The notes below the pieces were generated by a model. That model had not been told where the DNA came from. It ran no database searches and saw only the letters and a program-made list of their open reading frames with translations. A program made the translations under genes and the position numbers. Shown here piece by piece: positions 1 through 64,000 of a DNA stretch of 64,000 nucleotides; positions within the stretch are counted from its first letter, which is position 1; the number at the start of each line of letters is the position of its first letter. Source of the stretch: Escherichia phage T5_ev219; the sequence record NC_134263.1. One strand, given 5' to 3'.

Positions 1-260
1 GCTTGTTCGGCATCTGAGACATATTGATACGCCCCTTTATTATACGCTGGAGCAGTACACATTTTCTTACGCTCAATCTCTTCTTGAGCTTTTCTTTCGC
101 GTTCAGCTAATTCTTCGTCCAGGTAAACTAAACGTTGTTCTGGGGGAGGTGGAAGACGTGTTTCTGGCTCACCAATATTAGCCTTTCTTATTTGACGAGG
201 TGATTGTGCACGTTTTCTCAATGGTTTAAATCCTAATGAATTTGAGTTATAAATTCGCAT
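1..260 (-). CDS. hypothetical protein (N-terminal part; gene continues beyond window start)
   Basis: Open minus-strand frame from ATG at 258-260 preceded by GAGGAG Shine-Dalgarno; runs off window edge. Confidence 0.35.
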   Translation of the reverse strand, partial: MRIYNSNSLGFKPLRKRAQSPRQIRKANIGEPETRLPPPPEQRLVYLDEELAERERKAQEEIERKKMCTAPAYNKGAYQYVSDAEQ

Positions 261-336
261 AAAGCCCTCCTCACTTTCAATACGAATATTATACTAAATT
301 AGAGGGCTTTAAGCAAGAAAATTTTTAATTTATTTA

Positions 337-813
337 TCACATCTCAGCCATTTCAGCTTCAGTAATAACTGTGTTACACAGTGCATCTACAGCTTCATTA
401 CCACTAATACCAGAATGTCCTTTAACCTTAATAAAGGTAGGATTAGTATTATGAAAGTTGATATACTGCTGTGTTAATTTAAATGCTTCCTGCCAAAGTT
501 CTAGATTAAGAGGAACTTCACCATCTGCTTTCTTCCAGCCTTTCCTTTGCCAAGAAAACATCCAACTTTCCATACCATTTTTGCAATAAGCAGAATCAGT
601 ATAGATAGCAATTGGTCTATTATCTTTTTTAACGGACCAACGTAGAGCTTCTACAATAGCTGTGAGTTCCATCTCATTATTTGTAGTTTTAGGATTATAA
701 CCAGATTTAGAACCTAAACGATCGTCGTTATCATCATAGACAATAAAACCCCAAGCACCTGGACCTGGATTAGATTTACAAGCACCATCTGTGTAAATGT
801 GGAAAACGCTCAC
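337..813 (-). CDS. rnh: ribonuclease H (RNase HI-like)
   Basis: ORF track; motifs YTDGAC, TNNEMEL, GHSG..NE.AD typical of RNase HI. Confidence 0.85.
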   Translation of the reverse strand: MSVFHIYTDGACKSNPGPGAWGFIVYDDNDDRLGSKSGYNPKTTNNEMELTAIVEALRWSVKKDNRPIAIYTDSAYCKNGMESWMFSWQRKGWKKADGEVPLNLELWQEAFKLTQQYINFHNTNPTFIKVKGHSGISGNEAVDALCNTVITEAEMAEM

Positions 814-1358
814 TTATTAAGTTCCTCTATTGGTGGGTAATAGTTGGTATAGAAATCTTCTATAACTGCTTCGCTACCATGAAGTGTTTTTCTTAGTTTA
901 TTAGCCTTTATGACCGCACTTTCTAGGTCTAAGTAGTCAAAAACACCCCCGTAAATATTTTTACCATTATTATCAATCACCTGTACTTGCCATTTCTGTA
1001 GTTGTTTGTTCCAGTGTACACCTAGATATCCAGATTTACTCGATGTGGTACAATTTCTGTTATTAGACTGGCTTGTAGCTTCTCTTAGATTTATCCACCT
1101 ATTATCTGACCTAATTCTATTTTTGTGGTCTATTAAATCAGGTATTGATCCTGTCATATATAGAAAGGCTAACCTATGCGCTAAATAATCTATTTTATCT
1201 ATCTTAATAGTTATATATCCGTCTTTTCTTAGGTATCCAGCTGGCGAACCTGCTTTTCCTCCCCTACCACGACTTACCTTATTAGTAAATATACCAGTAT
1301 CTGGATCATAGATTAGTAGTTCTTTTAATCTTTCTTGGCTAGGTAACTTTTTACTCAT
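810..1358 (-). CDS. HNH homing endonuclease (AP2-like DNA-binding C-terminus)
   Basis: HNH-like DHKNR...DNRWINLR motif; clear paralog of ORF 23411-23941; inserted between core genes. Confidence 0.7.
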   Translation of the reverse strand: MSKKLPSQERLKELLIYDPDTGIFTNKVSRGRGGKAGSPAGYLRKDGYITIKIDKIDYLAHRLAFLYMTGSIPDLIDHKNRIRSDNRWINLREATSQSNNRNCTTSSKSGYLGVHWNKQLQKWQVQVIDNNGKNIYGGVFDYLDLESAVIKANKLRKTLHGSEAVIEDFYTNYYPPIEELNK

Positions 1359-1734
1359 CTAACCATCCTATGTCTATACTAAGTAATGCTTTTATTCCTG
1401 TAATACCTGTACCATAAGTATTATATCGAATAGCACTTCTGCTCTTTACTTCAAGTATATTTTCATGCTCTGTATTTTCTAGAATTTCTGTAGATATACC
1501 TAAATATCCTAATTGATCTTCCTCGTCCCAACCCATATCTTCTAGAAGATTTAGACGTAACTCTACCTTCTCATCTCCATTGCCTACAGAGTAGTAGTCT
1601 TCTAAAGTCCTGAATTTAGAAGTGATAGAGTCTAGTATTAATAATACCTGTTCCTTAGTAACAGTTTCTTTATCACTCTGCAAGTAATTGGAGTAACTCA
1701 GAAGGGCTTGTTCTAATTCAATTTCTTTACTCAT
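1351..1734 (-). CDS. hypothetical acidic protein
   Basis: ORF track 1351-1806 trimmed to ATG (MSKEIELEQ) at 1734 with AAGGAT RBS and own upstream promoter. Confidence 0.5.
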   Translation of the reverse strand: MSKEIELEQALLSYSNYLQSDKETVTKEQVLLILDSITSKFRTLEDYYSVGNGDEKVELRLNLLEDMGWDEEDQLGYLGISTEILENTEHENILEVKSRSAIRYNTYGTGITGIKALLSIDIGWLDE

Positions 1735-1763
1735 TTTATTATCCTTTTTGTACTTATTGAGTA

Positions 1764-1793
1764 TATTATATTTGAAATTGTACTTAATAAGCA
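1764..1793 (-). promoter_or_regulatory. sigma70-type early promoter (TTGCTT-18-TATAAT)
   Basis: Minus-strand TTGCTT at 1788-1793 and TATAAT at 1764-1769, upstream of gene 1351-1734. Confidence 0.5.
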
Positions 1794-1811
1794 AATACAA
1801 TTTCAAATATA

Positions 1812-1829
1812 ATAGCCCCGAAGGGCTAT
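1812..1829 (-). terminator. stem-loop (atagccc cgaa gggctat), weak U tract
   Basis: 7-bp GC-rich hairpin immediately after thymidylate synthase stop. Confidence 0.35.
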
Positions 1830-1834
1830 TTAAG

Positions 1835-2674
1835 TTAAGAGGACATTTTAGCTTTAAGAGCTGGGTGAGGATCGTACCCCTCTAAATGGAATGACCAAGC
1901 TGCCGTATTATTTTCTAGTAAGTCGTAAAGATCTACAAACTCTGGCATTACTAGAGTTGGTAAAGCACGAGGTTTACGTTTTACCTGTTCTTCTACCTGT
2001 TCCATATGGTCATTATAGATATGAGTATCACCACCACTAAAGATAAGATAACGAGGTTTTAATCCTGTCAGTTTTGCTAATATATGCGTTAATAAAGCAT
2101 AACTAGCAATATTGAAAGGTAAACCGAGGAAACAATCTACAGAACGTTGTGTCCATTTAAGATCTAGGTATCCATCGTTACTTACATAACACTGGAAGCC
2201 GTAGTGACAAGGTGGTAATGCCATTTTATCAAGTTCAGCTACGTTCCACGCAGAAACTAGATGTCTGCGGCCATGAGGATTATTCTTGAGTCCTTCAATA
2301 AGTTCTAGAATCTGATCTCGCCCACCAAAGTTACGCCACTGTTTACCATATACCGGTCCTAGATTACCCTTATCATACCCCATACTTATAGCTTGGTCTT
2401 CATAATTTGGAGTCCAGATGGTCCACTGTCCTTCGTCACGCCCAAATGTGAATACACGTAGATCATGAAGATTTGTGGAACCAGACAAGAACCATAAAAG
2501 TTCTCCTACTACTGATTTCCAGGCCAGGCGTTTAGTAGTTACAGCCGGGAACCCTTCACGTAGATCGAACTTAGCATAGGAATCAAAAATTGAAACTGTG
2601 CCTGTTCCTGTACGGTCATTACGGGGTTCACCTAATAAAATTACATCTGTCAAAATTTTTAAGTATTGTTGCAT
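1835..2674 (-). CDS. thyA: thymidylate synthase
   Basis: LPPCH active-site motif and overall ThyA-like sequence; 279 aa. Confidence 0.9.
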   Translation of the reverse strand: MQQYLKILTDVILLGEPRNDRTGTGTVSIFDSYAKFDLREGFPAVTTKRLAWKSVVGELLWFLSGSTNLHDLRVFTFGRDEGQWTIWTPNYEDQAISMGYDKGNLGPVYGKQWRNFGGRDQILELIEGLKNNPHGRRHLVSAWNVAELDKMALPPCHYGFQCYVSNDGYLDLKWTQRSVDCFLGLPFNIASYALLTHILAKLTGLKPRYLIFSGGDTHIYNDHMEQVEEQVKRKPRALPTLVMPEFVDLYDLLENNTAAWSFHLEGYDPHPALKAKMSS

Positions 2675-3207
2675 TAATAAGTAACCAATTCCTGTACAAA
2701 TCGCAGGCTGTTATCACTGTTTGCGCCAACTGCATAGACTAATCGAGTGGATTCATAGTTATAATCCAGTATCATACTATCTAGGTGTATATCTGCCTCT
2801 AGCTTCTGTTCGCTAAAGATTGTAGATACAAAAGCACTTTCTATATGCCCATGTTGGTACATTTCTAGAAGAAGATTAGCTCCACCTAGAACTACTGTTT
2901 GCTGATTTTTTAGAAAGGTAGGTAGTGTATCACCTATCATTGATATGGGAGTGTAAATATCATGTGTAATATCGTCTGGCAATGGACGATCAGCACGAAT
3001 AAATAAGTCAGAAGCTCCAATCATACGTTCCCTAACGGCATATGGAAGAGCTAAATAAGTACCTGCCCCAATAATAATATTATCAGGATTTAGTACATCT
3101 AATTGTGAATAAAAAGCATCTAGTTCTTCTTTAAAAGAACCCCAGGGAAGCTTACCCTGGAGGCCGAACTCCCCATTCGGCCCAACTGCATACATTGCTG
3201 TAATCAT
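2674..3207 (-). CDS. frd: dihydrofolate reductase
   Basis: 177 aa; LPW, IIGAGTY, VLGGANLL motifs resembling DHFR; position between thyA and nrdB. Confidence 0.7.
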   Translation of the reverse strand: MITAMYAVGPNGEFGLQGKLPWGSFKEELDAFYSQLDVLNPDNIIIGAGTYLALPYAVRERMIGASDLFIRADRPLPDDITHDIYTPISMIGDTLPTFLKNQQTVVLGGANLLLEMYQHGHIESAFVSTIFSEQKLEADIHLDSMILDYNYESTRLVYAVGANSDNSLRFVQELVTY

Positions 3208-4349
3208 AGGAAATCTCCAAATTCATTGCCCAGATCTTTCAGAGTATCAGTAGAGGTCTCAGTTACCTGACCTACACGGTAGGCTGCACCAATCTGGATT
3301 TCTTGTGGAGCAGGCTGTAGAGAAGTAGTATCCAACCAGTTCATAATCCACGGAATAGGGTTTTTGGTGATTACTGGTAAATGACCAGGCCATTCTACAC
3401 CGATGTGCATAAATGCATTACGCCCCACAAAGTATAGGTATTCTTCTAGAAGTTCTGCATTCAAGCCAATCAGACTACGACCTTTGAAAATGAAATGACC
3501 CCATTCAATTTCAGTTTTCAGAGTTTTCAAGAGCTGTGCTGGTGCTTTAGCCACTGCTTCATCTACCAGATCTTTGTCAAACTGCTGGAACATGATCTGG
3601 ATGATTGCTTTAGACATCTGGGTGTGTAGAGCTTCATCTTTAGCGATTAATTGCAGATTTTTAGCAATACCTTGCAGAATATCGTTCTCTGCTAATGCAA
3701 AGGTACATGCAAAGGATGCGTAAAACTGCATTGCTTCCAGACCATAGATCGCAAAGTAAGCGTCTAATAGTTTAGCCTGAGTTTCACGTTTAACTTCAGG
3801 GAACTCAGTTTCTGGATATGTATTGTCGCCACGATGATCGCGTACTGCGATGAAATACTGACCTAACTGGTACAGTTCATCGAATAGTTCAACAGAATCA
3901 GCGATGCGCGCGAATGCTTCTTGGTTTTTGGTTACAGAATCAATAAATTCTGCTGGATCAGTCAGCACATTACGAATAATATTACTATATGCACGGCTAT
4001 GCAGATCTTCGAAGTAGCTCCACTGCTTGAGCATACCTTCCAATTCTGGGCGACTTACAAGTGGCATAATAGCTGCTTCAGGAGCACGACTGATAAAGGA
4101 ATCAGTTTGAGTTTGCCATGCTAAGTTCAGGAGTGTAATTTCCTGAATTTCTCGTGGGAGATTAGGCCATTGTTTCTTATCTGCTTCCAGACTGATTTCA
4201 GTTTCAGTCCAAAATTGAGAGCGTTGCAGAAGTGCCAGACGTTCTAGTTCTGGATGTGCTACACGTACATAATCTGCGATACCGAGAGAATCTCCCAGGA
4301 AAAGGTCAGCGTTAGTATGATCCCAATTCAGGTTTAATAAAGTAGTCAT
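3204..4349 (-). CDS. nrdB: ribonucleotide reductase class Ia beta subunit
   Basis: 381 aa; ferritin-like di-iron radical protein pattern; adjacent to nrdA. Confidence 0.85.
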   Translation of the reverse strand: MTTLLNLNWDHTNADLFLGDSLGIADYVRVAHPELERLALLQRSQFWTETEISLEADKKQWPNLPREIQEITLLNLAWQTQTDSFISRAPEAAIMPLVSRPELEGMLKQWSYFEDLHSRAYSNIIRNVLTDPAEFIDSVTKNQEAFARIADSVELFDELYQLGQYFIAVRDHRGDNTYPETEFPEVKRETQAKLLDAYFAIYGLEAMQFYASFACTFALAENDILQGIAKNLQLIAKDEALHTQMSKAIIQIMFQQFDKDLVDEAVAKAPAQLLKTLKTEIEWGHFIFKGRSLIGLNAELLEEYLYFVGRNAFMHIGVEWPGHLPVITKNPIPWIMNWLDTTSLQPAPQEIQIGAAYRVGQVTETSTDTLKDLGNEFGDFL

Positions 4350-4380
4350 TGATTTTCCTCTTTCTCACTATTTCAGGAAT

Positions 4381-4409
4381 ATTATAGCAAATCTGGTAGT
4401 GATTAGCAA
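4381..4409 (-). promoter_or_regulatory. sigma70-type promoter upstream of nrdB (TTGCTA-17-TATAAT)
   Basis: Minus-strand TTGCTA (4404-4409) and TATAAT (4381-4386). Confidence 0.55.
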
Positions 4410-4426
4410 GTAAAATTTCAAAGAAA

Positions 4427-4448
4427 AAGGAGACCCGAAGATCTCCTT
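4427..4448. terminator. hairpin aaggaga...tctcctt flanked by T/A runs (bidirectional-looking, downstream of nrdA)
   Basis: Inverted repeat 4427-4433 / 4442-4448 with T runs on both strands. Confidence 0.55.
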
Positions 4449-4455
4449 GTTTTTA

Positions 4456-6786
4456 TTATAACTGGCAACCACCAGAAGCACAACCCGCTGCTTCTTCACC
4501 AGCTCCTCCACCATTCGCAGTGTTAAAGTTAGCATAATACCAAGTTTTTATACCGTACTTAACAGCAGTCATGAAATCACGAACTACTACTGGGCCAGGG
4601 ATGATTTCATTCTCGAATTTAGAGTAATCATAATACATCTGGAAACTTGATGACTGATTCAAGAATTTTTGGTAAACGGCGTTCCACTTGATCCACTCAG
4701 TGCGATCAATATCATAGGCCAGTTTATAGCTCATGAGAGTATCCCAATCAGTTGCACCTGGAGCAATTGCAATTACTTTATTCACTGCACTACCCTTGAT
4801 AGATACAATCTTACGAGGTGGTTCAATAGAGTTAGTAACCCCTAACAGAACGGAAGAACTTTCTCCTGGCATCTGCGCAGTCAGAACAGAGTTACGCATA
4901 CCGTATTTCAGAATATCTGCACGCAGAGATTCCCAATCCATTTCTAGACCTACGGATACCAGCTCATCAACAGTTTTCTTATACGTGTCGATTACCAGAG
5001 TTCCTTTAGATGGTTTAGTACGATCGAACCATTCACATGCACCTTGCTCTTTGGCTAGACGTACAGAGGCTTTATGCAGGAAGTAAGACAGTTTTTCAGC
5101 TTCACGATGGATCCAGTTACGTGCTTCAATACCTTCGTAAGCCAGACCTTCTGCTGCCATTGCACCTGCTGCGTTCATAAGGCCAATACCAACGTTACGA
5201 CGTTTCTTAGCTGTGTATTCCATAGTTGGGAACGGATAGTCCTGAATTTCAATGATGGTATCAACGAATTTCAGAAGAATATAGCAAGTCTTTTCCCACT
5301 CAGCCAGAGATTCCATGCGTCCAAGTACAACACCACCTAAGTTACACAGAGATACTTCACCAATATCCTCCGGCTTCATTTGATCAAGTTGTTCTTTCGT
5401 TTTATACAGTTCCGTGATATGATGGAACGGGCGTGTAGGCTGAGTAATTTCAACACAAAGGTTTGTCATACGGATCGGATCAAGGAAGTTACCGTGACGA
5501 TTAGATTCCCCGATGTGGTGAGCATACATACGTCCTGTTTCCATTCGGATACGTAGCCAAGTATCTAGGATTTCTTTTGCAGAGACTTTAGGAGCTGCTG
5601 GAACTGTTTTTCCTTCGTGGTCGATCTTTGTAAGAGATGCCACACGTTTCTCCGCTGCCACATAGATTTCTTCAAATTTAGCCTCGTCATCACTATAAAA
5701 CGCTTCATGAACTTCTGGAGCATAGAAGTATGACATTAGCGTAATATCTTCATTTTTCAGATAACGTTTTAACAAAAGATTGTTGAAGCTCAGAGAATAA
5801 TCCATCTTATCGATTTTATTCTCATCTGTAGCACGTTGCTGCTTAACCTGCATCAATTGAATGATTTCAGGGTCAAAGTATGGATAAGACACTGTAGCAG
5901 AACCACCACGAGTTTGCTGAGTATTGGCCTTTACTGAGCGGTCAATGTGTCGATAATATGGCAGTTTTCCGGAATGCGGGAATGCCCCATTTCGCACCGG
6001 ATCAGCAATTGATCGGCTTTCAAGATGATACCCGATTCCCGCTCTGGCTGCGACCATTTTGAAGACGATGTGCTCGGCTGTGTCGATTGAATCCAATGTG
6101 TCAGTGGAATCCACGAGGCAACAACTAGCAAATCCACGATCACTAGAGCGCAAGCCAACCAATGGCGGCGTAGGAATGTTGATTTTGTGTAGCGACATTG
6201 CGTTGTAGAGGTCGATTGCATCTAGAATTGTCCAATTAGGTTGAGATAACATCGCCATTGCCATACCCATATAGGCGAATTGCGGGGTTTCGTAAATTTC
6301 GCCAGTTGCGATATTACGACGGGAATACTTATCAAAGAATTGTTTCAATCCTCCGCTAGTGAAAAGACGGTCGCGATCATGGTCGATAACCTGATTCAGA
6401 GCTTCAAATTGCTCATCGGTAATCCATGCACTCATGTCTTCCCATGCACCTACACTAACCATATGATCGTGGAAGAAGCGTAGAGAAGGTGGTTCGAAGG
6501 AATCATAAAGGCGTTTACGCATTTGCGCAAGACGTAATTCCTTTGCTGGCACGTCGTATGCTGGATTATCTTTGATAAGACTTTCAGCAGCCTTAATTAA
6601 AGCATCCATCAGAGTGTCGGAATCTACAACCCCTTTAGGCAGAGTTTTTTGAGCAGCCATAGTAATGGCAGACCAACTTACATCAACTGTTTTGCAACCA
6701 TACTCTGCCCAACCATTGAGTTTTTCAGGAGCAAAGTCTTCTACAGTACCGTCACGTTTAATTACTTTTTCAATGCGATGGCTCAT
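4456..6786 (-). CDS. nrdA: ribonucleotide reductase class Ia alpha subunit
   Basis: ORF track 4456-6891; likely true start ATG at 6786 (MSHRIEKVIKRDG ATP-cone) with AGGAAA RBS; C-terminal CASGGC redox tail. Confidence 0.9.
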   Translation of the reverse strand: MSHRIEKVIKRDGTVEDFAPEKLNGWAEYGCKTVDVSWSAITMAAQKTLPKGVVDSDTLMDALIKAAESLIKDNPAYDVPAKELRLAQMRKRLYDSFEPPSLRFFHDHMVSVGAWEDMSAWITDEQFEALNQVIDHDRDRLFTSGGLKQFFDKYSRRNIATGEIYETPQFAYMGMAMAMLSQPNWTILDAIDLYNAMSLHKINIPTPPLVGLRSSDRGFASCCLVDSTDTLDSIDTAEHIVFKMVAARAGIGYHLESRSIADPVRNGAFPHSGKLPYYRHIDRSVKANTQQTRGGSATVSYPYFDPEIIQLMQVKQQRATDENKIDKMDYSLSFNNLLLKRYLKNEDITLMSYFYAPEVHEAFYSDDEAKFEEIYVAAEKRVASLTKIDHEGKTVPAAPKVSAKEILDTWLRIRMETGRMYAHHIGESNRHGNFLDPIRMTNLCVEITQPTRPFHHITELYKTKEQLDQMKPEDIGEVSLCNLGGVVLGRMESLAEWEKTCYILLKFVDTIIEIQDYPFPTMEYTAKKRRNVGIGLMNAAGAMAAEGLAYEGIEARNWIHREAEKLSYFLHKASVRLAKEQGACEWFDRTKPSKGTLVIDTYKKTVDELVSVGLEMDWESLRADILKYGMRNSVLTAQMPGESSSVLLGVTNSIEPPRKIVSIKGSAVNKVIAIAPGATDWDTLMSYKLAYDIDRTEWIKWNAVYQKFLNQSSSFQMYYDYSKFENEIIPGPVVVRDFMTAVKYGIKTWYYANFNTANGGGAGEEAAGCASGGCQL

Positions 6787-6824
6787 TTGGCTTTCCTTTT
6801 TATAGTTATCAGGATTTAAGGAAT

Positions 6825-6853
6825 ATTCTACTTTATTATTGGTCATTAGGCAA
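6825..6853 (-). promoter_or_regulatory. sigma70-type promoter upstream of nrdA (TTGCCT-17-TAGAAT)
   Basis: Minus-strand -35 at 6848-6853, -10 at 6825-6830. Confidence 0.45.
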
Positions 6854-6907
6854 ATAAAATTTTCTGATAGAAAAGGCCCGAGTATTTTCATACCCAGGCC
6901 TTATGTA

Positions 6908-7150
6908 TTACCAGTCTAGCTTTTTAGCTTGTTCAATTACTTTAGCTCTAGCTACTTCTTTTAATAGAATATCTATGGAAGTGCTTAACTCATTATAGTT
7001 GAACGGTTTATTTGGATTTGAGGTTATAATTTTCCACGCTAGGGTTGTCTTAGGACTTTCTTCCCCTTCCTTACGTGTAATCATATTAGCAGCACTCAGT
7101 GAAGTACGATGTATTTTAGTTTTACGGTGTAGATGTACGACGTTTCCCAT
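6908..7150 (-). CDS. hypothetical protein
   Basis: ORF track 6908-7219 trimmed to ATG (MGNVVHL) at 7150 with GGAAGG RBS; avoids overlap with phoH. Confidence 0.4.
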   Translation of the reverse strand: MGNVVHLHRKTKIHRTSLSAANMITRKEGEESPKTTLAWKIITSNPNKPFNYNELSTSIDILLKEVARAKVIEQAKKLDW

Positions 7151-7151
7151 A

Positions 7152-7904
7152 TTACACCTTCCCCATGTCTTTAAAAATATCGTAGAATGCTTTAGACTCA
7201 ACAGAACGAACGTTATCAATTAATTCGATCATTGAGAACGGAGCATTTTCATATTTCTCATAGACTTCCATAAGGAGTGCTAGACCTGAGTCACCTTTAA
7301 TGTCTTTCTGAGCTATATCTCCGCAGATAATTAAACGGCAGTCTTGTCCTACACGAGTTAGGAGACAAATCATTGCCTCAACGGAAATATTCTGAGCTTC
7401 ATCGACAATTACATAGGAGTTGTTGAAAGTTCTGCCACGAGCATGTTCTACAGCCAAAAATTTAATTTTCTGACGTTCGACATATCCCTTATAGGCATGA
7501 TCACCGATGGCCCATTTCATACCATCAGCTATTGGCTCTAACCAAGGCTCTAGCTTTTCCGCTAGATCACCAGGAAGCATACCAAGAGACTTACCTAGAG
7601 GTTCATTAGGACGTACGAGGATCACTTGCTCAATATCTGAGTGAATGTCTACGAGTTCCTGAGCTGCAAGAACAGACGGAATAAAGGTTTTACCTGTACC
7701 TGGCTCACCAATACCCACAGTCACTGTGTTGTTCTTGATCATATTGATATATGATTTTTGCTCGCGGTTTTTACCTACTAGGGATTTAGCAACTGGGTTA
7801 GCGTAATCATTAGAAAAATCAGCCTGAATTACGTTATTCTCATACTTGTTGCCACGCTTTCTTGAACCATTGCGGTTCTCTCTTTTTTGACGTGCTTTTC
7901 CCAT
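7152..7904 (-). CDS. phoH: PhoH-like ATPase
   Basis: Walker A GEPGTGKT; ORF track start trimmed to ATG at 7904 with TAGGAG RBS. Confidence 0.85.
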   Translation of the reverse strand: MGKARQKRENRNGSRKRGNKYENNVIQADFSNDYANPVAKSLVGKNREQKSYINMIKNNTVTVGIGEPGTGKTFIPSVLAAQELVDIHSDIEQVILVRPNEPLGKSLGMLPGDLAEKLEPWLEPIADGMKWAIGDHAYKGYVERQKIKFLAVEHARGRTFNNSYVIVDEAQNISVEAMICLLTRVGQDCRLIICGDIAQKDIKGDSGLALLMEVYEKYENAPFSMIELIDNVRSVESKAFYDIFKDMGKV

Positions 7905-7977
7905 AAATAACACTCCTATAGTGTACTTCGCTAACAGAGGATCAACAAAAAGATCTTGTTTATCAACTTACAAATAT

Positions 7978-8006
7978 ATTATACCAATATATACAGTAAA
8001 AAGCAA
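7978..8006 (-). promoter_or_regulatory. sigma70-type early promoter for the minus-strand phoH-nrd operon (TTGCTT-17-TATAAT)
   Basis: Minus-strand TTGCTT (8001-8006), TATAAT (7978-7983). Confidence 0.6.
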
Positions 8007-8198
8007 CTACAATTTTAAATAAGCCTATGATATTGCATTTAAATAAAAAATTTGCTTGCTTTTAACGTGAGATGTGTGATACTAGATAATCATTTTATAT
8101 CGCGTGCACGAGTGCGTGATTATACAATTTTTAATAGAGATTGGCAAATAAAATTTTTTGACTCAGATCATGTTACAGAACTTTATAGTAAAATATTG

Positions 8199-8227
8199 TT
8201 GACATCCGCCCTCGAATGAGTTATAAT
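8199..8227 (+). promoter_or_regulatory. consensus sigma70 promoter for nrdD (TTGACA-17-TATAAT)
   Basis: Perfect -35 and -10 hexamers with 17-bp spacer, 30 nt upstream of nrdD ATG. Confidence 0.7.
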
Positions 8228-8256
8228 AGTAGTCTTAGTTAGAGAAGGAGAGTATA

Positions 8257-10131
8257 ATGAATCGCAATGAAGAACTAAAGTATAAAGAAATGCAGGCGTT
8301 AATTAGAAACTGCAAAGAGATTATCGAAGGGTCAGCAGATGAAGAGCTGCTGTTTAATAATGCCAATAAACCCTCAGAACGTTTCCCTACACAAAGGGAT
8401 ATGCTTGCAGGTGAATTGAGTAAGTATCTGATTCTAGAAGAAATGCCAATTCAGATTCGAAATGCTCATATGATTGGGGATATTCATTTCCATGATGCTG
8501 ATTATGCTGCATTAGGTATGACTAACTGTTGTCTGGTAGCTTTGGAAGATATGTTGAAGAATGGTATGAAGGTTGGTAATGCTGAAATTAGCACTCCAAA
8601 CTCTATCACTACTGCGGCGGCTATTACTGCTCAGATTATCACTCAGGTTAGCTCCCACCAGTATGGTGGTACTTCTGTAGATCGTCTTGATGAAGTATTG
8701 GCTCCTTATGTTCGTAAGTCTTATGATAAGAATCATGCGTTTGCAAAACGTTGGACTAAGGATGAAGCCAAAGCATCAGTAATGGCTACTGAGATGACTG
8801 AAAAAGAAGTCTATGATGCTTGTCAGGGTCTAGAGTATGAAATCAATACGATGTTCAACTCTAATGGTCAGAGTCCATTTATTACCTTTGGTTTTGGTCT
8901 AGGAACTTCTTGGGAAGCACGTCTAGTACAGAAAGCAATACTGAAAGTACGTATGGATGGTTTAGGTATCAATAAACGTACAGCTATCTTTCCGAAACTG
9001 GTGTTTGTTCTGCGTGATGGCGTAAATATGAAGCCAGGAGATGTTAATTATGACGTCAAGAAGTTAGCTATGAAATGTACTGCTGAACGTATGTATCCAG
9101 ATTATATCAGCTATGATAAGGTTGTGGAAGTTACTGGGGACTATAAAGTTTCTATGGGCTGCCGTTCATTCCTAGCTGCTACAGAAGATGGTGAAACTGC
9201 CGGTCGTAATAACTTAGGTGTTGTTTCTGTAAACTTGCCTAGAATTGCTATCGAAGCTGAAGGAAATATTGACCTATTCTTTGATTTGCTTGAGCTACGT
9301 GTAGATACAGCATTAAAAGCGTTGGAGTGGAGAGTTGATCGCTTAAAATACATTCAAGCTAAAGCTGCACCCATCCTCTATATGTCAGGAGCCTTTGGGT
9401 TACGCTTGGAGCCTGATGAATATGTATTCGATCATTTCTATAACCGTGCTTCTGTATCTCTAGGGTATATTGGTTGCCATGAAATGCTACAGTTCATGTT
9501 TGGCAAAGATGTAGACACAATGTCCGAGACCTGCATCAAGTTTGTTCAGCGTGTATTGCAGTACATGCGGGATAGAGTCGATCAGAAGAAGGAAGAAACT
9601 AAGTTAGGTTATAGCCTGTATGCTACACCATCAGAATCCCTATGTGATCGTTTTTGTCGTCTAGACCGTGAATATTTCCCGGAGCATGAAGATATTCTGT
9701 CTAAAGGATACTACACTAACTCGCACCACCTTGATGTAGAACGCAAAGTTGCTCCCAATGTGAAATTTGATTATGAATCTAATTTTACTCCGATTGCTTC
9801 TGGTGGGTGCATTTCCTATGTAGAACTACCAGATATGAAACGATTCCCAGATGCACTGGAATGGGTTATTAATTATGCTGCTAGTAAAGTTCATTACTTC
9901 GGTATTAATACTCCAGTGGATTCTTGTAGTAAATGTGGATTCTTAGGTGAAACAATAGCATCCGAAGATGGATTTAAGTGCCCTATCTGTGGTAATCATG
10001 ACCCCGAAACTCTTGAAGTAACTCGTCGAGTTTGTGGGTATCTTGGAAATCCGGGTGCTCGTCCATTTAACCCCGGCAAACAGCACGAGGTGATGGGCAG
10101 AGTGAAACATCAGGATATTCGAGCTAAATAA
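8257..10131 (+). CDS. nrdD: anaerobic ribonucleoside-triphosphate reductase (class III)
   Basis: 624 aa; C-terminal zinc-ribbon cysteines and glycyl-radical motif RVCGYLG. Confidence 0.9.
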   Translation: MNRNEELKYKEMQALIRNCKEIIEGSADEELLFNNANKPSERFPTQRDMLAGELSKYLILEEMPIQIRNAHMIGDIHFHDADYAALGMTNCCLVALEDMLKNGMKVGNAEISTPNSITTAAAITAQIITQVSSHQYGGTSVDRLDEVLAPYVRKSYDKNHAFAKRWTKDEAKASVMATEMTEKEVYDACQGLEYEINTMFNSNGQSPFITFGFGLGTSWEARLVQKAILKVRMDGLGINKRTAIFPKLVFVLRDGVNMKPGDVNYDVKKLAMKCTAERMYPDYISYDKVVEVTGDYKVSMGCRSFLAATEDGETAGRNNLGVVSVNLPRIAIEAEGNIDLFFDLLELRVDTALKALEWRVDRLKYIQAKAAPILYMSGAFGLRLEPDEYVFDHFYNRASVSLGYIGCHEMLQFMFGKDVDTMSETCIKFVQRVLQYMRDRVDQKKEETKLGYSLYATPSESLCDRFCRLDREYFPEHEDILSKGYYTNSHHLDVERKVAPNVKFDYESNFTPIASGGCISYVELPDMKRFPDALEWVINYAASKVHYFGINTPVDSCSKCGFLGETIASEDGFKCPICGNHDPETLEVTRRVCGYLGNPGARPFNPGKQHEVMGRVKHQDIRAK

Positions 10132-10138
10132 GCTAATC

Positions 10139-10171
10139 AGCCGGGTTGCTAGTCGACCTGGCTTTTATTTT
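10139..10171 (+). terminator. rho-independent terminator after nrdD
   Basis: Hairpin agccgggt / acctggct followed by TTTTATTTT. Confidence 0.6.
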
Positions 10172-10173
10172 AT

Positions 10174-10202
10174 TTGCTTTCAGCCAAAAATTTATATATA
10201 AT
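10174..10202 (+). promoter_or_regulatory. T5-type early promoter (TTGCTT-17-TATAAT) with conserved leader ending in GAGGAG
   Basis: Hexamers at 10174-10179 and 10197-10202. Confidence 0.7.
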
Positions 10203-10230
10203 AGATTTATAAATTTGAGAGGAGAAAGCT

Positions 10231-10512
10231 ATGAGCGAGTTGCTTCCTAAAGTAGATGTCTCCCATCTTGGAGAGCCTAGTGAAGAACGTAAGGCTCTAG
10301 ATTGGTTGGGTGGATTTGATTATCGTCGTGTTGTTGCAACATGGAATGTTAAGAAAGTTAAGAAGTTTCGGGTACATTATGTAGGTAAAGACAAGTGGCT
10401 CTGGATTGATTATGAAGAATCAAAGGGGTCTACTAAGGCTGTGAAAATTTATCGTATGTATGGGTATTATTATGCTCACTGTGACAAGAATGAATTTACA
10501 GTACAGAACTAA
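10231..10512 (+). CDS. hypothetical protein
   Basis: ORF track; strong GAGGAG RBS. Confidence 0.55.
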   Translation: MSELLPKVDVSHLGEPSEERKALDWLGGFDYRRVVATWNVKKVKKFRVHYVGKDKWLWIDYEESKGSTKAVKIYRMYGYYYAHCDKNEFTVQN

Positions 10513-10521
10513 GGAACAAGA

Positions 10522-10725
10522 ATGAAAAACGTAAAACATCTTAAATATCGCTTAATTTACAACGGACGTATGGAAACAGAAGACCTGGCCCAGTTAGCTA
10601 TTAATTCTAATGAGGTTACAGTGCGTGCGCTGGCAATTGAAAAGTTGCGTGCTTCTTATGAAAATCGTGTTATGGAACTAGAGGAGAAACTTTATGGACT
10701 TCTTGAATCAGAATCTAAAAAGTAA
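10522..10725 (+). CDS. hypothetical protein
   Basis: ORF track; AAGGAA RBS. Confidence 0.5.
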   Translation: MKNVKHLKYRLIYNGRMETEDLAQLAINSNEVTVRALAIEKLRASYENRVMELEEKLYGLLESESKK

Positions 10726-10888
10726 TCCAGAAAACATACTTATTGAGCAATGGAACTTTGGTTATAATGCTGGTGTAGCTACTTGTATTGCTAGATTGGA
10801 TATGCTTATTAAGCAAGAAAAGGTGCGTCCGGAGGAAGCAATTTTACTCCGAAATATTATCGAAGGATTTAAGCAAGGAATCGTATAG
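10694..10888 (+). CDS. hypothetical protein
   Basis: ORF track; GAGGAG RBS; stop overlaps next start. Confidence 0.45.
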   Translation: MDFLNQNLKSNPENILIEQWNFGYNAGVATCIARLDMLIKQEKVRPEEAILLRNIIEGFKQGIV

Positions 10889-11712
10889 TGCGTAGATTAA
10901 TTATTATTAGCGGTGCGGGTTTGAGTGTTGAAAGTGGTGTACGAGCTTTTCGTACTGATACTGCTAGTGGTAAAGCATTGTGGGATGATTATGATCTAGA
11001 AGAAGTATGTAATATTCATGCCTTTCGTGGTAATTTTTACCATAAAACCCATATGTTTTACAACAAGCGACGTGAAGAGCTAGAAACTGTTGAACCTAAC
11101 CTTGCGCATCTTCGTATTGGTGAGTGGTATAAGAAATATCCGGGTCAAGTAGTAAATTTGACTACTAATGTTGATGACCTTATTGAGCGTGCTGGTGTTC
11201 CTCATAATGATATTCTCCACATTCATGGATACTTAAAGGAGGTTGTTGTAGCTGATAGCTACAATAGTAGTAATAAACGAATTATTGATGTTGGGTATAA
11301 CTCTATTGACCCAGATGATTATAAATGGGCTAAACCTAATGTAATCTTCTTTGGTGAGCATGCTCCAGCGTACGCAGAAATGTACAATATTTTTGATGGT
11401 ATTACTAGTCAAGATATGATCGTTGTAGTTGGTTGCTCTAATCAAGTAATTAATTTCTACTGGGAATTATTTCCTGTTCTTAATTTGACTGCTGCTAAAC
11501 TTATGGTTGTTAACTACTACGATAGTGCCCTAGCGGCAGAACCAGGCTATCAAGGTATGACTCGTAGTGATATGTACCAGTTGGAAGAACGGGGTATTCC
11601 TTACTGGAGTAAAGGTGCGGTAGATGCTTTCAGTGATCCTGGTTTTATCGCTCGTATAGAAGCTCATCTAGAGGGTAGACCTTATATGCAGGGGGAACAG
11701 ACATGTCCATAG
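10888..11712 (+). CDS. Sir2-like (sirtuin-family) NAD-binding protein lacking the Zn-ribbon module
   Basis: GTG start; sirtuin motifs GAGLSVESGVRAFR, TTNVDDLIERAG, HIHG, VIFFGE, VVVGCSN; no CxxC pairs. Confidence 0.6.
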   Translation: MRRLIIISGAGLSVESGVRAFRTDTASGKALWDDYDLEEVCNIHAFRGNFYHKTHMFYNKRREELETVEPNLAHLRIGEWYKKYPGQVVNLTTNVDDLIERAGVPHNDILHIHGYLKEVVVADSYNSSNKRIIDVGYNSIDPDDYKWAKPNVIFFGEHAPAYAEMYNIFDGITSQDMIVVVGCSNQVINFYWELFPVLNLTAAKLMVVNYYDSALAAEPGYQGMTRSDMYQLEERGIPYWSKGAVDAFSDPGFIARIEAHLEGRPYMQGEQTCP

Positions 11713-11885
11713 TTAAATCTGTGTATACACATCCAGATGATATATTTGTATGGGCGGATGGTAGTTGGTGCTATCGATGTGAGTTATGGGAAATGGACTA
11801 TAAATCTGAGGACTATGGTGTCATATATGTTGATACGGTTGAGTATGATACGTTCTTAGAAAGGGACAAAAATGGAAATAAGTAA
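11703..11885 (+). CDS. hypothetical small acidic protein
   Basis: ORF track; overlaps neighbours in operon-like packing. Confidence 0.4.
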   Translation: MSIVKSVYTHPDDIFVWADGSWCYRCELWEMDYKSEDYGVIYVDTVEYDTFLERDKNGNK

Positions 11886-12378
11886 TACTCCAATTATTTT
11901 TCTAGACATTGATGGGGTGCTTAATTCTAGCATCTCCCACCATCATGCACCTGATGATGAAAAGATTTTCTTTGGAAGTGACTGGGTTTTTAAACCGCTT
12001 CTCAAGGCTTTTCAGGACTTTATTCGTCCTTCTCCAATAATGATTGTTGGGGTATCTTCATGGTTCTCTGTCAGGAATGAGATGGAGAACGTTCAGATTA
12101 TGACCGGATTAGATCTTATCGATCGTTTTCTTGGTACAACGGATTTTACTGGTGGTGGGCTATCTAGGGGTAATTCTGTTCTTCGCTTCGTTGAAAAGCA
12201 TAAGCTCAAACATTGGTGTGTGCTGGATGATGCTGGTGCTATGATGTATCAGTATCCAACGGTTATAGTCAACGGTAGAACCGGAATAAATCTTCAAGAT
12301 TTAAGAGCTGTTAGCTATATGTTAGAATTTAGTCCAGATCTTGAAATGTGTAAAGCCCTACAAAAATTTAAGGTGTAA
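11872..12378 (+). CDS. HAD-superfamily phosphatase (5'-nucleotidase-like)
   Basis: N-terminal HAD motif I FLDIDGVLN. Confidence 0.55.
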   Translation: MEISNTPIIFLDIDGVLNSSISHHHAPDDEKIFFGSDWVFKPLLKAFQDFIRPSPIMIVGVSSWFSVRNEMENVQIMTGLDLIDRFLGTTDFTGGGLSRGNSVLRFVEKHKLKHWCVLDDAGAMMYQYPTVIVNGRTGINLQDLRAVSYMLEFSPDLEMCKALQKFKV

Positions 12379-12380
12379 AT

Positions 12381-12809
12381 ATGTTCAATAATATACTCTC
12401 TAAAGAGGCTAACCCGATATTGGTTAATTTTTGGCGTACTCTTCCAGCCAACCTGTACAATGAGGCTATTAATGATCTGAAAATATGGTGTGAGAATAAT
12501 GAAATCTCCTTTGCTTTTAAGGGTGAGATTGAAGAAGCTCCCTGTATTGGTTTAATTGTGCAGGTAGAGGATGGTCTGGAAGAGATTGTCGGCTGGAAAG
12601 AGTTGGATGAAATGGGGTTGGTTTTTGCATTAAACTATAAGCTATTTATGCCCAATAAACACCGTATTGTTGTTAATTATAAAACCAGTGAATCTCCTGG
12701 TTTTCAAGTTAATGAACACTACGGTTGGTCTTACTCACCGGAAGAAGTAAATGATGGTATCCAAAAACTTCGTCGTTTTGGTTATCAAATTCCCGGTTTA
12801 ACTGCCTAA
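12381..12809 (+). CDS. hypothetical protein, paralog A of tandem pair
   Basis: Shares W.EL..GL..ALN..LF.P ... R.G..IPGL pattern with 12819-13211. Confidence 0.55.
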   Translation: MFNNILSKEANPILVNFWRTLPANLYNEAINDLKIWCENNEISFAFKGEIEEAPCIGLIVQVEDGLEEIVGWKELDEMGLVFALNYKLFMPNKHRIVVNYKTSESPGFQVNEHYGWSYSPEEVNDGIQKLRRFGYQIPGLTA

Positions 12810-12818
12810 GGGGGCACA

Positions 12819-13211
12819 ATGGAACAAGTATATTGGCGTCAGATTGATCCTAGTTTGGTGAAGCGTGCTGAGAAGCTGCTACAACGTTGGTTGGGGGTAA
12901 GACAAGCCTCCTTCACTTTTCCGGAGCAGCAAATAGACGATCCCTGTGTTGGTGTTTTTCTATCAGGCTACGCTGGGGAATGGGAATTGGATTGGAATGA
13001 ATTGTCTGCTATAGGTCTAATTGTTGCCCTAAATTTCTCTTTGTTCCATCCACGTGGTTTGGCCATATGTCGTGTGCCTGATGACGGTTGTTCGCCCTAT
13101 CTTTTACAGGTGGAAGATGATATTTGGGAGTACACTCCAGATATTCTCAAAGAAGCCAAAGAACAATTAAACCGTGTTGGGATCTATGTTCCGGGGCTAA
13201 ATGATAAATGA
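12819..13211 (+). CDS. hypothetical protein, paralog B of tandem pair
   Basis: Paralog of 12381-12809; good RBS AAGGGGG. Confidence 0.55.
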   Translation: MEQVYWRQIDPSLVKRAEKLLQRWLGVRQASFTFPEQQIDDPCVGVFLSGYAGEWELDWNELSAIGLIVALNFSLFHPRGLAICRVPDDGCSPYLLQVEDDIWEYTPDILKEAKEQLNRVGIYVPGLNDK

Positions 13212-13234
13212 TTTTTATTAGTTGACCTCTGATT

Positions 13235-13260
13235 ACCGAGTCATTTTGGCTCGGTTTTCT
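13235..13260 (+). terminator. rho-independent terminator
   Basis: Hairpin accgag...ctcggt followed by TTTTCT. Confidence 0.5.
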
Positions 13261-13302
13261 CTATGCTCAAAGACACTGATAGCACCATCCGGAAAATTTT
13301 AC

Positions 13303-13331
13303 TTGCAGGATGCCCAAAATCTTGATATAAT
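13303..13331 (+). promoter_or_regulatory. sigma70-type promoter (TTGCAG-17-TATAAT)
   Basis: Hexamers at 13303-13308 and 13326-13331; about 500 nt upstream of next ORF. Confidence 0.5.
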
Positions 13332-13828
13332 ATTTATATTGAATTGAGAGACATTAGTAAAAATTGATTTTGCTAATTTTTCTTGTTTACAATCCGCGAT
13401 ACGGAACAGTTAGGCTGCCCCATTAAGGGTTGTTTTAACTATTACTAGTGTTTATATTGCATTAGTTAATCTTCAATTAAGTGATCTGTGTACCCTGAAT
13501 TCGGAAAGGTAAATCCAAACCGTGCATATTTAGCTCGTTATATAGGCAGAGTTTTATATGGGGGTGCGAACGAAAAGAGCAGCGAATGGCGGCACGTACA
13601 GTAGTCACCTACCAATAGGATAGTGAGGACAAATAGAATCGGCTTAGCGGCCAATGACCTAGGTTCTATTCTGTATATGAGCGAAGAGAGCACAGCACTG
13701 AGATATGATAACTTATTCATATTGTTTGATGATAATTGATGTTTACGTAAATAGTAGTAATAGTTGTTCTATTCTTTCTGAATAGTCCTAAAGAAAAGAT
13801 TTCGATTAACCAACACAGGAGTATTGTT

Positions 13829-16618
13829 GTGTTTTCTATCCTCCAAGGTCACGCCGGATTTTCTCGTGATTTAGCAACAGGTATTTGGCGAGAAATCAAA
13901 GCGGAAGATTATACCTTTGCCAAGCGATTCTCGAAAGAGCATCCAGAAGGTAAACCAGCTTCTATGCCCTTCAAATTTGATGTAATAGAAGAGCACGACC
14001 CACAAAGCCTTGCCGAAATGTTACCCCTTATGAGACGTTTAACGTCTGACCCTCATATCGTTGCGGTACGAGGTCGATGTCTTGCACCTAAAAATAATGT
14101 GCGACGTAAGAAAGGTAACTTTAATGTATCTAATCCTAGTAATATTATTGCTATGGACGTGGATGGTATCCTAGATACCGGTGGGTATGACAAATTTAAT
14201 CTTGTTGGTATGGCCCGCCACATTATTAAGATGTTGAATAGTATTAGTGAGGACATGTTCCCTCTTGATGCAGGCTTTATAGCTCATGCATCGTCTTCGG
14301 CTGGGCTTAAACCAGGTATCCGAATGCACTTAATGCTAGAATCTAACGTCAAGGTAACTCAGGGTCAGCTAAAGTTCTTATTTACATCTATCAACGATAG
14401 TAGTAAGCAAAAATTTGGTTTTGATATTGCCGACCTAGCTTATTATTCATCTGTCCAGCTCCACTATTTTGCCGACCCCTTATTTAGCGATGGTATTGTT
14501 GATCCGTTTAAAGCGGAGAGTAAGCCACGTCTGGTGTATGTTAAAGGTTCGAAAGTAAATTTGCCCAATAATCTAGTTGACTATGAAACAACTAGAGGGG
14601 AGTTTAAGGAAGAGTTTTATTCTTTACTTGATCAAATTAAAGGCAAAAAGATTGCTTCTGATAAAGTAGAAGAAACCATCAGCGAGTTAGAAGAGGCTGA
14701 TGATGGAGTGTATTTGCGTATTATCCCCAAACTATACCATAGAGCATTAGAGGATGGTGTTGATTTTGCATGGCTAGAACGTGAGATTAAACCAGCTTTA
14801 TCCGAATATATTGCAACTAAAGATAACAGTCGTAATATTCAAGATTACTTTAATAACGGTCGTAAGCAGGCTCTCAAAGCGTTTGTTAATAATTCTAAAC
14901 GTGAGATTCCATTAAATCTGAAAGGTGTTCCACTTAAGAAATTAGAAGTGGATTCTCCACCAGAAGTTCCATACCTGAAGATTAACATTGTGCCCCCAAA
15001 AGGCCATATAACATTTGTTAAGGCAAGTCTTGGTACGGGTAAAACTACGGCAGTAACTAAATGGCTGGACGCAGGTGTTCTTCCGGGCAACTTTTTAGCA
15101 GTTACAAATACTAGAGCACTGGTATCTTCAAATGCCAAGAAATTTAGTGCAGGACAATACGATAAGTCTGTAGATATGCTCAACTTTAAACGTGGGGCTA
15201 TTGATCGTATGTCCACAACTATTCACTCTTTGCATAAGTTCAAAAGTTTTATTGGTCAAATAGACACCATTTTTATTGACGAATGTGACGCTGTAATGAA
15301 TGACCTATTATTCGCCCCTGTTGTTAAACAACGTCGCGAGTGTATTCAAGTTCTACGTGACATCCTCATGACAGCTAAAACTGTAATCTTATCCGATGGT
15401 GATATTAGTGCTGAGACTATTGAAGCATATGGTTCTCTAATTGATTTTGATAAACCGGTTGCATTTTATAATCATCATCGTAAGATGCTGTCAAAAGCTC
15501 ATGCTTATGAGTTCCCTGATGAGTCCAGTATTTGGGTTGCACTTCAAACATCTCTAGAGATGGGTGAAAAATCTATTCTAGTATCTGATTGTGGCCCTGA
15601 TGAGCTGAATGAGAAGGGTATGGCACTACGTCGTAATACTGGTGCATTAGTTAAGGAAATCCATTCAAACTCCACATCTGATGTGGATATTAGACGTATT
15701 CTGGATTACACAACTAATGAGCTAATTGATCAACAAATTGATTGCTTATTATGTAGTCCATCCGTAACGAGTGGAGTTGACTTCAACTACTTCGATAACG
15801 TATTTGTTATTACGAGAACTAGTAATCAAGCGCCAAACATGCGTTTTCAAGCAATCAGGCGCGACCGTGGTGCTCAGAATATCTATTATTTTATTGATAA
15901 ATCCACTAGTGGGTTCTCCGCAGGTTCTGAACAATATAATATTGATGAAGGTTGGCTGGAGTTAGCACAGCAATTATACGCACGTCGCAGGGAGCTGGAA
16001 TCTAGGAACTATACTAGTACTTTACGTTATTACTTGCTTGATCAAGGTGCAACTATTGATATTTTCAGCGAAAGCTGGGGAACTATTGAAGGTGCTGGTA
16101 AAGAGTACACAGAAGAGCGAATCAAAGCTATTCTACATTCAACTCCTGATTATTGTGCCCCACGTCATGCGGATGCGTATGAAGCTAAGCTACTTCTTGT
16201 TCGCTATTATCATCTTGAGTCTATTAAAGATGTAACAGTTGAGCATGTTGAACAATATATCAAAGATAAGCCAAATGATCGAGCTGCATTCTTCCATAAG
16301 ATGCACGAGATGTTCTGGGAGGATATTAAGAAGTGTTCAAATGTGACCATTAAACCATTCATAGAGGCTCTGAAAGGTAAGAAAAAGGACTTCTTCCTTA
16401 AAACAGGCCAGAGTGCGAACCCAAAATATGCAAGAATGTACCTCGGTATGATGGGTATTGGTAAGGATATGAACACTGAAAATATCGTAGACTGGTATAG
16501 AACCTATTGTAAAATCGAGTGTATGCCAATTCCTTATAAGTTTATGACTGATGAGGAGAAACATATGCATGATGAAGCAATGTCAGAACTAGGTGCTAGA
16601 AATGACAGTGAAGAATAA
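13829..16618 (+). CDS. replication-initiator-type helicase (origin-binding-protein-like SF2 ATPase with primase-like N-terminal domain)
   Basis: GTG start with AGGAG RBS; Walker A GTGKT, Walker B IFIDECD; N-terminal IAMDVDG acidic motif; 929 aa. Confidence 0.65.
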   Translation: MFSILQGHAGFSRDLATGIWREIKAEDYTFAKRFSKEHPEGKPASMPFKFDVIEEHDPQSLAEMLPLMRRLTSDPHIVAVRGRCLAPKNNVRRKKGNFNVSNPSNIIAMDVDGILDTGGYDKFNLVGMARHIIKMLNSISEDMFPLDAGFIAHASSSAGLKPGIRMHLMLESNVKVTQGQLKFLFTSINDSSKQKFGFDIADLAYYSSVQLHYFADPLFSDGIVDPFKAESKPRLVYVKGSKVNLPNNLVDYETTRGEFKEEFYSLLDQIKGKKIASDKVEETISELEEADDGVYLRIIPKLYHRALEDGVDFAWLEREIKPALSEYIATKDNSRNIQDYFNNGRKQALKAFVNNSKREIPLNLKGVPLKKLEVDSPPEVPYLKINIVPPKGHITFVKASLGTGKTTAVTKWLDAGVLPGNFLAVTNTRALVSSNAKKFSAGQYDKSVDMLNFKRGAIDRMSTTIHSLHKFKSFIGQIDTIFIDECDAVMNDLLFAPVVKQRRECIQVLRDILMTAKTVILSDGDISAETIEAYGSLIDFDKPVAFYNHHRKMLSKAHAYEFPDESSIWVALQTSLEMGEKSILVSDCGPDELNEKGMALRRNTGALVKEIHSNSTSDVDIRRILDYTTNELIDQQIDCLLCSPSVTSGVDFNYFDNVFVITRTSNQAPNMRFQAIRRDRGAQNIYYFIDKSTSGFSAGSEQYNIDEGWLELAQQLYARRRELESRNYTSTLRYYLLDQGATIDIFSESWGTIEGAGKEYTEERIKAILHSTPDYCAPRHADAYEAKLLLVRYYHLESIKDVTVEHVEQYIKDKPNDRAAFFHKMHEMFWEDIKKCSNVTIKPFIEALKGKKKDFFLKTGQSANPKYARMYLGMMGIGKDMNTENIVDWYRTYCKIECMPIPYKFMTDEEKHMHDEAMSELGARNDSEE

Positions 16619-16835
16619 AAAATGGGAAACAAGGAAGTTTCCAGTAAAAGAACGTAAAGTTCCTGTTTATGATACTTCGGAAAAGCTATGTAGGGTGGTT
16701 CCGCACAGATTAGCTGGCATCCCTAACATATCCGAGTGGTTACTTAAACAACGGAGGACTAACGTATCTCTTCGCATAGGGTTTGAGTTAGATAAAGTAT
16801 ATGCTGAACTTTCTTCTTTGCTCAAGGAATCGTAA
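16602..16835 (+). CDS. hypothetical protein
   Basis: ORF track 16593-16835 (GTG); ATG at 16602 more likely; weak RBS. Confidence 0.35.
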   Translation: MTVKNKKWETRKFPVKERKVPVYDTSEKLCRVVPHRLAGIPNISEWLLKQRRTNVSLRIGFELDKVYAELSSLLKES

Positions 16836-16843
16836 AAATTTAT

Positions 16844-16872
16844 TTGCTTTCAGGAAAATTTTTCTGTATAAT
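16844..16872 (+). promoter_or_regulatory. T5-type early promoter (TTGCTT-17-TATAAT) with conserved leader
   Basis: Near-identical to the promoter at 10174-10202, leader included. Confidence 0.7.
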
Positions 16873-16903
16873 AGATTCATAAATTTGAGAGAGGAGTTTA
16901 AAT

Positions 16904-17608
16904 ATGGCTGGTTCTCGCAGAAAGAAACATATCCATGAAATCCCTGATGAAGTCTTTAAAAAAGTTATAGAGCATCTGGAGAACGGTGGTACTAAGAAAG
17001 CAGCATGTGAGATGCTCGGCGTATCATCCAATCCGACTATGGAAAGGATGATAGAAGAGTGGCAAGATCGCCAAATTCAGGTTGCCGAGATGAAGAAAAA
17101 GAAACGTGGTACACTCATTGAAGGTATTGAGTTGGCCAACGTTATTGAACAGTATCTATCTGGTGATTCTTTTGAAGAGATTGCCGATCGTAACTACCGC
17201 TCTGTAGCAATGGTTAAATCTGTTCTAGAACGATATGGTGCTCTACTTCGTTTGAACGATATTGTAGACCCCTTGAATCCTCCAATTATTCCTGACGATG
17301 CTGTAGCAGAAGAATTTGAGGTTGGAGAACTTGTTTGGGTTCCTGGATACCAGTGTATCGGTGAAATCAAAAAAGCAATGGATAACCCTGTTGGTTGTTA
17401 TCGAGTCTGGTTACTATCGGAAGGCAAACAACAGAACGTTCATTATATGAATTACGAGCTGGCTTCTGTTAAACATCTGGAAAAGTTAGGGGTTGACGTA
17501 AAATCTCTGGGGTACAAGTGGACTCGTGAAGAAGTTATTACGTTGATTAACGAAGCTGTTAAGGCTGCCTTGAAACTTGATAAAGAAAAAGGAAAACGCC
17601 GTGAGTAG
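16904..17608 (+). CDS. putative DNA-binding protein with two HTH motifs
   Basis: N-terminal HTH (GGTKKAACEMLGVSSNPTMERMI) and second HTH-like segment; GAGGAG RBS. Confidence 0.55.
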   Translation: MAGSRRKKHIHEIPDEVFKKVIEHLENGGTKKAACEMLGVSSNPTMERMIEEWQDRQIQVAEMKKKKRGTLIEGIELANVIEQYLSGDSFEEIADRNYRSVAMVKSVLERYGALLRLNDIVDPLNPPIIPDDAVAEEFEVGELVWVPGYQCIGEIKKAMDNPVGCYRVWLLSEGKQQNVHYMNYELASVKHLEKLGVDVKSLGYKWTREEVITLINEAVKAALKLDKEKGKRRE

Positions 17609-17852
17609 ACTAACTGATTTACTTAAAGATGGGGAAGTAAAAACACTATATCGCAGAAGCTGGGATAACGATAATAACGGCTTAGTGTTACTAACTTTAG
17701 ATGCTGACTCGGATGTAGTTACTCAGCATACTTGGATAGCCGGTAACTATCCATATAGCGAGGTTGTTTCATTAACAGTATGCGAAGCTATTGCGGACGA
17801 TTGGGAGGTTGCCAGCATTGATGATATGCTCGCTGTTGGCCTGGTGGAGTAA
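17601..17852 (+). CDS. hypothetical acidic protein
   Basis: ORF track 17577 (TTG) trimmed to GTG at 17601 with AAGGAAA RBS. Confidence 0.4.
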   Translation: MSRLTDLLKDGEVKTLYRRSWDNDNNGLVLLTLDADSDVVTQHTWIAGNYPYSEVVSLTVCEAIADDWEVASIDDMLAVGLVE

Positions 17853-17869
17853 CTACTTAAAAATTTCAG

Positions 17870-17898
17870 TTGCTTAATCCTACAATTCTTGATATAAT
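17870..17898 (+). promoter_or_regulatory. sigma70-type promoter (TTGCTT-17-TATAAT)
   Basis: Hexamers at 17870-17875 and 17893-17898. Confidence 0.65.
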
Positions 17899-17955
17899 AT
17901 TCTCATAGTTTGAAAGAACTATTCTGTTTAATTCTTAATTAAGGAAATATAAAAT

Positions 17956-18366
17956 ATGACTACTCCAACTCAGTGGACTGATGAACTGTTCGAAAAAATG
18001 TCTTCCGAATACGTTGCTCGTATGGAGCAATTCCCAGAGGATGAACGTCCGGGTGTTAGCATGGAAATTGTTAGCGAAATTGCCCAGGAAAATGGTGTAA
18101 CTCCGAACGGTTTTCGTATGAAGCTGACTAAAGCAGGTGTGTATATCAAGAAAGCTGCTGGCTCTGCTTCTAAATCTAGCGCATCTACTGGAGAAAAAGC
18201 TTCCGGTGGTTCTCGTACCTCCAAAGCCCAGGCTCATGCTGACCTTCGTTCAGCGTTCTCTGATGCTGGCTTAGCACCAGATTTTCTGGATGATGCAATT
18301 ATCGACAAACTGACCGGTAAAGCGGCTGCTCATCTGGCAGAAGCAATCCGAGCTATCACTAAGTAA
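17956..18366 (+). CDS. hypothetical early protein with host-optimised codon usage and Ser/Ala-rich linker
   Basis: ORF track; strong RBS; GC-richer codon choice than neighbours. Confidence 0.6.
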   Translation: MTTPTQWTDELFEKMSSEYVARMEQFPEDERPGVSMEIVSEIAQENGVTPNGFRMKLTKAGVYIKKAAGSASKSSASTGEKASGGSRTSKAQAHADLRSAFSDAGLAPDFLDDAIIDKLTGKAAAHLAEAIRAITK

Positions 18367-18402
18367 TTTTAGATAAATCCACCAACAAAAGGAACTATAG
18401 CT

Positions 18403-18699
18403 ATGACTAAAGCTGAAATTATTGCACAGTGCGAAAAATTTGGTGAGTTTTATCTTCATTACGAGAAACTTCGTCAGAAAGGAACCACGTACCTTCAGGG
18501 TACAATGGAATTTGATCCGGCCCAAGATAAATATCTGGCTGAGCGTATTAAACGCGAACGTATTCGTAAAGCGAAAGATGATGAAATCCTTGTCTTCTCT
18601 CGTACTAATGATAGCTTCCGTTTTATTCCTGTCGAGAAAGTTCGTCGTGTGACTAGCCTCCAATCAGAGTTAGATCGTGCTTCTCCAGTAGGCCGATAA
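18403..18699 (+). CDS. hypothetical protein
   Basis: ORF track; AAAGGAA RBS. Confidence 0.55.
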   Translation: MTKAEIIAQCEKFGEFYLHYEKLRQKGTTYLQGTMEFDPAQDKYLAERIKRERIRKAKDDEILVFSRTNDSFRFIPVEKVRRVTSLQSELDRASPVGR

Positions 18700-18707
18700 G
18701 AAAACAA

Positions 18708-18731
18708 TTAGCCCCTATATGGGGCTTTTTG
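18708..18731 (+). terminator. rho-independent terminator
   Basis: agcccc tatat ggggct hairpin followed by TTTTT. Confidence 0.7.
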
Positions 18732-18749
18732 TGTATTTGGGATATGTAA

Positions 18750-19058
18750 ATGAGCGAACAGGTAAATCAAAACTATGAAGGACACGTTGATGATCAGTCC
18801 ATCATACTTTGGGAGAAGGAGGGGGAACAAGTAAGATTAACAGTATCTGAATTTCGTGGGAATCTATACATGGGTATTCGTTACTGGCTTCTTGATATTA
18901 ATGATGAATGGTTTCCAACGAAATCTGGCTTCTCTTTTCCTTACACCCTAGAAACAACATCACAGCTTTTCTATGCGTTTACACAGATTCTTAGCGAATC
19001 TGAGGTTTTACATGAAGTACAGAAACGAGCTGAAGAACTCAAAGCCAAGAATGCCTAG
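18750..19058 (+). CDS. PC4-like ssDNA-binding / transcriptional coactivator p15-like protein
   Basis: Resembles PC4 C-terminal domain pattern (VRLTVSEFRGNLYMGIRYW...KSGFSF). Confidence 0.45.
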   Translation: MSEQVNQNYEGHVDDQSIILWEKEGEQVRLTVSEFRGNLYMGIRYWLLDINDEWFPTKSGFSFPYTLETTSQLFYAFTQILSESEVLHEVQKRAEELKAKNA

Positions 19059-19072
19059 TTCTTGGCTTTTTC
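19044..19072 (+). terminator. rho-independent terminator
   Basis: gccaagaa tgcctag ttcttggc hairpin then TTTTT. Confidence 0.65.
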
Positions 19073-19085
19073 TTTATAAATGTAT

Positions 19086-19114
19086 TTGCTTTCAACTCAG
19101 TTTTGTTATATAAT
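19086..19114 (+). promoter_or_regulatory. sigma70-type promoter (TTGCTT-17-TATAAT) for the ligase gene
   Basis: Hexamers at 19086-19091 and 19109-19114. Confidence 0.65.
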
Positions 19115-19145
19115 ATTTATATAAATTAATGAGAGATATAAATAA

Positions 19146-20117
19146 ATGACTAATGTAAAAGAATTTATTAAACGCTGTCAAGAAGCATATTATCAGGGTA
19201 TGTCTTTAATCTCTGATGAGGAGTATGATTGCCTGGTAAAACGCTTCCCGTTAGAAGAAGAGATCGGGCCTAGGGGTGATATTCCACATCTGTATCGTAT
19301 GTATTCTTTACAGAAAGTTTACTATAACCGTGGAGATAAATCACCATTCAATCCTTTAGGTCAGGTGGAAACCGATAAGTTAGATGGTTGTGCAATTTCT
19401 CTGCTATATATTAATGGCGAATTTGTTCAAGCATTAACCCGTGGTAATGGTATTCTGGGGAATGATGTCACAAGCAACGTAAGATTGCTGAACATTCCTA
19501 AAAAGATTTCCCAAAAAGTACCTACTCAAATCACTGGTGAAGTTCTAATTACAAAAGAAGTAGAAAATAAACGTAACTTTGCCTCTGGTGCTATTAACCT
19601 CAAAGATAGTGATGCTTTCGTACAACGTATTGGAGAAGGTGGTTTAATCTTCGTTGCATACGGTATCCAGTGTTCTGCTGAATCTGTAGGTATTACAGAA
19701 GCATATTTAAAAGATATGCTTTGGCTGGAGAATGAGAACTTCTTAACAGTTGTTAATGTGCGTTCCTTCTTTAAATGGATTCCGACGGACGGTAAAGTTG
19801 TTCGTATTAATGACAACAACAAATTCTTCCGTGAAGGCTGGACTAATAAATTCCCTCGTGGAGCATTCGCCATTAAAGAGGATGAAGAAGGCGAGATTAC
19901 AACTCTTACTAAAGTTGAATGGCAGGTAGGGGCTTCTGGTAAAGTAACTCCAGTCGGTTATTTTGAACCAGTAATTATTGATGATGCTACAATTGTTAAA
20001 GCGACTCTTAATAACGTTGATTATATTAACTCTCTTGATCTAGAGATCGGTTGCCAGATTCGAGTGATTCGTGCTGGTGGTGTAATCCCGTGCATAGTAG
20101 AGCGAGTATACGATTAA
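19146..20117 (+). CDS. ligA: NAD-dependent DNA ligase, N-terminal subunit (adenylation + OB domains)
   Basis: KxDG adenylation motif (ETDKLDGCAIS); 323 aa. Confidence 0.8.
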   Translation: MTNVKEFIKRCQEAYYQGMSLISDEEYDCLVKRFPLEEEIGPRGDIPHLYRMYSLQKVYYNRGDKSPFNPLGQVETDKLDGCAISLLYINGEFVQALTRGNGILGNDVTSNVRLLNIPKKISQKVPTQITGEVLITKEVENKRNFASGAINLKDSDAFVQRIGEGGLIFVAYGIQCSAESVGITEAYLKDMLWLENENFLTVVNVRSFFKWIPTDGKVVRINDNNKFFREGWTNKFPRGAFAIKEDEEGEITTLTKVEWQVGASGKVTPVGYFEPVIIDDATIVKATLNNVDYINSLDLEIGCQIRVIRAGGVIPCIVERVYD

Positions 20118-20167
20118 TACATAACCCTTTGCTACCCATCTACCATATCGGAATTATAAAGTGGTTA

Positions 20168-20196
20168 TTGACATTTTCGCCGCTTAGGTATATACT
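20168..20196 (+). promoter_or_regulatory. sigma70-type promoter (TTGACA-17-TATACT) inside the ligase inter-ORF spacer
   Basis: Hexamers at 20168-20173 and 20191-20196. Confidence 0.5.
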
Positions 20197-20260
20197 ATTA
20201 TCATTCAGTTGAGGGATAGAAAGTTATGGCGAGGGTAAGCAAAGTTAGTTAAAATTGTAG

Positions 20261-20289
20261 TTGCTAAATGCTTAAATACTTGCTATAAT
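20261..20289 (+). promoter_or_regulatory. sigma70-type promoter (TTGCTA-17-TATAAT) preceding the second ligase ORF
   Basis: Hexamers at 20261-20266 and 20284-20289. Confidence 0.6.
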
Positions 20290-20319
20290 ATTTATATAAA
20301 TTGATAAGGAAGAAATTTG

Positions 20320-21099
20320 ATGAAAATCGAAATTCCAACACAATGTCCCTCTTGTGGTTCTAAGCTAGATCTTGTCAACGGACAATTATTCTGTCGTAAT
20401 AAGTCCAACTGTCCAGCGCAATCAAGTAAGTTAATTGAGAACTTCTGTTCAAAAATGAAGTTAAAGGGTTTTGGCCCAAAAACTATTGAGAAGCTGGAGC
20501 TGACGAAGATTTCAGAACTATTTTACCTAACCGAAGAAGATTTGGTTAGAGCCGTGGGTAGCAAGGTTGCCGCTAAGTTAATTAGCGAATTAAATACTAA
20601 AGTTCGCGGAGACATTGACTTTGGTTCAGTTCTCGGTTCTTTAGGAATCCCTCTAATCGGAGAGGTTGCAGCAAAGAAATTATCCCAAAATTGCACTAGC
20701 TTCCACGATGTGAAGGCTGACGGCAAGGCTGGAGAAAACTATAAAGCCTGGCTAAATTCCCCACAGGGCAAGGATGTTATCGAATTACCGTGGAAATTCA
20801 CAACTGGTATTAAAGGTGCTAAAGCTGAGGTCATCATCACTGATGGTCTAGTAGCCCAACCAAACGGAATAACGGTATGTATTACCGGATCTTTGCAAGA
20901 TTTTGCAAATAGAACGGATGCAACAAACTATTTAGAAGGTCTAGGATATACGGTTAAGAAATCCGTTACCAAAGACGTCAAATACCTAATCTGTGAGGAT
21001 GAATCTAAGCGTTCTTCCTCATCTTATAAGAAAGCCGAAACGAATGGGATAGAAATCCTGTCGATTAAAGAACTATTGGAGAAAAATAATAATGTCTAA
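20320..21099 (+). CDS. ligB: NAD-dependent DNA ligase, C-terminal subunit (Zn-finger, HhH, BRCT-like)
   Basis: Four-Cys zinc finger CPSCG...CRNKSNC; ORF track TTG 20317 adjusted to ATG 20320 with AAGGAAG RBS. Confidence 0.8.
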   Translation: MKIEIPTQCPSCGSKLDLVNGQLFCRNKSNCPAQSSKLIENFCSKMKLKGFGPKTIEKLELTKISELFYLTEEDLVRAVGSKVAAKLISELNTKVRGDIDFGSVLGSLGIPLIGEVAAKKLSQNCTSFHDVKADGKAGENYKAWLNSPQGKDVIELPWKFTTGIKGAKAEVIITDGLVAQPNGITVCITGSLQDFANRTDATNYLEGLGYTVKKSVTKDVKYLICEDESKRSSSSYKKAETNGIEILSIKELLEKNNNV

Positions 21100-21859
21100 A
21101 CTGAACTGGAACGTAGAAGGTGTAACCGAGTCTCTGAAAGCAAAAGCCACTGCTCTGGGTGTTGCTGTAATCTCTCAAGAACAAGTAGCGGCTATCGCTG
21201 CTGAACTGGCTGCTGAAACTGGCAAAGACGTTACCGCTCGCTCTGTTGGCTCTAAGCTGCGCAAAGAAGGTTTCGAAGTACAGAAAGCTAACGAAGTACA
21301 GAAATCCCCGTGGACTCCTGAGCAGGAAGCTGAACTGGTTGATTTCCTGAACGCTCATGCTGGTCAGTATACTTATGCTGAAATCGCTGCTGCTGTAGCT
21401 GGTGGTCAGTTTGGTGCTAAGCAGGTACAGGGTAAGATCCTGAGTCTGGAAATGACAGCATCTGTTAAGCCGACCGAAAAAGCTGCTGCTGTTCGTTCCT
21501 TCACTCCTGATGAAGAAACTGATTTTGTTAATCAGGTTGTTGCTGGTGCTACTATTGAAGCTATCGCTGCTCACTTCGGTCGTAATATCAAGCAGATCCG
21601 TGGTAAAGCTCTGAGTCTGCTTCGCGAAGGTCGTATCGCTGCTATGCCGGTACAGGAAACTTCAAGTGCTAAAACTCGTGAAGATCTGTTAGAAGGTCTG
21701 GATCTGGCTAACATGACTGTTGCTGAGATCGCTGAGAAAACTGGTAAGTCTGAGCGCGGTGTTAAATCTATGCTGTCTCGTCGTGGTCTGGTTGCTAAGG
21801 ACTATGATGGTGCCGCTAAGCGTGCTAAATTGGATGCAAAAGCTGCGGCTGCTGAATAA
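21092..21859 (+). CDS. DNA-binding protein built of four HTH repeats (sigma70 region-4-like); position suggests a D5-type early DNA-binding protein
   Basis: Four approx 40-aa repeats with T.EEIA..G.....IRGKAL.LLR pattern; strongly host-optimised codon usage. Confidence 0.55.
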   Translation: MSKLNWNVEGVTESLKAKATALGVAVISQEQVAAIAAELAAETGKDVTARSVGSKLRKEGFEVQKANEVQKSPWTPEQEAELVDFLNAHAGQYTYAEIAAAVAGGQFGAKQVQGKILSLEMTASVKPTEKAAAVRSFTPDEETDFVNQVVAGATIEAIAAHFGRNIKQIRGKALSLLREGRIAAMPVQETSSAKTREDLLEGLDLANMTVAEIAEKTGKSERGVKSMLSRRGLVAKDYDGAAKRAKLDAKAAAAE

Positions 21860-21876
21860 TCTGGTAAATTAAACCT

Positions 21877-21909
21877 AAGGGGAGGGGGCTATGCTCCTTC
21901 CCCTTTTTG
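21877..21909 (+). terminator. rho-independent terminator
   Basis: ggggagg...ccttcccc hairpin followed by TTTTT. Confidence 0.6.
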
Positions 21910-21941
21910 CATTTAGAAGGCACGAAAGCGTGCAAAGGAGA

Positions 21942-23414
21942 ATGACCTTGTTTAACGTGCAAGCTGTAGTGTTGAAGATGCTTCTAGCTTCAGAACAGAA
22001 GCAAATAGCATTGGAAACATTCTCAAAACTGCATAAAGATCATTTTAATGACGCTTTCTCCTCAATTTACCAAGCCGTCCAGAATTATTATAAAAAATAT
22101 AACACAATGCCGTCCATTGACGCACTGATGCTTGAGGCTAATAGGAACGCCCGCCTTTCTCAAGCTCTAGTCGTTTTAGCTAACACTCAAATTCCAGAAG
22201 TTAGCATGGAACAGGCACTTGAAGTCCTAGAGGCCGAGTATACACAGGATTTATTCCTGAAGCTTCTAGAAACAGACGTGCTTCAAGATTTAACAATGCT
22301 GGATCAGGGAGAAATTCTTAACCGAGTTGCCTCCCTTCACTTAAAATTAGAAGAGAAAGTAACGAATACTGGAAAAGTATTCAACGCAGATAACATGCGT
22401 ATTTTCCAGAGAGAAGAAGATACCAAACTGAACTTAATCGCTCTTGGTATTTGTAATGAGTTCGACGCTCAAATTGGTTTAGCTCGCACAGAAACGTTAC
22501 TGCTTGGTGGTTGGCGTGGTACTGGTAAATCCATTATCTGTTCAAACATACAGGTTCAGCAATATTTGAATGGAGATATTGCTCCATACTTCTCAATTGA
22601 GATGAAAGAACATGAAGTATTTAGACGTAATCTAGCCATGTTAGCTGGTGTATCAGCACTAGCAATGCGTAATAATACTCTAGAAGGTGCAGCTCTGTTG
22701 AGATTAGCCAGAACTAGAGCTAGGATGTTTAACGGTGGTGAAGAGCTTTTCGATAACTTCGTTAAACAGTACACAATGGCTAAGATGAGTGATTTCTACG
22801 ATATGGAAAGTAAGCTAATAGAAGGGTATGAACTACATACTCCTATGATTATTGTTTATGATCCTGAGCTGTCTATTACAACAGTTGACGTAGAATTAAA
22901 TAAATTAGTTGCTAGATATGGTGATAAAGTTACAGTAGCTTTACTTGACTATATTAACCAAACCCGACTTCCAGATTCTAAAACCATTGATATGTATGAC
23001 TGGAAAGAACAGATGGTTGTTAGCTCGTCTTTCAAATCTATCTGCCAGAAACATAACGTGGCTGGTGTAGCTCCTTACCAGATTGATCAAGATGGTAGAA
23101 CACGTATGTCAAAGGGGATTCTTGATTCCGCAGACATGGCTGCTAATCTTAATGCTGCAAAAGCTGATAATGGTCAAGGTGCTATTATGTTTGACTTCGT
23201 TAAGACTCGTTCTTCTGATAGTGTGAAGTTTATGCCTAAAATGAACTGGGAAACCCTACGGATGGATAACACTACCAACCTAGCAATGGAAGATATATCT
23301 CAAATGGAAGCTGAGTTCGTTATCCCTATTGAGAAGGATAAGCCGGCTCAATCTAAACGTGCTAAGAAAGACAAAGCTGAAAATTCAACAGGTGAACAGG
23401 CCAGCGATATATGA
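21942..23414 (+). CDS. DnaB-like replicative helicase
   Basis: Walker A GGWRGTGKS, RecA-like core; ORF track start 21891 lies inside the terminator hairpin, so ATG 21942 with AAGGAG RBS preferred. Confidence 0.7.
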   Translation: MTLFNVQAVVLKMLLASEQKQIALETFSKLHKDHFNDAFSSIYQAVQNYYKKYNTMPSIDALMLEANRNARLSQALVVLANTQIPEVSMEQALEVLEAEYTQDLFLKLLETDVLQDLTMLDQGEILNRVASLHLKLEEKVTNTGKVFNADNMRIFQREEDTKLNLIALGICNEFDAQIGLARTETLLLGGWRGTGKSIICSNIQVQQYLNGDIAPYFSIEMKEHEVFRRNLAMLAGVSALAMRNNTLEGAALLRLARTRARMFNGGEELFDNFVKQYTMAKMSDFYDMESKLIEGYELHTPMIIVYDPELSITTVDVELNKLVARYGDKVTVALLDYINQTRLPDSKTIDMYDWKEQMVVSSSFKSICQKHNVAGVAPYQIDQDGRTRMSKGILDSADMAANLNAAKADNGQGAIMFDFVKTRSSDSVKFMPKMNWETLRMDNTTNLAMEDISQMEAEFVIPIEKDKPAQSKRAKKDKAENSTGEQASDI

Positions 23415-23941
23415 TAACACAGGAACGACTAAAAGAACTGTTTGACTACTCCCCAGAGACTGGGGAGTTTACTAGAAAAGTATCTAGAGGCAATCAGAAA
23501 GCTGGTAGTATTGCGGGTACTCTAGATAGTGGATACATACGGATAAAGGTAGATAGAAAATTATACTTTGCACACCAACTAGCCTTCCTATATATGGAAG
23601 GATATATGCCAGAGGAAGTAGACCATATTAATCGAATTACTTGGGATAATAGATGGATTAATATTAGGCCATCCACCCGGCAAGAAAATAGCAGAAATAA
23701 AACAGCTAGAAGTAAATCTGGATACTTGGGAGTTTTCTGGTTTAAGCGGGATCACAAATGGCATGTAAGAGTAGTAAATTCTATGGGAGAAAAAGTTCAC
23801 GGTGGGCTCTTTAATTACGCAGATCTAAAGCTTGCAGTCACTAAAGCCAATGAACTACGTCTACAATTACATGGAGAAAATGCTGTTCAAGAGATCTTTG
23901 ATCCAACTAAGTATCCTTCACTGGAGGAGTTAAATTCATGA
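23411..23941 (+). CDS. HNH homing endonuclease (paralog of 810-1358)
   Basis: Colinear similarity with 810-1358 protein (FT.KVSRG...AH.LAFLYM...DH.NRI..DNRWINIR); sits between helicase and primase. Confidence 0.7.
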   Translation: MITQERLKELFDYSPETGEFTRKVSRGNQKAGSIAGTLDSGYIRIKVDRKLYFAHQLAFLYMEGYMPEEVDHINRITWDNRWINIRPSTRQENSRNKTARSKSGYLGVFWFKRDHKWHVRVVNSMGEKVHGGLFNYADLKLAVTKANELRLQLHGENAVQEIFDPTKYPSLEELNS

Positions 23942-24828
23942 GTAGAATAACAGAATTACTTGATCTTAAGGGAATTGAGTATAAAGATACTGGTGGAGAT
24001 ATTTTAATCTGTTGCTTAAATCCAGATCATGACGATAAACACCCAAGTTTGCGTATTGACCCTGAAACAGGTATTATGCACTGCTTGAGTTGTGGCTTCG
24101 GTAAAGGTATACCGAGCATTTACCATTATTTTAATGAGACTCAGTACCGACAGTCCCCAAGGCTATCGCAAGTACGTAAAAAGATTTCAGAGATTAGGAA
24201 TGGATCAACGAATCTTGCAATTCCTGAATCTGCTTGCCTTTTCGAAGGTGATTTCCGAGGTATAAGTTCTAAGACCTTGAAGAAATATTTTGCTTTCCAA
24301 CACCAAGCAGACTGGGAAGGCAGAATTGTATTCCCAATCACAGATGCTGTTGGACGCAATATCCTATTTTTGGGTCGTTCTATAAACAGTTCTGCCCCTC
24401 CTAAATACTTAGTAAAACCAAAACAAGTTTCACCGCCAATTTTTCCTGTACGATATAATACTCCAGTTCTTATTCTAGTTGAAGGCATCTTTGATATGCT
24501 GAACCTAGAGGATAATGGTATAGACTATACTTCTTGCTGCTTTGGTACACACCAGTTTACTTCGGATAACATTGCAGATAAGTTCAGTCCTTATATTATT
24601 GCCGGTGTAAAAGTTGTTGTTATCTTACTAGATAATGATGCTTCTGGTAATAAAGCTGCCCAGGCGCTAGCAAAATTAATTAGTACAAAAACGCGTTTAA
24701 CACCTGTAGTTGCTAACTTTCTTCTGCCTGAAGGTAAAGACCCTGGTGACTTAAATAAAGAAGAGATTGATATGTTAGCAAAACGTATTGAAATTTTAGT
24801 TGCTGAATCGCTTAAAGATTTGGTATAA
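23938..24828 (+). CDS. DNA primase (DnaG-like, Zn-finger + TOPRIM)
   Basis: Zn finger CLNPDHDDKHP...CLSCG; TOPRIM-like LVEG...DNDASG. Confidence 0.75.
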   Translation: MSRITELLDLKGIEYKDTGGDILICCLNPDHDDKHPSLRIDPETGIMHCLSCGFGKGIPSIYHYFNETQYRQSPRLSQVRKKISEIRNGSTNLAIPESACLFEGDFRGISSKTLKKYFAFQHQADWEGRIVFPITDAVGRNILFLGRSINSSAPPKYLVKPKQVSPPIFPVRYNTPVLILVEGIFDMLNLEDNGIDYTSCCFGTHQFTSDNIADKFSPYIIAGVKVVVILLDNDASGNKAAQALAKLISTKTRLTPVVANFLLPEGKDPGDLNKEEIDMLAKRIEILVAESLKDLV

Positions 24829-24829
24829 T
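24800..24829 (+). promoter_or_regulatory. sigma70-type promoter (TTGCTG-18-TATAAT) for the DNA polymerase gene
   Basis: Located in the 3' end of the primase gene; precedes a 9-bp stem leader hairpin. Confidence 0.5.
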
Positions 24830-24890
24830 ATATTGGTAAGTTAGAGAAGAAACACTGAAGTTATACTTACTTACCAAGAGGAGATTAAAT

Positions 24891-27458
24891 TTGAAAATCG
24901 CAGTAGTTGATAAAGCTCTAAATAACACTCGTTATGATAAACATTTCCAGCTATACGGCGAGGAAGTTGATGTATTCCATATGTGTAACGAGAAGTTATC
25001 CGGTCGTTTGCTCAAAAAGCATATTACTATCGGGACTCCGGAAAACCCATTTGACCCGAATGATTATGATTTTGTTATACTGGTAGGTGCCGAACCTTTT
25101 CTGTACTTCGCAGGTAAGAAAGGCATTGGTGACTATACTGGTAAACGCGTAGAGCATAATGGATATGCTAACTGGATTGCTAGTATCAGCCCAGCCCAGT
25201 TACACTTTAAGCCTGAAATGAAACCAGTTTTTGATGCAACAGTAGAGAGTATCCACGATATTATCAATGGTCGTGAGAAGGTTGCAAAAGCTGGTGATTA
25301 CCGTCCTATTACTGACCCTGACGAGGCGGAAGAATATATCAAGATGGTGTATAATATGGTTATCGGACCTGTCGCATTTGACTCCGAAACCTCAGCACTA
25401 TACTGTCGAGATGGTTATCTGCTTGGTGTTTCTATGTCTCACCAAGAGTATCAGGGTGTATATATCGATTCTGATTGTCTCACAGAAGTTGCAGTATATT
25501 ATCTCCAGAAAATTCTGGATAGTGAAAACCACACTATTGTTTTTCACAACTTGAAGTTTGATATGCACTTTTATAAGTACCATCTGGGACTTACTTTTGA
25601 TAAAGCACATAAAGAACGCAGGCTCCATGATACCATGTTGCAGCACTATGTTCTAGATGAACGTCGTGGTACTCATGGCTTGAAATCTCTAGCAATGAAG
25701 TATACCGATATGGGTGACTATGACTTCGAACTAGATAAGTTCAAAGATGATTACTGCAAAGCACATAAAATCAAGAAAGAAGATTTCACCTATGATTTAA
25801 TTCCGTTTGATATTATGTGGCCTTACGCTGCGAAAGATACAGATGCTACCATACGTTTACACAACTTCTTCTTACCAAAAATTGAGAAGAATGAAAAACT
25901 TTGTAGTCTGTACTATGATGTTTTGATGCCTGGTTGCGTATTCTTGCAACGTGTTGAGGATCGTGGAGTACCTATCTCTATTGATCGTTTGAAAGAAGCT
26001 CAGTATCAGTTAACTCATAACCTGAATAAAGCCCGTGAGAAACTGTATACTTATCCAGAAGTTAAACAGCTAGAACAAGATCAGAATGAAGCATTTAACC
26101 CGAACTCTGTTAAACAACTTCGTGTTCTTCTGTTCGATTATGTTGGTTTGACTCCAACTGGTAAGTTAACGGATACTGGTGCAGATTCTACAAACGCAGA
26201 AGCTCTGAATGAACTGGCTACGCAGCATCCAATTGCTAAAACTCTGCTAGAGATTCGTAAGCTGACTAAGCTAATCTCTACTTATGTTGAGAAGATTCTT
26301 CTGAGTATTGATGCGGATGGTTGCATTCGTACTGGTTTTCATGAACATATGACTACTTCTGGTCGTCTGAGTTCTTCTGGTAAACTGAACCTGCAACAGT
26401 TACCTCGTGATGAATCTATCATTAAGGGTTGTGTAGTTGCACCACCTGGATACCGTGTAATCGCATGGGACTTAACAACTGCGGAAGTTTATTATGCTGC
26501 TGTTCTATCTGGTGATAGAAATATGCAACAAGTATTTATCAACATGAGAAATGAACCTGATAAATACCCTGACTTCCACTCTAACATCGCCCACATGGTA
26601 TTTAAATTGCAATGTGAACCTCGTGATGTTAAGAAGCTGTTCCCAGCTCTACGTCAGGCAGCTAAGGCAATTACCTTTGGTATTTTGTATGGTTCTGGCC
26701 CGGCTAAAGTAGCACATTCTGTTAACGAAGCATTGCTCGAACAAGCATCCAAAACTGGTGAACCGTTTGTTGAATGTACTGTTGCAGATGCTAAAGAGTA
26801 CATTGAGACTTACTTTAGTCAATTCCCACAGCTTAAGCGTTGGATTGATAAGTGCCACGATCAGATCAAGAATCATGGATTTATCTATAGTCACTTTGGT
26901 CGCAAACGTCGTCTACATAATATCCACTCCGAGGACCGTGGCGTTCAGGGTGAAGAAATTCGTTCTGGATTTAACGCAATCATTCAGTCTGCTTCTTCTG
27001 ATAGTCTCCTTTTAGGTGCTGTAGATGCAGATAATGAGATCATTTCTCTTGGCCTAGAACAAGAGATGAAGATTGTTATGCTGGTTCATGACTCCGTAGT
27101 TGCTATTGTTCGTGAGGATTTGATCGACCAATACAATGAAATTCTGATTCGTAATATTCAGAAAGACCGTGGTATCAGTATTCCTGGCTGTCCAATTGGT
27201 ATTGATTCAGATTCTGAAGCTGGAGGTTCTCGTGACTATTCTTGTGGTAAGATGAAGAAACAGCACCCATCAATCGCTTGTATTGATGATGACGAATATA
27301 CTCGTTACGTTAAAGAAATGCTACTTGACGCAGAGTTCGAGTATAAGAAACTAGCTGCAATGGATAAAGAGCATCCAGATCATAGCAAATACAAGGATGA
27401 TAAGTTTATTGCTGTATGCAAAGATCTGGATAACGTGAAAAGGATTCTCGGTGCTTAA
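24891..27458 (+). CDS. DNA polymerase, family A with 3'-5' exonuclease domain
   Basis: 855 aa; exo motif FDSET; pol motifs RQAAKAITFGILYG and VHDS; TTG start with AAGAGGAG RBS. Confidence 0.95.
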   Translation: MKIAVVDKALNNTRYDKHFQLYGEEVDVFHMCNEKLSGRLLKKHITIGTPENPFDPNDYDFVILVGAEPFLYFAGKKGIGDYTGKRVEHNGYANWIASISPAQLHFKPEMKPVFDATVESIHDIINGREKVAKAGDYRPITDPDEAEEYIKMVYNMVIGPVAFDSETSALYCRDGYLLGVSMSHQEYQGVYIDSDCLTEVAVYYLQKILDSENHTIVFHNLKFDMHFYKYHLGLTFDKAHKERRLHDTMLQHYVLDERRGTHGLKSLAMKYTDMGDYDFELDKFKDDYCKAHKIKKEDFTYDLIPFDIMWPYAAKDTDATIRLHNFFLPKIEKNEKLCSLYYDVLMPGCVFLQRVEDRGVPISIDRLKEAQYQLTHNLNKAREKLYTYPEVKQLEQDQNEAFNPNSVKQLRVLLFDYVGLTPTGKLTDTGADSTNAEALNELATQHPIAKTLLEIRKLTKLISTYVEKILLSIDADGCIRTGFHEHMTTSGRLSSSGKLNLQQLPRDESIIKGCVVAPPGYRVIAWDLTTAEVYYAAVLSGDRNMQQVFINMRNEPDKYPDFHSNIAHMVFKLQCEPRDVKKLFPALRQAAKAITFGILYGSGPAKVAHSVNEALLEQASKTGEPFVECTVADAKEYIETYFSQFPQLKRWIDKCHDQIKNHGFIYSHFGRKRRLHNIHSEDRGVQGEEIRSGFNAIIQSASSDSLLLGAVDADNEIISLGLEQEMKIVMLVHDSVVAIVREDLIDQYNEILIRNIQKDRGISIPGCPIGIDSDSEAGGSRDYSCGKMKKQHPSIACIDDDEYTRYVKEMLLDAEFEYKKLAAMDKEHPDHSKYKDDKFIAVCKDLDNVKRILGA

Positions 27459-27948
27459 TTTCAAATTGCCCGTCTATGCGTTACGGGCGTTTGTATCAAT
27501 TGAGCAAGAAGGTGATTATTCCGTAATTACAACAAGATATAATAAATATGTGCTAGATAACAGGAAGTTGCCTGGCACGTTTTCTCAACGTAGGCTTATT
27601 CTATTTGAGAAACGGAAAGAATTACCATACAAGCTTTATCCTATTAGGGGTAGAATATCAATGTTGTCTCAATTAGTTGGGTCAAAGCGTAACCAATTTA
27701 TAGATTCTGATGGAAATCTTATTAATTGGAAGAAAACTACGTTCTATGATGTTGTCACCTCTAAAGTTTTGCATTCAGCTAGAATTTATAATGGAAAATA
27801 CCAATGCTATGTGGCTAAAGTTCCTTATCCATTTGTATTATCCTATGTTCCAGCTTATATAAGCTATATTCTGGTAAATAATAGCCCTGTTATTTATCAA
27901 GTCCATCAAGAGGAGCCTGAAATTCCTAGACTTAGAATAAAATTATGA
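27451..27948 (+). CDS. hypothetical protein
   Basis: ORF track; GTG start overlapping pol stop. Confidence 0.45.
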   Translation: MLNFKLPVYALRAFVSIEQEGDYSVITTRYNKYVLDNRKLPGTFSQRRLILFEKRKELPYKLYPIRGRISMLSQLVGSKRNQFIDSDGNLINWKKTTFYDVVTSKVLHSARIYNGKYQCYVAKVPYPFVLSYVPAYISYILVNNSPVIYQVHQEEPEIPRLRIKL

Positions 27949-29297
27949 AGGTTGTTATATCTAATAAAGCCTATTTCAAGCCAGATGATGAACTTTGGGA
28001 TTATTGTAGTAAGCAAACCACTTATCACATAGAGACAATGACTAGTAAATACCCTATTATGTATAAGAATAGTGGTGTTGTTGCCAAAGAGATTAAGTGG
28101 ATTCCTATTACGCGTCTGGACTTACTAGATGCTAAAGGAGTAAAATACGAATTAGTCGATAAACGCACATTAGCACCGGTAGATATACCAAAACCGTCGT
28201 TTAAACTGCGTGAAGAAGATCAGCTTCCAATATATGAAGAATGCGATGATACCTGTATTATTAATGGTAAGCCTGGGTTTGGTAAAACTATCCTAGCACT
28301 TGCACTTGCGTATAAATTTGGTCAGAAAACTTTGGTAATCTGTACGAATACATCCATTCGTGAAATGTGGGCGGCAGAAGTTCGTAAATGGTTTGGGTTT
28401 GAACCAGGCATCATAGGTTCTGGGAAATACAATATTGATCCACCAATTGTAGTCAGTAATATTCAAACAGTGAATAAACATGCGAATAATCTTTCTAAAG
28501 TATTCGGTACTGTTATAGTTGATGAAGTTCACCATTGTGTGGCTACAACTTTCACTAACTTCCTAGAAATATCATGTGCTCGCTATAAAATTGGACTATC
28601 TGGTACACTAAAACGAAAAGATGGTTTACAAGTTATGTTCAAAGATTTCTTTGGATATAAGATATTTAGCCCACCGGTTAATAATACTGTTGCACCTACA
28701 ATCCATAGGTACTCCGTGCCTGTTGAGCTATCAGGAAACCAAAACGTACCGTGGGCATTACGTGCTAATGATGTGTATAACCATCCTGAATATCGAGAGA
28801 CTATTATAAACCTAGCACATTTATATGTGAATATGGGACATAAGGTAATCATTGTAAGTGATAGAACAGAGTTAATCCAAACAGTACTAGAAGCTCTTAC
28901 ACAGCGTGGTGTTACAACCTATGAAATTATAGGAGCAACCCACTTAGATGACCGATTAAAAATTCAGGAAGATATAGCAAAAGGTGGACCTTGTGTACTT
29001 GCAGCAGCTCAAAGTATCTTCTCTGAAGGTATTTCCCTTAATGAGCTGTCTTGTTTAATAATGGGAAGCCTCATTAATAATGAATCTCTCATTGAACAGC
29101 TTGCAGGCCGTGTTCAACGTATTGTCGAGGGCAAACTCGACCCTATTGTTGTAGATCTAATCATGAAAGGTGGCACTGGACTAAGACAGGCTTCTGGACG
29201 TATGGCAGTATATCGTAACAACGGGTGGAAAACTATTACTATGACTCCGGAGAAAGCAGTTCAATTAGCTAAAATTGCATTTGGCAACAGCTCATAA
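27945..29297 (+). CDS. SF2 DNA helicase (T5 D10-like)
   Basis: Walker A GKPGFGKT, DEVH box (VDEVHH). Confidence 0.8.
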   Translation: MKVVISNKAYFKPDDELWDYCSKQTTYHIETMTSKYPIMYKNSGVVAKEIKWIPITRLDLLDAKGVKYELVDKRTLAPVDIPKPSFKLREEDQLPIYEECDDTCIINGKPGFGKTILALALAYKFGQKTLVICTNTSIREMWAAEVRKWFGFEPGIIGSGKYNIDPPIVVSNIQTVNKHANNLSKVFGTVIVDEVHHCVATTFTNFLEISCARYKIGLSGTLKRKDGLQVMFKDFFGYKIFSPPVNNTVAPTIHRYSVPVELSGNQNVPWALRANDVYNHPEYRETIINLAHLYVNMGHKVIIVSDRTELIQTVLEALTQRGVTTYEIIGATHLDDRLKIQEDIAKGGPCVLAAAQSIFSEGISLNELSCLIMGSLINNESLIEQLAGRVQRIVEGKLDPIVVDLIMKGGTGLRQASGRMAVYRNNGWKTITMTPEKAVQLAKIAFGNSS

Positions 29298-29309
29298 ATG
29301 ATGTATAAT
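29281..29309 (+). promoter_or_regulatory. sigma70-type promoter (TTGGCA-17-TATAAT) with conserved leader
   Basis: Hexamers at 29281-29286 and 29304-29309. Confidence 0.55.
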
Positions 29310-29380
29310 ATATACATAAATTTGAGAGAGAAAGTTTCGGATTGATAAGAAAGTCCGAAGCAGAAAAATAAAAATTTTAG

Positions 29381-29410
29381 TTGCTAAATTCTCTCGAAAT
29401 CTAGTATAAT
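29381..29410 (+). promoter_or_regulatory. sigma70-type promoter (TTGCTA-18-TATAAT)
   Basis: Hexamers at 29381-29386 and 29405-29410. Confidence 0.6.
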
Positions 29411-29517
29411 ATATACATAAATTCGAGGAGAAAACAAAAATTAAATTCTTCGATTATGAAAAGCTATACTTACTAGCTAGAGGAAATTCCGACCTAATTA
29501 TTAAGCTATTCAAAAGA

Positions 29518-29802
29518 ATGCTTACAGAGCCTGATGCTCACCAATTATTGGTCGGTTCCTCATTCATTTTGAATGAATCAACAATAGTTGATAATCCAAA
29601 TAAATTGTCTAATAGACAACTGGCAGAATATCTAGGAATTTTAAGTCTACGAAATTATGCCGAATACAAGTTTACAAACGATCCTAGTTTGGACATACAA
29701 TATGTTCCAGTATGGATACCACGTTTAGTAATCGACACTAACCCACTAATCGCAATTAACAAATCGAAATTAATCTTTAAAGAGGAAATAAAATATGGCT
29801 AA
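29518..29802 (+). CDS. hypothetical protein
   Basis: ORF track. Confidence 0.5.
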   Translation: MLTEPDAHQLLVGSSFILNESTIVDNPNKLSNRQLAEYLGILSLRNYAEYKFTNDPSLDIQYVPVWIPRLVIDTNPLIAINKSKLIFKEEIKYG

Positions 29803-30568
29803 GTCTTGGGGCGAAACTACTGGCGGTTCTAACGATAAAATCGAATTCCTGAAGTTCAACAACGGTATCACTCGTGTTCGTATCGTTTCTGGTGTTCTTC
29901 CACGTTATGTCTATTGGCTGACTAATAAAGAGGGTAGCGTAGCTCCTTTCGAATGTCTCCGTTTTAACCGCGACAAAGAGAGCTTTGTTCGTGGTAAAGC
30001 TGACCCGGTTCATGAGATGGGCTTCTTTGAGAAAGAGCTGGATAAAGATGGCAATCGTGTTCCGCTGAAACCGAAGAAAAACTATATCGCTTTTGTTATC
30101 GACCGTTCTGATAACAAACTGAAAGTAATGGAAGTCAAAGCTACTATTCTGAAAGGCATCCAGTCTATCATGAAGCAGTTGAATCTGGCAACTCCGTTTG
30201 ATATTGATATTTCTATCGAGAAAAAAGGCAAAGGTTTCGATACTGAGTATGATGTACAGCAGATTGCTGCTATGCAGTTCCAGATTAAGCTGCAAGATCC
30301 TAACAGTGCGGAATCTAAGCAATATGCTGCGGATGTAGATCTGATTGGTGAAGCTATGTGTGACGAAGATGGCGACATCATTAAGTTCGAGAAAGTTCCT
30401 TCTCTGGAACAAACCTATCCAGTTCCTACCTATGAAGAGCAGAAAGAAGCAATTCAAGCCTTCATGGAAGGTCGTGAGAATAAAGATGATGATGCCAAAT
30501 CTGGTAACAGCAATGCTGGTTCCCAGAAAGGTATTGACTCAGAAGCTGCAAGCGATCTGGACGACTAA
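29795..30568 (+). CDS. abundant early protein with acidic C-terminal tail (possible SSB-like)
   Basis: Host-optimised codon usage; C-terminus EAASDLDD; AAGAGGAAA RBS. Confidence 0.5.
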   Translation: MAKSWGETTGGSNDKIEFLKFNNGITRVRIVSGVLPRYVYWLTNKEGSVAPFECLRFNRDKESFVRGKADPVHEMGFFEKELDKDGNRVPLKPKKNYIAFVIDRSDNKLKVMEVKATILKGIQSIMKQLNLATPFDIDISIEKKGKGFDTEYDVQQIAAMQFQIKLQDPNSAESKQYAADVDLIGEAMCDEDGDIIKFEKVPSLEQTYPVPTYEEQKEAIQAFMEGRENKDDDAKSGNSNAGSQKGIDSEAASDLDD

Positions 30569-30574
30569 TAAATA

Positions 30575-30599
30575 GAGGGGCTTCGGCCCCTTTCTTTTT
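30575..30599 (+). terminator. rho-independent terminator
   Basis: ggggc ttcg gcccc hairpin then TTTCTTTTT. Confidence 0.75.
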
Positions 30600-30604
30600 A
30601 ACCA

Positions 30605-30916
30605 ATGAGAATATTATTTAGTGCTGATCATCATATCAAACTAGGACAAGATAAAGTTCCAAAGGAATGGCAGAAGCGTCGTTTCCTGATGCTAGGAGAA
30701 CGGTTAAATGATATATTCCATAATCATAACTGTGATCTTCATATTGCTGGTGGTGATATTCTTGATGTTGCCGACCCGTCGTCAGAAGAAATAGAACTGC
30801 TTGAACAGTTCATGTCAAGACTTGACCACCCAGGTAAAATCTTTACTGGAAATCATGAAATGTTAACTAAAACGATTTCATGTCTATATCATTATGCAGG
30901 AGTTATAATAAGGTAA
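30605..30916 (+). CDS. SbcD/Mre11-like nuclease, N-terminal part (frame-disrupted)
   Basis: Phosphoesterase motifs DHH, GDILD, GNHE; ORF ends at 30916 while homology continues in the -1 frame. Confidence 0.6.
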   Translation: MRILFSADHHIKLGQDKVPKEWQKRRFLMLGERLNDIFHNHNCDLHIAGGDILDVADPSSEEIELLEQFMSRLDHPGKIFTGNHEMLTKTISCLYHYAGVIIR

Positions 30917-31581
30917 CGAGTGGTAAGTGGGAAGTAATTACCAAACCATATCGTTCCCCTGAATTTGATATTGTTCCGTATGATGAGATCCATAAATCCA
31001 AATGGAAACCGTCTGAATCAAAACTATGTTTCACGCATGTTCGTGGTGAAATCCCTCCACATGTAAAACCAGAAATTGATCTAACTAAGTATAACTGTTA
31101 TGATACTGTAATTGCTGGCGATTTACATTCTTATACTAATAGCCAGACTATCGGATCTACTAGACTTCTCTACCCAGGGTCTCCATTAACTACAACGTTC
31201 CATAGAGAACGCACAAAAGGTACAAATGGTTGCTTTATCGTTGATACCGACACATTAAAAGTAGAATGGATTGAACTAGGTGATTTACCACAACTGATTC
31301 GTAAAACAATCGGAGCCGGTGAAGAGATGGAACCTAGTGATTATGATCGTGTAGTCTATGAAGTTACTGGTGACGTTGTTCAATTAAAGTCTATCAAAGA
31401 CTCTGATTTATTAGATAAGAAGATTAACCATCGAGTTACTAAAGACGCTAAGTTAAATCTTGTTGATCTTGATATGTTAGGTGAACTTGAACTTTACTTC
31501 CGTGAAGTCGAGAAGCTATCTCAAGGCGACATTGATAGAATCTTGGCTAGAGCTGCGAAATATGTCAAAGATTACAATTAA
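30880..31581 (+). CDS. SbcD/Mre11-like nuclease, C-terminal part (frame-disrupted)
   Basis: Continues nuclease motifs (VIAGDLH, PGSPL); frame open only from 30871. Confidence 0.6.
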   Translation: MSISLCRSYNKVTSGKWEVITKPYRSPEFDIVPYDEIHKSKWKPSESKLCFTHVRGEIPPHVKPEIDLTKYNCYDTVIAGDLHSYTNSQTIGSTRLLYPGSPLTTTFHRERTKGTNGCFIVDTDTLKVEWIELGDLPQLIRKTIGAGEEMEPSDYDRVVYEVTGDVVQLKSIKDSDLLDKKINHRVTKDAKLNLVDLDMLGELELYFREVEKLSQGDIDRILARAAKYVKDYN

Positions 31582-33400
31582 GACACTAAAATTTAGTAAC
31601 GTTATGTCTTACGGTAAGGACATCGTAATTCATTTCGATAAGAATCCAGTTACTCAACTAATTGGTGGCAATGGGCTGGGGAAATCCACCATCGCTACGG
31701 TTATCGAGGAATTGTTTTATAACAAGAACTCACGTGGTATTAAGAAGGATGCTCTGTTCTCCTGGTCTACTCCGAAAAAAGAGTATGATATGCACGCTTA
31801 CTTCTCAAAAGATGAAGATGAGTATGAATTGCATAAAGTAGTTAAATCCACTGCTAAAGTAACCCTTATTAAGAATGGAGAGGATATTAGTGGACACACG
31901 GCAACCCAAACATACAAGATGATTGAAGAGATTATGGGTGGTGACTTCCAAACATTCACCAAACTGATTTATCAATCGGTGGGTTCCAATCTAGATTTTC
32001 TAAAGGCAACGGATGCAACACGTAAGGCTTTTCTTGTTAACTTGTTCAATCAAGAACAGTACAAAGAAATGTCAGAAACTATTAAGGCTGATCGTAAAGA
32101 AATAGCAAATACCTTAAATAATTTGCAGGGCCAAATGGCTGTAATTACGAAAATCCTTAATGGAAAGAATAATCTGGGAACTTTGCAGGAACCTGTAGAA
32201 GTACCGGAGTTTGATGAAGAGCCATTAGCACAAGAACTTACTGAATCGAAAATTAAGGCGGCATTAGCCAAGTCTCAAGAGGCTAATATTACTAAATTGC
32301 GTAATTTGGACAAAGCTGTACAAGTTGCCGAACAATCTTTCGAACCTTTCAAAAATTTACCCGCGCCCACCGACCAAAATGAAGAGATCTCGAGTGTTAC
32401 GCGTGACCTAACGATTGTGACCTCACGTGCGGGCGAAGTTAAGAAACGTTATCAGAAGTTCAAGCAAGAGGCTTCAAATACTGAATGCCCTACTTGTGGT
32501 ACTCATCTAGATACAACTGCTGCTCAAAAAGCAATGGATATGGCTAGAATAGAATATGATCCTTTGTTCAACGAGAAGCAATCTCTTGAAGCTAAGCTAG
32601 AACAGTTGAAGAAAGAACAACTTGAGTACGTTGCGTATACTAGAGCAAAGGATGCTTTGGATAAAGCAGTGGTAGCTAGAGACGAGTTCAAAAATTCAAT
32701 GAGTGATGCTTCTTTTGAAGAACTCAATGTGCAAATCCTACAGGTGCAAATCCGACAATTAGAACAGGAAATCGCTGATGGCCGCTCTAAGGTTGCAATT
32801 GCTAAAGAGCATAATGCAAATGTCGAATTAGCCAATGCAAAATATAAAGCGAAACTAGAACAGATTGAGAAAGCTGAGGCAGAAATGTCTGAGATTACTT
32901 CCAAACTGGATGAGGTATCAGAAGCTGTTGCTGATCTCGATATTCTGATTGCTGCTTTGAAAAATCTGGTGGGATATAAACTAGAGCATAGTGTGAAAGT
33001 ATTTGAAGAACTAATTAATAAATACCTTTCTATTATGACTGGTGGTAAATTTGCACTTGGATTTGAACTTGATGAAACAAAATTACAAGTAGTAATCTTC
33101 AATGATGGAAACCGTACCAGTATGGAGAATTGCTCTACTGGTCAGCAAAGTCGAATCAACCTAGCAACTCTGTTAGCTATTCGAATGCTACTAACATCTA
33201 TTAGTAAAGTTAATATTAATCTTCTATTCCTTGATGAAGTAATTAGCTTTATTGATACAAAAGGACTTGATACTCTAGTTGAATTATTAAATGAGGAAGA
33301 AAGCCTAAATTCTATCATTGTTTCTCACGGGCATACGCATCCATTAGCCCATAAGATTACTGTTAAAAAAGATGCAGAAGGATTTTCCTACTTAGAATAA
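31562..33400 (+). CDS. SbcC/Rad50-like ATPase
   Basis: Walker A GGNGLGKST, central coiled coil with CPTCG zinc hook, signature SGQQSR, Walker B LLFLDEV; start trimmed to MSKITIKTLKF. Confidence 0.85.
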   Translation: MSKITIKTLKFSNVMSYGKDIVIHFDKNPVTQLIGGNGLGKSTIATVIEELFYNKNSRGIKKDALFSWSTPKKEYDMHAYFSKDEDEYELHKVVKSTAKVTLIKNGEDISGHTATQTYKMIEEIMGGDFQTFTKLIYQSVGSNLDFLKATDATRKAFLVNLFNQEQYKEMSETIKADRKEIANTLNNLQGQMAVITKILNGKNNLGTLQEPVEVPEFDEEPLAQELTESKIKAALAKSQEANITKLRNLDKAVQVAEQSFEPFKNLPAPTDQNEEISSVTRDLTIVTSRAGEVKKRYQKFKQEASNTECPTCGTHLDTTAAQKAMDMARIEYDPLFNEKQSLEAKLEQLKKEQLEYVAYTRAKDALDKAVVARDEFKNSMSDASFEELNVQILQVQIRQLEQEIADGRSKVAIAKEHNANVELANAKYKAKLEQIEKAEAEMSEITSKLDEVSEAVADLDILIAALKNLVGYKLEHSVKVFEELINKYLSIMTGGKFALGFELDETKLQVVIFNDGNRTSMENCSTGQQSRINLATLLAIRMLLTSISKVNINLLFLDEVISFIDTKGLDTLVELLNEEESLNSIIVSHGHTHPLAHKITVKKDAEGFSYLE

Positions 33401-33403
33401 AAC

Positions 33404-33886
33404 ATGGCTGTAGATAGTAGAGAGAAAGGTAAACGTGGTGAATATCAGGTAAGAGATATTCTACGTGAGCGCACAGGTCTTGAGTGGGAACGTGTTCCTG
33501 GCTCTGGTGCTTTTGGCCAGAGCCATGGACTAAAGGGTGACATTTACCTTCCCCCACAAAGTGGACATATTAGTAAATACTGCTTCGAAGTTAAGTGGTA
33601 TAAAGATGATAATATATCAAGTAATTTATTTAATGTTGGTGAATCCACTCTAGAGAAATGGTGGCAGCAGTGCTCACGTGAAGGTGAGCAGATGAACTCC
33701 AAACCTGCATTAATATTCAAAAAAGACAGAGGACAGTGGTTAATAGCTTTGGATAGCTCAGACCCGATGGTTGACAACTTAATGAGTCGTACCCATATGG
33801 TGTTAAATAAGAAAGGCATGGAAATCGTAATCGGTTTATTTGAGCCGTGGCTACATAATGCATCTGTTGAGGACTTAATTAAATAA
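33404..33886 (+). CDS. PD-(D/E)xK nuclease, Holliday-junction-resolvase-like
   Basis: E...GSG...D.Y...EVK pattern reminiscent of Hjc/RecU-type resolvases. Confidence 0.4.
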   Translation: MAVDSREKGKRGEYQVRDILRERTGLEWERVPGSGAFGQSHGLKGDIYLPPQSGHISKYCFEVKWYKDDNISSNLFNVGESTLEKWWQQCSREGEQMNSKPALIFKKDRGQWLIALDSSDPMVDNLMSRTHMVLNKKGMEIVIGLFEPWLHNASVEDLIK

Positions 33887-34761
33887 TGAGTAAATCCTGG
33901 GGAAAATTTATTGAAGAAGAGGAAGCTGAAATGGCTTCCCGTCGTAACCTAATGATTGTTGATGGAACTAACTTAGGTTTTCGATTTAAGCATAACAACA
34001 GTAAAAAACCATTTGCCTCAAGTTATGTTTCAACTATTCAATCTCTGGCAAAATCCTACTCTGCAAGAACTACGATTGTTCTAGGTGATAAGGGGAAATC
34101 TGTATTTCGCCTAGAACATCTACCAGAGTATAAAGGCAATCGTGATGAAAAGTATGCACAACGTACAGAAGAAGAGAAAGCACTGGACGAACAGTTCTTT
34201 GAGTATTTGAAAGATGCTTTCGAGTTGTGTGAAACTACATTCCCAACTTTTACCATTCGTGGCGTAGAAGCAGATGATATGGCGGCTTATATTGTTAAAC
34301 TCATTGGGCATCTATATGATCATGTTTGGTTGATTTCTACCGATGGTGACTGGGATACGTTATTAACGGATAAAGTTTCTAGATTTTCTTTTACTACACG
34401 TCGTGAGTATCATCTTCGTGATATGTATGAACATCATAATGTTGATGATGTTGAGCAGTTTATCTCCCTGAAAGCAATTATGGGTGATCTAGGGGATAAT
34501 ATTCGTGGCGTTGAAGGTATTGGGGCAAAACGCGGATATAATATTATTCGTGAGTTTGGTAACGTACTAGATATTATTGATCAGCTTCCACTGCCTGGAA
34601 AACAGAAATATATACAGAATCTGAATGCATCGGAAGAACTGCTTTTCCGAAACTTGATTCTGGTTGACTTACCGACGTATTGTGTAGATGCTATTGCTGC
34701 CGCAGGGCAAGATGTATTAGATAAATTTACAAAAGATATTTTGGAGATTGCAGGACAATGA
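33886..34761 (+). CDS. D15: 5'-3' exonuclease / flap endonuclease (T5 D15-like)
   Basis: 291 aa; N-terminus MSKSWGKFIEEEEAEMASRRNLMIVDGTNLGFRF matches my recollection of T5 exonuclease; FEN fold motifs. Confidence 0.9.
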   Translation: MSKSWGKFIEEEEAEMASRRNLMIVDGTNLGFRFKHNNSKKPFASSYVSTIQSLAKSYSARTTIVLGDKGKSVFRLEHLPEYKGNRDEKYAQRTEEEKALDEQFFEYLKDAFELCETTFPTFTIRGVEADDMAAYIVKLIGHLYDHVWLISTDGDWDTLLTDKVSRFSFTTRREYHLRDMYEHHNVDDVEQFISLKAIMGDLGDNIRGVEGIGAKRGYNIIREFGNVLDIIDQLPLPGKQKYIQNLNASEELLFRNLILVDLPTYCVDAIAAAGQDVLDKFTKDILEIAGQ

Positions 34762-35204
34762 TTAAAATTAAATTAACTCACCCAGATTGTATGCCTAAGA
34801 TTGGTTCCGAAGATGCCGCAGGTATGGATCTGCGAGCATTCTTTGGTACGAACCCTGCCGCAGATTTACGTGCTATTGCACCGGGCAAATCCTTAATGAT
34901 TGACACCGGTGTCGCGGTGGAAATTCCGCGAGGTTGGTTCGGTTTGGTAGTTCCGCGTAGTTCTTTAGGAAAGCGCCATTTGATGATTGCAAACACCGCA
35001 GGTGTGATCGACTCAGATTATCGTGGGACTATTAAGATGAACCTGTTTAACTACGGTTCTGAAATTCAAACATTAGAAAATTTCGAGAGACTTTGTCAGC
35101 TAGTGGTACTACCACACTATTCAACTCGTAATTTTGAAATAGTTGACGAACTAGAGGAGACTATTCGTGGAGAAGGTGGATTTGGAAGCTCAGGAAGCAA
35201 GTAA
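34758..35204 (+). CDS. dut: dUTP diphosphatase
   Basis: dUTPase motifs AGMDLRA, PRSS, GVIDSDYRG, RGEGGFGSSG. Confidence 0.9.
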   Translation: MIKIKLTHPDCMPKIGSEDAAGMDLRAFFGTNPAADLRAIAPGKSLMIDTGVAVEIPRGWFGLVVPRSSLGKRHLMIANTAGVIDSDYRGTIKMNLFNYGSEIQTLENFERLCQLVVLPHYSTRNFEIVDELEETIRGEGGFGSSGSK

Positions 35205-35226
35205 TCTACATATAAAATAAATAATA

Positions 35227-35255
35227 AACCCCAGTGGATTTTGTCCACTGGGGTT
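35227..35255. terminator. bidirectional rho-independent terminator between convergent early and late genes
   Basis: aaccccagtgg...ccactggggtt hairpin with A run upstream and T run downstream. Confidence 0.8.
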
Positions 35256-35260
35256 TTCTT

Positions 35261-36982
35261 TTATTGTGATACTAATTGTACCTTTAATTGCTCAAGCTCT
35301 TTCTCTAGATCTTCAATCCGTTTAATAAGATCTTGCACAACATGCATAGTGTCAAGAAGCATTGGAGTTGTATCTAATTCCTTTTGCTCCTGCTCTATTC
35401 CGTCATCATTATAAAATTTTCTAGTTTTTACATAAAGTGGTTCTATAGTCTCTACTTGCTGAGCAATAACCCCACGTCGAACACGAGATTTTTCATCGTT
35501 ATTATATACAAAGGATTGGAATTCTAATCCTTTTAATACCTCGATGGACTTAGTTGCGTCTATAGCCTTAATATCATGCTTTAAGCGAGAATCAGATACA
35601 GCATTTAATTGCAAAGTATAGGTTGCTGAAGCACCAGGCCACCAAGAATAAAAATAAATACTATTATTATTCGGCTGAATTTTTAAACGCACACCAAATT
35701 TATTATCATCATCTCCCGCTACCTGCCAACAAGAATCTGCAAATGAGCCTAAGTCATTATGAATTAATCCAAAATGTGCAGATGTCTTATACCCTGCGGA
35801 AGAAGACTGGGAACCGCTCAATATACTATTAAAGTTAAATGTACTACCTATATTGACCTCGTTCTGAGAAAGAGTACCTTGTACACAGCCAGTCTGAGAC
35901 CACGCCATGCCAGTAACTAATCTAGCTTTAAAACGATCCGTTACAAAATCCCCATTATCTACAAGCTGGGCGGAATTCGATTTACCGGTAGATTTATTGT
36001 CTATTAGTAGTTCAGTAGAGTAGGTGCCACCAATAGTAGCTTTAGCTCGTAGTGTACTTACAGCCTCACTACTAGTACCTACTTTATACTCAGATAGTAC
36101 ACTCCCGCCATAAACAGTAGTACCAGTATTAGGTTTGACAGCATCACCACTAATAACACTCCACGATGTATTCGCAGCAACGAACCCGCCTGATGCGCGG
36201 ATTACCCAGACGCCGACGAAGTTGCGCCCCATAATTTCATCAGCGCATCTTCCGTATACCGCACTACTTCCCGCAGCATTTAACGAAAGGCGTTGCGTAC
36301 CTAAGTTTGTGCCAGGCTGCGCACCCACAACGGCATCTCCTTGACTCGAATAGCTAAATGCGCCATTAGCGCCGTAAGCTATAATGCCACCTGCATCACC
36401 CGTGATGTTGGGAGCGCCTGAATCGAACACTAGACCATCAGCATTTGAGTTTGCCGTGCCACTTCCTGCACCGTCGCCACGCCCATAAAGAGCGGCTAAT
36501 GAACCGACTTGAACGCCGTTACGGTCTGGAACGCGGAATGTAGTTGATCCGTCACCCTTAGAATACTTGCCGCGCTGAAATTTATCAGCCAGCCATTTAG
36601 AATCATCTATAGCACCCACCATTTGAGCGTAAGCCCAAAGCTCCGGCCAGTCAGCCCTGTTAAGAAGCTGCCCATCAGAAACTACCTCATAAGGTTGAAT
36701 ATACGCACGGCTATCGCGAAGGTGGAAATCACCTACACCGTAATTCATAACACCATTCATAGTGGGACCGACTGTACCGGTGTTAATCTTATTCTCTACC
36801 CAACGTTTAGTTGCGGCATCATAGTCCCCAACAGGATCTCCCGCAAGAGGGGTGGACCCAATAGGACGCACATTTAACCATGCTGCTGCACGGTCTGCTA
36901 AGTCACTTAAATTATTATTCTTGTTAAGTGACTCATTTTTAAGTTTTGTAATATCCGTAGGAATTACTGTTTTAGTTACCAT
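35261..36982 (-). CDS. L-shaped tail fibre distal protein with C-terminal S74 intramolecular chaperone (LtfB-like)
   Basis: C-terminal SDSRLKHDI...coiled-coil chaperone signature; Gly-rich beta-rich body. Confidence 0.7.
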   Translation of the reverse strand: MVTKTVIPTDITKLKNESLNKNNNLSDLADRAAAWLNVRPIGSTPLAGDPVGDYDAATKRWVENKINTGTVGPTMNGVMNYGVGDFHLRDSRAYIQPYEVVSDGQLLNRADWPELWAYAQMVGAIDDSKWLADKFQRGKYSKGDGSTTFRVPDRNGVQVGSLAALYGRGDGAGSGTANSNADGLVFDSGAPNITGDAGGIIAYGANGAFSYSSQGDAVVGAQPGTNLGTQRLSLNAAGSSAVYGRCADEIMGRNFVGVWVIRASGGFVAANTSWSVISGDAVKPNTGTTVYGGSVLSEYKVGTSSEAVSTLRAKATIGGTYSTELLIDNKSTGKSNSAQLVDNGDFVTDRFKARLVTGMAWSQTGCVQGTLSQNEVNIGSTFNFNSILSGSQSSSAGYKTSAHFGLIHNDLGSFADSCWQVAGDDDNKFGVRLKIQPNNNSIYFYSWWPGASATYTLQLNAVSDSRLKHDIKAIDATKSIEVLKGLEFQSFVYNNDEKSRVRRGVIAQQVETIEPLYVKTRKFYNDDGIEQEQKELDTTPMLLDTMHVVQDLIKRIEDLEKELEQLKVQLVSQ

Positions 36983-36991
36983 TATAAAACC

Positions 36992-37270
36992 TTACGCCCA
37001 CTCTCTAAGAGGCTGTTCCAACTGAACTATAAAAGGCTCAAAGTATTCATAAGTAAAGGATTCACCAAGAATCCTTACATTAACATAGTATCCTTCATTA
37101 CGGGTGTATCTAGGTTCCTCATCGCCTGGTGCGGAGATTTCAGTATAAGTATAGCCAATCTCGTCCAGGATAAACATATCTCGTAACTCTTCATTTTCTT
37201 GCCAGTTTATTCCAACTAAGAAATTTTTATATTCGTTCTTGTCTTTAAATTTTAATATTATATCTTTCAT
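36992..37270 (-). CDS. hypothetical protein between tail-fibre genes
   Basis: ORF track; overlaps neighbours in operon. Confidence 0.45.
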   Translation of the reverse strand: MKDIILKFKDKNEYKNFLVGINWQENEELRDMFILDEIGYTYTEISAPGDEEPRYTRNEGYYVNVRILGESFTYEYFEPFIVQLEQPLREWA

Positions 37271-39693
37271 ACAGACTCCCTCATTTGACGATCCGTTAAT
37301 TCTTTATGCCAGATTCTAAAATTTCTGACATGCCCGAAAAGATGTTTCCCACCATCTGCACTTATGCCGCCGATACGAAGATTTTTAGAAAAACCAGCTT
37401 TCCATGTTGTTTTCACAGGCGTACCGAACACAGCGTTTGTTACGCATCTTAATTCTGAGCTTTTGTTGCAAACAAAACCCGTCACCATTTTCCCGCTTGT
37501 TTTTGTTGATACTGGCGTAAATGACTGACTGACCCCCAACTGAGAATAAGGCAGCGGCTCTACTGTATCGCTTGATGGAACCCTGAAAGCAACTAATAAC
37601 TGGTCTTCTGGTGCATTTGCTACATGTACTATCCTTGGTGCTGAGTTTGGGGCTATATCCCAATTTCTATTTACCTCAACAAGTAGACTTAACGGTATAG
37701 AGGATGGTTGATTGCAATCAGTTGGTATTAGGACCATGTCACTAGCTCTTGTGGCGGGCGTACTGCTTGTAATTATGAACGATGAAGCGCATGACCCTTT
37801 TTCAATTTGCGGAGTAGTCACCTCAACAAAACTAGAATCATCATAAGTGGCATCGGCTTTTTGCACAATCTGAATTCCACCGTTAATATATGCTGAGTTA
37901 TCTGTAACTTTATAAACAACCTCTATAGCAACCCATTCACCATCCTGAACAACATTTTTCACAGTGATGTTAGACGCATCCTGCCCGGACGTGAATGTAG
38001 CTAGCGTGTCGCTGTCAATAAAAAGAACAGCAACAGTAGCAGGTGTTTCTCCTTTGCTAAATCTAGCAACAAATCTTAGATTATGTCCTCTTGCCCTAAA
38101 CGATAGTGTAACTGCGTCATCTTTAACTACAGATATATTGTTTTGCGAGTTACCTGATATAATCCCATATGTACCAGTAGAGCCAGAGTAAACACCAGGG
38201 CCGAACGTTGCATATTTAAAACCACGATCATCGGTTTTTGTTTCACTTTTGCTTAGCCCTGAATTCGAGTTCCATAATTCTGGCGCGTTTGAATTCGCAA
38301 AATAGTTAGTTCTCTGACCTTCAATAAGCAGACCTTCTTTTTCAAAACGTGGCTCATTAATTTCTGCAATGGTAAGAGCGCCGGACTTATTGATATAGGT
38401 CGCAGTTGATGCACGAGTAAAGCTAACAATCTTGTCGCTAGGCAGTGTTATTTCCTCATCACCAACTGTTATTTTTTTATAGCCTGGTGCAAAGCCGGTG
38501 ATCATATCTAGAGAATCGTTAAACGGTATCCATACATCTGGAAGAGGTTGAATGTCGGGGGTAGAATTAGCAGCAGCTTCTGATCTATCAGCCTCAGTTT
38601 TTGAACGATCGGCTTCAGTTTTAGCAGTATTAGCACTATTAGCAGCAGCAGTAGCCTGTTCCCCCGCTTCTGCTGCAGAATTAGCAGCATTAGTTGCAGA
38701 AGTTGCAGCTTGGTTTTTTAAAGTTGTTGTCTCAGATACCGCGCTATTCTTAATACCTTGTGTATCTGTTTTTAGTTGCTCAACATCCGCTTTTAAAGCT
38801 GTTGTCTCTGTTACAGCACTATTTTTAATGGCCTGGGTATCAGATTTTAACTGTTCTACATCCGCTTTTAAAGCTGTTGTCTCTGTTACAGCACTATTTT
38901 TAATGGCTTGGGTATCAGATTTTAACTGTTCAACATCTGATTTAAGTACTTGAATAGCAGCTACAGATTGGCTGGCAGAAGTTGCAGATCCCGCAGCATT
39001 AGTTTCACTAGCCTTAGCTTTTGTTTCCGAGGTTTTTGCATTGGTTTCAGAGATTTTTGCCGCAGATGCCGATGCAGCAGCTTGCTCAGAGAATATTTCC
39101 GCCTCATTCCTAAAACCGTTAGAAGCAGCAGCTGATTGAGCTGCATTAGTCTCACTGACCTTTGCATTATCCTCACTAAGTTTTGCCGCTGCAGTCGAAG
39201 CAGCAGCATTAGTTTCACTAGCCTTTGCCTTATCCTCACTAGCTTTTGCATTAGTTTCGCTAGTTTTAGCTTTTGTTTCACTAGCTTTTGCATTAGTTTC
39301 GCTAGTTTTAGCTTTTGTTTCACTAGACTTAGCATTAGTTTCAGAGGTTTTTGCAGCTGCAGCTGATTCTGCAGATTTAGTAGCAGAAGTGGCAGACTGA
39401 GTAGCAGAGGTAGCAGATTGAGTAGCAGAAGCTTCAGAAGCTCCAGCAGAAATAGCAGCTTCCTGTTCAGAGTTCTTAGCATTAAGCTCTGAAGTCTTAG
39501 CTGCTATTTCAGAATCTTTTGCAGCCGCAGCAGATTTAGCAGCAGCCTCTATAGAAGATACTAACTCATTAGCAGTAATAGAGCTAATAGAATTTCCAAA
39601 AGTTACTGTGTATCTAGGAAATTTACTAGCAGTAGCTTTAGTATCATCAATATTTAATATTTGTTGTACAATAATCTTAGTAGTTATTGCCAT
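37267..39693 (-). CDS. L-shaped tail fibre proximal protein (LtfA-like) with Ala/Ser/Thr-rich repeat shaft
   Basis: 808 aa; tandem 25-aa and 14-aa repeats; synteny with collar and baseplate genes. Confidence 0.65.
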   Translation of the reverse strand: MAITTKIIVQQILNIDDTKATASKFPRYTVTFGNSISSITANELVSSIEAAAKSAAAAKDSEIAAKTSELNAKNSEQEAAISAGASEASATQSATSATQSATSATKSAESAAAAKTSETNAKSSETKAKTSETNAKASETKAKTSETNAKASEDKAKASETNAAASTAAAKLSEDNAKVSETNAAQSAAASNGFRNEAEIFSEQAAASASAAKISETNAKTSETKAKASETNAAGSATSASQSVAAIQVLKSDVEQLKSDTQAIKNSAVTETTALKADVEQLKSDTQAIKNSAVTETTALKADVEQLKTDTQGIKNSAVSETTTLKNQAATSATNAANSAAEAGEQATAAANSANTAKTEADRSKTEADRSEAAANSTPDIQPLPDVWIPFNDSLDMITGFAPGYKKITVGDEEITLPSDKIVSFTRASTATYINKSGALTIAEINEPRFEKEGLLIEGQRTNYFANSNAPELWNSNSGLSKSETKTDDRGFKYATFGPGVYSGSTGTYGIISGNSQNNISVVKDDAVTLSFRARGHNLRFVARFSKGETPATVAVLFIDSDTLATFTSGQDASNITVKNVVQDGEWVAIEVVYKVTDNSAYINGGIQIVQKADATYDDSSFVEVTTPQIEKGSCASSFIITSSTPATRASDMVLIPTDCNQPSSIPLSLLVEVNRNWDIAPNSAPRIVHVANAPEDQLLVAFRVPSSDTVEPLPYSQLGVSQSFTPVSTKTSGKMVTGFVCNKSSELRCVTNAVFGTPVKTTWKAGFSKNLRIGGISADGGKHLFGHVRNFRIWHKELTDRQMRESV
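38712..38940. repeat. tandem 75-bp repeat, about 3 copies, inside LtfA gene
   Basis: Copies starting near 38712, 38787, 38862; encode LKADVEQLKSDTQAIKNSAVTETTA units. Confidence 0.8.
39241..39324. repeat. tandem 42-bp repeat, 2 perfect copies with degenerate flanking copies, inside LtfA gene
   Basis: 39241-39282 identical to 39283-39324; encodes TSETNAKASETKAK units. Confidence 0.8.
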
Positions 39694-40115
39694 TATCTAG
39701 TTACCCCATCACTGATAAATACTTTACCCTCCATTATACGAAAAGAGCTAATAGCGGATCCTATGACATCTCGTGTCATAATTATATCATAATATCCTGC
39801 AAAACGTTGGCGAGGATTATATTTATCTCTCTCTTTGGTAGCTTTTTCACCAATATTATCTACCGCCTCTACAGGTAAACTTATAGCTATAGCACCTTGA
39901 GCAGCATCAATAATTTTAGTAGTAAAAGATGCCAAAGTTTCCGCGTTCTCATCAAGCCCGGCCTTTATAGTACCCCTTAGGGAATACCCTGTTAAGTTAA
40001 CAGGGGTATTTGTAGGTGGGTAAGTACTATCATCAACATCTAAGAATTGCATCATTAGACCATAAGGTACTTTCTCATCTATCACTAGGTCTATAACTCT
40101 ATTTTCAGTACTCAT
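39693..40115 (-). CDS. tail collar protein (p132-like)
   Basis: 140 aa; position between LtfA and baseplate genes as in T5. Confidence 0.5.
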
Positions 40116-40121
40116 TATTTA

Positions 40122-42194
40122 TTACCTTATATGGATATACCCACTATTTAGGTCTATCTTCATCTTGTAGTATGCCTCAGGGTTTCCTGATAACGCAGCG
40201 TTCCTATCATAAATGATGTTAACACCGATCTGAGATAAGAAAGCATTTCCTGCTACAATTTTATCTGCCGTCACCGTTCCGTTAACAATCATGTTTCCGT
40301 GGAGAACCATTGCAGGGTTAACCCAACCAGACCCATTCCATTGCCTTGTAAATGCTGATTGTGGGGCATTACTATTAAATTCAGTTAATACATCATATTT
40401 AACTGGAGGAGAACCGAAGTTACTTTGAAAGAAGGAATTAGCTTGTCCATCGTCCCAACCACCTAAACCTGCTATACCTACAGAGTACATCCCAGGACCA
40501 CGTTGTCCATCATGCCCTATAGTACCTTCAGTACCACTCCACTGAACCACATCTGACCAACTAGTACCCTCTAATAACCTATTAGTAACTGGATCAAGCG
40601 TACCCGTAGTCGCATAGATATTTTGTGTCATATCTGTACGGTTAGGTGGAGTTTTTGACCAACCAGGAGGTGGATAATCTTGTTCTAGTGGTTTAGCAGG
40701 TAGAGATGTTGCTAACTTATAAACAAATACTGTCTGTTTACCTTGTAAACCAGTCTCAATATCTACGTCACCATTTGGTGTCCCAATTACTACACCACTA
40801 GAGATGCGCAAGGTAGTACCATCATAACGTATCCATTGTGTAGCGTTACCAATGTCTAATTTAGCTTTGGCAGAGGTATTATCCATACCCATCCAAATAC
40901 CAGAGTTATTATCCCCCCAAGATTTACCTTGAGTGTAAATTGCTGGATTATCCTTACCAGATAAGTTAGTCATGATAAAGTTCGCAGCATTAATATCTCT
41001 AGTAATTACTTTACCGTCAACGTTAACAACACGGTTTATAGGGTCAAAAGAAATAGGTGCTTTTCCTTCTTCATCTAGCAGACCAATGTTAATAGCACCA
41101 GTAGCTGCGTCGATTAAGAATGTCTGTCTCCAGATTTCTCCATCTTTCATGCTGCCCTTAATAAAGGCATAATTAACATCAATACCCGTCTCATTGACAA
41201 AGCTGTTGTCTAGAGGAGTATCTTCATTAAGTATAAACGTTACAGGAGCTGATTCTGTTATATCTTGCTTATTTGGTCCCCAGGCAATTGATGATACCTT
41301 AAAAGTATGCTCAACTTTCCATGGGAATGATATAATCGTTGCAGCTCTAGCAGCTCCAACGTTTATCTTTTGAGCTTTAGCCCAGCCAGTCTTGGCATAT
41401 TCTTCAGAGTTTATATAAGTAACCAGAAATTCACGGACATTAGCACCAGCACCACGTTCCCAGTCCCATTCTACTCTAACATCATATCGTTCCTTACCAT
41501 CTGCAATTCGTGCAGCTTTAAAGGCAATGTTAGTAGGTGCAGTAGGAGGTACGAAATTATAAGCTACAGTGAAAACGCTAGGATACTCATAATAACCAGA
41601 TGAGTCAACTGTAACACCATCTGGCATCGTAACTTGACCAGATATTCTGATCTTATAGTCGCCAACAGGAACACCACCAAATTTGATAGTAGGTCCCAGC
41701 GCGCCTATATAATATTTAACCCATTCACTATCTTCTGATATAGCACTTTTTAATTCAATAGTGCAGTAACTAGCTTCACCAGCAGTCTCTACAACAACTA
41801 TTGGAGCACCAACACCAACGTCAACGGGTTCTGATTCAGATCTTGCTGCAGTAATTATTGGCTTTTCCTTTGTTCTAAAGTTAGTTTCATTAGAGAGGTT
41901 GATACCAATCTTAGCTTCTAGTAACTCTGAGTCAATAATTGAGTCATAGAAAGCCCCCTGAATCTCATAGGAGGTAGAGGGGGTTAAATTATTAATCATT
42001 ACGAAGAAAGTATCTATACCGGTGTAATCACGTCTATCTATACTTTCTCCTATTTTTAACCAAAAAGATCTACCAATAACATCATAATCAGTATAAATGG
42101 AGTGCTGGACATAAGCCAAAGTATATCCAGTCATTATACTATTTAAGACCATTTTGGCTGGTGCATTATTTGAAATCATTAAATGGATGCCCAC
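40122..42194 (-). CDS. baseplate tube/central fibre protein (pb4-like)
   Basis: 690 aa; synteny downstream of pb3-like gene. Confidence 0.55.
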   Translation of the reverse strand: MGIHLMISNNAPAKMVLNSIMTGYTLAYVQHSIYTDYDVIGRSFWLKIGESIDRRDYTGIDTFFVMINNLTPSTSYEIQGAFYDSIIDSELLEAKIGINLSNETNFRTKEKPIITAARSESEPVDVGVGAPIVVVETAGEASYCTIELKSAISEDSEWVKYYIGALGPTIKFGGVPVGDYKIRISGQVTMPDGVTVDSSGYYEYPSVFTVAYNFVPPTAPTNIAFKAARIADGKERYDVRVEWDWERGAGANVREFLVTYINSEEYAKTGWAKAQKINVGAARAATIISFPWKVEHTFKVSSIAWGPNKQDITESAPVTFILNEDTPLDNSFVNETGIDVNYAFIKGSMKDGEIWRQTFLIDAATGAINIGLLDEEGKAPISFDPINRVVNVDGKVITRDINAANFIMTNLSGKDNPAIYTQGKSWGDNNSGIWMGMDNTSAKAKLDIGNATQWIRYDGTTLRISSGVVIGTPNGDVDIETGLQGKQTVFVYKLATSLPAKPLEQDYPPPGWSKTPPNRTDMTQNIYATTGTLDPVTNRLLEGTSWSDVVQWSGTEGTIGHDGQRGPGMYSVGIAGLGGWDDGQANSFFQSNFGSPPVKYDVLTEFNSNAPQSAFTRQWNGSGWVNPAMVLHGNMIVNGTVTADKIVAGNAFLSQIGVNIIYDRNAALSGNPEAYYKMKIDLNSGYIHIR

Positions 42195-45028
42195 TCCACA
42201 GACTGTTCTCCATCATCCCCTTCAGCCCTAATACGAAAATACAATTTTCTATTTATACCTAGAGCACCGCTGTTCTGGAGAGCAAAGTCTGCCTTATTAT
42301 ATGTTAATAAATAGTCATAAGTATACTGATTTTCAATACGTACACTTCTTAACATCCTATTTTGCGAATCGTGTATTTCAAGTGTATAAAATATACTCTC
42401 TATTATATCTTCTTCAGGTATTCTATCCCAAGCTAGTTTTACATCTGGGCCAACAAACTCAGTTACATCTCCAGAAGCAGTATTAGTTACCCTAAAATTA
42501 GATACTACACTAAGGTTTTTAGCAGAGTTAAGTTCTATAGACAGAGTCACCGGGGAACTTCTTCTACCATTAATATCTACTGCTCTTATCTCAAATATAG
42601 CCAGACCTGCTGGTTCCCCAATTATTTCTTGGATCATACGTTCGTTAGGATTGGTCTCTAACTGTTGTACTATGTAAGGTTCGGCATGGCCTGAGTGCAC
42701 AATAGAGTAATAAACTACATTATTGGTTAGACTCGGAAGCCAGGATAACTCACCATTTTTACCTATAGAGCCTACTAAACCGCCAGGAGTAGGGGTATAC
42801 TTAAAGTCCCTAGGAGGAAGGACATTATTACTAATATCGGGAATATCATTACCGCTATTATCAACCTGCTCAGAGTTGATGAATACATCTTCTCCATACT
42901 CCTGTAAGGTAACATTTATCTTACCCTCTCTAGAGTTTTCAACCTCATCAACTAGGAAATACTTTTTGTTCCACCCGTAACGGTCATACGTGAATGCAAT
43001 AGCATCATTGGGTTCAATCCCTATGAACTGGTATGGTAATGAGAATGAAAGTGTTCTTGAGTATCTGGATTTCTTAAGTTCTCTATCCGCAAAACTTCTT
43101 GCAGTATAGTAGTTAGTAATATTAGCAAAAGATAGTTGTAATTTTTTATCTAGGTTCTTGTCCTGTTCCTTATACTTGGAATTATAGAATGTAATAGAAT
43201 TAGTTTTCCAGCTAAGGGCGGGATCTACGATAGATGCTTGAACTGAGTTGAATTTATTTCTACCAGTAGTATCTGATAGCTCCAAATCACCGTAAGTATC
43301 TAGAAAATTAATCTCTAATGGAGTATTAGAGTATTTTTCTACAGTAACCCTATACTGGCCAGATAAATTGTTAATAGCCCCACCATAGGACTCTAACAAA
43401 CCTTGCACATTTTTAAATACTGATTCAGATGTATCCAGAATAGTATTCATTTGTACTATTTGTCTATTTTCTGCTAGTGGATCAGTCCACCCAACGTATC
43501 TCCAGTATGGCTGCCAAGATACTTGGTAGGATTCATCTATAATATCTAAGATAGCTGCTTCTTGTATCAGTTGCTGAAGCGGGAACTGATCAATAGTAAT
43601 GTTAGCGCCGTATCTATCTGAAGTTAGATAATCAAGCGTTTGCCAGATACCATTTAAACTAGTACTATCAGCAGTTACTCTACCATCAGAATGATAGACT
43701 TTTACTTTTTTACCTTGAATTTCAGCACTAACTTCAGGAATCTCAGTCCTATTTTCATTAATAGTGAAGCGCACCACTGCGTACGCAGTATCTAGTAGTT
43801 TATACCTAGCATCCCAGTACTCCGGCCCATTGCCATTCATATTCTGAAGGTAAAACCCACGTTCTTTAGCTATATCTACTAGTACTTCAGAAGCCGTTTG
43901 GTCAGGTTTTCCATGATACGTCCAAATCCTTATATCACCATTACCATCATTATACTTATATTCCTGACCATGCACAGAAGGACTACTAGAAGATATTCCT
44001 GATGCTATTCTTTGCATGGTGTCTCCGGCTACTTTTTTAACACCGAAACAGGTTCTAGCAGAGCTATCATTAGAGTCCATACAAATCATAGGGTTATCCC
44101 CAAAGGAAAAGTCAAGAAAACCGTCTATCTCTCCTTCAGCAAAAGCATATACTACGTAAACTATATTAGGATTGTGTAATTCCGTATCCGCAAAAATAGG
44201 TATTCCCGGTATTTTCTGTACACCATAAACTACTGGTATATACTTAGCAGCAAGGTTAAAATCTATATCTACTTCTTTAGTAACAGTCTCATAATACTTT
44301 TTAAGACTATAACTTCTAGATAGTCCAAATAGCTTTTTCTTAGACTTTAGCTTGTATCTTTCTTCCTGTACCTGATACTTTGCTAGAATAGAGATACTTT
44401 TATTGGCATGAAAGAAACCGTAGTCTTCTTGGTACTCAAGTCTTTTAGCCCCGTTAGATGGAACTAACTGCCCTGCTACAACCTCAAGCCCTCTATGAGA
44501 AGCATCATCAGTAAATCTACCATTAACCCTATCAAAATCATAGAATTGATTAGAACAATTCCAAGTAATTGTGGAGGTTCCAACCCCAGAAGTACTAATG
44601 TTGTCCTTAATACCCCCGCCGGTAATTCTCCCTCTAAAGTATAATAAAGGCCCGTTTGTGTCTGGGTCTACAGGTAAAATAGAACCATCCTCTGTAATAA
44701 TTGCTTGGTGGATTGATACTATTCTATCTAAAAAGGACACACCATTCTGCACTAATTTCAGTACTTCATCCTGCGCTGTACCTGTAATAGTAAAAGATAG
44801 ACTGCCAATAGATAAATCTCTATTTTGTTTATGTGTGCTAATAGATTTAACTTTACCGGCCTGGTACAAAATACCATTATATAGTACATCTCTAAAATAA
44901 TCAGTTAAATAGATAAAAGCAGTACTAGTACCAGTAGAGCCAGGTAATTCTAGGGAAATTAGACTAGCAGTTTTTATTCTGCTATTATTTTTTAAGTAGT
45001 TTCTAGCACTATCTAGTATTTTCTTCAT
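42179..45028 (-). CDS. baseplate hub protein (pb3-like)
   Basis: 949 aa, same length I recall for T5 pb3; synteny after tape measure and pb9. Confidence 0.6.
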   Translation of the reverse strand: MKKILDSARNYLKNNSRIKTASLISLELPGSTGTSTAFIYLTDYFRDVLYNGILYQAGKVKSISTHKQNRDLSIGSLSFTITGTAQDEVLKLVQNGVSFLDRIVSIHQAIITEDGSILPVDPDTNGPLLYFRGRITGGGIKDNISTSGVGTSTITWNCSNQFYDFDRVNGRFTDDASHRGLEVVAGQLVPSNGAKRLEYQEDYGFFHANKSISILAKYQVQEERYKLKSKKKLFGLSRSYSLKKYYETVTKEVDIDFNLAAKYIPVVYGVQKIPGIPIFADTELHNPNIVYVVYAFAEGEIDGFLDFSFGDNPMICMDSNDSSARTCFGVKKVAGDTMQRIASGISSSSPSVHGQEYKYNDGNGDIRIWTYHGKPDQTASEVLVDIAKERGFYLQNMNGNGPEYWDARYKLLDTAYAVVRFTINENRTEIPEVSAEIQGKKVKVYHSDGRVTADSTSLNGIWQTLDYLTSDRYGANITIDQFPLQQLIQEAAILDIIDESYQVSWQPYWRYVGWTDPLAENRQIVQMNTILDTSESVFKNVQGLLESYGGAINNLSGQYRVTVEKYSNTPLEINFLDTYGDLELSDTTGRNKFNSVQASIVDPALSWKTNSITFYNSKYKEQDKNLDKKLQLSFANITNYYTARSFADRELKKSRYSRTLSFSLPYQFIGIEPNDAIAFTYDRYGWNKKYFLVDEVENSREGKINVTLQEYGEDVFINSEQVDNSGNDIPDISNNVLPPRDFKYTPTPGGLVGSIGKNGELSWLPSLTNNVVYYSIVHSGHAEPYIVQQLETNPNERMIQEIIGEPAGLAIFEIRAVDINGRRSSPVTLSIELNSAKNLSVVSNFRVTNTASGDVTEFVGPDVKLAWDRIPEEDIIESIFYTLEIHDSQNRMLRSVRIENQYTYDYLLTYNKADFALQNSGALGINRKLYFRIRAEGDDGEQSVEWASI

Positions 45029-45639
45029 AAACTTTCCCGTAAATTTAATGAGATGCCGGAATATGTTCCGTTATTATTTAGTGTAGATCCGAAAGCATCA
45101 CCATTCATGAGTTTTGTTCTAAATAGTATTCCGTTAAACACTGGTTTCTCAGCCCCAGTAGTAGTTATAAATAAATCAGGATATAAGTTTATAGACCACG
45201 TATTGCCTGATTTATTGAATGATGTTATTTTATATACTTTTGGGTGGTTAGATAGCTTAAATAGATCCCCAGGTTTTGGAGTACCTGTTAGGAGCCCTTT
45301 TGTATCCATAGTTATAGTAGAACCCTTCTGCCCCGCAGGTATGTTTACTAGACTAGTATTACCTCTAACCCTGAAGGCCTCATATTGTGGTAGTATAACA
45401 TCTATATAACCACCGGTCCTTTTGTACTCTAGAATAAAAGCATCTAGAACACTATATTCATCTGGAAATAATTCTGGGTAGGAAATATTTATACCCCAGT
45501 ATTGAGCAGATACCTTAACTTCGTTAACTTTACCATTAGGTAACTCATCACGAATTACTGGGTCATTATCAATCAGGTTAACACTTTCGAATCCTAATCC
45601 TGAAAGTTCTGGATTCGTGTATGGGTCTGGTAGTCTCAT
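45025..45639 (-). CDS. distal tail protein (pb9-like)
   Basis: 204 aa; immediately downstream of tape-measure gene. Confidence 0.6.
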   Translation of the reverse strand: MRLPDPYTNPELSGLGFESVNLIDNDPVIRDELPNGKVNEVKVSAQYWGINISYPELFPDEYSVLDAFILEYKRTGGYIDVILPQYEAFRVRGNTSLVNIPAGQKGSTITMDTKGLLTGTPKPGDLFKLSNHPKVYKITSFNKSGNTWSINLYPDLFITTTGAEKPVFNGILFRTKLMNGDAFGSTLNNNGTYSGISLNLRESL

Positions 45640-45721
45640 AGTTAATTTCTCCTCTTAGATACAATTATTATAATAGTATTAGAAAATTTTATCAAGAAAT
45701 TTTTATTTTTCCATAAAGAAA

Positions 45722-45742
45722 AGGAGGACTCAAAGTCCTCCT
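45722..45742 (-). terminator. rho-independent terminator after tape-measure gene
   Basis: aggaggact caa agtcctcct hairpin with minus-strand T-rich tract. Confidence 0.6.
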
Positions 45743-45748
45743 CCAGTT

Positions 45749-48700
45749 TTAAGAATTTCCTAGTGTTTTTAGGCTAGCACCATTCTCATTCAGAGCTAAT
45801 TCTACTGCATCCCTCAGAGCACCGCTATTACTAGAGGCGAATTCCCTAAAACTAGCAGCATCCATAGCACTAATATTCAGGATGATAGGCCTTCCTGAGG
45901 TTGAGTTAGATGAGGTTTTTAGCTCATCATTAGGCGTAGCTTTCATAGGAACCATAGGGGTAACTACTTCTGTACCATGCTCACCCATTTGATAGCTAAC
46001 CCCAGGGTACATATTACCACCCTCAGCACGAGGAACGAAAGAGTTAGCACCGCCTATGCCTTTATCGCCACGGATATAAGATAATTCACCAGCATTAGCA
46101 GACATAGACACATCTATATTCTTCTGACGCTCTCCAAGAGTTAAATAACTAGTAGTATCCGCTCCAGAATCTGCAATACTTGACATACTAGAGGCAGAGG
46201 ATGCCTGTGCTAATGCCAGAGCACCTGCTAATCCTGCCGCTACCATCAGAGGGATAGAGAACGGGTATGGTACAGCTGTTGCTGCCTGCATAACTGCTAC
46301 TGCAGTTTGGATGATAATCTGCTTCTTAGCTGCATCTTGTTGAATCTTCAGCTTTTCAGCTTCTAGCTTCTTCAATTTAGCTTTAGATGCTTCTGATTTA
46401 CCATCACGTTTCTGCTCCGCTGCGATAGCTGCATCAATAGCACTAACCTGTTGACTAGTACTATACTGAATCATAGAAGATACAGTTTGCATGCCAGAAG
46501 CAATCAAGGAGGTAGTATCTAGGGATCCCTGAGAGAACTGAATCATGGCGTTAGTTAAGTTACCCATACTTTGAGCCACAGCGGTTGCTTCAGAATTTAA
46601 TTCAGATAGCTTAGAGATTGCCTGATCATAAGAAGCCATTCTATTTTGCATATCTGCAAAATCTTTGTCTTCCCCAGATAGTCCAGTTGTAGGAGTGTAT
46701 ACAGCACCCACAGAAGATCCTACCTGTTGCTGCATTTGGCCTTCTCTCTGCTTTCTAAGTTGCTCTAGAGTAGCAGCAGTTTTATAGATCTCATTACGAT
46801 ATTTGATCTCTTCTTCGGTATTGCCCTTAGATAGTTCTAGCTGTTCTTGCAAAACAGATAATCTTTCTGTAAGAATCTGGGCTTGGCCAGTAACATTTCT
46901 TTGTGTTTGGCTGACTTCTAGTGCATCCATAAGAGATGATACATGTGATGCAGTTGCCTGCTTCTCAGCCTCCCATAACTCCCGGCTTATTTGTGCTTGC
47001 GCACGTCTAGACTGTTCCGCCTCTTTCTGTTTGTCCGCTTGTTTTGTATACCATTCGTACTTCTCTTTCTCTACAGTTAGTTCTAGTTTTAGCTGAGCTA
47101 ATCTATATTGAGTAGTAGTCATAGTACGGTCATTCAGAAGAGCTATCTCACGATCTACACCAAGAATTTTATCTGTGTAATCCTTGACCTTCTTCTGAGC
47201 TTCCATACCCTGATTGGTAAGTTTAAGTTTCTCCAGCTGAATTTTTTCAATTTCTTTCTCAACAGCTTTATTCCCCTGGTTTGTTTGAAGAACACGGCGT
47301 AAAGCAGCTTCTTGCTCTTCTAACTGTTGCAACTCTAAACGTCTACCAGCTTCCTGAGCCTTTTCCTTATCCTTAGTTTGATTATACACATCAGCTATTT
47401 TCTGTTGAACTGCTAATTGATTTTTAGTTTCATTACCAGTTAGTTTAACATACTCAGATAGAGCCTGAGATGCAGTTTTCATTTCAGACAGGGTGTTATA
47501 GCCCAGGTTAAGGTTTTTAACATACTCATCTGCACTCTTACCAGTGCCTAAGGATAGAGATTCTATGTTTTTTATAGCATCTGCTAAAGTAGCACTAGTT
47601 TTAGCAGCAGTATCTGTATTCTGAGCAACGTTCTGTATGTCATTAGCTAAGTCACTAGCAGTTTTCTTAGTTTGATTATATGCTTTCTGTTGTTCAGTTA
47701 GTCCTTTTAATACTGTGGAGTTAAAGTCATATACAGCACCAGGATCAGTAGTATCCCTCTGTAGATTAATCTGTTTTTGGAATTCTGGATTAGCTTTTGC
47801 AGCAGCAGCACCCGCAGCTTGATAGGCTGACTTCCAAGCATTAAGGTTTTCAGTAGAATCTTCTACTTCCTTACCTAGTCTGGTTACTTGTAGACCCATA
47901 GCCGCAGTTTCTTCTACGAACTTTTTATTAGCTTCGGAAGCACCAGCAGCAGCAAGACCAACAGGAATACCTTCACCAACTTGACGTATGGCTAATCTTG
48001 TATAGAAATCCGCTTGCTCCATTCGTTTATCGAATTCTGATTTTAGCTTATTACGCTTATCAAGAGATTCCTTATACATATCTAGAGCTTTATTATAGCC
48101 TTCTTCAGAAGCTGCCAAACTTAAAGCAACAGCACCAACGTTGGTAGGATCTATCTGTCTATTAGTTTTTTCTTGAGCTCTAGCTGCTTCAGCAGATACA
48201 GAAGCCTGAGAAGTATAAAATACTGTGTTGATAGCATCAATTACCGGCCCTAAATACTTAGCAGCAGCCTGCTGAATCTTTCTCAGCGCGGCATCAGCAT
48301 TAGCGGCAAATTGCTCCCATGGAGTAGCACGTAAAACTTCATCTAAGTAACCAAAACGTTTAGTAGACTCTGCTATAACAGCATTAGCATACGCTTGCTG
48401 TTTCTGGAAGGTAGTAAGGCTATTAATATTATATGTTATACCTGTGTTTGCAGCATTTAACTGTTTAACGTAATCAGCATAAGCATCATTAAGACGAATA
48501 GTAACACCAAGTTCATCCAGAAGTTCGATTTCCTGTTTAGATACACCCTTAATTACACGGTTAAGTGCATCAGTCATATCAACGCCAAGAACAGCAGCAG
48601 CACGACGAGCTACTAGACCAAATTTATTAAGTTGTTCAGCATCAAAACCGTATGCAGAAGCAGAGGATGCTTGTCTCATAGCTTCTTCAAAGGAAATAGC

Positions 48701-49429
48701 GTACCCGGCTGCTTCTTGTAGGGATCTAGCAAGGGACTGAACAGGAGTACCTGTCTGAGTACCTACTATAACACCAAATTTTTCTAGACGATTTAGCTGA
48801 TCACCTAACTTAAGTTGTTCGAATGCAGATTGCAAAACGAAGATGTTGGAAGCAAGAGCTGCATACATAATAGGTAAACTACCACCTATCTTAGCCATTG
48901 CCGCAAAATCACGAGTTGCACCACGTGCTGAACCAGAAGTATTACCAATAGCTCTAGAAGCTCTACCAGCAGCACCAGTAGTATCATTAAAGCCCTTAGT
49001 TGTACCACCTAAAGCTCTATTAGTATCGTATAACCTATCTTGAACTTTCTCTGTTGCAGCTGCAACATCATTGCCCATTGTTTTAACAGATCTAGAAACT
49101 CCATCAAATCCAACTTCTAGTTTATCTGCTACTTCAATCATTGTAATAGCTAGGTCATCCAGCTTAGTCCCTATATCATTAATAGATTTAGTAATACCAA
49201 GCATGCCCCTACTAGCCTGCATTTTAGTAAGACTTTTTGCTGCTCTATCTGCTGCCCTCTCAATGGAGTATAGAGTTTTGGGCATTTTACCTAACTGCTC
49301 ATTCGTTAGCTCAGAAGCCGCAGCAGCATTCTCTAATGCATCAGATACGTTTTCAATAGACTTTGCAGTACGAGTTGCCCCCTTCTGTTTAACGTCTATC
49401 AGTAATTCTCGTATTAGCTTATCAGTCAT
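45749..49429 (-). CDS. tail tape measure protein (pb2-like)
   Basis: 1226 aa, long coiled-coil-rich protein with Gly/Ala hydrophobic segment; position. Confidence 0.8.
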   Translation of the reverse strand: MTDKLIRELLIDVKQKGATRTAKSIENVSDALENAAAASELTNEQLGKMPKTLYSIERAADRAAKSLTKMQASRGMLGITKSINDIGTKLDDLAITMIEVADKLEVGFDGVSRSVKTMGNDVAAATEKVQDRLYDTNRALGGTTKGFNDTTGAAGRASRAIGNTSGSARGATRDFAAMAKIGGSLPIMYAALASNIFVLQSAFEQLKLGDQLNRLEKFGVIVGTQTGTPVQSLARSLQEAAGYAISFEEAMRQASSASAYGFDAEQLNKFGLVARRAAAVLGVDMTDALNRVIKGVSKQEIELLDELGVTIRLNDAYADYVKQLNAANTGITYNINSLTTFQKQQAYANAVIAESTKRFGYLDEVLRATPWEQFAANADAALRKIQQAAAKYLGPVIDAINTVFYTSQASVSAEAARAQEKTNRQIDPTNVGAVALSLAASEEGYNKALDMYKESLDKRNKLKSEFDKRMEQADFYTRLAIRQVGEGIPVGLAAAGASEANKKFVEETAAMGLQVTRLGKEVEDSTENLNAWKSAYQAAGAAAAKANPEFQKQINLQRDTTDPGAVYDFNSTVLKGLTEQQKAYNQTKKTASDLANDIQNVAQNTDTAAKTSATLADAIKNIESLSLGTGKSADEYVKNLNLGYNTLSEMKTASQALSEYVKLTGNETKNQLAVQQKIADVYNQTKDKEKAQEAGRRLELQQLEEQEAALRRVLQTNQGNKAVEKEIEKIQLEKLKLTNQGMEAQKKVKDYTDKILGVDREIALLNDRTMTTTQYRLAQLKLELTVEKEKYEWYTKQADKQKEAEQSRRAQAQISRELWEAEKQATASHVSSLMDALEVSQTQRNVTGQAQILTERLSVLQEQLELSKGNTEEEIKYRNEIYKTAATLEQLRKQREGQMQQQVGSSVGAVYTPTTGLSGEDKDFADMQNRMASYDQAISKLSELNSEATAVAQSMGNLTNAMIQFSQGSLDTTSLIASGMQTVSSMIQYSTSQQVSAIDAAIAAEQKRDGKSEASKAKLKKLEAEKLKIQQDAAKKQIIIQTAVAVMQAATAVPYPFSIPLMVAAGLAGALALAQASSASSMSSIADSGADTTSYLTLGERQKNIDVSMSANAGELSYIRGDKGIGGANSFVPRAEGGNMYPGVSYQMGEHGTEVVTPMVPMKATPNDELKTSSNSTSGRPIILNISAMDAASFREFASSNSGALRDAVELALNENGASLKTLGNS

Positions 49430-49452
49430 ATTTTATTTTTCCCAATAAAAAA

Positions 49453-49477
49453 GGCTCTGGGCAAATCACCCAGAGCC
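49453..49477 (-). terminator. hairpin plus U tract directly upstream of the tape-measure start (attenuator-like)
   Basis: ggctctggg caaatca cccagagcc with minus-strand TTTTTT; part of a duplicated cassette (see 54468-54487). Confidence 0.55.
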
Positions 49478-49512
49478 AAGCCTCATCGTGGAACGCCCAT
49501 TGGAGGAAACTT

Positions 49513-49881
49513 TTATCGCGCCCGAGATCTAGCATGTGGCTTAACGTTAGGTATTCTTCCGTTTTGCGGTTTATGCTTCTCGGCGCGTTTACGTGCAGCA
49601 TCTACAGCTTTAGCATCAAATATATTGATAATGTGTAGAACAAATTCTTTTTCTATAGGATCGGTAATCCCATAAATATCAAATAAAACACCTAGAGCAG
49701 CTTTATCTTTACCTATAAAGATAGGAAAGTCACCAGGTATGAAACAGTCAACTAGACTATTATAAATATTCATACTAATAGCTACAATAGGTGGAAAATC
49801 TTCAAGCTCAACAGGCATAGCCTTAGGATCAGGTTCTATACCCATTGACTCACAAAGTATTAAATATTGTTGTTTAGTCAT
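49513..49881 (-). CDS. tail assembly chaperone, downstream ORF (possible frameshift extension)
   Basis: No convincing RBS; frame open upstream to 49968, overlapping the end of ORF 49943-50347. Confidence 0.45.
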   Translation of the reverse strand: MTKQQYLILCESMGIEPDPKAMPVELEDFPPIVAISMNIYNSLVDCFIPGDFPIFIGKDKAALGVLFDIYGITDPIEKEFVLHIINIFDAKAVDAARKRAEKHKPQNGRIPNVKPHARSRAR

Positions 49882-49942
49882 TTTAGATGCTGAGCTTTTA
49901 ATACATTTATCAGCAAAGTCGGCAACAGCATCTAGTAGTTCT

Positions 49943-50347
49943 TTACGCTTTTGGGCTACGAAAAGTGTCTAAATGGAACACTGTTTGGTTGATCCAAGAA
50001 TCAAACGCAGCAGAGTTCTGCATAAGCATTACAGCATTGTCACGACTAAATGGAACTTCAGTATCAGGATCCGCATCTGTTTCAATCAGCATCAGTTTCT
50101 CAACATCACCAACTGTTAGACCAGTCCAACCTTTAATAGCTGCATCAACAAATGCTTCAATGAACTTGTCATCATCCTGTACTTGAATTAGAGTACCGTT
50201 AACCCATTCATCACGTTTAGCAGAAGAAATAACACGTTTAGAAGTAGCGCGAGACATATAATTGAGTTCTAATTTAAAGTTCGGCATACCTGGGTAGGAA
50301 AGAGTAATAGTACGGGTATCAAGAGTAATATCTTTTAAGTTAATCAT
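49943..50347 (-). CDS. tail assembly chaperone-like protein
   Basis: ORF track 49943-50362 trimmed to ATG (MINLKD) with GGAGA RBS; immediately upstream of tape-measure region. Confidence 0.45.
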   Translation of the reverse strand: MINLKDITLDTRTITLSYPGMPNFKLELNYMSRATSKRVISSAKRDEWVNGTLIQVQDDDKFIEAFVDAAIKGWTGLTVGDVEKLMLIETDADPDTEVPFSRDNAVMLMQNSAAFDSWINQTVFHLDTFRSPKA

Positions 50348-51242
50348 TTTTAATTTCTCCAAAGAAATCTATTCTCACTGGGTCTGAAGAAGCAGTAGGT
50401 ATAATATCCCACTCAACTTTATACACATCTGAGAAATCTAGGCGTTTTGTAATACGTGCTAAAGGAAAATCTATAGAAATATTATTATTTCTTATATTTA
50501 AAGGTACATCGGTTTCTGGTTCGATATTGTAAACCATATCTCCAGCAAAACGTTTTAAGTAATATAGAGAAATGGTTGCTGAAGCATTCATCTCATTTAC
50601 ATAGGCTCTTTTATTATTATATATTTTATTTATATCAAAAACACTCTTATCTTCTCTCCAAGAGCATTGCTGTTGAAAAGATAAAGAGGCGGAAATAAGA
50701 CCAGGTAAGATGCTACCGTTAGTAGAAACTATTACTGGGCTATAAGACATTGCTTCACCCTGTATAATAGAAGCTGCTTCTCTATATGTAGATACTTCGG
50801 AAAATTTCCCTGATTCGATACCAACGTTAAGAATTGGTATATTCTTATCTAAAGAAAAATCTACAGTAGATACATAGCAGTTCTCAAAGTATACACAGTT
50901 ATTATCTTTATTTACTATATAGATATTAAACATAATAGGTTCAATATTGTTACTATATAGTGGTAGTAAGAAAGTATTACCTTTCCTATCAAAACCTAGC
51001 CATTCGAAAAAATTAGCTTCAGTAAGCGTATTACTAAAATTTACTGCTAGAGAGATGGAAGAAGGAGTTTGAGCATTTATAATAGAGTCTGCATAGTTAG
51101 TTCTACGATGAATAGTCCTACGAAGGGTCTTAAATTCTTCGTAGGAGGTTTGTACATCATAGTTTGATAGGGCATCAAAATGAAATGCCCTACCATCATA
51201 CTCAACTATAACTTTTGACTCTCGCATTAGAGAGTAGTACAT
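50340..51242 (-). CDS. minor tail protein (p140-like)
   Basis: 300 aa; synteny after tail tube gene. Confidence 0.5.
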   Translation of the reverse strand: MYYSLMRESKVIVEYDGRAFHFDALSNYDVQTSYEEFKTLRRTIHRRTNYADSIINAQTPSSISLAVNFSNTLTEANFFEWLGFDRKGNTFLLPLYSNNIEPIMFNIYIVNKDNNCVYFENCYVSTVDFSLDKNIPILNVGIESGKFSEVSTYREAASIIQGEAMSYSPVIVSTNGSILPGLISASLSFQQQCSWREDKSVFDINKIYNNKRAYVNEMNASATISLYYLKRFAGDMVYNIEPETDVPLNIRNNNISIDFPLARITKRLDFSDVYKVEWDIIPTASSDPVRIDFFGEIKND

Positions 51243-51246
51243 TTAT

Positions 51247-52653
51247 TTAACCACCAGCACTAACTGTGATAGTTTTAGTACCTTCTACACCAGAACCGTC
51301 TTTAGCTACAGCCTTCACAGTAACTGCACCAGTTTTAGAAGCATCAGCTGTTAATAACCCAGATTCTGCATCAATCGTAGCTGCGTTACCACTAGAAATA
51401 GACCAAGTCACAGCCTTATTAGTAGCTTCTGGAGGTGTTACCTCAACAGACATCTGTAAAGTATTACTATTTGTTACAGAAGTAGCCTCACCAGCCGATT
51501 TAACTGTGATTGATTCGACTAGTTTTGGTGGAGTTTTAGCACCATCCCCCGTAGCAATTAGATTCGCTATTGTAGTTTTGGTATACTTGTTAGAGAAGCC
51601 TAAGTATCCTTCGTCACCAGTATCCAAATCAGTAGGAATAGCTTTAAACTCTACTGAAGTACCAAGTACATCATCAGTCTCAATAGTAGGGATGTTAACG
51701 TGCGCCTGTTTAGCAACTAACACAGCTGCCGGTCGCTCATCATCGTATTCACCACCCAAAATAAGTGCAATTTCAAAACGGTTAACTACCTTAAGGGTTT
51801 TGACAAGATCTTTGTACAGTTCCATGGAACCAAGAGACTTATCATTAAGGTATGCTGTCAAAGAACCCGTTAACTCAAACGCACCCGTAAATGAGCCGAT
51901 TGGAATATTTACACGTGACATAATATTCGGGGTTAGGTACGTGATGTTGTTATTAATGGTAAAAGTACCACCAGTAATAGGAATATCATATGCCTTATCA
52001 GAATCCATATCCTTAATTTTTAGGATAGTTAACTTGTTCTTTATATAAGAACTCTGAATAGTCATATAGGTTTCATCATCAATACCTAATGCATCTGGAT
52101 CAAATGGTTGGCTATCTAACGGGATGAGCTGATTACCATTACCAGACCAGGTTACACGACCAATATCCTCAATATCAACGTTAACTTCTGCCTGGTTGAT
52201 CTGGCAGGAGTCAATATAGCTCCATGCTTTATCAGTAAGAATGTAGATGTGCAGCATAGCCAACTCATGATAAGAGTTATCTTTAAAGTTAACCATGAAG
52301 TTAGCTTCATTATTATGCGCACCTGTGTCTCCCTCAAGGTTTAATGCTTTACCACTAGAAAGAGCGTGCCACAACATATAGTCGGGAACAATCTGTTTAT
52401 TAGAGGTTTTATCCTTGTATGGCAGGATATATGTGGAGAAGCTCCACTCAGCTGCATTCAAGGAATCATTAAAACGTTTAGAACCACGAGTAGGACGCGG
52501 ACCAGCTTCGTTAACAGTAATATCTGTTGAGTTACTGTCCTGACCCCAAGAAATATCATCCTGAACTAGAATCTCTTGCGTGTTGGTCTTATCGTGACCA
52601 GTCTTAACCGTAGACACGAAGATTCGAGTATTACGTAATAGTTGTAAAGACAT
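51247..52653 (-). CDS. major tail tube protein (pb6-like) with C-terminal Ig-like domain
   Basis: 468 aa; C-terminal Ig-like (BIG2-type) segment VTVKAVAKDGSGVEGTKTITVSAGG. Confidence 0.7.
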   Translation of the reverse strand: MSLQLLRNTRIFVSTVKTGHDKTNTQEILVQDDISWGQDSNSTDITVNEAGPRPTRGSKRFNDSLNAAEWSFSTYILPYKDKTSNKQIVPDYMLWHALSSGKALNLEGDTGAHNNEANFMVNFKDNSYHELAMLHIYILTDKAWSYIDSCQINQAEVNVDIEDIGRVTWSGNGNQLIPLDSQPFDPDALGIDDETYMTIQSSYIKNKLTILKIKDMDSDKAYDIPITGGTFTINNNITYLTPNIMSRVNIPIGSFTGAFELTGSLTAYLNDKSLGSMELYKDLVKTLKVVNRFEIALILGGEYDDERPAAVLVAKQAHVNIPTIETDDVLGTSVEFKAIPTDLDTGDEGYLGFSNKYTKTTIANLIATGDGAKTPPKLVESITVKSAGEATSVTNSNTLQMSVEVTPPEATNKAVTWSISSGNAATIDAESGLLTADASKTGAVTVKAVAKDGSGVEGTKTITVSAGG

Positions 52654-52679
52654 TTAATTATTTTCTCCTAATCTGTAAC

Positions 52680-53165
52680 TTATCTGCGAAGTGACCTACG
52701 TGGAGGCTGATACCTCACTGTTACATTTATTTCTGCTAAACCATATGGGGCCAGTAGACCCTCATCTGTACTAACTGATGTAATGCTCATATCAGTCGCC
52801 TCACATGGGAAGGTCGATCCATTAGGTTTACTAACAGTATATTCTAAATTTCCACCTGTGTCAATAACGGTTTTTATATCCGCTACGAGTTTTTCAAGTT
52901 GCTCTTGAATGTCTGTTTTCTCTTTATCGTACACCAGGATTGGAAGTTCTAAAAACATCCACTGTTGGCCTGAAGGAAGATACTGCCCAGTTTCAGTTCC
53001 GATATGAACTGCAACATAAGGAAACTCTCGTATCTCCTCAAACTTATAAGTTTGACGTGAGACGTTTCCATACAAGTTATTAAAATATTCATCTGGTTGA
53101 GAGCCATCCATTTGTTTGGCTATTCGGTCAACCAGAGCTTGTGCTATACTTGTTCTGTGATCCAT
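52680..53165 (-). CDS. tail terminator / tail completion protein
   Basis: 161 aa; position between neck and tail tube genes. Confidence 0.45.
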   Translation of the reverse strand: MDHRTSIAQALVDRIAKQMDGSQPDEYFNNLYGNVSRQTYKFEEIREFPYVAVHIGTETGQYLPSGQQWMFLELPILVYDKEKTDIQEQLEKLVADIKTVIDTGGNLEYTVSKPNGSTFPCEATDMSITSVSTDEGLLAPYGLAEINVTVRYQPPRRSLRR

Positions 53166-53168
53166 TTA

Positions 53169-53936
53169 TTAGGTTCCTTGATTAACCTTAATTTTGTATC
53201 TGGAGTGAATTAAGTCTCTTGCAGCTTTAGCTATCGCCTCTCCAATTAGTCTTTGAGGGTTTCTAGCACCTGGGTAGGGTCGTAATGACAATCTTCGATA
53301 TGTAGATACTGCAGGATTAAATACTGAATATGGGCGTACCATATAATTATATGTAACATTTAATTCAGGAGCACCTTTGCTAGTTCCAGCATCTCTAAGC
53401 ATAACATCTTTAACTTTTAGAGAATTTGCAAAACGACCTGTTCTAAATTTAAGTGGAGCTCCTGCTTTTTTCATATCCTTTATTAAGTATTCTTTAGCAA
53501 CCAACTCCAGAATAACCTTCATATTACTATTTGATACAAAACGACCAGAAGCACCTGTTACCGCACCAGAATATCCATCTTCTACGTCTCTAGGATCCCC
53601 GAAGTTTACCTGCACCCTACCAGTAGAACGTTTTTTACCTACAGAGGATTTTTTACCGGCAGTTGCTTGTATTAAATTCTCTAAAGCACCTAAGTCTCCT
53701 GTTAGATCTAAGCTAGAAGAAACTGCTTTTAGAATAGAAGCGGTCCTAACATTAAGGAGATCTTGGGATACAGGTTTTGAGAACTTAAAAGATACCTGAG
53801 CAACAGTACCGTCCCTAGTAGGATCTTTTAATCCTGTTTCAACAGAGTATACAACAGTATTCTTATTGTTCTCGGAACGTCCGACAGTATCTAGTTGCTC
53901 CTTAATAATTTGTGTAGCTAAATCAGAAAGAGACAT
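53169..53936 (-). CDS. neck / head-to-tail joining protein
   Basis: 255 aa; synteny. Confidence 0.45.
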   Translation of the reverse strand: MSLSDLATQIIKEQLDTVGRSENNKNTVVYSVETGLKDPTRDGTVAQVSFKFSKPVSQDLLNVRTASILKAVSSSLDLTGDLGALENLIQATAGKKSSVGKKRSTGRVQVNFGDPRDVEDGYSGAVTGASGRFVSNSNMKVILELVAKEYLIKDMKKAGAPLKFRTGRFANSLKVKDVMLRDAGTSKGAPELNVTYNYMVRPYSVFNPAVSTYRRLSLRPYPGARNPQRLIGEAIAKAARDLIHSRYKIKVNQGT

Positions 53937-54448
53937 TATACTCTCCTGTAAACTTCAATAATAGTACGAATATGCTCTGGAATACCAGACTTAGTATTAT
54001 TAAAAGTAACTGTTTCTCCACCAATTGTTTTAGCTTGACGGTAATCCTGTTTATGCCAATGATCTACTAGCATACATGCTGCAAGTTTGAGATCCTCAGG
54101 TATTGGATTAAATCCACCTTGTGTGTATTCTACATCCATATAACCTTCTGGGGGATTAAATTTAAGAAGTATAACCCCATCAGAATACAACTTATATTGT
54201 TCTGGATCTATCTCCTTGTCGTTAATAGTCATTTTGGTTACTGAAGTAGCCGAGGGAGAACTTAAGAAGTATTTTTTACGAGTAGGTTTTGTATTGATTA
54301 ACTGGTCTACCGCATCAGCATCATCCATACCTAAAAGGCTAGTAATCAGCGCATTGGCAGCAGTAATCATCATCTCTACTCCAGATTCTAGTTCAGGTCG
54401 TTTTAACCCACCATATAATCTATAGTCTTCAGCTGTGATTATTTGCAT
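53936..54448 (-). CDS. head completion protein
   Basis: 170 aa; immediately downstream of major capsid gene. Confidence 0.45.
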   Translation of the reverse strand: MQIITAEDYRLYGGLKRPELESGVEMMITAANALITSLLGMDDADAVDQLINTKPTRKKYFLSSPSATSVTKMTINDKEIDPEQYKLYSDGVILLKFNPPEGYMDVEYTQGGFNPIPEDLKLAACMLVDHWHKQDYRQAKTIGGETVTFNNTKSGIPEHIRTIIEVYRRV

Positions 54449-54467
54449 TTATTTTTCCCAATAAAAA

Positions 54468-54487
54468 AGGAGAGCCGAAGCTCTCCT
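54468..54487 (-). terminator. rho-independent terminator after major capsid gene
   Basis: aggagagc cgaa gctctcct hairpin followed on minus strand by TTTTTT. Confidence 0.7.
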
Positions 54488-54507
54488 TATCGGCTGAAAA
54501 GCCTGTA

Positions 54508-55884
54508 TTAAGATGCAGCGTAAGCACCAGATACAACGCCATTTGCAAAGTAACGTTGCAGGTTAACACGCTGAGTAACGTAGTATGCGTCACGCTGTTT
54601 ACCAGCTTGGCGCTCACGTTCAACAGTAACAGCACGCTGGCGTGGCATTACGAAGTTATCTTTATAAACAATAACTGCGAACTCTGCGGAAGTAGCTTTA
54701 GCTGGGAAGTACTCAGAAACTACAACCGGCAGACCATAAATACGACCAACCTGACCCTGCAGTTTAACAGCATCATTACCAACTTGGGCAACATCCTGCC
54801 ATTCTTCATCTTCCAGCAGATCATAGTAAGCATCCATAGATACAATCAGTACCAGTTTGCTCAGTTTCAGACCATGACGGCCCAGTTTACGACGCAATTT
54901 AGAGATAGTTTTAGCAGTTACCAGTACGGAACCATCAGCTTTAGCTTCAGTAATAACTTTAGCACTATCTTCACTAGCAAGAGTCAGCAGACCTTTCGGT
55001 TTACCGGAACCATCACCAGTCATGAAGGCTTCTTCAATAGAAACAGCGTGTGCTTCGATCAGACGCTTACGAAGCAGTGGCAGCAGGGAGAAGATTGCAT
55101 CTTCTTCAGTTTCATCAGTAATGAAGGACTTAGCAGCCAGTTTGTAAGTACTGAAGTGGATTTCTTTAAGAGCACCTTTAACTTCATCACCAGTAGTTGC
55201 ATCAGTACCATAAGTAGAAGCAGCAACCCAAGTAGCTTTACCAGCATCCGGTTCAACCAGCATAGTAAGAATCTTACTGGACATCGGCAGTTCTTCGAAC
55301 AGTGCGCCAACTACAAGCTCTTTCTGCAGGTCACGGATAATACGCTGAGAGAAAATAGTTTCATAGCTTTCACTAGAAACTTCTACAGAAGAAGACTGAT
55401 TCACTGCTTTCAGGTGTTTTTGACCGTGTTCGGTCTCGAATACGCCCTTTTCCATTACATAAGATAACAGAACCAGTTTTTCAACTTCATCTTCAAAGTT
55501 TTCCTGAGTACCGTACAGTGCTTTAGCAACACTATCACCAACGAAGGAACGACCTTCACGAGCTGTCAGCAGAGATTTAATTTCATCCTGAAGACCAACA
55601 ATAGTTTCCTGTTGTTTTTCTACAGTTTGTGCAAACAGTTCTGCGCTCTTCTTAGATTTCTCATCCAGAGACTTAACCAGATCCAGAGCCTCTTCCAGAC
55701 GCTTACGATCTTCGCCAACTGCTTTAGAAACCAGGTCATTCATACGAGCCAGTTCTTTTTCTTCCTGCTCTTTACGCATACGTTCAGCTTCCTGAGCTTT
55801 CTGAGCAGCGGTCAGACCTTCCAGAGATTTAGCCAGATCACCCAGACCAAGTTCTTCTTTCAGCTTATTAATATCAATAGTCAT
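54508..55884 (-). CDS. major capsid protein precursor (HK97-fold with N-terminal scaffolding delta domain)
   Basis: 458 aa; N-terminal coiled-coil scaffold-like region then capsid core; follows protease gene. Confidence 0.85.
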   Translation of the reverse strand: MTIDINKLKEELGLGDLAKSLEGLTAAQKAQEAERMRKEQEEKELARMNDLVSKAVGEDRKRLEEALDLVKSLDEKSKKSAELFAQTVEKQQETIVGLQDEIKSLLTAREGRSFVGDSVAKALYGTQENFEDEVEKLVLLSYVMEKGVFETEHGQKHLKAVNQSSSVEVSSESYETIFSQRIIRDLQKELVVGALFEELPMSSKILTMLVEPDAGKATWVAASTYGTDATTGDEVKGALKEIHFSTYKLAAKSFITDETEEDAIFSLLPLLRKRLIEAHAVSIEEAFMTGDGSGKPKGLLTLASEDSAKVITEAKADGSVLVTAKTISKLRRKLGRHGLKLSKLVLIVSMDAYYDLLEDEEWQDVAQVGNDAVKLQGQVGRIYGLPVVVSEYFPAKATSAEFAVIVYKDNFVMPRQRAVTVERERQAGKQRDAYYVTQRVNLQRYFANGVVSGAYAAS

Positions 55885-55901
55885 TTTTAAATAATTCTCC
55901 G

Positions 55902-56534
55902 TTATTCTTTAACGTAGCCTAAAGCTATCGCAAGTTTTTCTAGTTCAGAAAGATTACGTTCTTGAGCTGGGACAGCTTTAGAACTTATTGCAGTAAAAGA
56001 TTTACGCCATTCAGTATAATCATGACCATTCATGCTCTTAGCGAGATTGAACGTTGAGTCCTGATTACAAGGTACAGAAACTACCGAAACTTCGTATAGT
56101 TCTAAATCTTTAATAATAAATATATCAGTAGCTTCATCCCACTCTGCATCTAGGCAGCGGAATCCGATACTAAAAGTTTTCAGTACACCGTTTTTAATTA
56201 GTGAAAAGATAGCCGGGTCAGAACTTTCATAGATCTCGCATTCGATTTCGAGACCCATTTCAGTAGGGTTAAGATCAATACACTTACCGATTGGACGACG
56301 ATGATCGTGTCCGAAAAGAATAATCGGGTTTTTCATATAGTTAGTAAGTGCATTAGATGTTTTCCATGCGGAAGCAGGGATTACATCGCCAGCGCGATCT
56401 TTACTAATTGTATTAGCGAATCCACGTATTTTTACAACGCCCTCTTTGGATTCACTATCAATAGATTTAATATAAGCATCTAAATGAACGGGTGCTGATT
56501 TTAACTTGTTATAGTCAATAGCAGCTTGTGTCAT
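55902..56534 (-). CDS. prohead maturation protease
   Basis: 210 aa; prohead protease-like pattern; between portal/decoration and capsid genes. Confidence 0.75.
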   Translation of the reverse strand: MTQAAIDYNKLKSAPVHLDAYIKSIDSESKEGVVKIRGFANTISKDRAGDVIPASAWKTSNALTNYMKNPIILFGHDHRRPIGKCIDLNPTEMGLEIECEIYESSDPAIFSLIKNGVLKTFSIGFRCLDAEWDEATDIFIIKDLELYEVSVVSVPCNQDSTFNLAKSMNGHDYTEWRKSFTAISSKAVPAQERNLSELEKLAIALGYVKE

Positions 56535-56537
56535 TTA

Positions 56538-57032
56538 TTAGCCTCCAGGAACAGTAGGATTAACTGTCACAGCACATGCAGTAGAATCCTTACTTACTTG
56601 CTTACTATCTGTTACAGTTACTTTATAGGCTCCAGAATCCTCCGTAGCTGCTGCAGGCTTAGTATAGGTAGCTCCTGAAGCTTCCGGAATAGGAGAACCA
56701 TCTTTAGTCCATGCATAAGTATATGGACTAGTACCACCAGTTACAGTAACAGAAAGTGTTAATGCTGCTCCCTCTTCAACCGACATGCTAGCAGTTAAAT
56801 CTTTAGAAAGAGTTAACGGTGGGGCCGGTGGAGCAGGAGGAACTGCTTTACCATAAGCCTCTACAAATTTCTTCCATACTTTACGGTTAGTATGCGCAGA
56901 TGAAAGCCCTAGTTCTCTACGCAGAAAAGCATAGCTAGGAACATATTTATGCGCAGCAACCGTAGCAAAGAAGATATGAGATTCTGGTAGTTTTTCACCA
57001 AAAATGGTCTTTAGACCATTATAATCAATCAT
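56538..57032 (-). CDS. capsid decoration protein with Ig-like domain (pb10-like)
   Basis: 164 aa; Ig-like segment TVTGGTSPYTYAWTKDGS. Confidence 0.6.
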   Translation of the reverse strand: MIDYNGLKTIFGEKLPESHIFFATVAAHKYVPSYAFLRRELGLSSAHTNRKVWKKFVEAYGKAVPPAPPAPPLTLSKDLTASMSVEEGAALTLSVTVTGGTSPYTYAWTKDGSPIPEASGATYTKPAAATEDSGAYKVTVTDSKQVSKDSTACAVTVNPTVPGG

Positions 57033-58246
57033 TCTTTATCTCCCTCGGTGGAACCTTGAGGTCTACCACCTTCTTGACCAGATACACCTGTTGCAGAACC
57101 AGCAACGTTAGCAGGAATACGAATCTTATCCATCTGCTCATCATCTAAAGGTTCAAGGTTCAGCTCTAAACGAGCTTCGTTACCAGTCATAATACCATTA
57201 TTAACCAATGAGGTTAAATGTTTAGCCTCAGCTTCTTTATCTGGTGTTAATGCAGCTACTTCCTTAGTATTAGGAGTAATCTTATAACCAAAAAAGAAAG
57301 TAAGAGAACTAGTCAGTTTGTTCAGCATAGGAATGATAGTCATATAATAGAACAATTCGATGTTTGGTCGAATATTCGCATTATTACCACCATCAAGCAG
57401 TACTTGCGGAACTCCAAAGGCTAGACAAATAGATTTATTAAATCCTTCGATGTCTTCCTTAAAGTCTAGATCTTTAAAAGAGGATATTTGGGAGTACGGT
57501 TTAGCTTTCATACCACCATCTAGAATCAGGACAGAAGACTGACCCGTACTAGGATTATAATCGAGTTGTAATTCTTCTTGTTTACGCTCACGCAATTTCT
57601 TGTTCAGGATTTCATCCGTCTCAAGAATAAGACCAATCACGGTTCCGTTATCGAGGAATTTCTCTTTAAAGTTAAGCATCTTAGAACGCTTCTCAAGAGA
57701 ATCAATAACAGTAGCAACACGAGATTGTCCAGAAATTTGAGAATTTGTGCCGCACACGTAACTGTTATCCTTTATAAAGATAATCTCATCTACGCGATAG
57801 TTTATCTGATTATTAAATATAAATTTTTTGATAAACTTATTGGCATCTGCCTCGACCTGCATAAGAGCAGCCGGGACATGGTAAAGCGATGTGCCATCCC
57901 AATAGATGTATGCACAACCTTCAAAAAGTAGGTCAGTGACTACAAGTCTACGGAATGTGCTTATATCCATGAATGGATTAGGTCGTACATTTAAGAGAGT
58001 GTCTAGAGTCTTTGTTTTGACGCCATTAGCGTACGTAACAATATTATATTTATCTCCGACAGTATAAGAACACTCCGCCGCACTATCTATAACCATATTA
58101 GCAGTTCTATTGAGAATCTCAATTTTACTGTAGGCTTGTCCAGTGGTAAAAGGCTTACGGTTAGTGCGATGACTAACTGGTTCCATGTCTCTTATAATAC
58201 GTTGACCCGGATTTAACTTTTCAGTAATCCAGCTTTTTAAACCCAT
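57029..58246 (-). CDS. portal protein
   Basis: 405 aa; position between terminase/endonucleases and head genes. Confidence 0.75.
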   Translation of the reverse strand: MGLKSWITEKLNPGQRIIRDMEPVSHRTNRKPFTTGQAYSKIEILNRTANMVIDSAAECSYTVGDKYNIVTYANGVKTKTLDTLLNVRPNPFMDISTFRRLVVTDLLFEGCAYIYWDGTSLYHVPAALMQVEADANKFIKKFIFNNQINYRVDEIIFIKDNSYVCGTNSQISGQSRVATVIDSLEKRSKMLNFKEKFLDNGTVIGLILETDEILNKKLRERKQEELQLDYNPSTGQSSVLILDGGMKAKPYSQISSFKDLDFKEDIEGFNKSICLAFGVPQVLLDGGNNANIRPNIELFYYMTIIPMLNKLTSSLTFFFGYKITPNTKEVAALTPDKEAEAKHLTSLVNNGIMTGNEARLELNLEPLDDEQMDKIRIPANVAGSATGVSGQEGGRPQGSTEGDKE

Positions 58247-58698
58247 TATAAGAACCTTGCGAATCCTGATTTTATTTCAGTCTTGACTTGTGTCTTTTCT
58301 TGAGGATTCTGTAATTTGTCTTTCTGCTTTTGAACCCACACTTTTTGCTTATTAGCAGAAAATAAAGGAGGTTCTTTCGTGTAAACCTTATGTAATAGTT
58401 GGTGATGGTGCTGGCACAATGTTACCACGTCCCTAACTAACTCATGCTCATATTTCTTGTAGAATGCTTCCCTATTTGAAAGGACGATATTCTCATCAGT
58501 GAAATCCAGCTGGAGTTCTTTAGCAAATTTTTTTATTAGCTGAGATATAGTATGATAGTGATGAAGTTCTAGGTCTTCACTACTACCACATATAGCACAG
58601 CAACCATCCTTACTATACCTAGATTTTATACCATCCCTCATTATGGAAATGGCATCACGTTTGTACTTAGTATTAGTGGCCATACTCCTCCAATCCAA
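58246..58698 (-). CDS. HNH endonuclease
   Basis: Cys/His-rich HNH motif CAICGSSEDLELHHYH...CQHHHQLLH. Confidence 0.65.
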   Translation of the reverse strand: MDWRSMATNTKYKRDAISIMRDGIKSRYSKDGCCAICGSSEDLELHHYHTISQLIKKFAKELQLDFTDENIVLSNREAFYKKYEHELVRDVVTLCQHHHQLLHKVYTKEPPLFSANKQKVWVQKQKDKLQNPQEKTQVKTEIKSGFARFL

Positions 58699-59347
58699 AG
58701 CTACTTAGAAAGATTACTATATCCTCAGGAGCAACATTAAAAAATTCCGTGCTTCCTGTAAAATTAGAAAACCCACAGTTTTTATTATAATATTCTCTGT
58801 GAACTTCCTTTTCTAAATCTAAAGCAGTCTCTCTATCTGGCAGATGATACATGGTGAACAAGTATAGGTCAGAAAATCCAGATTCTCTTTTAACTTCATT
58901 CAACCGTTTCTCAGGGTATAAGCTTATGCCTACTTTAGTACCACTAGAGGAGGACATGATATAGAGGAATCCGCCATTCTCCCATTTAAGAGAACAATAA
59001 GGACATCTCTTACCTTGAGTCAATCCATCTAAGGTAATGAAACAGTCATGCCCATTATTGCAGCGTAGATGTAGTTTTGTTTTAGCATTAGTATAGCTGC
59101 TTAACAGAGTATACCCTATATTAGATATTCTGTTACTAACTTCATCTAACGATATTGTATTATTGGAGCAGTGTGGACAACCTCTCCTCATATGGAGTAT
59201 AGAATGTGGTGTTGCTTCCCAAACGTGTGCTCTCTGGCATTTAAATACTGTTTTTGTACGTTGGTTTACATATTCACCGACAATTTGGATTCCACGATCA
59301 GCTAATCTAATATTTATATCTTTTATTGTTAGCTTTTGTCGACCCAT
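58673..59347 (-). CDS. putative homing endonuclease (zinc-ribbon N-terminus, GIY-YIG-like core)
   Basis: CxxC...CPHCS and CPYCS ribbons; GFLYIM...KVGIS...RLNEVKR resembling GIY-YIG; TAGGAG RBS. Confidence 0.45.
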   Translation of the reverse strand: MGRQKLTIKDINIRLADRGIQIVGEYVNQRTKTVFKCQRAHVWEATPHSILHMRRGCPHCSNNTISLDEVSNRISNIGYTLLSSYTNAKTKLHLRCNNGHDCFITLDGLTQGKRCPYCSLKWENGGFLYIMSSSSGTKVGISLYPEKRLNEVKRESGFSDLYLFTMYHLPDRETALDLEKEVHREYYNKNCGFSNFTGSTEFFNVAPEDIVIFLSSFGLEEYGH

Positions 59348-59518
59348 AGAATCTCCTACACCCCATGTAGAGCATTAATTTTTCTTGTTTACGTTCTATT
59401 ATGGGAGAAGTTCTCCCGATCAATGAATATAGTATACATAATCGTATCGAATTTGTAAAGGGGATTTTAAAATACAGGAATGGGATACCAACTGAGTAGT
59501 ATCCCATCCTATACTTAC

Positions 59519-60835
59519 TTATTTACCACGGGAAATAGAGTAAATTCCATAGCGTAGTGCATCACAAAGGTGAGAGTTAGCATCATGACGTGGTTTTTCA
59601 CGCGATAATTTCTCTTCGCCTTCTTGGAAGTCCCACTTATAGTTCTGCAATGCATGGATTAATGAAGAGCATGAAGCATCTACAATAATCTTACCCTGCT
59701 GGAATAGCGCTTGCAAGCATGCTAGACCATCTAGGACAGATTTTTTAGCTGGAGCTGATGCAATTTCATGTTCATAAGCTAAGTCCTGGCGGAACTGGGC
59801 AGCCGCGGAGTCAACGAAGATACGATCTACGTTATAACGATCTATACAGTGCTGAATATACGCAGCATGCTGAGCTGTGGTTTTCTCCGCCTGCTGGTAC
59901 TCTTCTAATACGTAGTAAGTATCCGTATCGTAATGATACTTAATAGTAAGAACTGCTGTAGGATCACGATAACCAACGTCAATACCAAGCAACGTTTCGA
60001 ATGCTTCATCATCTTTAAAGAAGTGACGCATACCTTTGAGGTCTTTAACATGATCGATAGCGTTAAAGGTATCAAAGATCTGACCTTCGAATACAGAGAA
60101 ATCAGCCTCATATTCCTGACGGAAGTAGTTTTTACTAACTGTACGACGTGCTTCTTCGATATCATTCAGATCAGCACGTGGGTTATCACGATATGTACCA
60201 TGAATAGATACCCAGTTAGGTAACGTATCATCAAATCCATAAGCGTAAAACTCTTTAAACCAGTTACCACCACGAGGGGTGGAAATAAATAGAGCCTTAG
60301 AATTAGGTTTATCTAGAGTAGGACGTAACTGAACCCTAAAGGCATCACCACCTACATCGGAAATTGCAGCCTCATCAAAGATGATAAAATCATATGAACG
60401 TCCAACTGCGGAGTCAGCCTGAGCAGCAGAAGCTAGTTTAAACAGAGAACCATTAGCCAACTCTATTTCTTTATCTTTAGCGTTTTCACGTTCGGTTTGT
60501 AGGCCATACTTCTTAATAAGACCACGAATCTGTGACCATCCAATATTAGCCAGTGAATAGTTAGGTGCAACAACAAGCACTTTTACATTAGGTTCCAGCA
60601 ACTTTAGGAACCCAAGTGTATATGCTATAAAGGACTTGCCTACACGGCGTGATACACACGCCGTTACAAAACGATGTCTAGGGTCTTCTAGGGCATTGAT
60701 AATTGCTATTTGAGGGCCGTTAGGTGTAATACCTTCTTGTGCTAGTATTCCTGAAACAGGTAGACGAAAGAAACGTTTATCTATTCCGAAATCAATAACA
60801 TCTACTGTGTTAACGTAGGGTCTTGATACTTCCAT
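59519..60835 (-). CDS. terL: terminase large subunit
   Basis: 438 aa; Walker A-like VSRRVGKS, ATPase + RNase H-like nuclease fold. Confidence 0.9.
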   Translation of the reverse strand: MEVSRPYVNTVDVIDFGIDKRFFRLPVSGILAQEGITPNGPQIAIINALEDPRHRFVTACVSRRVGKSFIAYTLGFLKLLEPNVKVLVVAPNYSLANIGWSQIRGLIKKYGLQTERENAKDKEIELANGSLFKLASAAQADSAVGRSYDFIIFDEAAISDVGGDAFRVQLRPTLDKPNSKALFISTPRGGNWFKEFYAYGFDDTLPNWVSIHGTYRDNPRADLNDIEEARRTVSKNYFRQEYEADFSVFEGQIFDTFNAIDHVKDLKGMRHFFKDDEAFETLLGIDVGYRDPTAVLTIKYHYDTDTYYVLEEYQQAEKTTAQHAAYIQHCIDRYNVDRIFVDSAAAQFRQDLAYEHEIASAPAKKSVLDGLACLQALFQQGKIIVDASCSSLIHALQNYKWDFQEGEEKLSREKPRHDANSHLCDALRYGIYSISRGK

Positions 60836-61317
60836 TATTTCTTACCTCCAGTAGCCAGGGAAGTAATTAAGTCCATGTAGTTTTGATCCCCAGCTCCAGC
60901 AATAATATTATTCTGGATATTGGTCTGATTAGCAGGAGCACGGACGGCAGCTTTAGCTTTTTCTAGCTCCACCATCATTTTCATCTCTTCCATCTTCATT
61001 TTATGTGCCTTCCAGAGAATGTCCATAATATCCTGGTCAGAACCCATGCCAGTTTCTTCTAGCTCTTCTAGCTTACGCTTAATAACTTCATCTAGAACAC
61101 CAAATAAACGATCTCTATTACGGAATCCACTCTCCATAAAAATATCATTTAAGTAGTTTTTAACTTCGCTACGATTCATAATATCTCGGAAAGCAATTTC
61201 AGACATTCCAAGACTACGTGCGGCAGAAGGCACATCACTGCCACACTGTAAATAGGCTTCAATCACATCCATCCCTTCAGGGGACATAAGATCTGGTACT
61301 AATACATCATTTGCCAT
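60835..61317 (-). CDS. terS: terminase small subunit
   Basis: 160 aa with N-terminal HTH; directly upstream of terL. Confidence 0.6.
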
Positions 61318-61327
61318 ATTTCCTCCT

Positions 61328-63085
61328 TTAGGTAAGGCGTTGAACTGTTACTCTTAATCTAGGTAGGAAAACTGCACTACCCAAACTCACGTGCATAACT
61401 ACCCCTAACTCTACATTTCCATTTCCTAAATTTTTAACAGTGTATATAAAACTGTTTCTACTTAGAGCATTGTTAGGTGTATATCTAAAAGCAGATGTAG
61501 TATGAAACGGTACTAGATAGCCCACAGGTAGCGTTAAAATCTGGTGGAATATTGCATCCCCGCCGCTATAGCTATATGCTCTTCTTCCTTGCACTTGAAA
61601 CACACCATTATTCCATGTATTAGCTGGAACACCCGCACAATTAAGATTACCTGATATAACTTCAGTAGTAAGAATTACTGTAGCATTTCCGCCTGGTATA
61701 CCCAGCCCAATAGTTGATAAACCAACGTATCTATCACCCGTTCCTGGGTAGCTGGGAGTAATATCATCTCCCATATAAGAGCTACCTACATTTCCACCAA
61801 AAAGTCGCAGTGGAACTGCTGAGGGTCCCCAAACAACTCCATGCTCGTTACCAATAGTATTATCGTTAGAGTTTACATACCACTGTTTACCTACTCCGAA
61901 CTTATAAATGCTAATCTGTGATTTAGCTCCACCATAGTCTACAGGAGACCACAACCCTCCATTACTAGACCCTACAAGTTCACATCTTGCCGTGGTATCA
62001 CCAAAAACCCCGGTATACGCTGCGTTATTTCCGATGAATTCCATATCTGGCCTATAGCCTAAGTTACCAAAAGCATTCTGGTTAATAAACTTATACCCGG
62101 TATTAGGGAGATTCACCCCTTTAATTATGAAATTAGAAGGAGATATAAGAATATCAGAACCAGTAAAGGGGTTGCCGGAAATACTCATACCACCATTCGA
62201 GTACCTTAAATTAAGAACATACCAAATAACCTTAGTAGGAGTTATATTATACCAATCCTGTATTACTGTAGGGTTGCCAGACTGATTGGCCAGATTAGTA
62301 GTAGATCCCCTACAAACAAATCTGTTCCCGCCGTCGTGGTACATAGTATTTACATTACCTGGGAGCCCTTGCCTAACCCCACCATACCCACGTATATTAG
62401 AATTGCAAACATAAAACCAATCATGCCCTCTATGTGCTGCTCCTAGAGGCGACATCCATCCAGGATCCCAATAGTACGGGTTATTGCCATCTACAGGTAC
62501 TGTGCTACTATTAGTAGGAAAACCTAATTGTGCAAAGGCTTCTGCAACAGTAACACCTACAGGAGCTCCCGCACCGGGCCTAACTATACCGTGGTAGGTA
62601 CTATGTAACGTAGTACCACCTGTGCCACTCCTAGAGATAGATTCTTCGTGCCCTATCGAGGGGTTATAATTATAAGTTCCAGATGCGAGGCTGTTACCAA
62701 ATGCAAATCCACTGGTTTGAGAAACACTAGCAAAAGATCTAAAGGGATCTGCCTGAGTGGCAACTATAGTTTGACCAACTTTACTCTGAGTACCGTTAAG
62801 AAAAGCTCTGTGAGTACCATTAATTTCAATAGCAGTTAGTATAACTCTACCAGGATCATTAGATTTAATATTTATTATATCAGGAGGCATCTGACATACG
62901 AAAAACCCATTCCCGGCATCACCTAATCCTGCCTCATAAGTACCATCAACTAGAACAAATGGCATATCACTATGAAAAATACTATTATTATTTGGACTAT
63001 AGTGACGATTAATGTCACCCCCAGATTCAGTATTTAAAGATAGTACGGTCTTACCATCGCTATACTTTCCAGCGAAAAAACCCAT
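61328..63085 (-). CDS. receptor-binding tail protein (pb5-like)
   Basis: 585 aa Gly-rich beta protein; divergently paired with lipoprotein gene as in T5 oad/llp. Confidence 0.55.
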
Positions 63086-63110
63086 ATAATCTCCTATTAT
63101 AAAAATGTAT

Positions 63111-63139
63111 TTGCTTTCATCTCTCTATTTTGCTATAAT
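63111..63139 (+). promoter_or_regulatory. T5-type early promoter (TTGCTT-17-TATAAT) driving the lipoprotein gene
   Basis: Hexamers at 63111-63116 and 63134-63139 plus conserved leader. Confidence 0.7.
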
Positions 63140-63170
63140 AGATTCATAAATTAGAAATGGAGAGATAAAT

Positions 63171-63437
63171 ATGAAAAAGTTTGTAATTGCACTAGTTGCC
63201 ACAGTTATGTTATCTGGTTGTGCACCTGCTCCCAAACCATTTTGTACGGGATTTGTAAAATCTTTTGGTGGTGCGGGAGAAGAACATTACGGTCTCAAGG
63301 TTCAAAAAGTTCGTATTAAGGGAGATCGCTTTCCAGTAGTACAGCTCCGTACTAAGTTTGGGTGGTGGGATCTCAGTCAGTTTGACCTTAAATATGGTGA
63401 TTGTAAATTTAAACTAGAGCAATCTAATTACTTGTAA
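63171..63437 (+). CDS. llp: lipoprotein, likely lytic-conversion/superinfection-exclusion lipoprotein
   Basis: Signal peptide with lipobox LSGC; 88 aa; divergent from receptor-binding gene. Confidence 0.65.
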   Translation: MKKFVIALVATVMLSGCAPAPKPFCTGFVKSFGGAGEEHYGLKVQKVRIKGDRFPVVQLRTKFGWWDLSQFDLKYGDCKFKLEQSNYL

Positions 63438-63550
63438 TTAGTATAAAGCAAAAAGACATCCAAGTAAACTAAATTTTTTATTTCTTGGACGGTATACTGG
63501 CAGAAAACACTATATAAGAAAAGTAGAAGTCCTTCTAGGAGTTCACAGGC

Positions 63551-63742
63551 ATGTTTGGTTATGCCCAAATTATAAAATATTTCAAAAATCACATTTATAG
63601 GAGCATGAAAGATATGTCAAACAAAAGAAAGAGCAGGCGTGGAGAGGTGTATGATAGCTGGATTAATAGTTTTGGGTTCGGAACTATCCTATTCTTTATT
63701 TTCGTAGGTTTTTGGTTAGCAGCTATGGCGGGGTGGATTTAA
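63551..63742 (+). CDS. small membrane protein (C-terminal TM helix)
   Basis: ORF track; hydrophobic C-terminus ILFFIFVGFWLAAMAGWI. Confidence 0.35.
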   Translation: MFGYAQIIKYFKNHIYRSMKDMSNKRKSRRGEVYDSWINSFGFGTILFFIFVGFWLAAMAGWI

Positions 63743-63849
63743 TGGAATGGGTAATTATTGCATTGCTAGGGGTTGTTGTTATCGGACAATGTATTTTAGA
63801 TAATCACTTAGCTAGAATTGAAACTTTATTACTGGAGAAACGTAAATGA
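63742..63849 (+). CDS. small hydrophobic peptide (35 aa)
   Basis: Self-translated MEWVIIALLGVVVIGQCIL...; TAATG overlap with previous ORF. Confidence 0.3.
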   Translation: MEWVIIALLGVVVIGQCILDNHLARIETLLLEKRK

Positions 63850-64000
63850 TGGAAGTGGCAGCTACATTAACAGTAATATTAGTCTGGGCAACTTTCATTG
63901 TTTCTTATAACGCGTATGTTCGCCTAAAAACTCTAGAAGCTCAAGTAAAACAACAACAATTCGCGCTAGAAAAATTGGTAGAACTCCAACGTTGTGATAG
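63846..64000 (+). CDS. small membrane protein, partial (runs off window end)
   Basis: Self-translated MMEVAATLTVILVWATFIVSYNAYV...; ATGA overlap with previous ORF. Confidence 0.3.
   Translation, partial: MMEVAATLTVILVWATFIVSYNAYVRLKTLEAQVKQQQFALEKLVELQRCD

Follow-up and report, generated by a model that had tools for sequence, protein, structure and literature searches.

Bacterial NAD+-dependent DNA ligase (LigA) is a single polypeptide of ~670 amino acids, whose domains run Ia, NTase, OB, Zn finger, HhH, and BRCT, as in the structures from Escherichia coli (2OWO) and Thermus filiformis (1DGS/1V9P). In phage T5, the enzyme is annotated as two genes, ligA and ligB (T5.116/T5.117; dnlj1/dnlj2). 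The split and the promoters inside it have stood in the T5 annotation since 2004-2005, and a 2006 paper speaks of the "split NAD+-dependent DNA ligase" of T5, citing Wang et al. 2005 (PMC1684257). Both are therefore real but not new. Searching the literature for these P-K28 promoters and for the biochemistry of the T5 pair, we found only that remark and annotation-level mentions of the ligase subunits (PMC3632103); a CRISPRi-ART supplement, considered below, was found later. The searchable literature yielded no biochemical assay of a T5-type pair, and T5 ligA/ligB are absent from HIDEN-SEQ and the PhiKMV ligase preprint.

Two relatives frame the comparison. PDB entries 9HU3 and 9I5I each hold a "DNA ligase (NAD+)" and a "DNA ligase subunit B," together four chains of each subunit sequence; a literature search found no paper behind 9HU3. 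Chain A, reconstructed as far as possible (329 aa), is 100% identical to the protein of Providencia phage vB_PreS_PR1. Yersinia phage vB_Yru_GN1 also carries a homologous NAD+ ligase in its replication module, but there it is fused into a single 1914-bp ORF; this protein is 29% identical to the LigA described here and lies outside the split clade.

We analyzed a 64,000-nucleotide stretch of Escherichia phage T5_ev219 (NC_134263.1), referred to below as the window. T5 and BF23 match the region of interest at 98% identity, and the annotation there gives both subunits (A and B) of an NAD-dependent DNA ligase together with promoters P-K28b and P-K28a. The two subunits closely resemble T5-type family members: they are 98-99% identical to those of T5 (LigA, 98.8%; LigB, 98.5%) and match chains A and B of 9HU3 with E values of 6e-103 and 4e-80. 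Genes, gene order, break point, 202-bp spacer, and promoters are all as in T5, and positions 20150-20319 of the spacer match it at 170/170 positions. The differences from T5 are strain-level substitutions only. The window is nevertheless not T5 itself, and the segments adjoining the region find better matches among other Tequintavirus and Epseptimavirus isolates than in T5. The genes lie in an early replication module with the order D2-D3-...-ligA-ligB-D5-D6, ligA directly 5' of ligB on the same strand. We conclude that the locus is very probably the ligA-ligB pair of a T5-like phage (Demerecviridae), coding for a two-subunit NAD+-dependent DNA ligase split at the linker between OB fold and zinc finger. 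Its features, in window coordinates, are as follows.

19041-19069, + strand: terminator-like hairpin followed by a T-run, found by scan; 3' of the preceding gene and 5' of the ligA promoter
19086-19114, + strand: ligA promoter, TTGCTT-17-TATAAT, read from the sequence; equivalent to the T5 "putative early promoter T5P35"; predicted transcript start near 19121
19109-19130, + strand: 22-bp -10/leader repeat TATAATATTTATATAAATTAAT, a copy of "repeat b" ("repeat b copy 4" in AY587007)
19146-20117, + strand: ligA ORF, 323 aa; putative domain Ia, adenylation domain, OB fold
20118-20319, + strand: intergenic spacer, 202 bp from the ligA stop to the ligB ATG
20168-20196, + strand: promoter P-K28b, TTGACA-17-TATACT; scan score 11/12, predicted transcript start near 20203
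20261-20289, + strand: promoter P-K28a, TTGCTA-17-TGcTATAAT, extended -10; scan score 10/12, predicted transcript start near 20296
20284-20305, + strand: second copy of the 22-bp -10/leader repeat, TATAATATTTATATAAATTGAT ("repeat b"), by sequence match and AY587007
20306-20312, + strand: Shine-Dalgarno site AAGGAAG of ligB, 7 nt before the ATG; kept in alignments across relatives
20320-21099, + strand: ligB ORF, 259 aa; Cys4 zinc finger (C9/C12/C25/C31), HhH, BRCT
21092-21859, + strand: D5 gene (DNA-binding protein/transcription factor), its start overlapping the ligB stop (ATGTCTAA)

The initial annotation had placed an adenylation/OB half and a Zn-finger/HhH/BRCT half in separate ORFs, and domain searches and alignments agree. 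LigA matches Pfam DNA_ligase_aden (E, 9e-24) and, over residues 252-321, DNA_ligase_OB (E, 3e-22), this part aligning to E. coli residues 284-390. K78 (K78-L-D-G), the lysine of the motif I KxDG, aligns with the E. coli active-site residue K115. Among 72 distinct LigA sequences, K78, D80, G81, R99, E132, D215, G216, R220, and K244 are invariant. The KxDG lysine, the motif III Glu, the motif V Lys, and the four zinc cysteines of single-chain LigA all have aligned counterparts in the phage pair. Motif IV differs: its lysine, K290 in E. coli LigA, is replaced throughout the phage clade by an invariant arginine, R220. As for domain Ia, the N-terminal domain that confers NAD+ specificity on the family, residues 21-29 (ISDEEYDCL) are similar to ISDAEYDRL in Thermus LigA, although this stretch alone is not significant by HMMER, and Y15, G18, and D28 are invariant in the clade. 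In LigB, Pfam recognizes the BRCT domain (E, 1.6e-8) and, more weakly, HhH; the zinc cysteines C9, C12, C25, and C31 are invariant in 70 distinct sequences.

Aligning the pair to bacterial LigA, as had been proposed, mapped the break between E. coli residues 390 and 402, in the linker between OB fold and zinc finger. Residue 320 of LigA corresponds to residue 390 of the E. coli enzyme, and residue 3 of LigB to its residue 402; about six linker residues (394-399) have no counterpart in the phage pair. Beyond the break, LigB aligns to E. coli residues 402-529 and 596-666 and to T. filiformis residues 400-653. The N-terminal half is ~70 aa shorter than in the bacterial enzyme. The pair has the NTase domain with its motifs, the OB fold, and the Cys4/HhH/BRCT region of the LigA family, on two polypeptides instead of one.

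Could the locus simply be a decayed gene, a single ligA broken by insertion or frameshift whose pieces no longer work? The two ORFs are in different reading frames with noncoding DNA between them, as such decay would leave them. Knock-down data also lend this idea something: in the supplementary files of a CRISPRi-ART screen of T5 (PMC11879866, files 1 and 16), ligA is called "Semi-Fit" and ligB "Not Fit." From these calls, neither half is clearly required under laboratory conditions, and the two behave differently. The ligB call could also arise because host LigA masks the loss or because the ligB knock-down was inefficient. Against decay, dN/dS is far below 1 in both genes (0.04-0.14 for ligA and 0.04-0.19 for ligB; 0.04-0.14 for both at unsaturated distances), and both halves are under strong purifying selection. 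The catalytic and zinc-binding residues are invariant in ~70 distinct sequences per half. The break is found at the identical OB/zinc-finger linker in 80/80 related loci from IMG/VR, down to ~40% identity, and ligB still has a start codon, a Shine-Dalgarno site, and a promoter of its own. Moreover, both chains of the PR1 homologue were expressed and solved together. Decay is thus extremely improbable and is effectively refuted by the selection data. The claim of a genuine two-subunit ligase, as opposed to a simple interruption, is supported by the selection, the invariant residues, the 80/80 split, and the two-chain PDB entries.

The same 80 loci bear on whether a single polypeptide is made after all. 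Self-splicing introns sometimes interrupt phage genes, and gene 60 of T4 is translated by bypass. The halves here might be rejoined by splicing (of an intron or an intein), by a ribosomal frameshift, or by translational bypass over the spacer. We found no direct support for any of these at ligA-ligB, and splicing or bypass, which the initial annotation had named as grounds for abandoning its proposal, left no signal. An Rfam search of positions 18900-21300 that included group I and group II introns gave no match at an E value of ≤1. In all 80 loci, LigA is a separate ORF directly 5' of LigB, with order and strand preserved, but the spacers range from 70 to 1359 bp, some contain one to three small ORFs, and ligB occurs in all three frames relative to ligA. 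Both protein ends are fixed at one linker: LigA of the clade ends in ...GGVIPxIVxRV.. and LigB starts with MKIxIPxxCPxC (overall M-x-I-x-I-P-x-x-C-P), patterns that the window's proteins fit, and ligB has its own Shine-Dalgarno site and promoter. The PDB entry likewise has two separate chains. The fixed break point, the variable spacer and frame, and the lack of an Rfam match argue against splicing, frameshifting, and bypass, and we give a rejoined polypeptide next to no chance at all.

The split extends well beyond close kin of T5. The relatives annotated in phages of Klebsiella, Proteus, Providencia, and Vibrio have it too, and the best 120 LigB homologues listed are nearly all separate proteins, 245-263 aa long; two that are shorter look truncated. 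PR1 shares the two-chain architecture and the break point, with tandem promoters in a 192-bp spacer, although its subunits are only 53-54% identical to those of the window. We conclude that the split was present in the ancestor of a clade extending down to ~40% identity and is universal there, and that the ligA-ligB gap is an insertion hotspot for small genes. Phages SP15 and chee24 had been expected to carry an extra 190-275 bp in the spacer, but in both this DNA is a small ORF 5' of ligA.

We turned to the spacer itself. Its length had been given as 199 bp, which holds if one counts to an in-frame TTG at 20317, just 5' of the ATG; to the ATG itself, the distance is 202 bp. A ribosome-binding site and two sigma70-type promoters had also been reported there. 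The former is the Shine-Dalgarno site listed above, and a promoter scan returned exactly the latter two. The T5 features "promoter P-K 28b" and "promoter P-K 28a" map to window positions 20148-20222 and 20241-20315. The scan by itself is no evidence of function, because its 4 promoter-like sites in 2.8 kb compare with 7.1 ± 2.6 in shuffled sequences, i.e., no enrichment; it also scored the ligA promoter below its threshold, although T5 promoter features for ligA map to 19066-19140. The case for function comes instead from conservation and from the T5 annotation of the same sequences. Hexamers and spacing of both promoters are kept across genera, those of P-K28b across at least 5. A promoter lies 23-45 nt 5' of ligB in 50/52 distinct upstream regions, compared with 2% of shuffles, even where the spacer is only ~70 bp. 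Positions 20150-20319 form an ultraconserved promoter/leader block, 100% identical in S113 and RN29 while dS in the flanks is 0.3-0.76. It is the most conserved stretch of the 4-kb neighborhood, above the coding DNA around it. The 22-bp repeat, one copy of which accompanies the ligA promoter and the other P-K28a, has just these two matches in the 64-kb window, where 0 are expected by chance. By their identity with the T5 features and their sigma70 architecture, P-K28b and P-K28a would both class as T5 early promoters.

Upstream of ligA, AY587007 has a putative rho-independent terminator at the place equivalent to 19041-19069. Within the spacer, the scan found no terminator-like site, and shuffled sequences fold as well as the RNA of 20100-20210 (z = 0.26); in contrast, a terminator is annotated right behind ligA in the PR1 record. 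Read-through from the ligA promoter into ligB would hence be expected in the window. The D5 start overlaps the ligB stop, which puts D5 in the same transcription unit as ligB, and this junction is 99-100% conserved in comparisons with S113 and RN29. It is reasonable to suppose, as had been proposed, that ligB may be expressed partly independently of ligA.

The window's 133-nt leader RNA folds unusually well (z = -4.73). Between the predicted P-K28b start and the start of ligB it forms a long hairpin in which leader sequence pairs with the -10 region of P-K28a (20223-20233 against 20279-20289), and an SD-like GAGGGA and a mini-ORF of 8 codons (start at 20226) lie in the same RNA. We considered a conserved leader structure but do not claim one. 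Leaders from Klebsiella, Pectobacterium, Providencia, and Proteus phages adopt other structures (z from -0.4 to -3.2), and a local hairpin that covers the second promoter's -35 depends on lineage: it is strong in some (z = -4.6, -4.2, and -2.9) but missing from the window (z = +0.55) and from Vibrio phage Ceto. There is a slim chance, perhaps, that the promoter/leader block acts as a regulatory RNA or leader setting the ratio of LigB and D5 to LigA, or else that LigB has a role independent of ligation; the latter would fit the differing fitness calls for ligA and ligB in T5.

Such a role leads to a further reading, in which both proteins are functional but do not form an obligate pair. The spacer promoters would then serve mainly D5 and the downstream replication genes, and LigB, made from more transcripts, would have an extra or separate task, such as DNA binding or recruitment through BRCT/HhH. 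The conserved overlap of ligB with D5, the nearly universal promoter before ligB, the exceptional conservation of the promoter block, and the unequal fitness calls (PMC11879866) are all compatible with this. On the other hand, ligA and ligB are always adjacent, in one order and on one strand, and are under similar constraint. LigB is colinear with the entire C-terminal half of single-chain LigA, and no domain match points to a second function. In addition, Haloferax volcanii LigN-deltaC, which comprises domain Ia plus the adenylation and OB domains and so ends at the LigA/LigB boundary, forms the enzyme-adenylate but cannot ligate (PMC1684257). This mimic of LigA alone was engineered from an archaeal enzyme, and we found no result on its complementation in trans; its failure to ligate supports a need for the LigB half. 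We consider the nonobligate arrangement quite unlikely.

The two-subunit ligase, our preferred reading, suggests the following model, which draws on homologues and annotation. LigA would react with NAD+ through its domain Ia, adenylation domain, and OB fold to form enzyme-AMP on Lys78. LigB, with its zinc finger, HhH, and BRCT, would provide the DNA-clamping, nick-binding half, and enzymes of the NAD+ ligase family that lack this half cannot seal nicks. The two would associate noncovalently in a heterodimer that replaces the single-chain bacterial LigA, an association to which the presence of both chains in 9HU3 and 9I5I points, and would seal Okazaki fragments and nicks in phage DNA. ligA would be transcribed from its own early promoter, the spacer shows no terminator, and P-K28b and P-K28a in tandem would add transcripts over ligB, the overlapping D5, and the genes further 3'.

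As a discovery the locus carries little weight, since the T5 annotation, a name in the literature, and a deposited two-chain homologue structure already exist. What the comparisons contribute is modest: the clade inherited the split from its ancestor and has it throughout, a promoter travels with ligB, and the gap is an insertion site for small genes. A LigA that is naturally and stably split is useful for studying how the catalytic half and the clamp-forming C-terminal half work together, a lead that is already in the hands of others.

By its sequence, the window is that of a T5-like phage: positions 19000-21200 align end to end with Escherichia phages BF23 and T5 at 98% identity, and matches to this region occur in 454 phage records. 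Its NAD-dependent DNA ligase is divided between two ORFs in different reading frames:

19146-20117, plus strand: ligA ORF, 323 aa
20320-21099, plus strand: ligB ORF, 259 aa

The first ORF matches the Pfam NAD-ligase adenylation (E 9e-24) and OB (E 3e-22) domains; the second matches BRCT (E 1.6e-8) and, more weakly, HhH. These coordinates and domains bear out the separate ligase halves described in the initial annotation. The ligA stop lies 202 bp before the ligB ATG, or 199 bp if the distance is counted to an in-frame TTG at 20317.

The split ligase and its internal promoters are real, yet already annotated and published. A passage of the 2006 paper that names the split T5 enzyme reports that LigN, the Haloferax volcanii ligase, self-adenylates but cannot ligate when truncated at the same boundary (Ia, adenylation and OB; PMC1684257). 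In T5 record AY543070 the same loci are annotated as 'promoter P-K 28b', 'promoter P-K 28a' and ligB (T5.117) 'subunit B', followed by D5. In record AY587007 the genes go by the names dnlj1 and dnlj2, early promoters are marked as T5P35, T5P36 and T5P37, and 'repeat b' copies 4 and 5 precede the two ligase genes. PDB entries 9HU3 and 9I5I each contain a 'DNA ligase (NAD+)' chain of 339 aa and a 'DNA ligase subunit B' chain of 248 aa, matching the window proteins at E 6e-103 and 4e-80, respectively. Chain A, reconstructed over 329 aa from the printed alignment, is 100% identical to Providencia phage vB_PreS_PR1 (PR1). A literature search found no paper describing these entries.

Where is the enzyme cut? 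Alignment to E. coli LigA pairs its active-site K115 with LigA K78 (KLDG), residue 390 with LigA residue 320, residue 402 with LigB residue 3, and the BRCT domain (596-666) with LigB residues 179-253. The break therefore maps within the short OB-to-Zn-finger linker, where only about six E. coli residues lack a counterpart, and the whole C-terminal half of the single-chain enzyme is co-linear with LigB. We also observed that LigA R220 (19803-19805) is an arginine where E. coli motif IV has lysine K290; it is invariant across all 72 distinct LigA sequences from the split clade, the T5-type phages with a two-gene ligase.

The two genes have the same ends (LigA closing with GGVIPxIVERVYD and a stop, LigB opening with MKIxIPTxCPxCG) in every annotated relative examined: T5, BF23, SP15, chee24, three Epseptimavirus phages, Klebsiella Sugarlandvirus, Proteus Novosibvirus, Providencia Priunavirus and two Vibrio phages. 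A LigB profile run against IMG/VR identified 80 loci, with identity down to about 38-45%; in 80/80, LigA has an ORF of its own immediately upstream of LigB and in the same orientation, with spacers of 70-1359 bp and all three relative frames. In a collection of 5.8 billion proteins, the 120 best LigB homologues listed are stand-alone proteins, all but two of them 245-263 aa long; those two, of 190 and 214 aa, appear truncated. The nearest phage ligases outside the clade are at most 33% identical, and the sole one checked, from Yersinia phage GN1, is a single-ORF gene (29% identity).

Could the division instead reflect decay, a sequencing artefact, or a gene rejoined by splicing or bypass across the spacer? 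Relative to the window, dN/dS is 0.04-0.14 for ligA and 0.04-0.19 for ligB. Among 72 distinct LigA and 70 distinct LigB sequences, LigA K78, D80, G81, R99, E132, D215, G216, R220 and K244 and LigB C9, C12, C25 and C31 are invariant. A search of the region for RNA families, introns included, returned 0 matches. Taken together, the universal split, the selection, the invariant residues and the empty RNA search exclude all four explanations for practical purposes. The first three of these support the earlier claim of a genuine two-subunit ligase rather than a simple interruption.

Supplementary files 1 and 16 of a genome-wide CRISPRi-ART study of T5 score ligA as 'Semi-Fit' (mean -1.65, P 0.21) and ligB as 'Not Fit' (mean -3.97, P 0.66), and its authors name ligB as one of the few replication genes without a fit call (PMC11879866). 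These calls are compatible with a two-subunit enzyme, since host LigA may take over or the knock-down may be incomplete. They do not establish that both halves are needed in vivo, and they leave a small opening for a separate LigB role.

In relatives, the gap that separates ligA from ligB is a hotspot for insertions, with one to three small uncharacterized ORFs: Salmonella phage smaug has one of 64 aa, a Proteus phage one of 55 aa, and Vibrio phages two or three. One Epseptimavirus-like contig has a 794-bp gap. SP15, chee24, RN29 and smaug carry a small extra ORF immediately 5' of ligA, which the window lacks. The window also contains a 176-aa ORF annotated in relatives as an HNH homing endonuclease ('hegJ', P-TflX-like). 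Of 424 phage records that match an 801-bp query around it, only 42 cover at least 80% of the query, which makes the distribution of the ORF in this form sporadic.

Insertions in relatives' ligase loci, and the window ORF
L013: 2468-2662
L005: 2992-3159
L006: 3011-3775
L007: 2969-3948
L039: 794-bp gap
Window, 23411-23941: 176-aa ORF overlapping the end of the D6 helicase gene (ATGA)

The ligase genes are accompanied by the following signals:

19086-19114, plus strand: ligA promoter, TTGCTT-17-TATAAT
19109-19130 and 20284-20305: 22-bp sequence TATAATATTTATATAAATT(A/G)AT, -10 plus initial transcribed region
20168-20196, plus strand: P-K28b, TTGACA-17-TATACT
20211-20216, plus strand: SD-like GAGGGA in the P-K28b leader
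20226-20252, plus strand: 8-codon mini-ORF ATG...TAA (MARVSKVS) in the P-K28b leader
20261-20289, plus strand: P-K28a, TTGCTA-17-TATAAT with TG extension
20306-20312, plus strand: ligB Shine-Dalgarno AAGGAAG

Our promoter scan returned coordinates identical to those first proposed for two sigma70-type spacer promoters, and the predicted ligB ribosome-binding site is well placed. The names P-K28a and P-K28b reportedly come from the Bujard laboratory's functional mapping of T5 promoters in the 1980s.

Judged by its conservation, the spacer is not neutral DNA. The non-coding promoter/leader block at 20150-20319 is identical at 170/170 positions in T5, BF23, SP15, S113 and RN29, and the synonymous divergence of S113 and RN29 (Epseptimavirus) from the window is 0.62-0.76 in ligA and 0.28-0.37 in ligB. 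Scored in 100-bp windows, no other part of the surrounding 4 kb is as conserved as the spacer (70-97% elsewhere, 99-100% in the spacer). Two promoters would not obviously require so much constraint. The transcript inferred to begin at P-K28b, taken as far as the ligB start (20203-20335), is predicted to fold into a single long hairpin (z = -4.73, 0/200 shuffles; -30.7 kcal/mol), pairing 20223-20233 with the P-K28a -10 region (20279-20289) and leaving the ligB SD free. The fold was not reproduced in Klebsiella, Pectobacterium, Providencia or Proteus leaders, so we claim no conserved structure. The mini-ORF may encode a leader peptide or be what is left of a lost small gene; short ORFs lie at a similar place in PR1 and a Proteus phage and are absent in other lineages.

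The ligA promoter shares its -10 and leader with P-K28a as the 22-bp sequence, whose only two occurrences in the 64-kb window, one before each gene, are the AY587007 'repeat b' copies 4 and 5. Hence, ligA and ligB have nearly the same promoter-leader module. We found no terminator-like site in the window's spacer, so read-through from ligA into ligB would be expected; the PR1 record, in contrast, has an annotated terminator following ligA. The stop codon of ligB and the start of D5 overlap (ATGTCTAA, 21092-21099), and over the 100 bp around this junction S113 and RN29 share 99-100% identity with the window. The overlap and conserved junction suggest LigB-D5 translational coupling. Because of the overlap, the spacer promoters would also drive D5 and probably genes beyond.

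How old is this arrangement? Klebsiella, Pectobacterium, Providencia and Proteus lineages keep the -35 and -10 hexamers and 17-bp spacing of both promoters, as well as the TGn extension of the second, while the sequence between hexamers diverges. Across all lineages, 50 of 52 distinct regions upstream of ligB contain a promoter site (at least 9/12 matches, ending 23-45 nt before the start codon), typically a perfect TATAAT with a 17-bp spacer; only 2% of shuffled sequences do. The other two have apparent promoter-like sequences beyond our search rules. A promoter immediately before ligB is thus as old as the split, and one of the P-K28b type, further upstream, occurs only in lineages with longer spacers. 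'Partly independent expression', as the initial annotation put it, appears a fair description.

Follow-up and report, generated by a model that had tools for sequence, protein, structure and literature searches.

Between the genes for an NAD-dependent DNA ligase subunit (ligB) and a DnaB-like helicase, Escherichia phage T5_ev219 carries an open reading frame (ORF) that raises two questions: which protein does it encode, and what would a phage do with an array of helix-turn-helix (HTH) modules written in the codons of a very strongly expressed gene? The window analyzed here is a stretch of 64,000 nucleotides of this phage (sequence record NC_134263.1), and all nucleotide positions refer to it. 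As set out below, sequence comparison assigns the ORF to gene D5 of T5-like phages. The gene, the DNA binding of its product and its HTH nature are already known and on record, and the discovery value of the present analysis is therefore small. What is added is incremental, namely an explicit map of four GcrA-type modules and the finding that D5 tops the codon-adaptation rank beside the capsid protein and other DNA-coating proteins. D5 is central to two unsolved problems of T5 biology, i.e., the switching between gene classes on the host sigma-70 polymerase and the escape from host methylation, and it also acts as a natural trigger for retron defence. A domain map that names its modules, recognition helices, linkers and tail gives handles for mutagenesis and structural work. 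Identity, architecture, conservation and expression signals are drawn from this analysis, and DNA binding and phenotype from the literature.

Identity, genomic context and distribution of D5

The 255-aa ORF is a real ATG-initiated reading frame, and the suggestion of an earlier note, made from the DNA letters alone, that it might be the classical T5 protein D5 has turned out to be correct. The window ORF and the T5 D5 gene share 97.9% nucleotide identity, equal length and the same neighbours (megablast, AY543070), the feature at the syntenic place of AY543070 is annotated as 'D5 protein' (T5.118, AAS77164.1), and PHROG 323, 'transcriptional regulator, D5-like', matches aa 1-253 with an E-value of 1.9e-71; NCBIfam has no model for the D5 protein. 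On the basis of synteny, the T5 annotation and the PHROG 323 match, we therefore identify the ORF as the D5 gene (T5.118) and the phage as T5-like. The record note of T5.118 describes a DNA-binding protein that is needed for DNA replication and late transcription and is involved in expression shutoff. The protein has a net charge of 0, contains no Cys and 18% Ala, and possesses two Trp residues, W6 and W74.

In both the window and the T5 annotation, D5 is located between ligB and the DnaB-like helicase gene (Table 1), and the order ligA-ligB-D5-DnaB-primase-PolA is still seen where the homologues are approximately 50% identical (loci L002, L003 and L004). Among phage genomes, megablast matched the D5 ORF in 510 records, 425 of which at 95-99% identity, and tblastn found the family in 901 phage records. 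The records listed among these 901 are all T5-like and approximately 100-130 kb long, except for one Klebsiella phage record of 289 kb, and the T5-like phages carrying D5 infect enterobacteria, Vibrio, Proteus, Aeromonas and Pectobacterium among the matches listed. The family is narrow, as a search of 1.84 billion representatives gave 168 clusters at E<=0.001. Among T5-like phages, D5 is a hallmark gene.

Table 1. Positions of D5, its predicted modules and neighbouring features in the window
Feature	Position	Strand	Description
ligA half of NAD-dependent DNA ligase	19146-20117		
Sigma-70-type promoter	20168..20196	+	TTGACA-17-TATACT; 11/12 consensus positions; within mapped P-K 28b (P-K28b) of AY543070
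Second promoter	20261..20289	+	TTGCTA-17-TATAAT, extended TG; equivalent to T5 P-K28a
ligB, NAD-dependent DNA ligase subunit B	20317..21099	+	stop codon overlaps D5 start
Shine-Dalgarno sequence GGAG	21078..21081	+	10 nt upstream of D5 ATG, followed by A-rich spacer
D5 CDS	21092..21859	+	ATG ORF, 255 aa, 27.0 kDa, pI 6.8
Predicted HTH module R1, aa 6-60	21107..21271	+	helices 11-22, 29-43, 49-58 (AlphaFold2); recognition-helix motif RSVGSKLRK
Predicted HTH module R2, aa 72-122	21305..21457	+	W74; helices 76-88, 95-101, 109-118 (AlphaFold2); motif KQVQGKILSL
Predicted HTH module R3, aa 135-182	21494..21637	+	F137; helices 139-150, 155-162, 166-178 (AlphaFold2); motif KQIRGKALSLLREG
Predicted HTH module R4, aa 198-235	21683..21796	+	helices 210-217, 221-231 (AlphaFold2); motif TVAEIAEKTGKSERGVKSMLSRRG, ECF-type sigma region 4-like
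Conserved C-terminal tail, aa 236-255	21797..21856	+	helix 240-254; KDYDGAAKRAKLDAK...
Intrinsic terminator	21877..21905	+	18 nt past D5 stop; 13-bp stem, 8 G-C pairs, followed by T run
DnaB-like helicase gene	start near 21891		downstream of D5
Separate single-strand DNA-binding protein gene	29795-30568		matches PHROG 1607 'single strand DNA binding protein', E 4.5e-106

Four-module architecture

The architecture of D5 was modelled by AlphaFold2 from an alignment of 56 homologues that are 48-81% identical to the query. The model has a mean pLDDT of 94.6, but its pTM is low (0.56), which leaves the placement of the modules relative to one another uncertain. According to this model, D5 is composed of four helical HTH modules and a C-terminal helix (Table 1). 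The structure prediction thus agrees with the earlier note in the number of modules, which had been described as four consecutive repeats, whereas in the single sequence only R2 and R3 are significantly alike, and the helices give a period of approximately 57-68 aa (about 60), marked by W6, W74, F137 and about L199, instead of the 40 aa that had been proposed. R2 and R3 are 40% identical over 48 aa (BLASTP, E 3e-6), and their Smith-Waterman alignment has a z-score of 7.3, with none of 2000 shuffles as good; for the remaining module pairs, single-sequence alignments gave z-scores of at most 2.1, none above chance. Family profiles related further pairs, with E-values of 1.5e-9 for R2-R3, 4.5e-5 for R3-R4, 1.7e-4 for R1-R4 and 8.7e-4 for R1-R3, and the profile-aligned pairs are in register on helix 2-turn-helix 3. 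A recurring family pattern could be recognized in the 56-homologue alignment, consisting of an aromatic residue, an acidic helix, a T/S-x-x-E-I-A helix and a basic helix K-Q-V-x-G-K-x-L-S-L. Since one homologue carries five modules, the module number has changed by duplication. R4 and the C-terminal tail were also found alone in unrelated membrane proteins.

Compared to the PDB by Foldseek, the whole D5 model had no match below E 0.1 (best E 0.12), and single modules alone found matches, while the global matches among predicted viral structures were other D5 proteins only. To date, the D5 literature mentions 'an HTH motif' (bioRxiv 10.64898/2026.07.11.737809), and an explicit four-module description with a GcrA-type assignment does not appear to be spelled out there.

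Kinship and conservation of the modules

Several HTH families were seen in profile searches with D5. Pfam Sigma70_r4_2 (PF08281) reaches 29.1 bits against a gathering score of 25.7, on R4 only (aa 204-230), and the match covers 27 of the 54 profile positions, i.e., the generic HTH core. Below their thresholds are Sigma70_r4 (PF04545, 18.3 vs. 24.1), Myb (PF00249, 17.6 vs. 24.4 bits) and HTH_23, and neither the Pfam GcrA model (PF07750) nor, at E<=10, Sigma70_r2 matches the D5 protein of the window. Among the 56 homologues, Sigma70_r4_2 was matched by 50 (taken at E<=0.01), HTH_23 by 31, Myb by 13 and GcrA by four.

Profile-profile comparison by hhalign, with reference sequences for the DNA-binding domain of GcrA (GcrA-DBD) and E. 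coli sigma70 region 4.2 that were verified against the PDB, gives a more specific answer. The R2/R3 profile aligns with GcrA-DBD at 92.7% probability (E 4.3e-7) over 47 columns, which is the whole domain, and with sigma70 region 4.2 at merely 10%; for R3, the corresponding probabilities are 84% and 51% (E 1.5e-4 for sigma70 region 4.2). Hence, the resemblance to sigma70 region 4.2 that was first noticed is real, as seen from the PF08281 match of R4 and the value for R3, but it is generic, and GcrA is closer. A search of PDB sequences with the D5 family profile gave weak matches only, including a designed engrailed homeodomain (0.0022) and Timeless (0.069). The neighbouring D3 DNA-binding protein is not a paralogue of the D5 modules (hhalign probability 0.2%). 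D2 contains weak HTH-like stretches only.

GcrA-DBD binds as a monomer in the DNA major groove via helices 2 and 3, with G38 lining the methyl pocket and K39 contacting the backbone (PMC5887438). In the hhalign alignment, the equivalents of G38-K39 are the invariant pairs G114-K115 and G171-K172 of D5, whereas the base and methyl readers R33, N34 and I37 of GcrA are not kept. In each D5 module, conservation is highest in helix 3, with mean column identities of 0.87, 0.86, 0.72 and 0.82 for R1-R4, compared with 0.42-0.57 for helix 1. Its invariant residues are R50, K55, L56 and R57 in R1, Q113, G114, K115 and L117 in R2, G171 and K172 in R3, and G223, L228 and R231 in R4. The conservation of helix 3 and the alignment of G114-K115 with G38-K39 of GcrA suggest that each of the four modules is functional in binding nucleic acid. 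Outside the modules, the linker residues V125, K126, P186 and Q188 are conserved in the family, and in the C-terminal tail G240 is invariant, and conservation reaches 90% or more at D237 and K246.

Codon adaptation and expression signals

The frequency of optimal codons (Fop) was calculated with a set of codons that are optimal in highly expressed E. coli genes. D5 has a Fop of 0.819, ranking first among the 65 ORFs of the window that start with ATG and encode at least 100 aa (mean 0.47, sd 0.09), and the lowest Nc (31.4) among the 55 ORFs of at least 120 aa (median 44.6). In the window, D5 (0.82) is followed by the major head protein (0.78), the D3 DNA-binding protein (0.72) and the single-strand DNA-binding protein (SSB, 0.65), all of which are proteins that the phage needs in bulk. 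The bias is visible in individual codons, such as CTG for Leu (84% in D5 vs. 18% in the other long ORFs), ATC for Ile (90% vs. 23%), GCT for Ala (85% vs. 49%) and GGT for Gly (89% vs. 54%), and D5 contains no AGA, AGG, ATA, CTA or GGA codons. The gene had been described as using GC-rich codons, which needs correction: its GC3 of 0.337 is similar to that of the neighbouring genes, and the host-preferred codons that it uses are mostly T-ending. The raised GC content (0.479) is located in codon positions 1 and 2 (0.553) because 18% of the residues are Ala. In addition, the window contains no tRNA genes, so the codon bias of D5 is not attributable to a local phage tRNA. The orthologue of Vibrio phage D259 also has the lowest Nc in its locus; in the metagenomic locus L002/L003 the Nc of D5 is not the lowest, and the codon-bias signal is thus not universal.

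The expression signals around the gene point in the same direction. Two strong early-type promoters lie in tandem upstream of ligB, the ligB stop codon overlaps the start of D5, which places both genes in one transcription unit, and the terminator past D5 folds with -25.6 kcal/mol (z -2.75). With tandem promoters upstream and a terminator behind it, D5 is thus the last gene of a transcription unit under strong promoters, and the following helicase gene probably relies on read-through of the terminator. The selection for high expression that the codons had suggested at first sight is supported by the first ranks in Fop and Nc together with these promoters and the terminator.

Proposed function of D5

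D5 has been on record as a DNA-binding protein since 1979, as far as the title of a paper of that year tells, and the title of the paper of McCorquodale et al. supports its identity and phenotype. For phiR2-01, a T5-like phage, D5 was one of the proteins with the highest abundance in a preparation of virions (PMC8624392). Recently, the type IX retron Kva2 was reported to be triggered by D5 of T5; according to the same study, AlphaFold3 predicts the HTH protein D5 on the stem-loop of the retron msDNA, purified D5 is a 26 kDa monomer which remodels the retron complex, and a retron escaper phage carries W74* in D5 (bioRxiv 10.64898/2026.07.11.737809). Two other papers on defence systems deal with T5 ORF55 and T4 Dda rather than with D5. 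DNA from T5-like phages evades Dam and Dcm methylation by a mechanism that is non-specific and unidentified. From the work of Rice et al. in 1979 and related papers, D5 is said to be abundant and to bind DNA cooperatively with a preference for double strands, and cooperative coating of DNA agrees with this classical description.

We consider it probable, at approximately 0.6, that D5 of T5-like phages is an abundant, early protein with multiple HTH modules that coats double-stranded DNA in bulk. In such a protein, four small modules of the GcrA-DBD/Myb/sigma-4 type would sit on one chain, connected through conserved linkers, with a conserved helix at the C-terminus, and each module would place its conserved basic helix 3 into the major groove of DNA. 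A single monomer could then hold several successive grooves at high avidity but with little dependence on sequence, and the phage DNA may be coated by many copies. This coat would limit sigma-70 RNA polymerase at early promoters, leading to early shut-off by promoter occlusion, and may ready the template both for late transcription and for the replisome of the phage. The gene appears to be built for bulk production: it has promoters in tandem, a ribosome-binding site of good quality, a codon adaptation that is the best of the region, and a strong terminator, the last of which would also hold the downstream helicase at a lower level.

Some features are less easily accommodated by a coat. A net charge of 0 and a pI of 6.8 are unusual for a non-specific DNA coat, the W74* escaper is hard to square with an indispensable one, and strongly conserved recognition helices would equally suit a sequence-specific protein. 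D5 might then be a late-gene factor with one or more modules that, as in GcrA, recognize a motif in or close to T5 promoters, while a different part, e.g., the conserved C-terminal tail that is without an assigned role, contacts sigma-70 RNA polymerase and moves it from early to late promoters. Such a factor would be in line with the late-transcription and early-shut-off phenotype in the T5 annotation, with the fact that GcrA, the closest structural relative, is a monomeric activator of the sigma-70 holoenzyme, and with the report that all T5 gene classes use sigma-70 RNA polymerase, the mechanism of the switch being stated there as unknown (PMC7472727). However, GcrA binds sigma-70 region 2 through a C-terminal CCCH zinc-finger domain (PMC5887438), which D5 cannot carry since it has no Cys, and the specific base and methyl readers of GcrA are absent from D5. 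The phage proteins that co-purified with RNA polymerase from T5-infected cells were gpT5.026 and proteins of 60, 11, 90 and 15 kDa, and a protein of the size of D5 (approximately 27 kDa) is absent from that list (PMC7472727). A codon adaptation that exceeds the value for the capsid protein also points to stoichiometric rather than regulatory amounts. On balance, we regard a sequence-specific role as doubtful, though more probable than the other alternatives to a coat.

The bulk DNA coat may also be extended: D5 could be more than a passive coat, its occupancy protecting phage DNA from methylation and timing the early-to-late switch, with the conserved C-terminal tail as a tether to either the replisome or RNA polymerase, which we view as a speculative and rather improbable addition.

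Much less probable is the idea put forward in the earlier note that D5 mimics sigma region 4 and redirects the host RNA polymerase. Its modules would then bind the beta-flap or compete with sigma-4 for -35 elements and thereby reprogramme the enzyme. The Sigma70_r4_2 match of R4, its recurrence among the homologues and the hhalign value of R3 would fit such mimicry, but these matches are confined to the HTH core, PF04545 stays below its cut-off, and the R2/R3 profile hardly recognizes sigma70 region 4.2. Moreover, D5 has no sigma region 2, the RNA polymerase co-purification list leaves out a protein of its size, and a 1:1 ligand of RNA polymerase needs neither four copies of a module nor bulk expression, so this part of the note is unsupported. 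The 'single stranded DNA-binding protein' annotation that MZ079855 gives to the matched region can be dismissed, since the AlphaFold2 fold of D5 is an all-helical HTH fold and not an OB fold, the window has a separate gene for that protein (Table 1), and D5 reportedly prefers double-stranded DNA.

Comparison with known systems

D5 of bacteriophage T5 and D5 of the window are the same gene; the window comes from a close relative of T5, and nothing of substance differs between them. Sigma-70 and ECF sigma region 4 (PF04545, PF08281) belong to the same HTH superfamily as the D5 modules, whereas D5 has neither sigma region 2 or 3 nor a sigma architecture, and four HTH modules fill the whole protein. 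D5 possesses three-helix DNA-binding domains of the type found at the N-terminus of GcrA, but GcrA combines one such domain with a zinc finger, while in D5 there are four modules and a zinc finger is lacking.

With regard to function, the p6 protein of phage phi29 offers a parallel. It is an abundant early histone-like protein that coats the phage double-stranded DNA cooperatively and is needed for replication and for the early-to-late transcription switch. The analogy is functional only: p6 is a small, dimer-forming protein of unrelated fold and size rather than an HTH array, and no homology is implied.

With regard to architecture, tandem Myb/SANT arrays, such as c-Myb R1-R3, SNAPc4 and Timeless, resemble D5 in carrying consecutive three-helix HTH modules on a single chain, and they match D5 by sequence profile and structure. 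Myb repeats contain three regularly spaced Trp residues and the D5 modules one aromatic residue in helix 1, and the Myb proteins are eukaryotic and sequence-specific. GcrA and the Myb-type domains are closer to D5 than sigma region 4 is; each module of a Myb/SANT array, like each module of D5, would be able to place helix 3 in the major groove, and the DNA-binding domain of Timeless works within a replisome.

Possible mobility and number of modules in the D5 family

Module 4 of D5 together with its conserved C-terminal tail (pattern MTVAEIAExTGKSERGVKxxLxRxGxxxKDYDGAxKK) is found alone, at one protein end, in six otherwise unrelated proteins (P0235, P0236, P0239, P0245, P0253, and P0262). These proteins are approximately 235-260 aa long and contain long hydrophobic, apparently membrane-spanning stretches, and two of them also have a C-terminal CxxC...CxxC motif. 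This distribution suggests that module 4 plus the tail is a self-contained, mobile module. In addition, one D5 homologue (P0123, 309 aa) consists of five modules and possesses an additional copy of module 2; therefore, module number in the family alters through internal duplication.

The D5 orthologue of Klebsiella phage vB_Kpn_3 (GenBank MZ079855) is labelled 'single stranded DNA-binding protein', which is very probably a mis-annotation.

Codon adaptation and expression of other genes in the window

When the open reading frames of the window are ranked by Fop (the share of host-preferred E. coli codons), D5 and the other highly adapted genes (those with Fop values in the table) encode proteins required in bulk by the phage.

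Features in the window considered here
Feature	Position	Strand	Remark
D2, PHROG 3611	16904-17608	+	named 'helicase'
D3 'DNA binding protein'	17956-18366	+	Fop 0.72
Alternative D6 start	21942		in-frame ATG, AAGGAG just upstream
Single-strand-binding protein	29795-30568	+	Fop 0.65
Major head protein	54508-55884	-	Fop 0.78, next best after D5

No promoter-like sites were detected from the D5 terminator to the gene of the DnaB-like helicase D6, and hence D6 is probably expressed via read-through of this terminator. Within the region 21877-21944, the D6 start codon used in the T5 record (ATG at 21891) is located inside the loop of the terminator hairpin, and the product initiated from the alternative ATG would comprise approximately 490 aa, which is nearer to the lengths of its homologues (470-485 aa).

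Retron escape

The D5 gene was classically defined through conditional-lethal mutants. In view of those mutants, it is odd that in a T5 escaper of retron Kva2, a type IX retron triggered by T5 D5, the D5 reading frame is reportedly cut short by a stop codon, W74* (bioRxiv 10.64898/2026.07.11.737809). The W74* product would stop short of module 2.

Possible reuse of the HTH module in T5-like phages

Two weak HTH_23/HTH_28-like stretches were observed in D2 (aa 21-42 and 79-113), and comparison of D2 with the D5 module revealed no clear kinship (hhalign 7.5%). Weak matches to Pfam 'Phage_T5_A2' are present in several D5 homologues, as well as in a Vibrio phage ORF at the D3 position (2599-3003 of L004, a locus whose D5 relative is ~50% identical). 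Considering these matches and that the N-terminal domain of T5 A1 was reported to resemble GcrA-DBD (bioRxiv 10.1101/2022.08.27.505566), a three-helix DNA-binding domain akin to the D5 modules, this small HTH module may be used repeatedly across several DNA-handling proteins of T5-like phages.

Follow-up and report, generated by a model that had tools for sequence, protein, structure and literature searches.

The mRNA leader of the DNA polymerase gene in the DNA analyzed here, a stretch of 64,000 nt (the window) from a T5-like phage (Tequintavirus), appears to fold into a cis-acting RNA stem-loop, some 45 nt long, in which three helices, P1, P2, and P3, are stacked. The hairpin noted in this leader by a first-pass annotation is shown by its conservation and covariation to be a selected RNA structure, and the existence of such a structure on the sense strand can be considered well supported. 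Its best explanation, to which we assign a probability of roughly 40%, is that of a protective leader structure, placed both at the 5′ end of one transcript and between the cistrons of another, that presents the RBS; effects on mRNA stability as well as on translation would be expected.

The hairpin is located between the primase stop codon and the Shine-Dalgarno (SD) sequence and TTG start of an 855-aa family-A DNA polymerase. The genes and signals of the region are the following:

21891-23414: helicase gene
23411-23941: HNH endonuclease gene (HNH confirmed by Pfam)
23938-24828, + strand: primase gene (Toprim and CHC2 zinc ribbon by Pfam), whose 3′ end holds the polymerase promoter Ppol and which is the source of the read-through RNA with the full stem
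24790-24805, + strand: A/T-rich block (gaaattttag) and −35 element TTGCTG (24800-24805) of Ppol, within the 3′ end of the primase gene
24821-24829, + strand: extended −10 element TGgTATAAT, enclosing the primase stop codon TAA (24826-24828)
24830-24836, + strand: discriminator ATATT (24830-24834) and expected transcription start, G24835 or G24836
24833-24841, + strand: 5′ arm of P1, UUGGUAAGU, with the core GGUAAGU (24835-24841) in the Ppol transcript and UU (24833-24834) in read-through RNA only
24844-24868, + strand: apical part of the hairpin, as in the MFE structure and found again de novo by RNAalifold
24844-24846 with 24866-24868, + strand: P2, a short inner helix (GAG with CUU; RNAfold)
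24844-24852, + strand: purine-rich, SD-like tract GAGAAGAAA
24851-24853 with 24860-24862, + strand: P3 (AAC with GUU; RNAfold), reaching 5 bp in relatives
24854-24859, + strand: hexaloop ACUGAA (RNAfold)
24869-24877, + strand: 3′ arm of P1, ACUUACCAA, with A replaced by G at 24869 (U-A to U-G) in five lineages
24876-24883, + strand: SD sequence AAGAGGAG, unpaired, with its core GAGGAG (24878-24883) directly adjoining the stem and the TTG 7 nt further on
24891-27458, + strand: DNA polymerase gene (855 aa, family A with 3′-5′ exonuclease, TTG start)

The polymerase matches DNA_pol_A (PF00476, 9e-67) and DNA_pol_A_exo1 (PF01612) in Pfam, and the RBS and TTG start proposed for it are confirmed by an N-terminus, MKIAVVDK, that is kept across the family (12 lineages). 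Older or automatic annotations (M24354.1, MZ501058.1) use downstream ATGs, which gives 829 aa in M24354 and 825 aa in DaisyDussoix (window position 24891 versus 24981). An ATG occupies the same codon in phages of Klebsiella, Pantoea, and others, and Providencia phage PSTCR5 has a TTG three codons upstream. At the polymerase start of the T5-like metagenome contig CYGL01000004.1 (L153, at about position 2150) the sequence is aaatttAgaaaatcgc, in which the TTG is lost to an additional base, probably through an error of assembly; otherwise the start would be a variant one. A small ORF or alternative start in the leader was rejected, as there is no in-frame ATG, GTG, or TTG between the in-frame stop at 24837 and 24891.

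The stem is a perfect 9-bp inverted repeat whose arms are 27 nt apart (ttggtaagt at 24833-24841, acttaccaa at 24869-24877), exactly as first described, and folding of the leader by RNAfold returned it as both the MFE and the centroid structure, at −10.7 kcal/mol. Two details of its placement had to be corrected: it does not end 1 nt before the RBS, since AAGAGGAG (24876-24883) shares its first two A's with the end of the stem, and it does not lie just downstream of the promoter, since it begins only 4 nt past the TATAAT at 24824-24829 and thus overlaps the transcription start. Taken alone, from one genome, the stem is not beyond chance and proves nothing. Its folding z-score is −1.46 in the 71-nt leader, with 17 of 200 shuffles folding equally well, and −0.26 in a 171-nt context, and the window has 30 perfect stems of at least 9 bp whose loops measure 3-40 nt, versus 10.9 ± 3.2 in dinucleotide shuffles. 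Thermodynamic significance was therefore rejected as evidence (z = −1.46; 9-bp stems are common by chance), and the significance of the hairpin comes from conservation and covariation, not from single-genome folding. A cmscan search of 24500-25200 against Rfam 15 (E up to 10) yielded no relevant match, the only hit being a chance snoRNA match elsewhere in the stretch.

A 700-nt query around the hairpin matches 439 phage genomes, the best being Escherichia phage chee24 (97%). Among 29 distinct T5/Epseptimavirus sequences the hairpin has a pi of 0.0046, with three singleton changes in 45 columns, versus a pi of 0.167 and 57% of variable columns at third-codon positions in the primase and polymerase genes on either side; purifying selection on the hairpin is thus strong. 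The 61-nt leader is identical in 199 of 526 phage-collection records and 95-99% identical in 235 more; the rows inspected of these 526 records contain no annotation of the leader beyond the RBS. In the Epseptimavirus loci sampled there are two leader changes, at 24878 and 24885, both outside the hairpin.

In phages of the DaisyDussoix type (Escherichia phage DaisyDussoix, L055:843-1217) a 390-bp insert with a 109-aa ORF, which has no Pfam match, begins right after the primase-embedded TATAAT, at the 3′ edge of the Ppol −10 hexamer, and ends in a TTTGCT...TGATATAAT of its own, in exactly the same register before ATATTGGTAAGT. The same junction is present in Stp1, PK8, JLBYU43, SA001, and two metagenome contigs (L150 and L153). 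As the insert restores the register, the hairpin remains linked to the polymerase gene and immediately behind a −10 element; the arrangement suggests that the cassette is exchanged by recombination between T5 promoter sequences.

The order of extended −10, hairpin, 0-5 nt, and SD is also found in more distant relatives: Yersinia phiR201, Serratia Kamaji, Klebsiella Sugarland-like phages, Pantoea AAS21, Erwinia KEY, Providencia PSTCR5, Proteus PM135, and phage Eos, whose polymerases, where measured, are 60-80% identical in their first 300 residues to that of the window. The stem of each lineage starts 2-8 nt past the −10 hexamer, which puts a start at +6 to +8 within the stem or no more than 2 nt ahead of it, and AGGAG or GGAG follows 0-5 nt past the stem. 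Covariation was assessed in 14 distinct leaders from about nine independent lineages; Pectobacterium phages My1 and DU_PP_V, which carry a different small hairpin (GCC..GGC) that the covariance model does not detect, were left out of the counts. In the 14-sequence alignment, which is model-guided and leans towards the model, 91.9% of the cells are paired, versus at most 51.3% with slid partners; six pairs (13 cells) are changed on both sides, and the covariation score was reached by none of 500 shuffles. The arms CUGUAAGU/GCUUACAG of Eos (uCUGUAAGU/GCUUACAGa) replace UUGGUAAGU/ACUUACCAA with two outer pairs changed on both sides, and those of PM135 are GUUGGAU/AUCCAAC. P3 is closed by C-G in nine sequences and by U-A in five; at 24841:24869 nine sequences have U-A and five have U-G, and Serratia phage Kamaji has U-G at 24837:24873.

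RNAalifold run on a plain MAFFT alignment predicted the P1 core, P2, and P3 again, and a covariance model built without PM135 or Eos recovered both (E of about 1e-4 and 1e-14, respectively); in the window the model finds a single site. The invariant columns include unpaired loop and junction bases (AG.AG.AA.A...GA..UU.UACU). A loop-pattern scan of IMG/VR and the metagenome collection retrieved the known lineages and one Pantoea-like variant (L174), almost all of the metagenome matches being due to chance. The Pectobacterium phages have their different small hairpin at the same place, and at this place the hairpin is absent from Aeromonas AhSzw-1, Vibrio D36, and several metagenomic relatives. 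By these sequence comparisons, a hairpin that begins at or just before the start of the polymerase promoter transcript is widespread, though not universal, in Demerecviridae, and its form differs by subfamily.

The promoter predicted upstream of the hairpin is real: NC_005859 carries an annotation for it, and primer extension revealed transcripts of Ppol in infected cells (PMC7472727). In window coordinates the NC_005859 promoter feature spans 24781-24855, which equals −55 to +20 if +1 is 24836, and a putative promoter is annotated at this position also in Salmonella phage S114. With a spacer of 18 nt between the −35 and −10 elements, Ppol shares the aaattttAnTTGCT layout with other T5-type promoters in the window, and its −10 is kept as TGnTATAAT in most related phages; a consensus scan passed it over, since TTGCTG agrees with TTGACA at no more than three of six positions. 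According to Klimuk et al., ATATT is present in the discriminator of all T5 early promoters (PMC7472727). As TATAAT is followed here by ATATT-GG, and Ppol is active in vivo, transcription most probably starts at G24835 or G24836; a literature search retrieved no transcriptome paper that maps T5 transcription start sites. By geometry and the literature, the primary start is predicted to lie within the stem or at most about 4 unpaired nt away from it.

With its start inside the 5′ arm, Ppol RNA would open as 5′-(G)GUAAGU...ACUUAC(C), a hairpin of 6-7 bp without a 5′ tail. The full 9-bp stem envisaged earlier for this transcript is therefore incomplete, as the two outermost U-A pairs cannot form and need read-through RNA. 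Such RNA from upstream is plausible: the nearest T5-type promoter on that side is at 20261-20289, a terminator-like hairpin comes after it at 21877-21905, and from there to Ppol there is no strong promoter. That hairpin (+ strand, between D5 and the helicase gene) is strong, with 13 pairs, 8 of them G-C, and is followed by TTTGCATTT; the annotated helicase ATG at 21891 falls in its loop. This start may be masked by the structure or tied to termination, unless translation of the helicase really begins further downstream.

The 5′ half of the hairpin resembles the initial transcribed regions of other T5 promoters, such as 8222(+), CTTAGTTAGAGAAGGAG, and 7983(−), ATATTTGTAAGTTGA. A minus-strand promoter at 7940-8020 has a −10, discriminator, and initial transcribed sequence identical to those of Ppol (TGGTATAATATATTTGTAAGTTGA) without the complementary 3′ arm, which indicates that GTAAGTT also stands by itself as a promoter-proximal motif. 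The 5′ half, GUAAGUUAGAGAAG, is likewise similar to ordinary T5 leaders in which the purine tract is the SD, namely CTTAGTTAGAGAAGGAGAGTATAATG at 8222(+) and a PN25-like leader at 16867, and a perfect AGGAGG is present at the purine tract of Proteus phage PM135. On this basis the hairpin may derive from a standard promoter-leader cassette to which a complementary 3′ arm and a new SD were added. The leaders TATAAT-AGATTC-ATAAATTTGAGAGAGGAG at 16830-16905 (+) and 10160-10225 (+) presumably match the classical PN25-type promoter of T5 that is used in expression vectors, in which case well-studied strong promoters lie in the window. Another T5-type promoter, at 13298-13390 (+) (acTTGCAg...TGATATAAT, the latter at 13326-13331), is followed after about 25 nt by a 10-bp hairpin, ATTAGTAAAA/TTTTGCTAAT, and a T-run, and looks like a promoter and terminator unit for a very short RNA or like an attenuator.

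Could the repeat be a DNA-level element, with the RNA hairpin incidental? It would then be an operator at +1 for a DNA-binding regulator (e.g., the early-shutoff protein D5), nothing but the downstream region of the promoter, or a part of a replication origin. The repeat does cover the discriminator as well as +1 of Ppol, an early promoter whose activity is shut off in vivo (PMC7472727), and the resemblance of its 5′ half to the regions at 8222(+) and 7983(−) points the same way. The pattern of substitution is against it: the changes from U-A to U-G are tolerated in the sense RNA only, as the other strand would have A-C mismatches, and thus argue for selection on sense RNA, not on DNA or antisense RNA. 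In addition, the half-sites are 36 bp apart, center to center, the inner helices P2 and P3 co-vary as well, and the 3′ arm and the SD-proximal part lie past +20. A purely DNA-level role is, on balance, very improbable.

The protective, RBS-presenting reading starts from the two kinds of transcript. Those of Ppol would carry a stem of 6-7 bp at their 5′ end with no single-stranded tail, read-through transcripts from the helicase-primase region would carry the full 9-bp stem, and in both the hairpin would end at the 5′ edge of a single-stranded SD. It is the base-paired start of the mRNA that defines the geometry of 5′-terminal stabilizers against 5′-end-dependent decay, and the geometry of the 5′ stabilizing hairpin offered as one possibility by the first-pass annotation fits, since a Ppol transcript that begins, as expected, at G24835 or G24836 has the stem at its very 5′ end; the idea is plausible. 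In Ppol RNA the stem would hide the 5′ end from RppH- and RNase E-type decay that depends on it. In read-through RNA it would block 5′-to-3′ access, whether by decay or by scanning, from the primase cistron, and the polymerase cistron would thereby be insulated from decay begun upstream. By locking up the pyrimidine-rich 3′ arm, which could otherwise pair near the RBS, the stem would also keep the SD and the TTG open.

Partition-function folding bears on this last step: the SD comes out unpaired with a probability of 0.80-0.89 in Ppol RNA, 0.52-0.58 in read-through RNAs, and 0.49 in an in silico mutant of the 5′ arm, in which access to the SD is lower because the freed 3′ arm pairs nearby. Sequestration of the SD by the hairpin was rejected, as the SD is unpaired with a probability of 0.8-0.9; at 0.80-0.89 the hairpin by itself does not sequester the RBS.

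Several observations speak against the protective reading. The sequences of the loop and of the inner helices are conserved beyond the needs of a simple stem, which suggests recognition by a factor, and the outer P1 pairs that co-vary (24833-24835 with 24875-24877) lie upstream of or at the expected start; selection therefore acts on read-through RNA too, and not just on a 5′-terminal cap. The stem is weak, with −4.9 kcal/mol and a P1 pair probability of about 0.58 when folded from +1 at 24836. Moreover, the 5′ half partly resembles the generic T5 initial transcribed region, so its conservation may reflect a constraint at the level of the promoter, and Ppol transcripts are gone within about 10 min in vivo (PMC7472727), which documents no striking stability.

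The selection seen in read-through RNA also lends itself to another explanation, a processing signal for an endonuclease such as RNase III, as in the early region of T7. Cutting of the helicase-primase-polymerase read-through RNA at the hairpin would uncouple the cistrons and leave defined, structured ends. In line with this, the complete 9-bp P1, including the pairs upstream of the Ppol start, co-varies, so that the structure matters in read-through RNA; P1, P2, and P3 stack to about 15-19 bp-equivalents with internal loops; and the hairpin sits exactly at the intercistronic junction. The stacked, irregular hairpin is reminiscent of the R-sites of T7. A site of the RNase III type has roughly two helical turns of dsRNA, which may be interrupted; here P1 has 9 bp, P2 has 3 bp, and P3 has 3-5 bp, with bulges between them. 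Yet such short, AU-rich, interrupted helices are marginal for RNase III. The covariance model finds no similar hairpins at other junctions, and a literature search turned up no report of T5 mRNA being processed by RNase III. Processing is accordingly a rather improbable function of the hairpin.

The counterpart in Vibrio phages raises the question of termination. Thalassavirus-type Vibrio phages keep the TGATATAAT promoter, and 3 nt further on they have a 13-bp stem and a U-run, called by a terminator scan. In Vibrio phage Chester (L059:1394-1465), and likewise at L064:1378-1452 and in L035-L038, TTGCAA-17-TGATATAAT is thus followed by a 13-bp intrinsic terminator. As it lies only 3 nt past the promoter, the expected start falls inside the 5′ arm of the terminator. 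From its sequence, such an overlapping promoter/terminator module is unusual and a candidate for an insulator, an attenuator, or a source of short RNA. The T5 hairpin could accordingly be a degenerate terminator or attenuator, descended from or functionally related to the Vibrio one, that would pause or partly terminate RNA polymerase coming from the primase gene and so insulate Ppol from upstream transcription. The homologous promoter and the intrinsic terminator are at the same place, the Vibrio 5′ arm shares GGUAA.U..GGAGAAG with T5, and the arrangement is kept between two Vibrio lineages with unrelated stems (GAGGUAAU... versus AGGGUGACU...). Against such a function, the T5-type hairpin has no U-tract (CCAAGAGGAG comes next), an AU-rich stem, and a 27-nt apical region, and its adjacency to the SD and the conservation of its apex would be left unexplained. 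An intrinsic terminator at the hairpin itself was rejected, as a scan of 23800-25300 was negative and GAGGAGAUUAAA, not a U-run, stands next to the stem. Descent from or kinship with a terminator seems an improbable account of the hairpin.

The conservation of the apex is what a translational operator would explain. In that case the polymerase itself, as for T4 gene 43, or another early protein would bind the conserved apex (P2/P3, ACUGAA, and the purine tract), and a protein sitting on a hairpin that abuts the SD would block 30S binding and limit polymerase synthesis. The unpaired loop and junction bases are indeed conserved across lineages, and the whole 45 nt is near-invariant in T5-like phages. 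The base of the hairpin lies 11-16 nt before the start codon in all cases, flush with the SD, which is the layout of RBS-overlapping operators (PMC3014915). The stem reaches into AAGAGGAG by two A's only, at its 5′ end, and leaves the SD core unpaired, yet the core might still be covered by a bound protein.

Autoregulation of the T4 gp43 kind, as suggested in the first-pass annotation, is not borne out, as the polymerase belongs to family A, the hairpin is one of 45 nt with the loop ACUGAA, and the SD is unpaired. The T4/RB69 gene 43 operator is a hairpin of 16-18 nt with a UAAC loop; hairpins of this type have loops of the UAAC or UAAA kind about 40 nt upstream of the start, and the operator extends over the RBS (PMC3014915). 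The gp43-type operator goes with a family-B polymerase, and Pfam identifies the T5 enzyme as DNA_pol_A; instead of a 16-18-nt hairpin with a UAAC or UAAA loop there are 45 nt, three helices, and ACUGAA. The failure of polymerase family, hairpin size, and loop lowers the case for a gp43 operator more than that for something that works like one. Against an operator of any kind, this family-A enzyme is unrelated to gp43, and the size and loop of the hairpin are unlike those of the gp43 operator (PMC3014915). A part of the 5′-half conservation is explained by the initial transcribed region of the promoter, and several members of the family have no hairpin here. Searches with the covariance model, the loop motif, and the arm pattern found the motif in the polymerase leader only, with no second copy in the 64-kb window, and there is therefore no regulon. 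We consider an operator unlikely.

A bolder proposal, which we regard as distinctly unlikely, sees in the hairpin a riboregulator of a family-A phage replicase. Its apex, with the SD-like purine tract and ACUGAA, would be bound by the T5 polymerase or another early protein, or would serve as a ribosome standby or decoy site, and would thereby set the dosage of polymerase, the Vibrio counterpart having been converted to a promoter-overlapping terminator. If this were true, T5-like phages would gain their first described cis-regulatory RNA, and control in the style of gp43 would have been invented a second time, independently.

T5 is a classical model phage, whose polymerase and promoters are widely used laboratory tools, and its post-transcriptional control is essentially unexplored. 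The hairpin is new, having no Rfam family and no annotation in the rows inspected, and belongs to a kind already known, the structured 5′ leader or leader stem-loop; as this type is familiar, the surprise for specialists should be moderate. Nevertheless, a 45-nt element supported by covariation and fixed across hundreds of genomes, between an early promoter detected in vivo and the RBS of the replicase, is a well-defined and easily mutated target for asking how T5 sets the level of its replicase. It also bears on the insulation of neighboring transcription units by overlapping promoter/hairpin modules, a question sharpened by the terminator version in Vibrio phages.

One known system for comparison is the T5 promoter itself, with its "downstream sequence region" of the Bujard laboratory, +1 to +20. 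The 5′ arm of the hairpin and the first bases of the loop are initial transcribed sequence like that of other T5 promoters, but the downstream sequence region does not account for the complementary 3′ arm, the covariation, or the conservation past +20. The terminator of the Vibrio phages (Chester, Ceto, and others) shares with the T5 element the end of the primase gene, TGnTATAAT, a stem 2-4 nt further on, the polymerase gene behind it, and GGUAA in the 5′ arm. It has features of its own in the 13-bp stem, the tetraloop, the U-run, and about 45 nt more of leader, whereas the T5 hairpin has no U-run, has a long structured apex, and abuts the SD. As for the T4/RB69 gene 43 operator, both are hairpins in the leader of a replicative polymerase gene of a phage and adjoin or overlap the RBS; they differ in that the T5 enzyme is of family A and not B, and no sequence similarity was found. 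The RNase III hairpins of the T7 early region are likewise irregular intercistronic hairpins of about 45-60 nt in a polycistronic early phage transcript, but the helices of T5 are shorter, and the T5 hairpin is a single occurrence and not one of a set of sites.

The stem-loop hp1 in the ompA 5′ UTR is reportedly a 5′-terminal mRNA stabilizer of E. coli, as described by Emory, Bouvet & Belasco in 1992. The T5 hairpin departs from this type in its conserved apex, in a stem that extends and co-varies upstream of the start, and in the weakness of that stem, at about −5 to −11 kcal/mol. It has in common with it a stem no more than about 2 nt from the predicted primary 5′ end, located upstream of an accessible SD, and the stem is a modest one in which the helix co-varies and has no sequence requirement.

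Follow-up and report, generated by a model that had tools for sequence, protein, structure and literature searches.

A Single Missing T Divides the SbcD/Mre11-Like Gene D12 between Two Reading Frames in the Genome Record of Escherichia Phage T5_ev219

Organization of the D12 Locus

The window, that is, the whole 64,000-nt stretch of the T5_ev219 genome that was analyzed (NC_134263.1), shows the usual T5-type arrangement at this locus: D11 - terminator - D12 - D13 - D14 - D15. At the place of D12, two overlapping open reading frames (ORFs) are present. The features of the locus are the following:

30576-30591, plus strand: GC-rich hairpin and T-run (GGGGCTTCGGCCCC TTTCTTTTT) between D11 and D12, recognized from the sequence and from the annotation of relatives
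30605-30916, plus strand: ORF of the D12 N-terminal fragment, 103 aa, with motifs I-III (DHH, GGDILD, GNHE)
30871-30913, plus strand: interval in which both frames are open, delimited by the TAA positions and devoid of a slippery heptamer
30880-31581, plus strand: ORF of the D12 C-terminal fragment, 233 aa, in the -1 frame, with GDLH, PGSPL and the C-terminal helices
30905-30907, plus strand: the lesion, one T missing; codon 101 reads ATA, compared with ATT followed by AAT in all relatives
31562-33400, plus strand: D13, the SbcC/Rad50-like ATPase partner, 612 aa, intact, assigned by tblastn, profiles and an exact protein match

In HASG4 and EASG3, the identical hairpin and T-run carry the annotation of a transcription terminator (locus positions 1677-1692, corresponding to 30576-30591 of the window). 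The first ORF encodes native residues 1-101, with DHH at residues 8-10, and then runs out of frame for two residues (Ile-Arg) before a TAA. The second ORF opens with nine out-of-frame residues (MSISLCRSY), after which native residues 102-325 follow, N102 lying at 30907. The offset between the two ORFs, (30880-30605) mod 3 = 2, puts the second in the -1 frame relative to the first. Its frame is closed upstream by a TAA at 30868-30870, and the first ORF stops with the TAA at 30914-30916; hence, both frames are open only between 30871 and 30913. The 233-aa translation is an exact match to the deposited T5_ev219 protein VUF55621.1, named 'SbcD'. This is the only product of the gene in the depositors' annotation: the 103-aa ORF is absent from the protein collection.

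Several other genes of the window differ from JLBYU40. A 101-aa HNH endonuclease gene, located between D11 and D12 in JLBYU40, is absent from the window (30569-30604). Its HNH_3-type relatives (~51-54% identical) are encoded at 23411-23890 (plus strand), between the replicative helicase and primase genes, and at ~864-1358 (minus strand), a pattern that points to a variable content of homing endonucleases around replication genes. A 224-aa ORF (58673-59347, minus strand) with a treble-clef zinc finger (DUF4379) and CapR and T5orf172/MUG113 (GIY-YIG-like) domains sits between an HNH nicking-endonuclease gene and the large terminase gene, where JLBYU40 has ~115 nt; it is probably a mobile insertion of the homing-endonuclease type. 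Finally, the SIR2-family protein of the window (~10888-11700, plus strand) is aligned by residues 1-267 only of the 278-aa JLBYU40 protein, and its C-terminal end differs.

Identity of the Split Gene

The split gene is the ortholog of T5 D12 (T5.127), an SbcD/Mre11-like nuclease. When the JLBYU40 D12 protein was compared with the window by tblastn, residues 1-108 matched in frame 2 and residues 102-325 in frame 1 (30907-31578, 99.1% identity). The profile of PHROG 100 (SbcD-like subunit) is also matched in two parts, positions 29-121 by the first ORF (E = 4e-14) and positions 135-374 by the second (E = 2e-45); the intact ortholog gives E = 2e-63. The two ORFs are thus parts of a single gene rather than neighbors by coincidence. 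The first ORF additionally matches Pfam Metallophos with 29 bits, against a cutoff (gathering score) of 21.5.

All the motifs of calcineurin-like phosphoesterases are present: DHH, GGDILD and GNHE in the first ORF, and THVRG, GDLH and PGSP in the second. The motif columns are at least 90% conserved in an alignment of 35 sequences. In all relatives examined, these catalytic motifs lie on one continuous polypeptide, whereas in the window they are distributed over two. Sequence motifs, profile, fold (seen through a 74%-identical homolog) and gene neighborhood all agree with the Mre11/SbcD family.

D12 of HASG4 (YP_011558018.1) and of VEc33 (YP_009853056.1) is orthologous and occupies the corresponding position; it agrees with the window gene in its motifs, its PHROG 100 assignment and the 20 nt by which it overlaps D13. 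Motif V reads GDLH in the window, while GHxH is usual in the Mre11 family. The identity to solved SbcD and Mre11 structures is ~15%, and the length is 325 aa, compared with ~400 for SbcD. Moreover, the polypeptide is interrupted in the window and continuous in SbcD, Mre11 and T4 gp47. These nucleases of the Mre11 family work together with partners of the Rad50 family, such as SbcC and gp46. What D12 shares with E. coli SbcD, Mre11 of archaea and eukaryotes and T4 gp47 are the phosphoesterase motifs, the Metallophos match and an adjacent Rad50-like gene; T4 gene 47 is also listed as PHROG 100 in the CRISPRi-ART annotation table.

The adjacent gene, D13, is matched in a single frame by its JLBYU40 ortholog (tblastn, 98% identity) and is recognized by PHROG 77 (E = 5e-133) and by AAA_23, SMC_N and SbcC_Walker_B. 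Its product is identical to VUF55627.1 of T5_ev219, and its start overlaps the 3' end of D12 by 20 nt, as in relatives. The activity characteristic of the family is that of a Mn2+-dependent nuclease in complex with the ATPase. In protein clusters built at 90% identity, the cluster holding the D12 proteins P0001-P0017 also contains 612-aa D13 proteins, one of which is the representative; this mixture may stem from gene calls that are fused or overlap.

The Missing Base

Alignment across the site reveals a difference of one nucleotide. The relatives read GTT ATT AAT AAG (V100 I101 N102 K103), and the window reads GTT AT- AAT AAG. The base lost from codon Ile101 is the bracketed one in GTTAT[T]AAT, so that a single T is left at 30906, and the 325-aa ORF of the T5 D12 orthologs is broken up into two overlapping ones, 103 and 233 aa long. 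VEc33, HASG4 and SP15, the closest relatives at the locus (99.5%, 98.9% and 97.4% identity, respectively), have GTTATTAAT at the site and one 978-nt CDS each. In an alignment of 33 D12 genes, the site is the sole gap column and the sole state private to the window. The missing T is also the only nucleotide difference between the window D12 and that of HASG4, and the D12 of EASG3 is identical to the window gene with the T restored. For comparison, the best match to the window over 25 kb in the phage collection searched is 95.4%.

As read from these alignments, the two-frame layout is the result of a single missing T in an otherwise normal D12, in this genome record alone. An old pseudogene was rejected as an explanation: D12 is otherwise identical to HASG4 D12 and has no second lesion.

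Most of what a sequence-only reading of this DNA had proposed is in line with these results. It had described an SbcD/Mre11-like nuclease gene split across two frames, which the ORFs, the motifs and the tblastn and PHROG pieces bear out, and it had placed the shift between 30871 and 30913, the only interval where both frames are open; the two TAA codons delimit this interval as described, and the shift can now be assigned to the single T at 30906. The SbcC-like partner downstream, D13, is intact, as it had stated. The alignment with D12 orthologs from T5-like phages, which it had suggested as a check, gives one T missing compared with all relatives.

Occurrence of the Split among Related Phages

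No other phage was found with this arrangement. An 80-nt query across the site matched 116 phage records, all of which span 81 nt and none of which is 100% identical. The 27-mer that contains the deletion occurs in no IMG/VR contig, and in each of the 28 loci retrieved from IMG/VR, codon 101 is ATT and the 325-aa ORF is intact. With the intact D12 as the tblastn query, 907 Demerecviridae records were matched, from Tequintavirus to phages of Vibrio and Proteus at ~48% identity. At least 80% of the query was covered in one place in 902 of them, and D12 was in a single piece in 59 of 60 rows sampled evenly from the 907. Homologs from metagenomes (45-74% identity) likewise consist of one chain, of ~315-330 aa, and their alignment is continuous through the break. 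Both the 233-aa protein and its restored 325-aa version are found in NCBI phage records only, with no independent copies in metagenomes or Logan assemblies. Among the records described here, no recurrent D12 split was encountered in other phages.

One apparent second case, SUT_E420 (OQ990039.1), was rejected, as this partial genome has a scaffold gap of 300 N inside the gene. The D12 pieces found by tblastn (residues 1-156 and 132-325) extend across 1152 bp at 601-1752 of the locus; the fetched locus is 2,352 bp long, including the 300 N, and an 84-aa fragment is all that is annotated. The D12 proteins of S126 and of several Vibrio phages (P0011, P0013, P0063-P0069) are 295-298 aa long, begin at Met29 and lack motif I (DHH). 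These are probably differences in start-codon annotation and not truncations.

At the level of the deposited sequences, these comparisons show the lesion to be a one-off, evolutionarily instantaneous, non-programmed deletion of a single base.

Position of the Break in the Protein

The break was located on a structure model of an intact homolog and not of the window protein. This homolog (P0018) is 74% identical and has the same numbering up to the break. The AlphaFold model of P0018, built from the alignment of 35 sequences, has a mean pLDDT of 93.9 and a pTM of 0.82. Searched with Foldseek against the PDB, its top 50 matches are all SbcD or Mre11 (E = 3e-12 to 2e-9), which confirms, for the predicted fold, the assignment to the SbcD/Mre11 family.

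In the model, the break (I101|N102) falls between motif III (GNHE, residues 82-85) and the next strand, within a short helix that spans residues 98-104 (block pLDDT ~97). As modeled, it thus interrupts an ordered helix in the catalytic core rather than a linker. The two fragments part metal-binding motifs I-III (N-terminal) from motifs IV-VI (C-terminal), and the capping domain and C-terminal helices are on the C-terminal fragment. Judging from the established architecture of Mre11 and SbcD, neither fragment alone would have a complete two-metal site.

Recoding and Two-Piece Expression

A gene read in two overlapping frames could still be functional. Through a low-level -1 ribosomal shift near AUA-AUA-AGG-UAA (30905-30916), a near-native full-length protein with the substitution N102I would be made; alternatively, residues 1-101 and 102-325 would be translated separately and assemble non-covalently into an Mre11-like nuclease. 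The two ORFs do jointly hold every native residue. Rare codons of E. coli, AUA and AGG, directly precede the stop of the first ORF, and T5-like phages carry their own tRNA genes, which weakens the idea of hungry codons. The ATG of the second ORF at 30880 is in frame, 34 nt upstream of the stop of the first, so that termination-reinitiation is conceivable; however, there is no Shine-Dalgarno-like sequence in the 20 nt upstream of this ATG.

A split enzyme is not foreign to this genome: the NAD-dependent DNA ligase is encoded by two genes, for subunits A and B, at 19146-20114 and 20320-21096 (plus strand), ~200 nt apart. These are annotated as two genes in JLBYU40 too, in contrast with the D12 split, which is unique.

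With programmed -1 frameshifts, like that of the tail-assembly chaperone G/GT, the locus shares the two overlapping ORFs and the -1 frame of the second. It does not share the slippery heptamer, the stimulatory structure or the conservation of the layout. In agreement with the sequence-only reading, no canonical heptamer of the form X XXY YYZ exists in 30860-30916, nor does a relaxed one. The 83 nt downstream (30908-30990) fold with a minimum free energy of -15.4 kcal/mol, which is unremarkable (z = -0.59): 57 of 200 shuffled sequences are at least as stable. A programmed -1 frameshift was therefore rejected, none of its three hallmarks (slippery heptamer, downstream structure, conserved layout) being found. 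Transcriptional slippage was rejected as well. The only homopolymer of at least four bases in 30860-30916, and the longest one considered for the overlap, is AAAA at 30869. A naturally split two-gene enzyme was discarded because no relative is split, no Shine-Dalgarno sequence precedes the ATG at 30880 and the break is inside a helix.

The strongest argument is that D12 matches an intact ortholog at every position but one: no recoding signal can have evolved in the time available, and selection for frameshifting or for two-piece expression is not possible. With the two-frame arrangement found in no relative and the break inside an ordered helix of the catalytic core, it is highly improbable that the gene as deposited is functional by either route.

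Four explanations had been offered at the outset: an assembly indel, a real inactivating mutation, a regulated frameshift and a two-polypeptide nuclease. The first two are retained and discussed below. The regulated frameshift fails on the lack of a slippery site and of a notable structure and on a split unique to one genome, and the two-polypeptide nuclease on a break that cuts an ordered helix of the catalytic core, with no split relative.

Origin of the Missing Base

T5_ev219 is a Tequintavirus with a genome of 110,393 bp (LR597655.1), isolated from the fecal virome of a one-year-old child. It was purified by two plaque streaks, amplified by confluent lysis and sequenced on a MiSeq. The reads were assembled with SPAdes ('--only-assembler --meta'), and only assemblies were deposited. 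[quoted passage not shown]

We lean towards an artifact of the deposited consensus, to which we give about an even chance. The T may have been lost in an assembly run without read-error correction or polishing, or at the trimming and re-joining of overlapping contig ends to reset position 1. An off-by-one at the re-join would cost exactly one base whatever the surrounding sequence, a mechanism that is itself conjecture and counts to that extent against this explanation. The phage would then make an ordinary 325-aa D12, forming with D13 the phage Mre11-Rad50-type nuclease of recombination and repair. An artifact would fit a singleton lesion in a gene kept as one ORF throughout the family, in a sequence assembled by SPAdes without error correction or described polishing and with ends trimmed manually. 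It would also fit the lack of decay, the T being the only difference from HASG4 D12, and a break inside a helix of the catalytic core in the P0018 model.

On the other hand, bases are rarely dropped from a high-coverage Illumina consensus except in long homopolymers, and this T belongs to no more than a TT dinucleotide. The assembly is otherwise clean. When the CDSs of JLBYU40 (three loci, annotated complete) were compared with the window, ~68 orthologs were found across 1-64,000, and all of them except D12 are in a single frame. A generally error-ridden assembly, with indels of the nanopore type, was rejected for this reason.

The same two facts, a TT context that is not error-prone for Illumina and the intactness of the other genes, speak for the other explanation: the deletion is real and very recent, having arisen in the infant gut or during plaque purification and amplification, and D12 is a null allele. 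This reading is tentative, its probability falling somewhat short of even. Translation would yield an N-terminal stub of 103 aa and perhaps also some of the C-terminal fragment, started from the ATG at 30880. Plaques would still form, D12-D13 not being strictly needed on the laboratory indicator strain, with host nucleases perhaps covering for it. The two rounds of plaque purification imposed bottlenecks able to fix a real mutation, and the 233-aa product is the one that the depositors annotated.

A parallel is offered by EASG3 (MK373799.1), a close Tequintavirus in which D13 is split into ORFs of 281 and 327 aa by a 4-bp deletion (TTGC/TTAC after CAAAAAT; locus ~4158-4162, equivalent to window ~32356-32359). 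This lesion and that of the window D12 are both singleton frameshifts, and they affect the same nuclease operon of two genes; in EASG3, however, the coiled-coil region of the ATPase is hit and not the nuclease, and four bases are deleted and not one. The sibling phage HASG4, identical over the first 2.7 kb compared, is intact. A 4-bp deletion is hard to blame on base-calling, which argues against an artifact and hints that loss of the complex is tolerated in culture.

T5 D12 was originally defined through amber mutations with a conditional-lethal phenotype, and in T4, normal DNA synthesis requires gene 47, whose mutants show DNA arrest. On this basis, a true null would be costly, which favors an artifact over a real null allele. 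D12 is, moreover, a single ORF in the other Demerecviridae genomes examined, down to 48% amino acid identity, indicating strong purifying selection, and D12 of the window has no second lesion and no signal of relaxed selection. In the CRISPRi-ART screen of T5, by contrast, D12 is scored 'Semi-Fit' and D13 'Not Fit', in favor of a tolerated null and against an artifact. However, the tail genes D16 and D17 are also 'Not Fit' in this screen; it thus has many false negatives and is weak evidence for dispensability. Concerning the essentiality of D12, this screen was the only relevant literature found, the papers on Hachiman, retron Eco2, BF23 and AKFV33 containing nothing relevant.

Significance

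The D12 split is nothing new in kind: it is an assembly error or a trivial strain-specific knockout. D12-D13 is a known and conserved phage nuclease of the Mre11-Rad50 type, and the split concerns a single base in a single genome. The public record already reflects it, as only the 233-aa product is annotated as SbcD, and LR597655 deserves a curation flag at this position. If the phage itself lacks the T, T5_ev219 and EASG3 would be ready natural nulls of D12 and D13, respectively, and the pair could be used to test how far T5-like phages depend on their own Mre11-Rad50 complex. Should the allele be both real and null, it would indicate, together with the D13 frameshift of EASG3, that Tequintavirus phages can form plaques without their Mre11-Rad50 complex.
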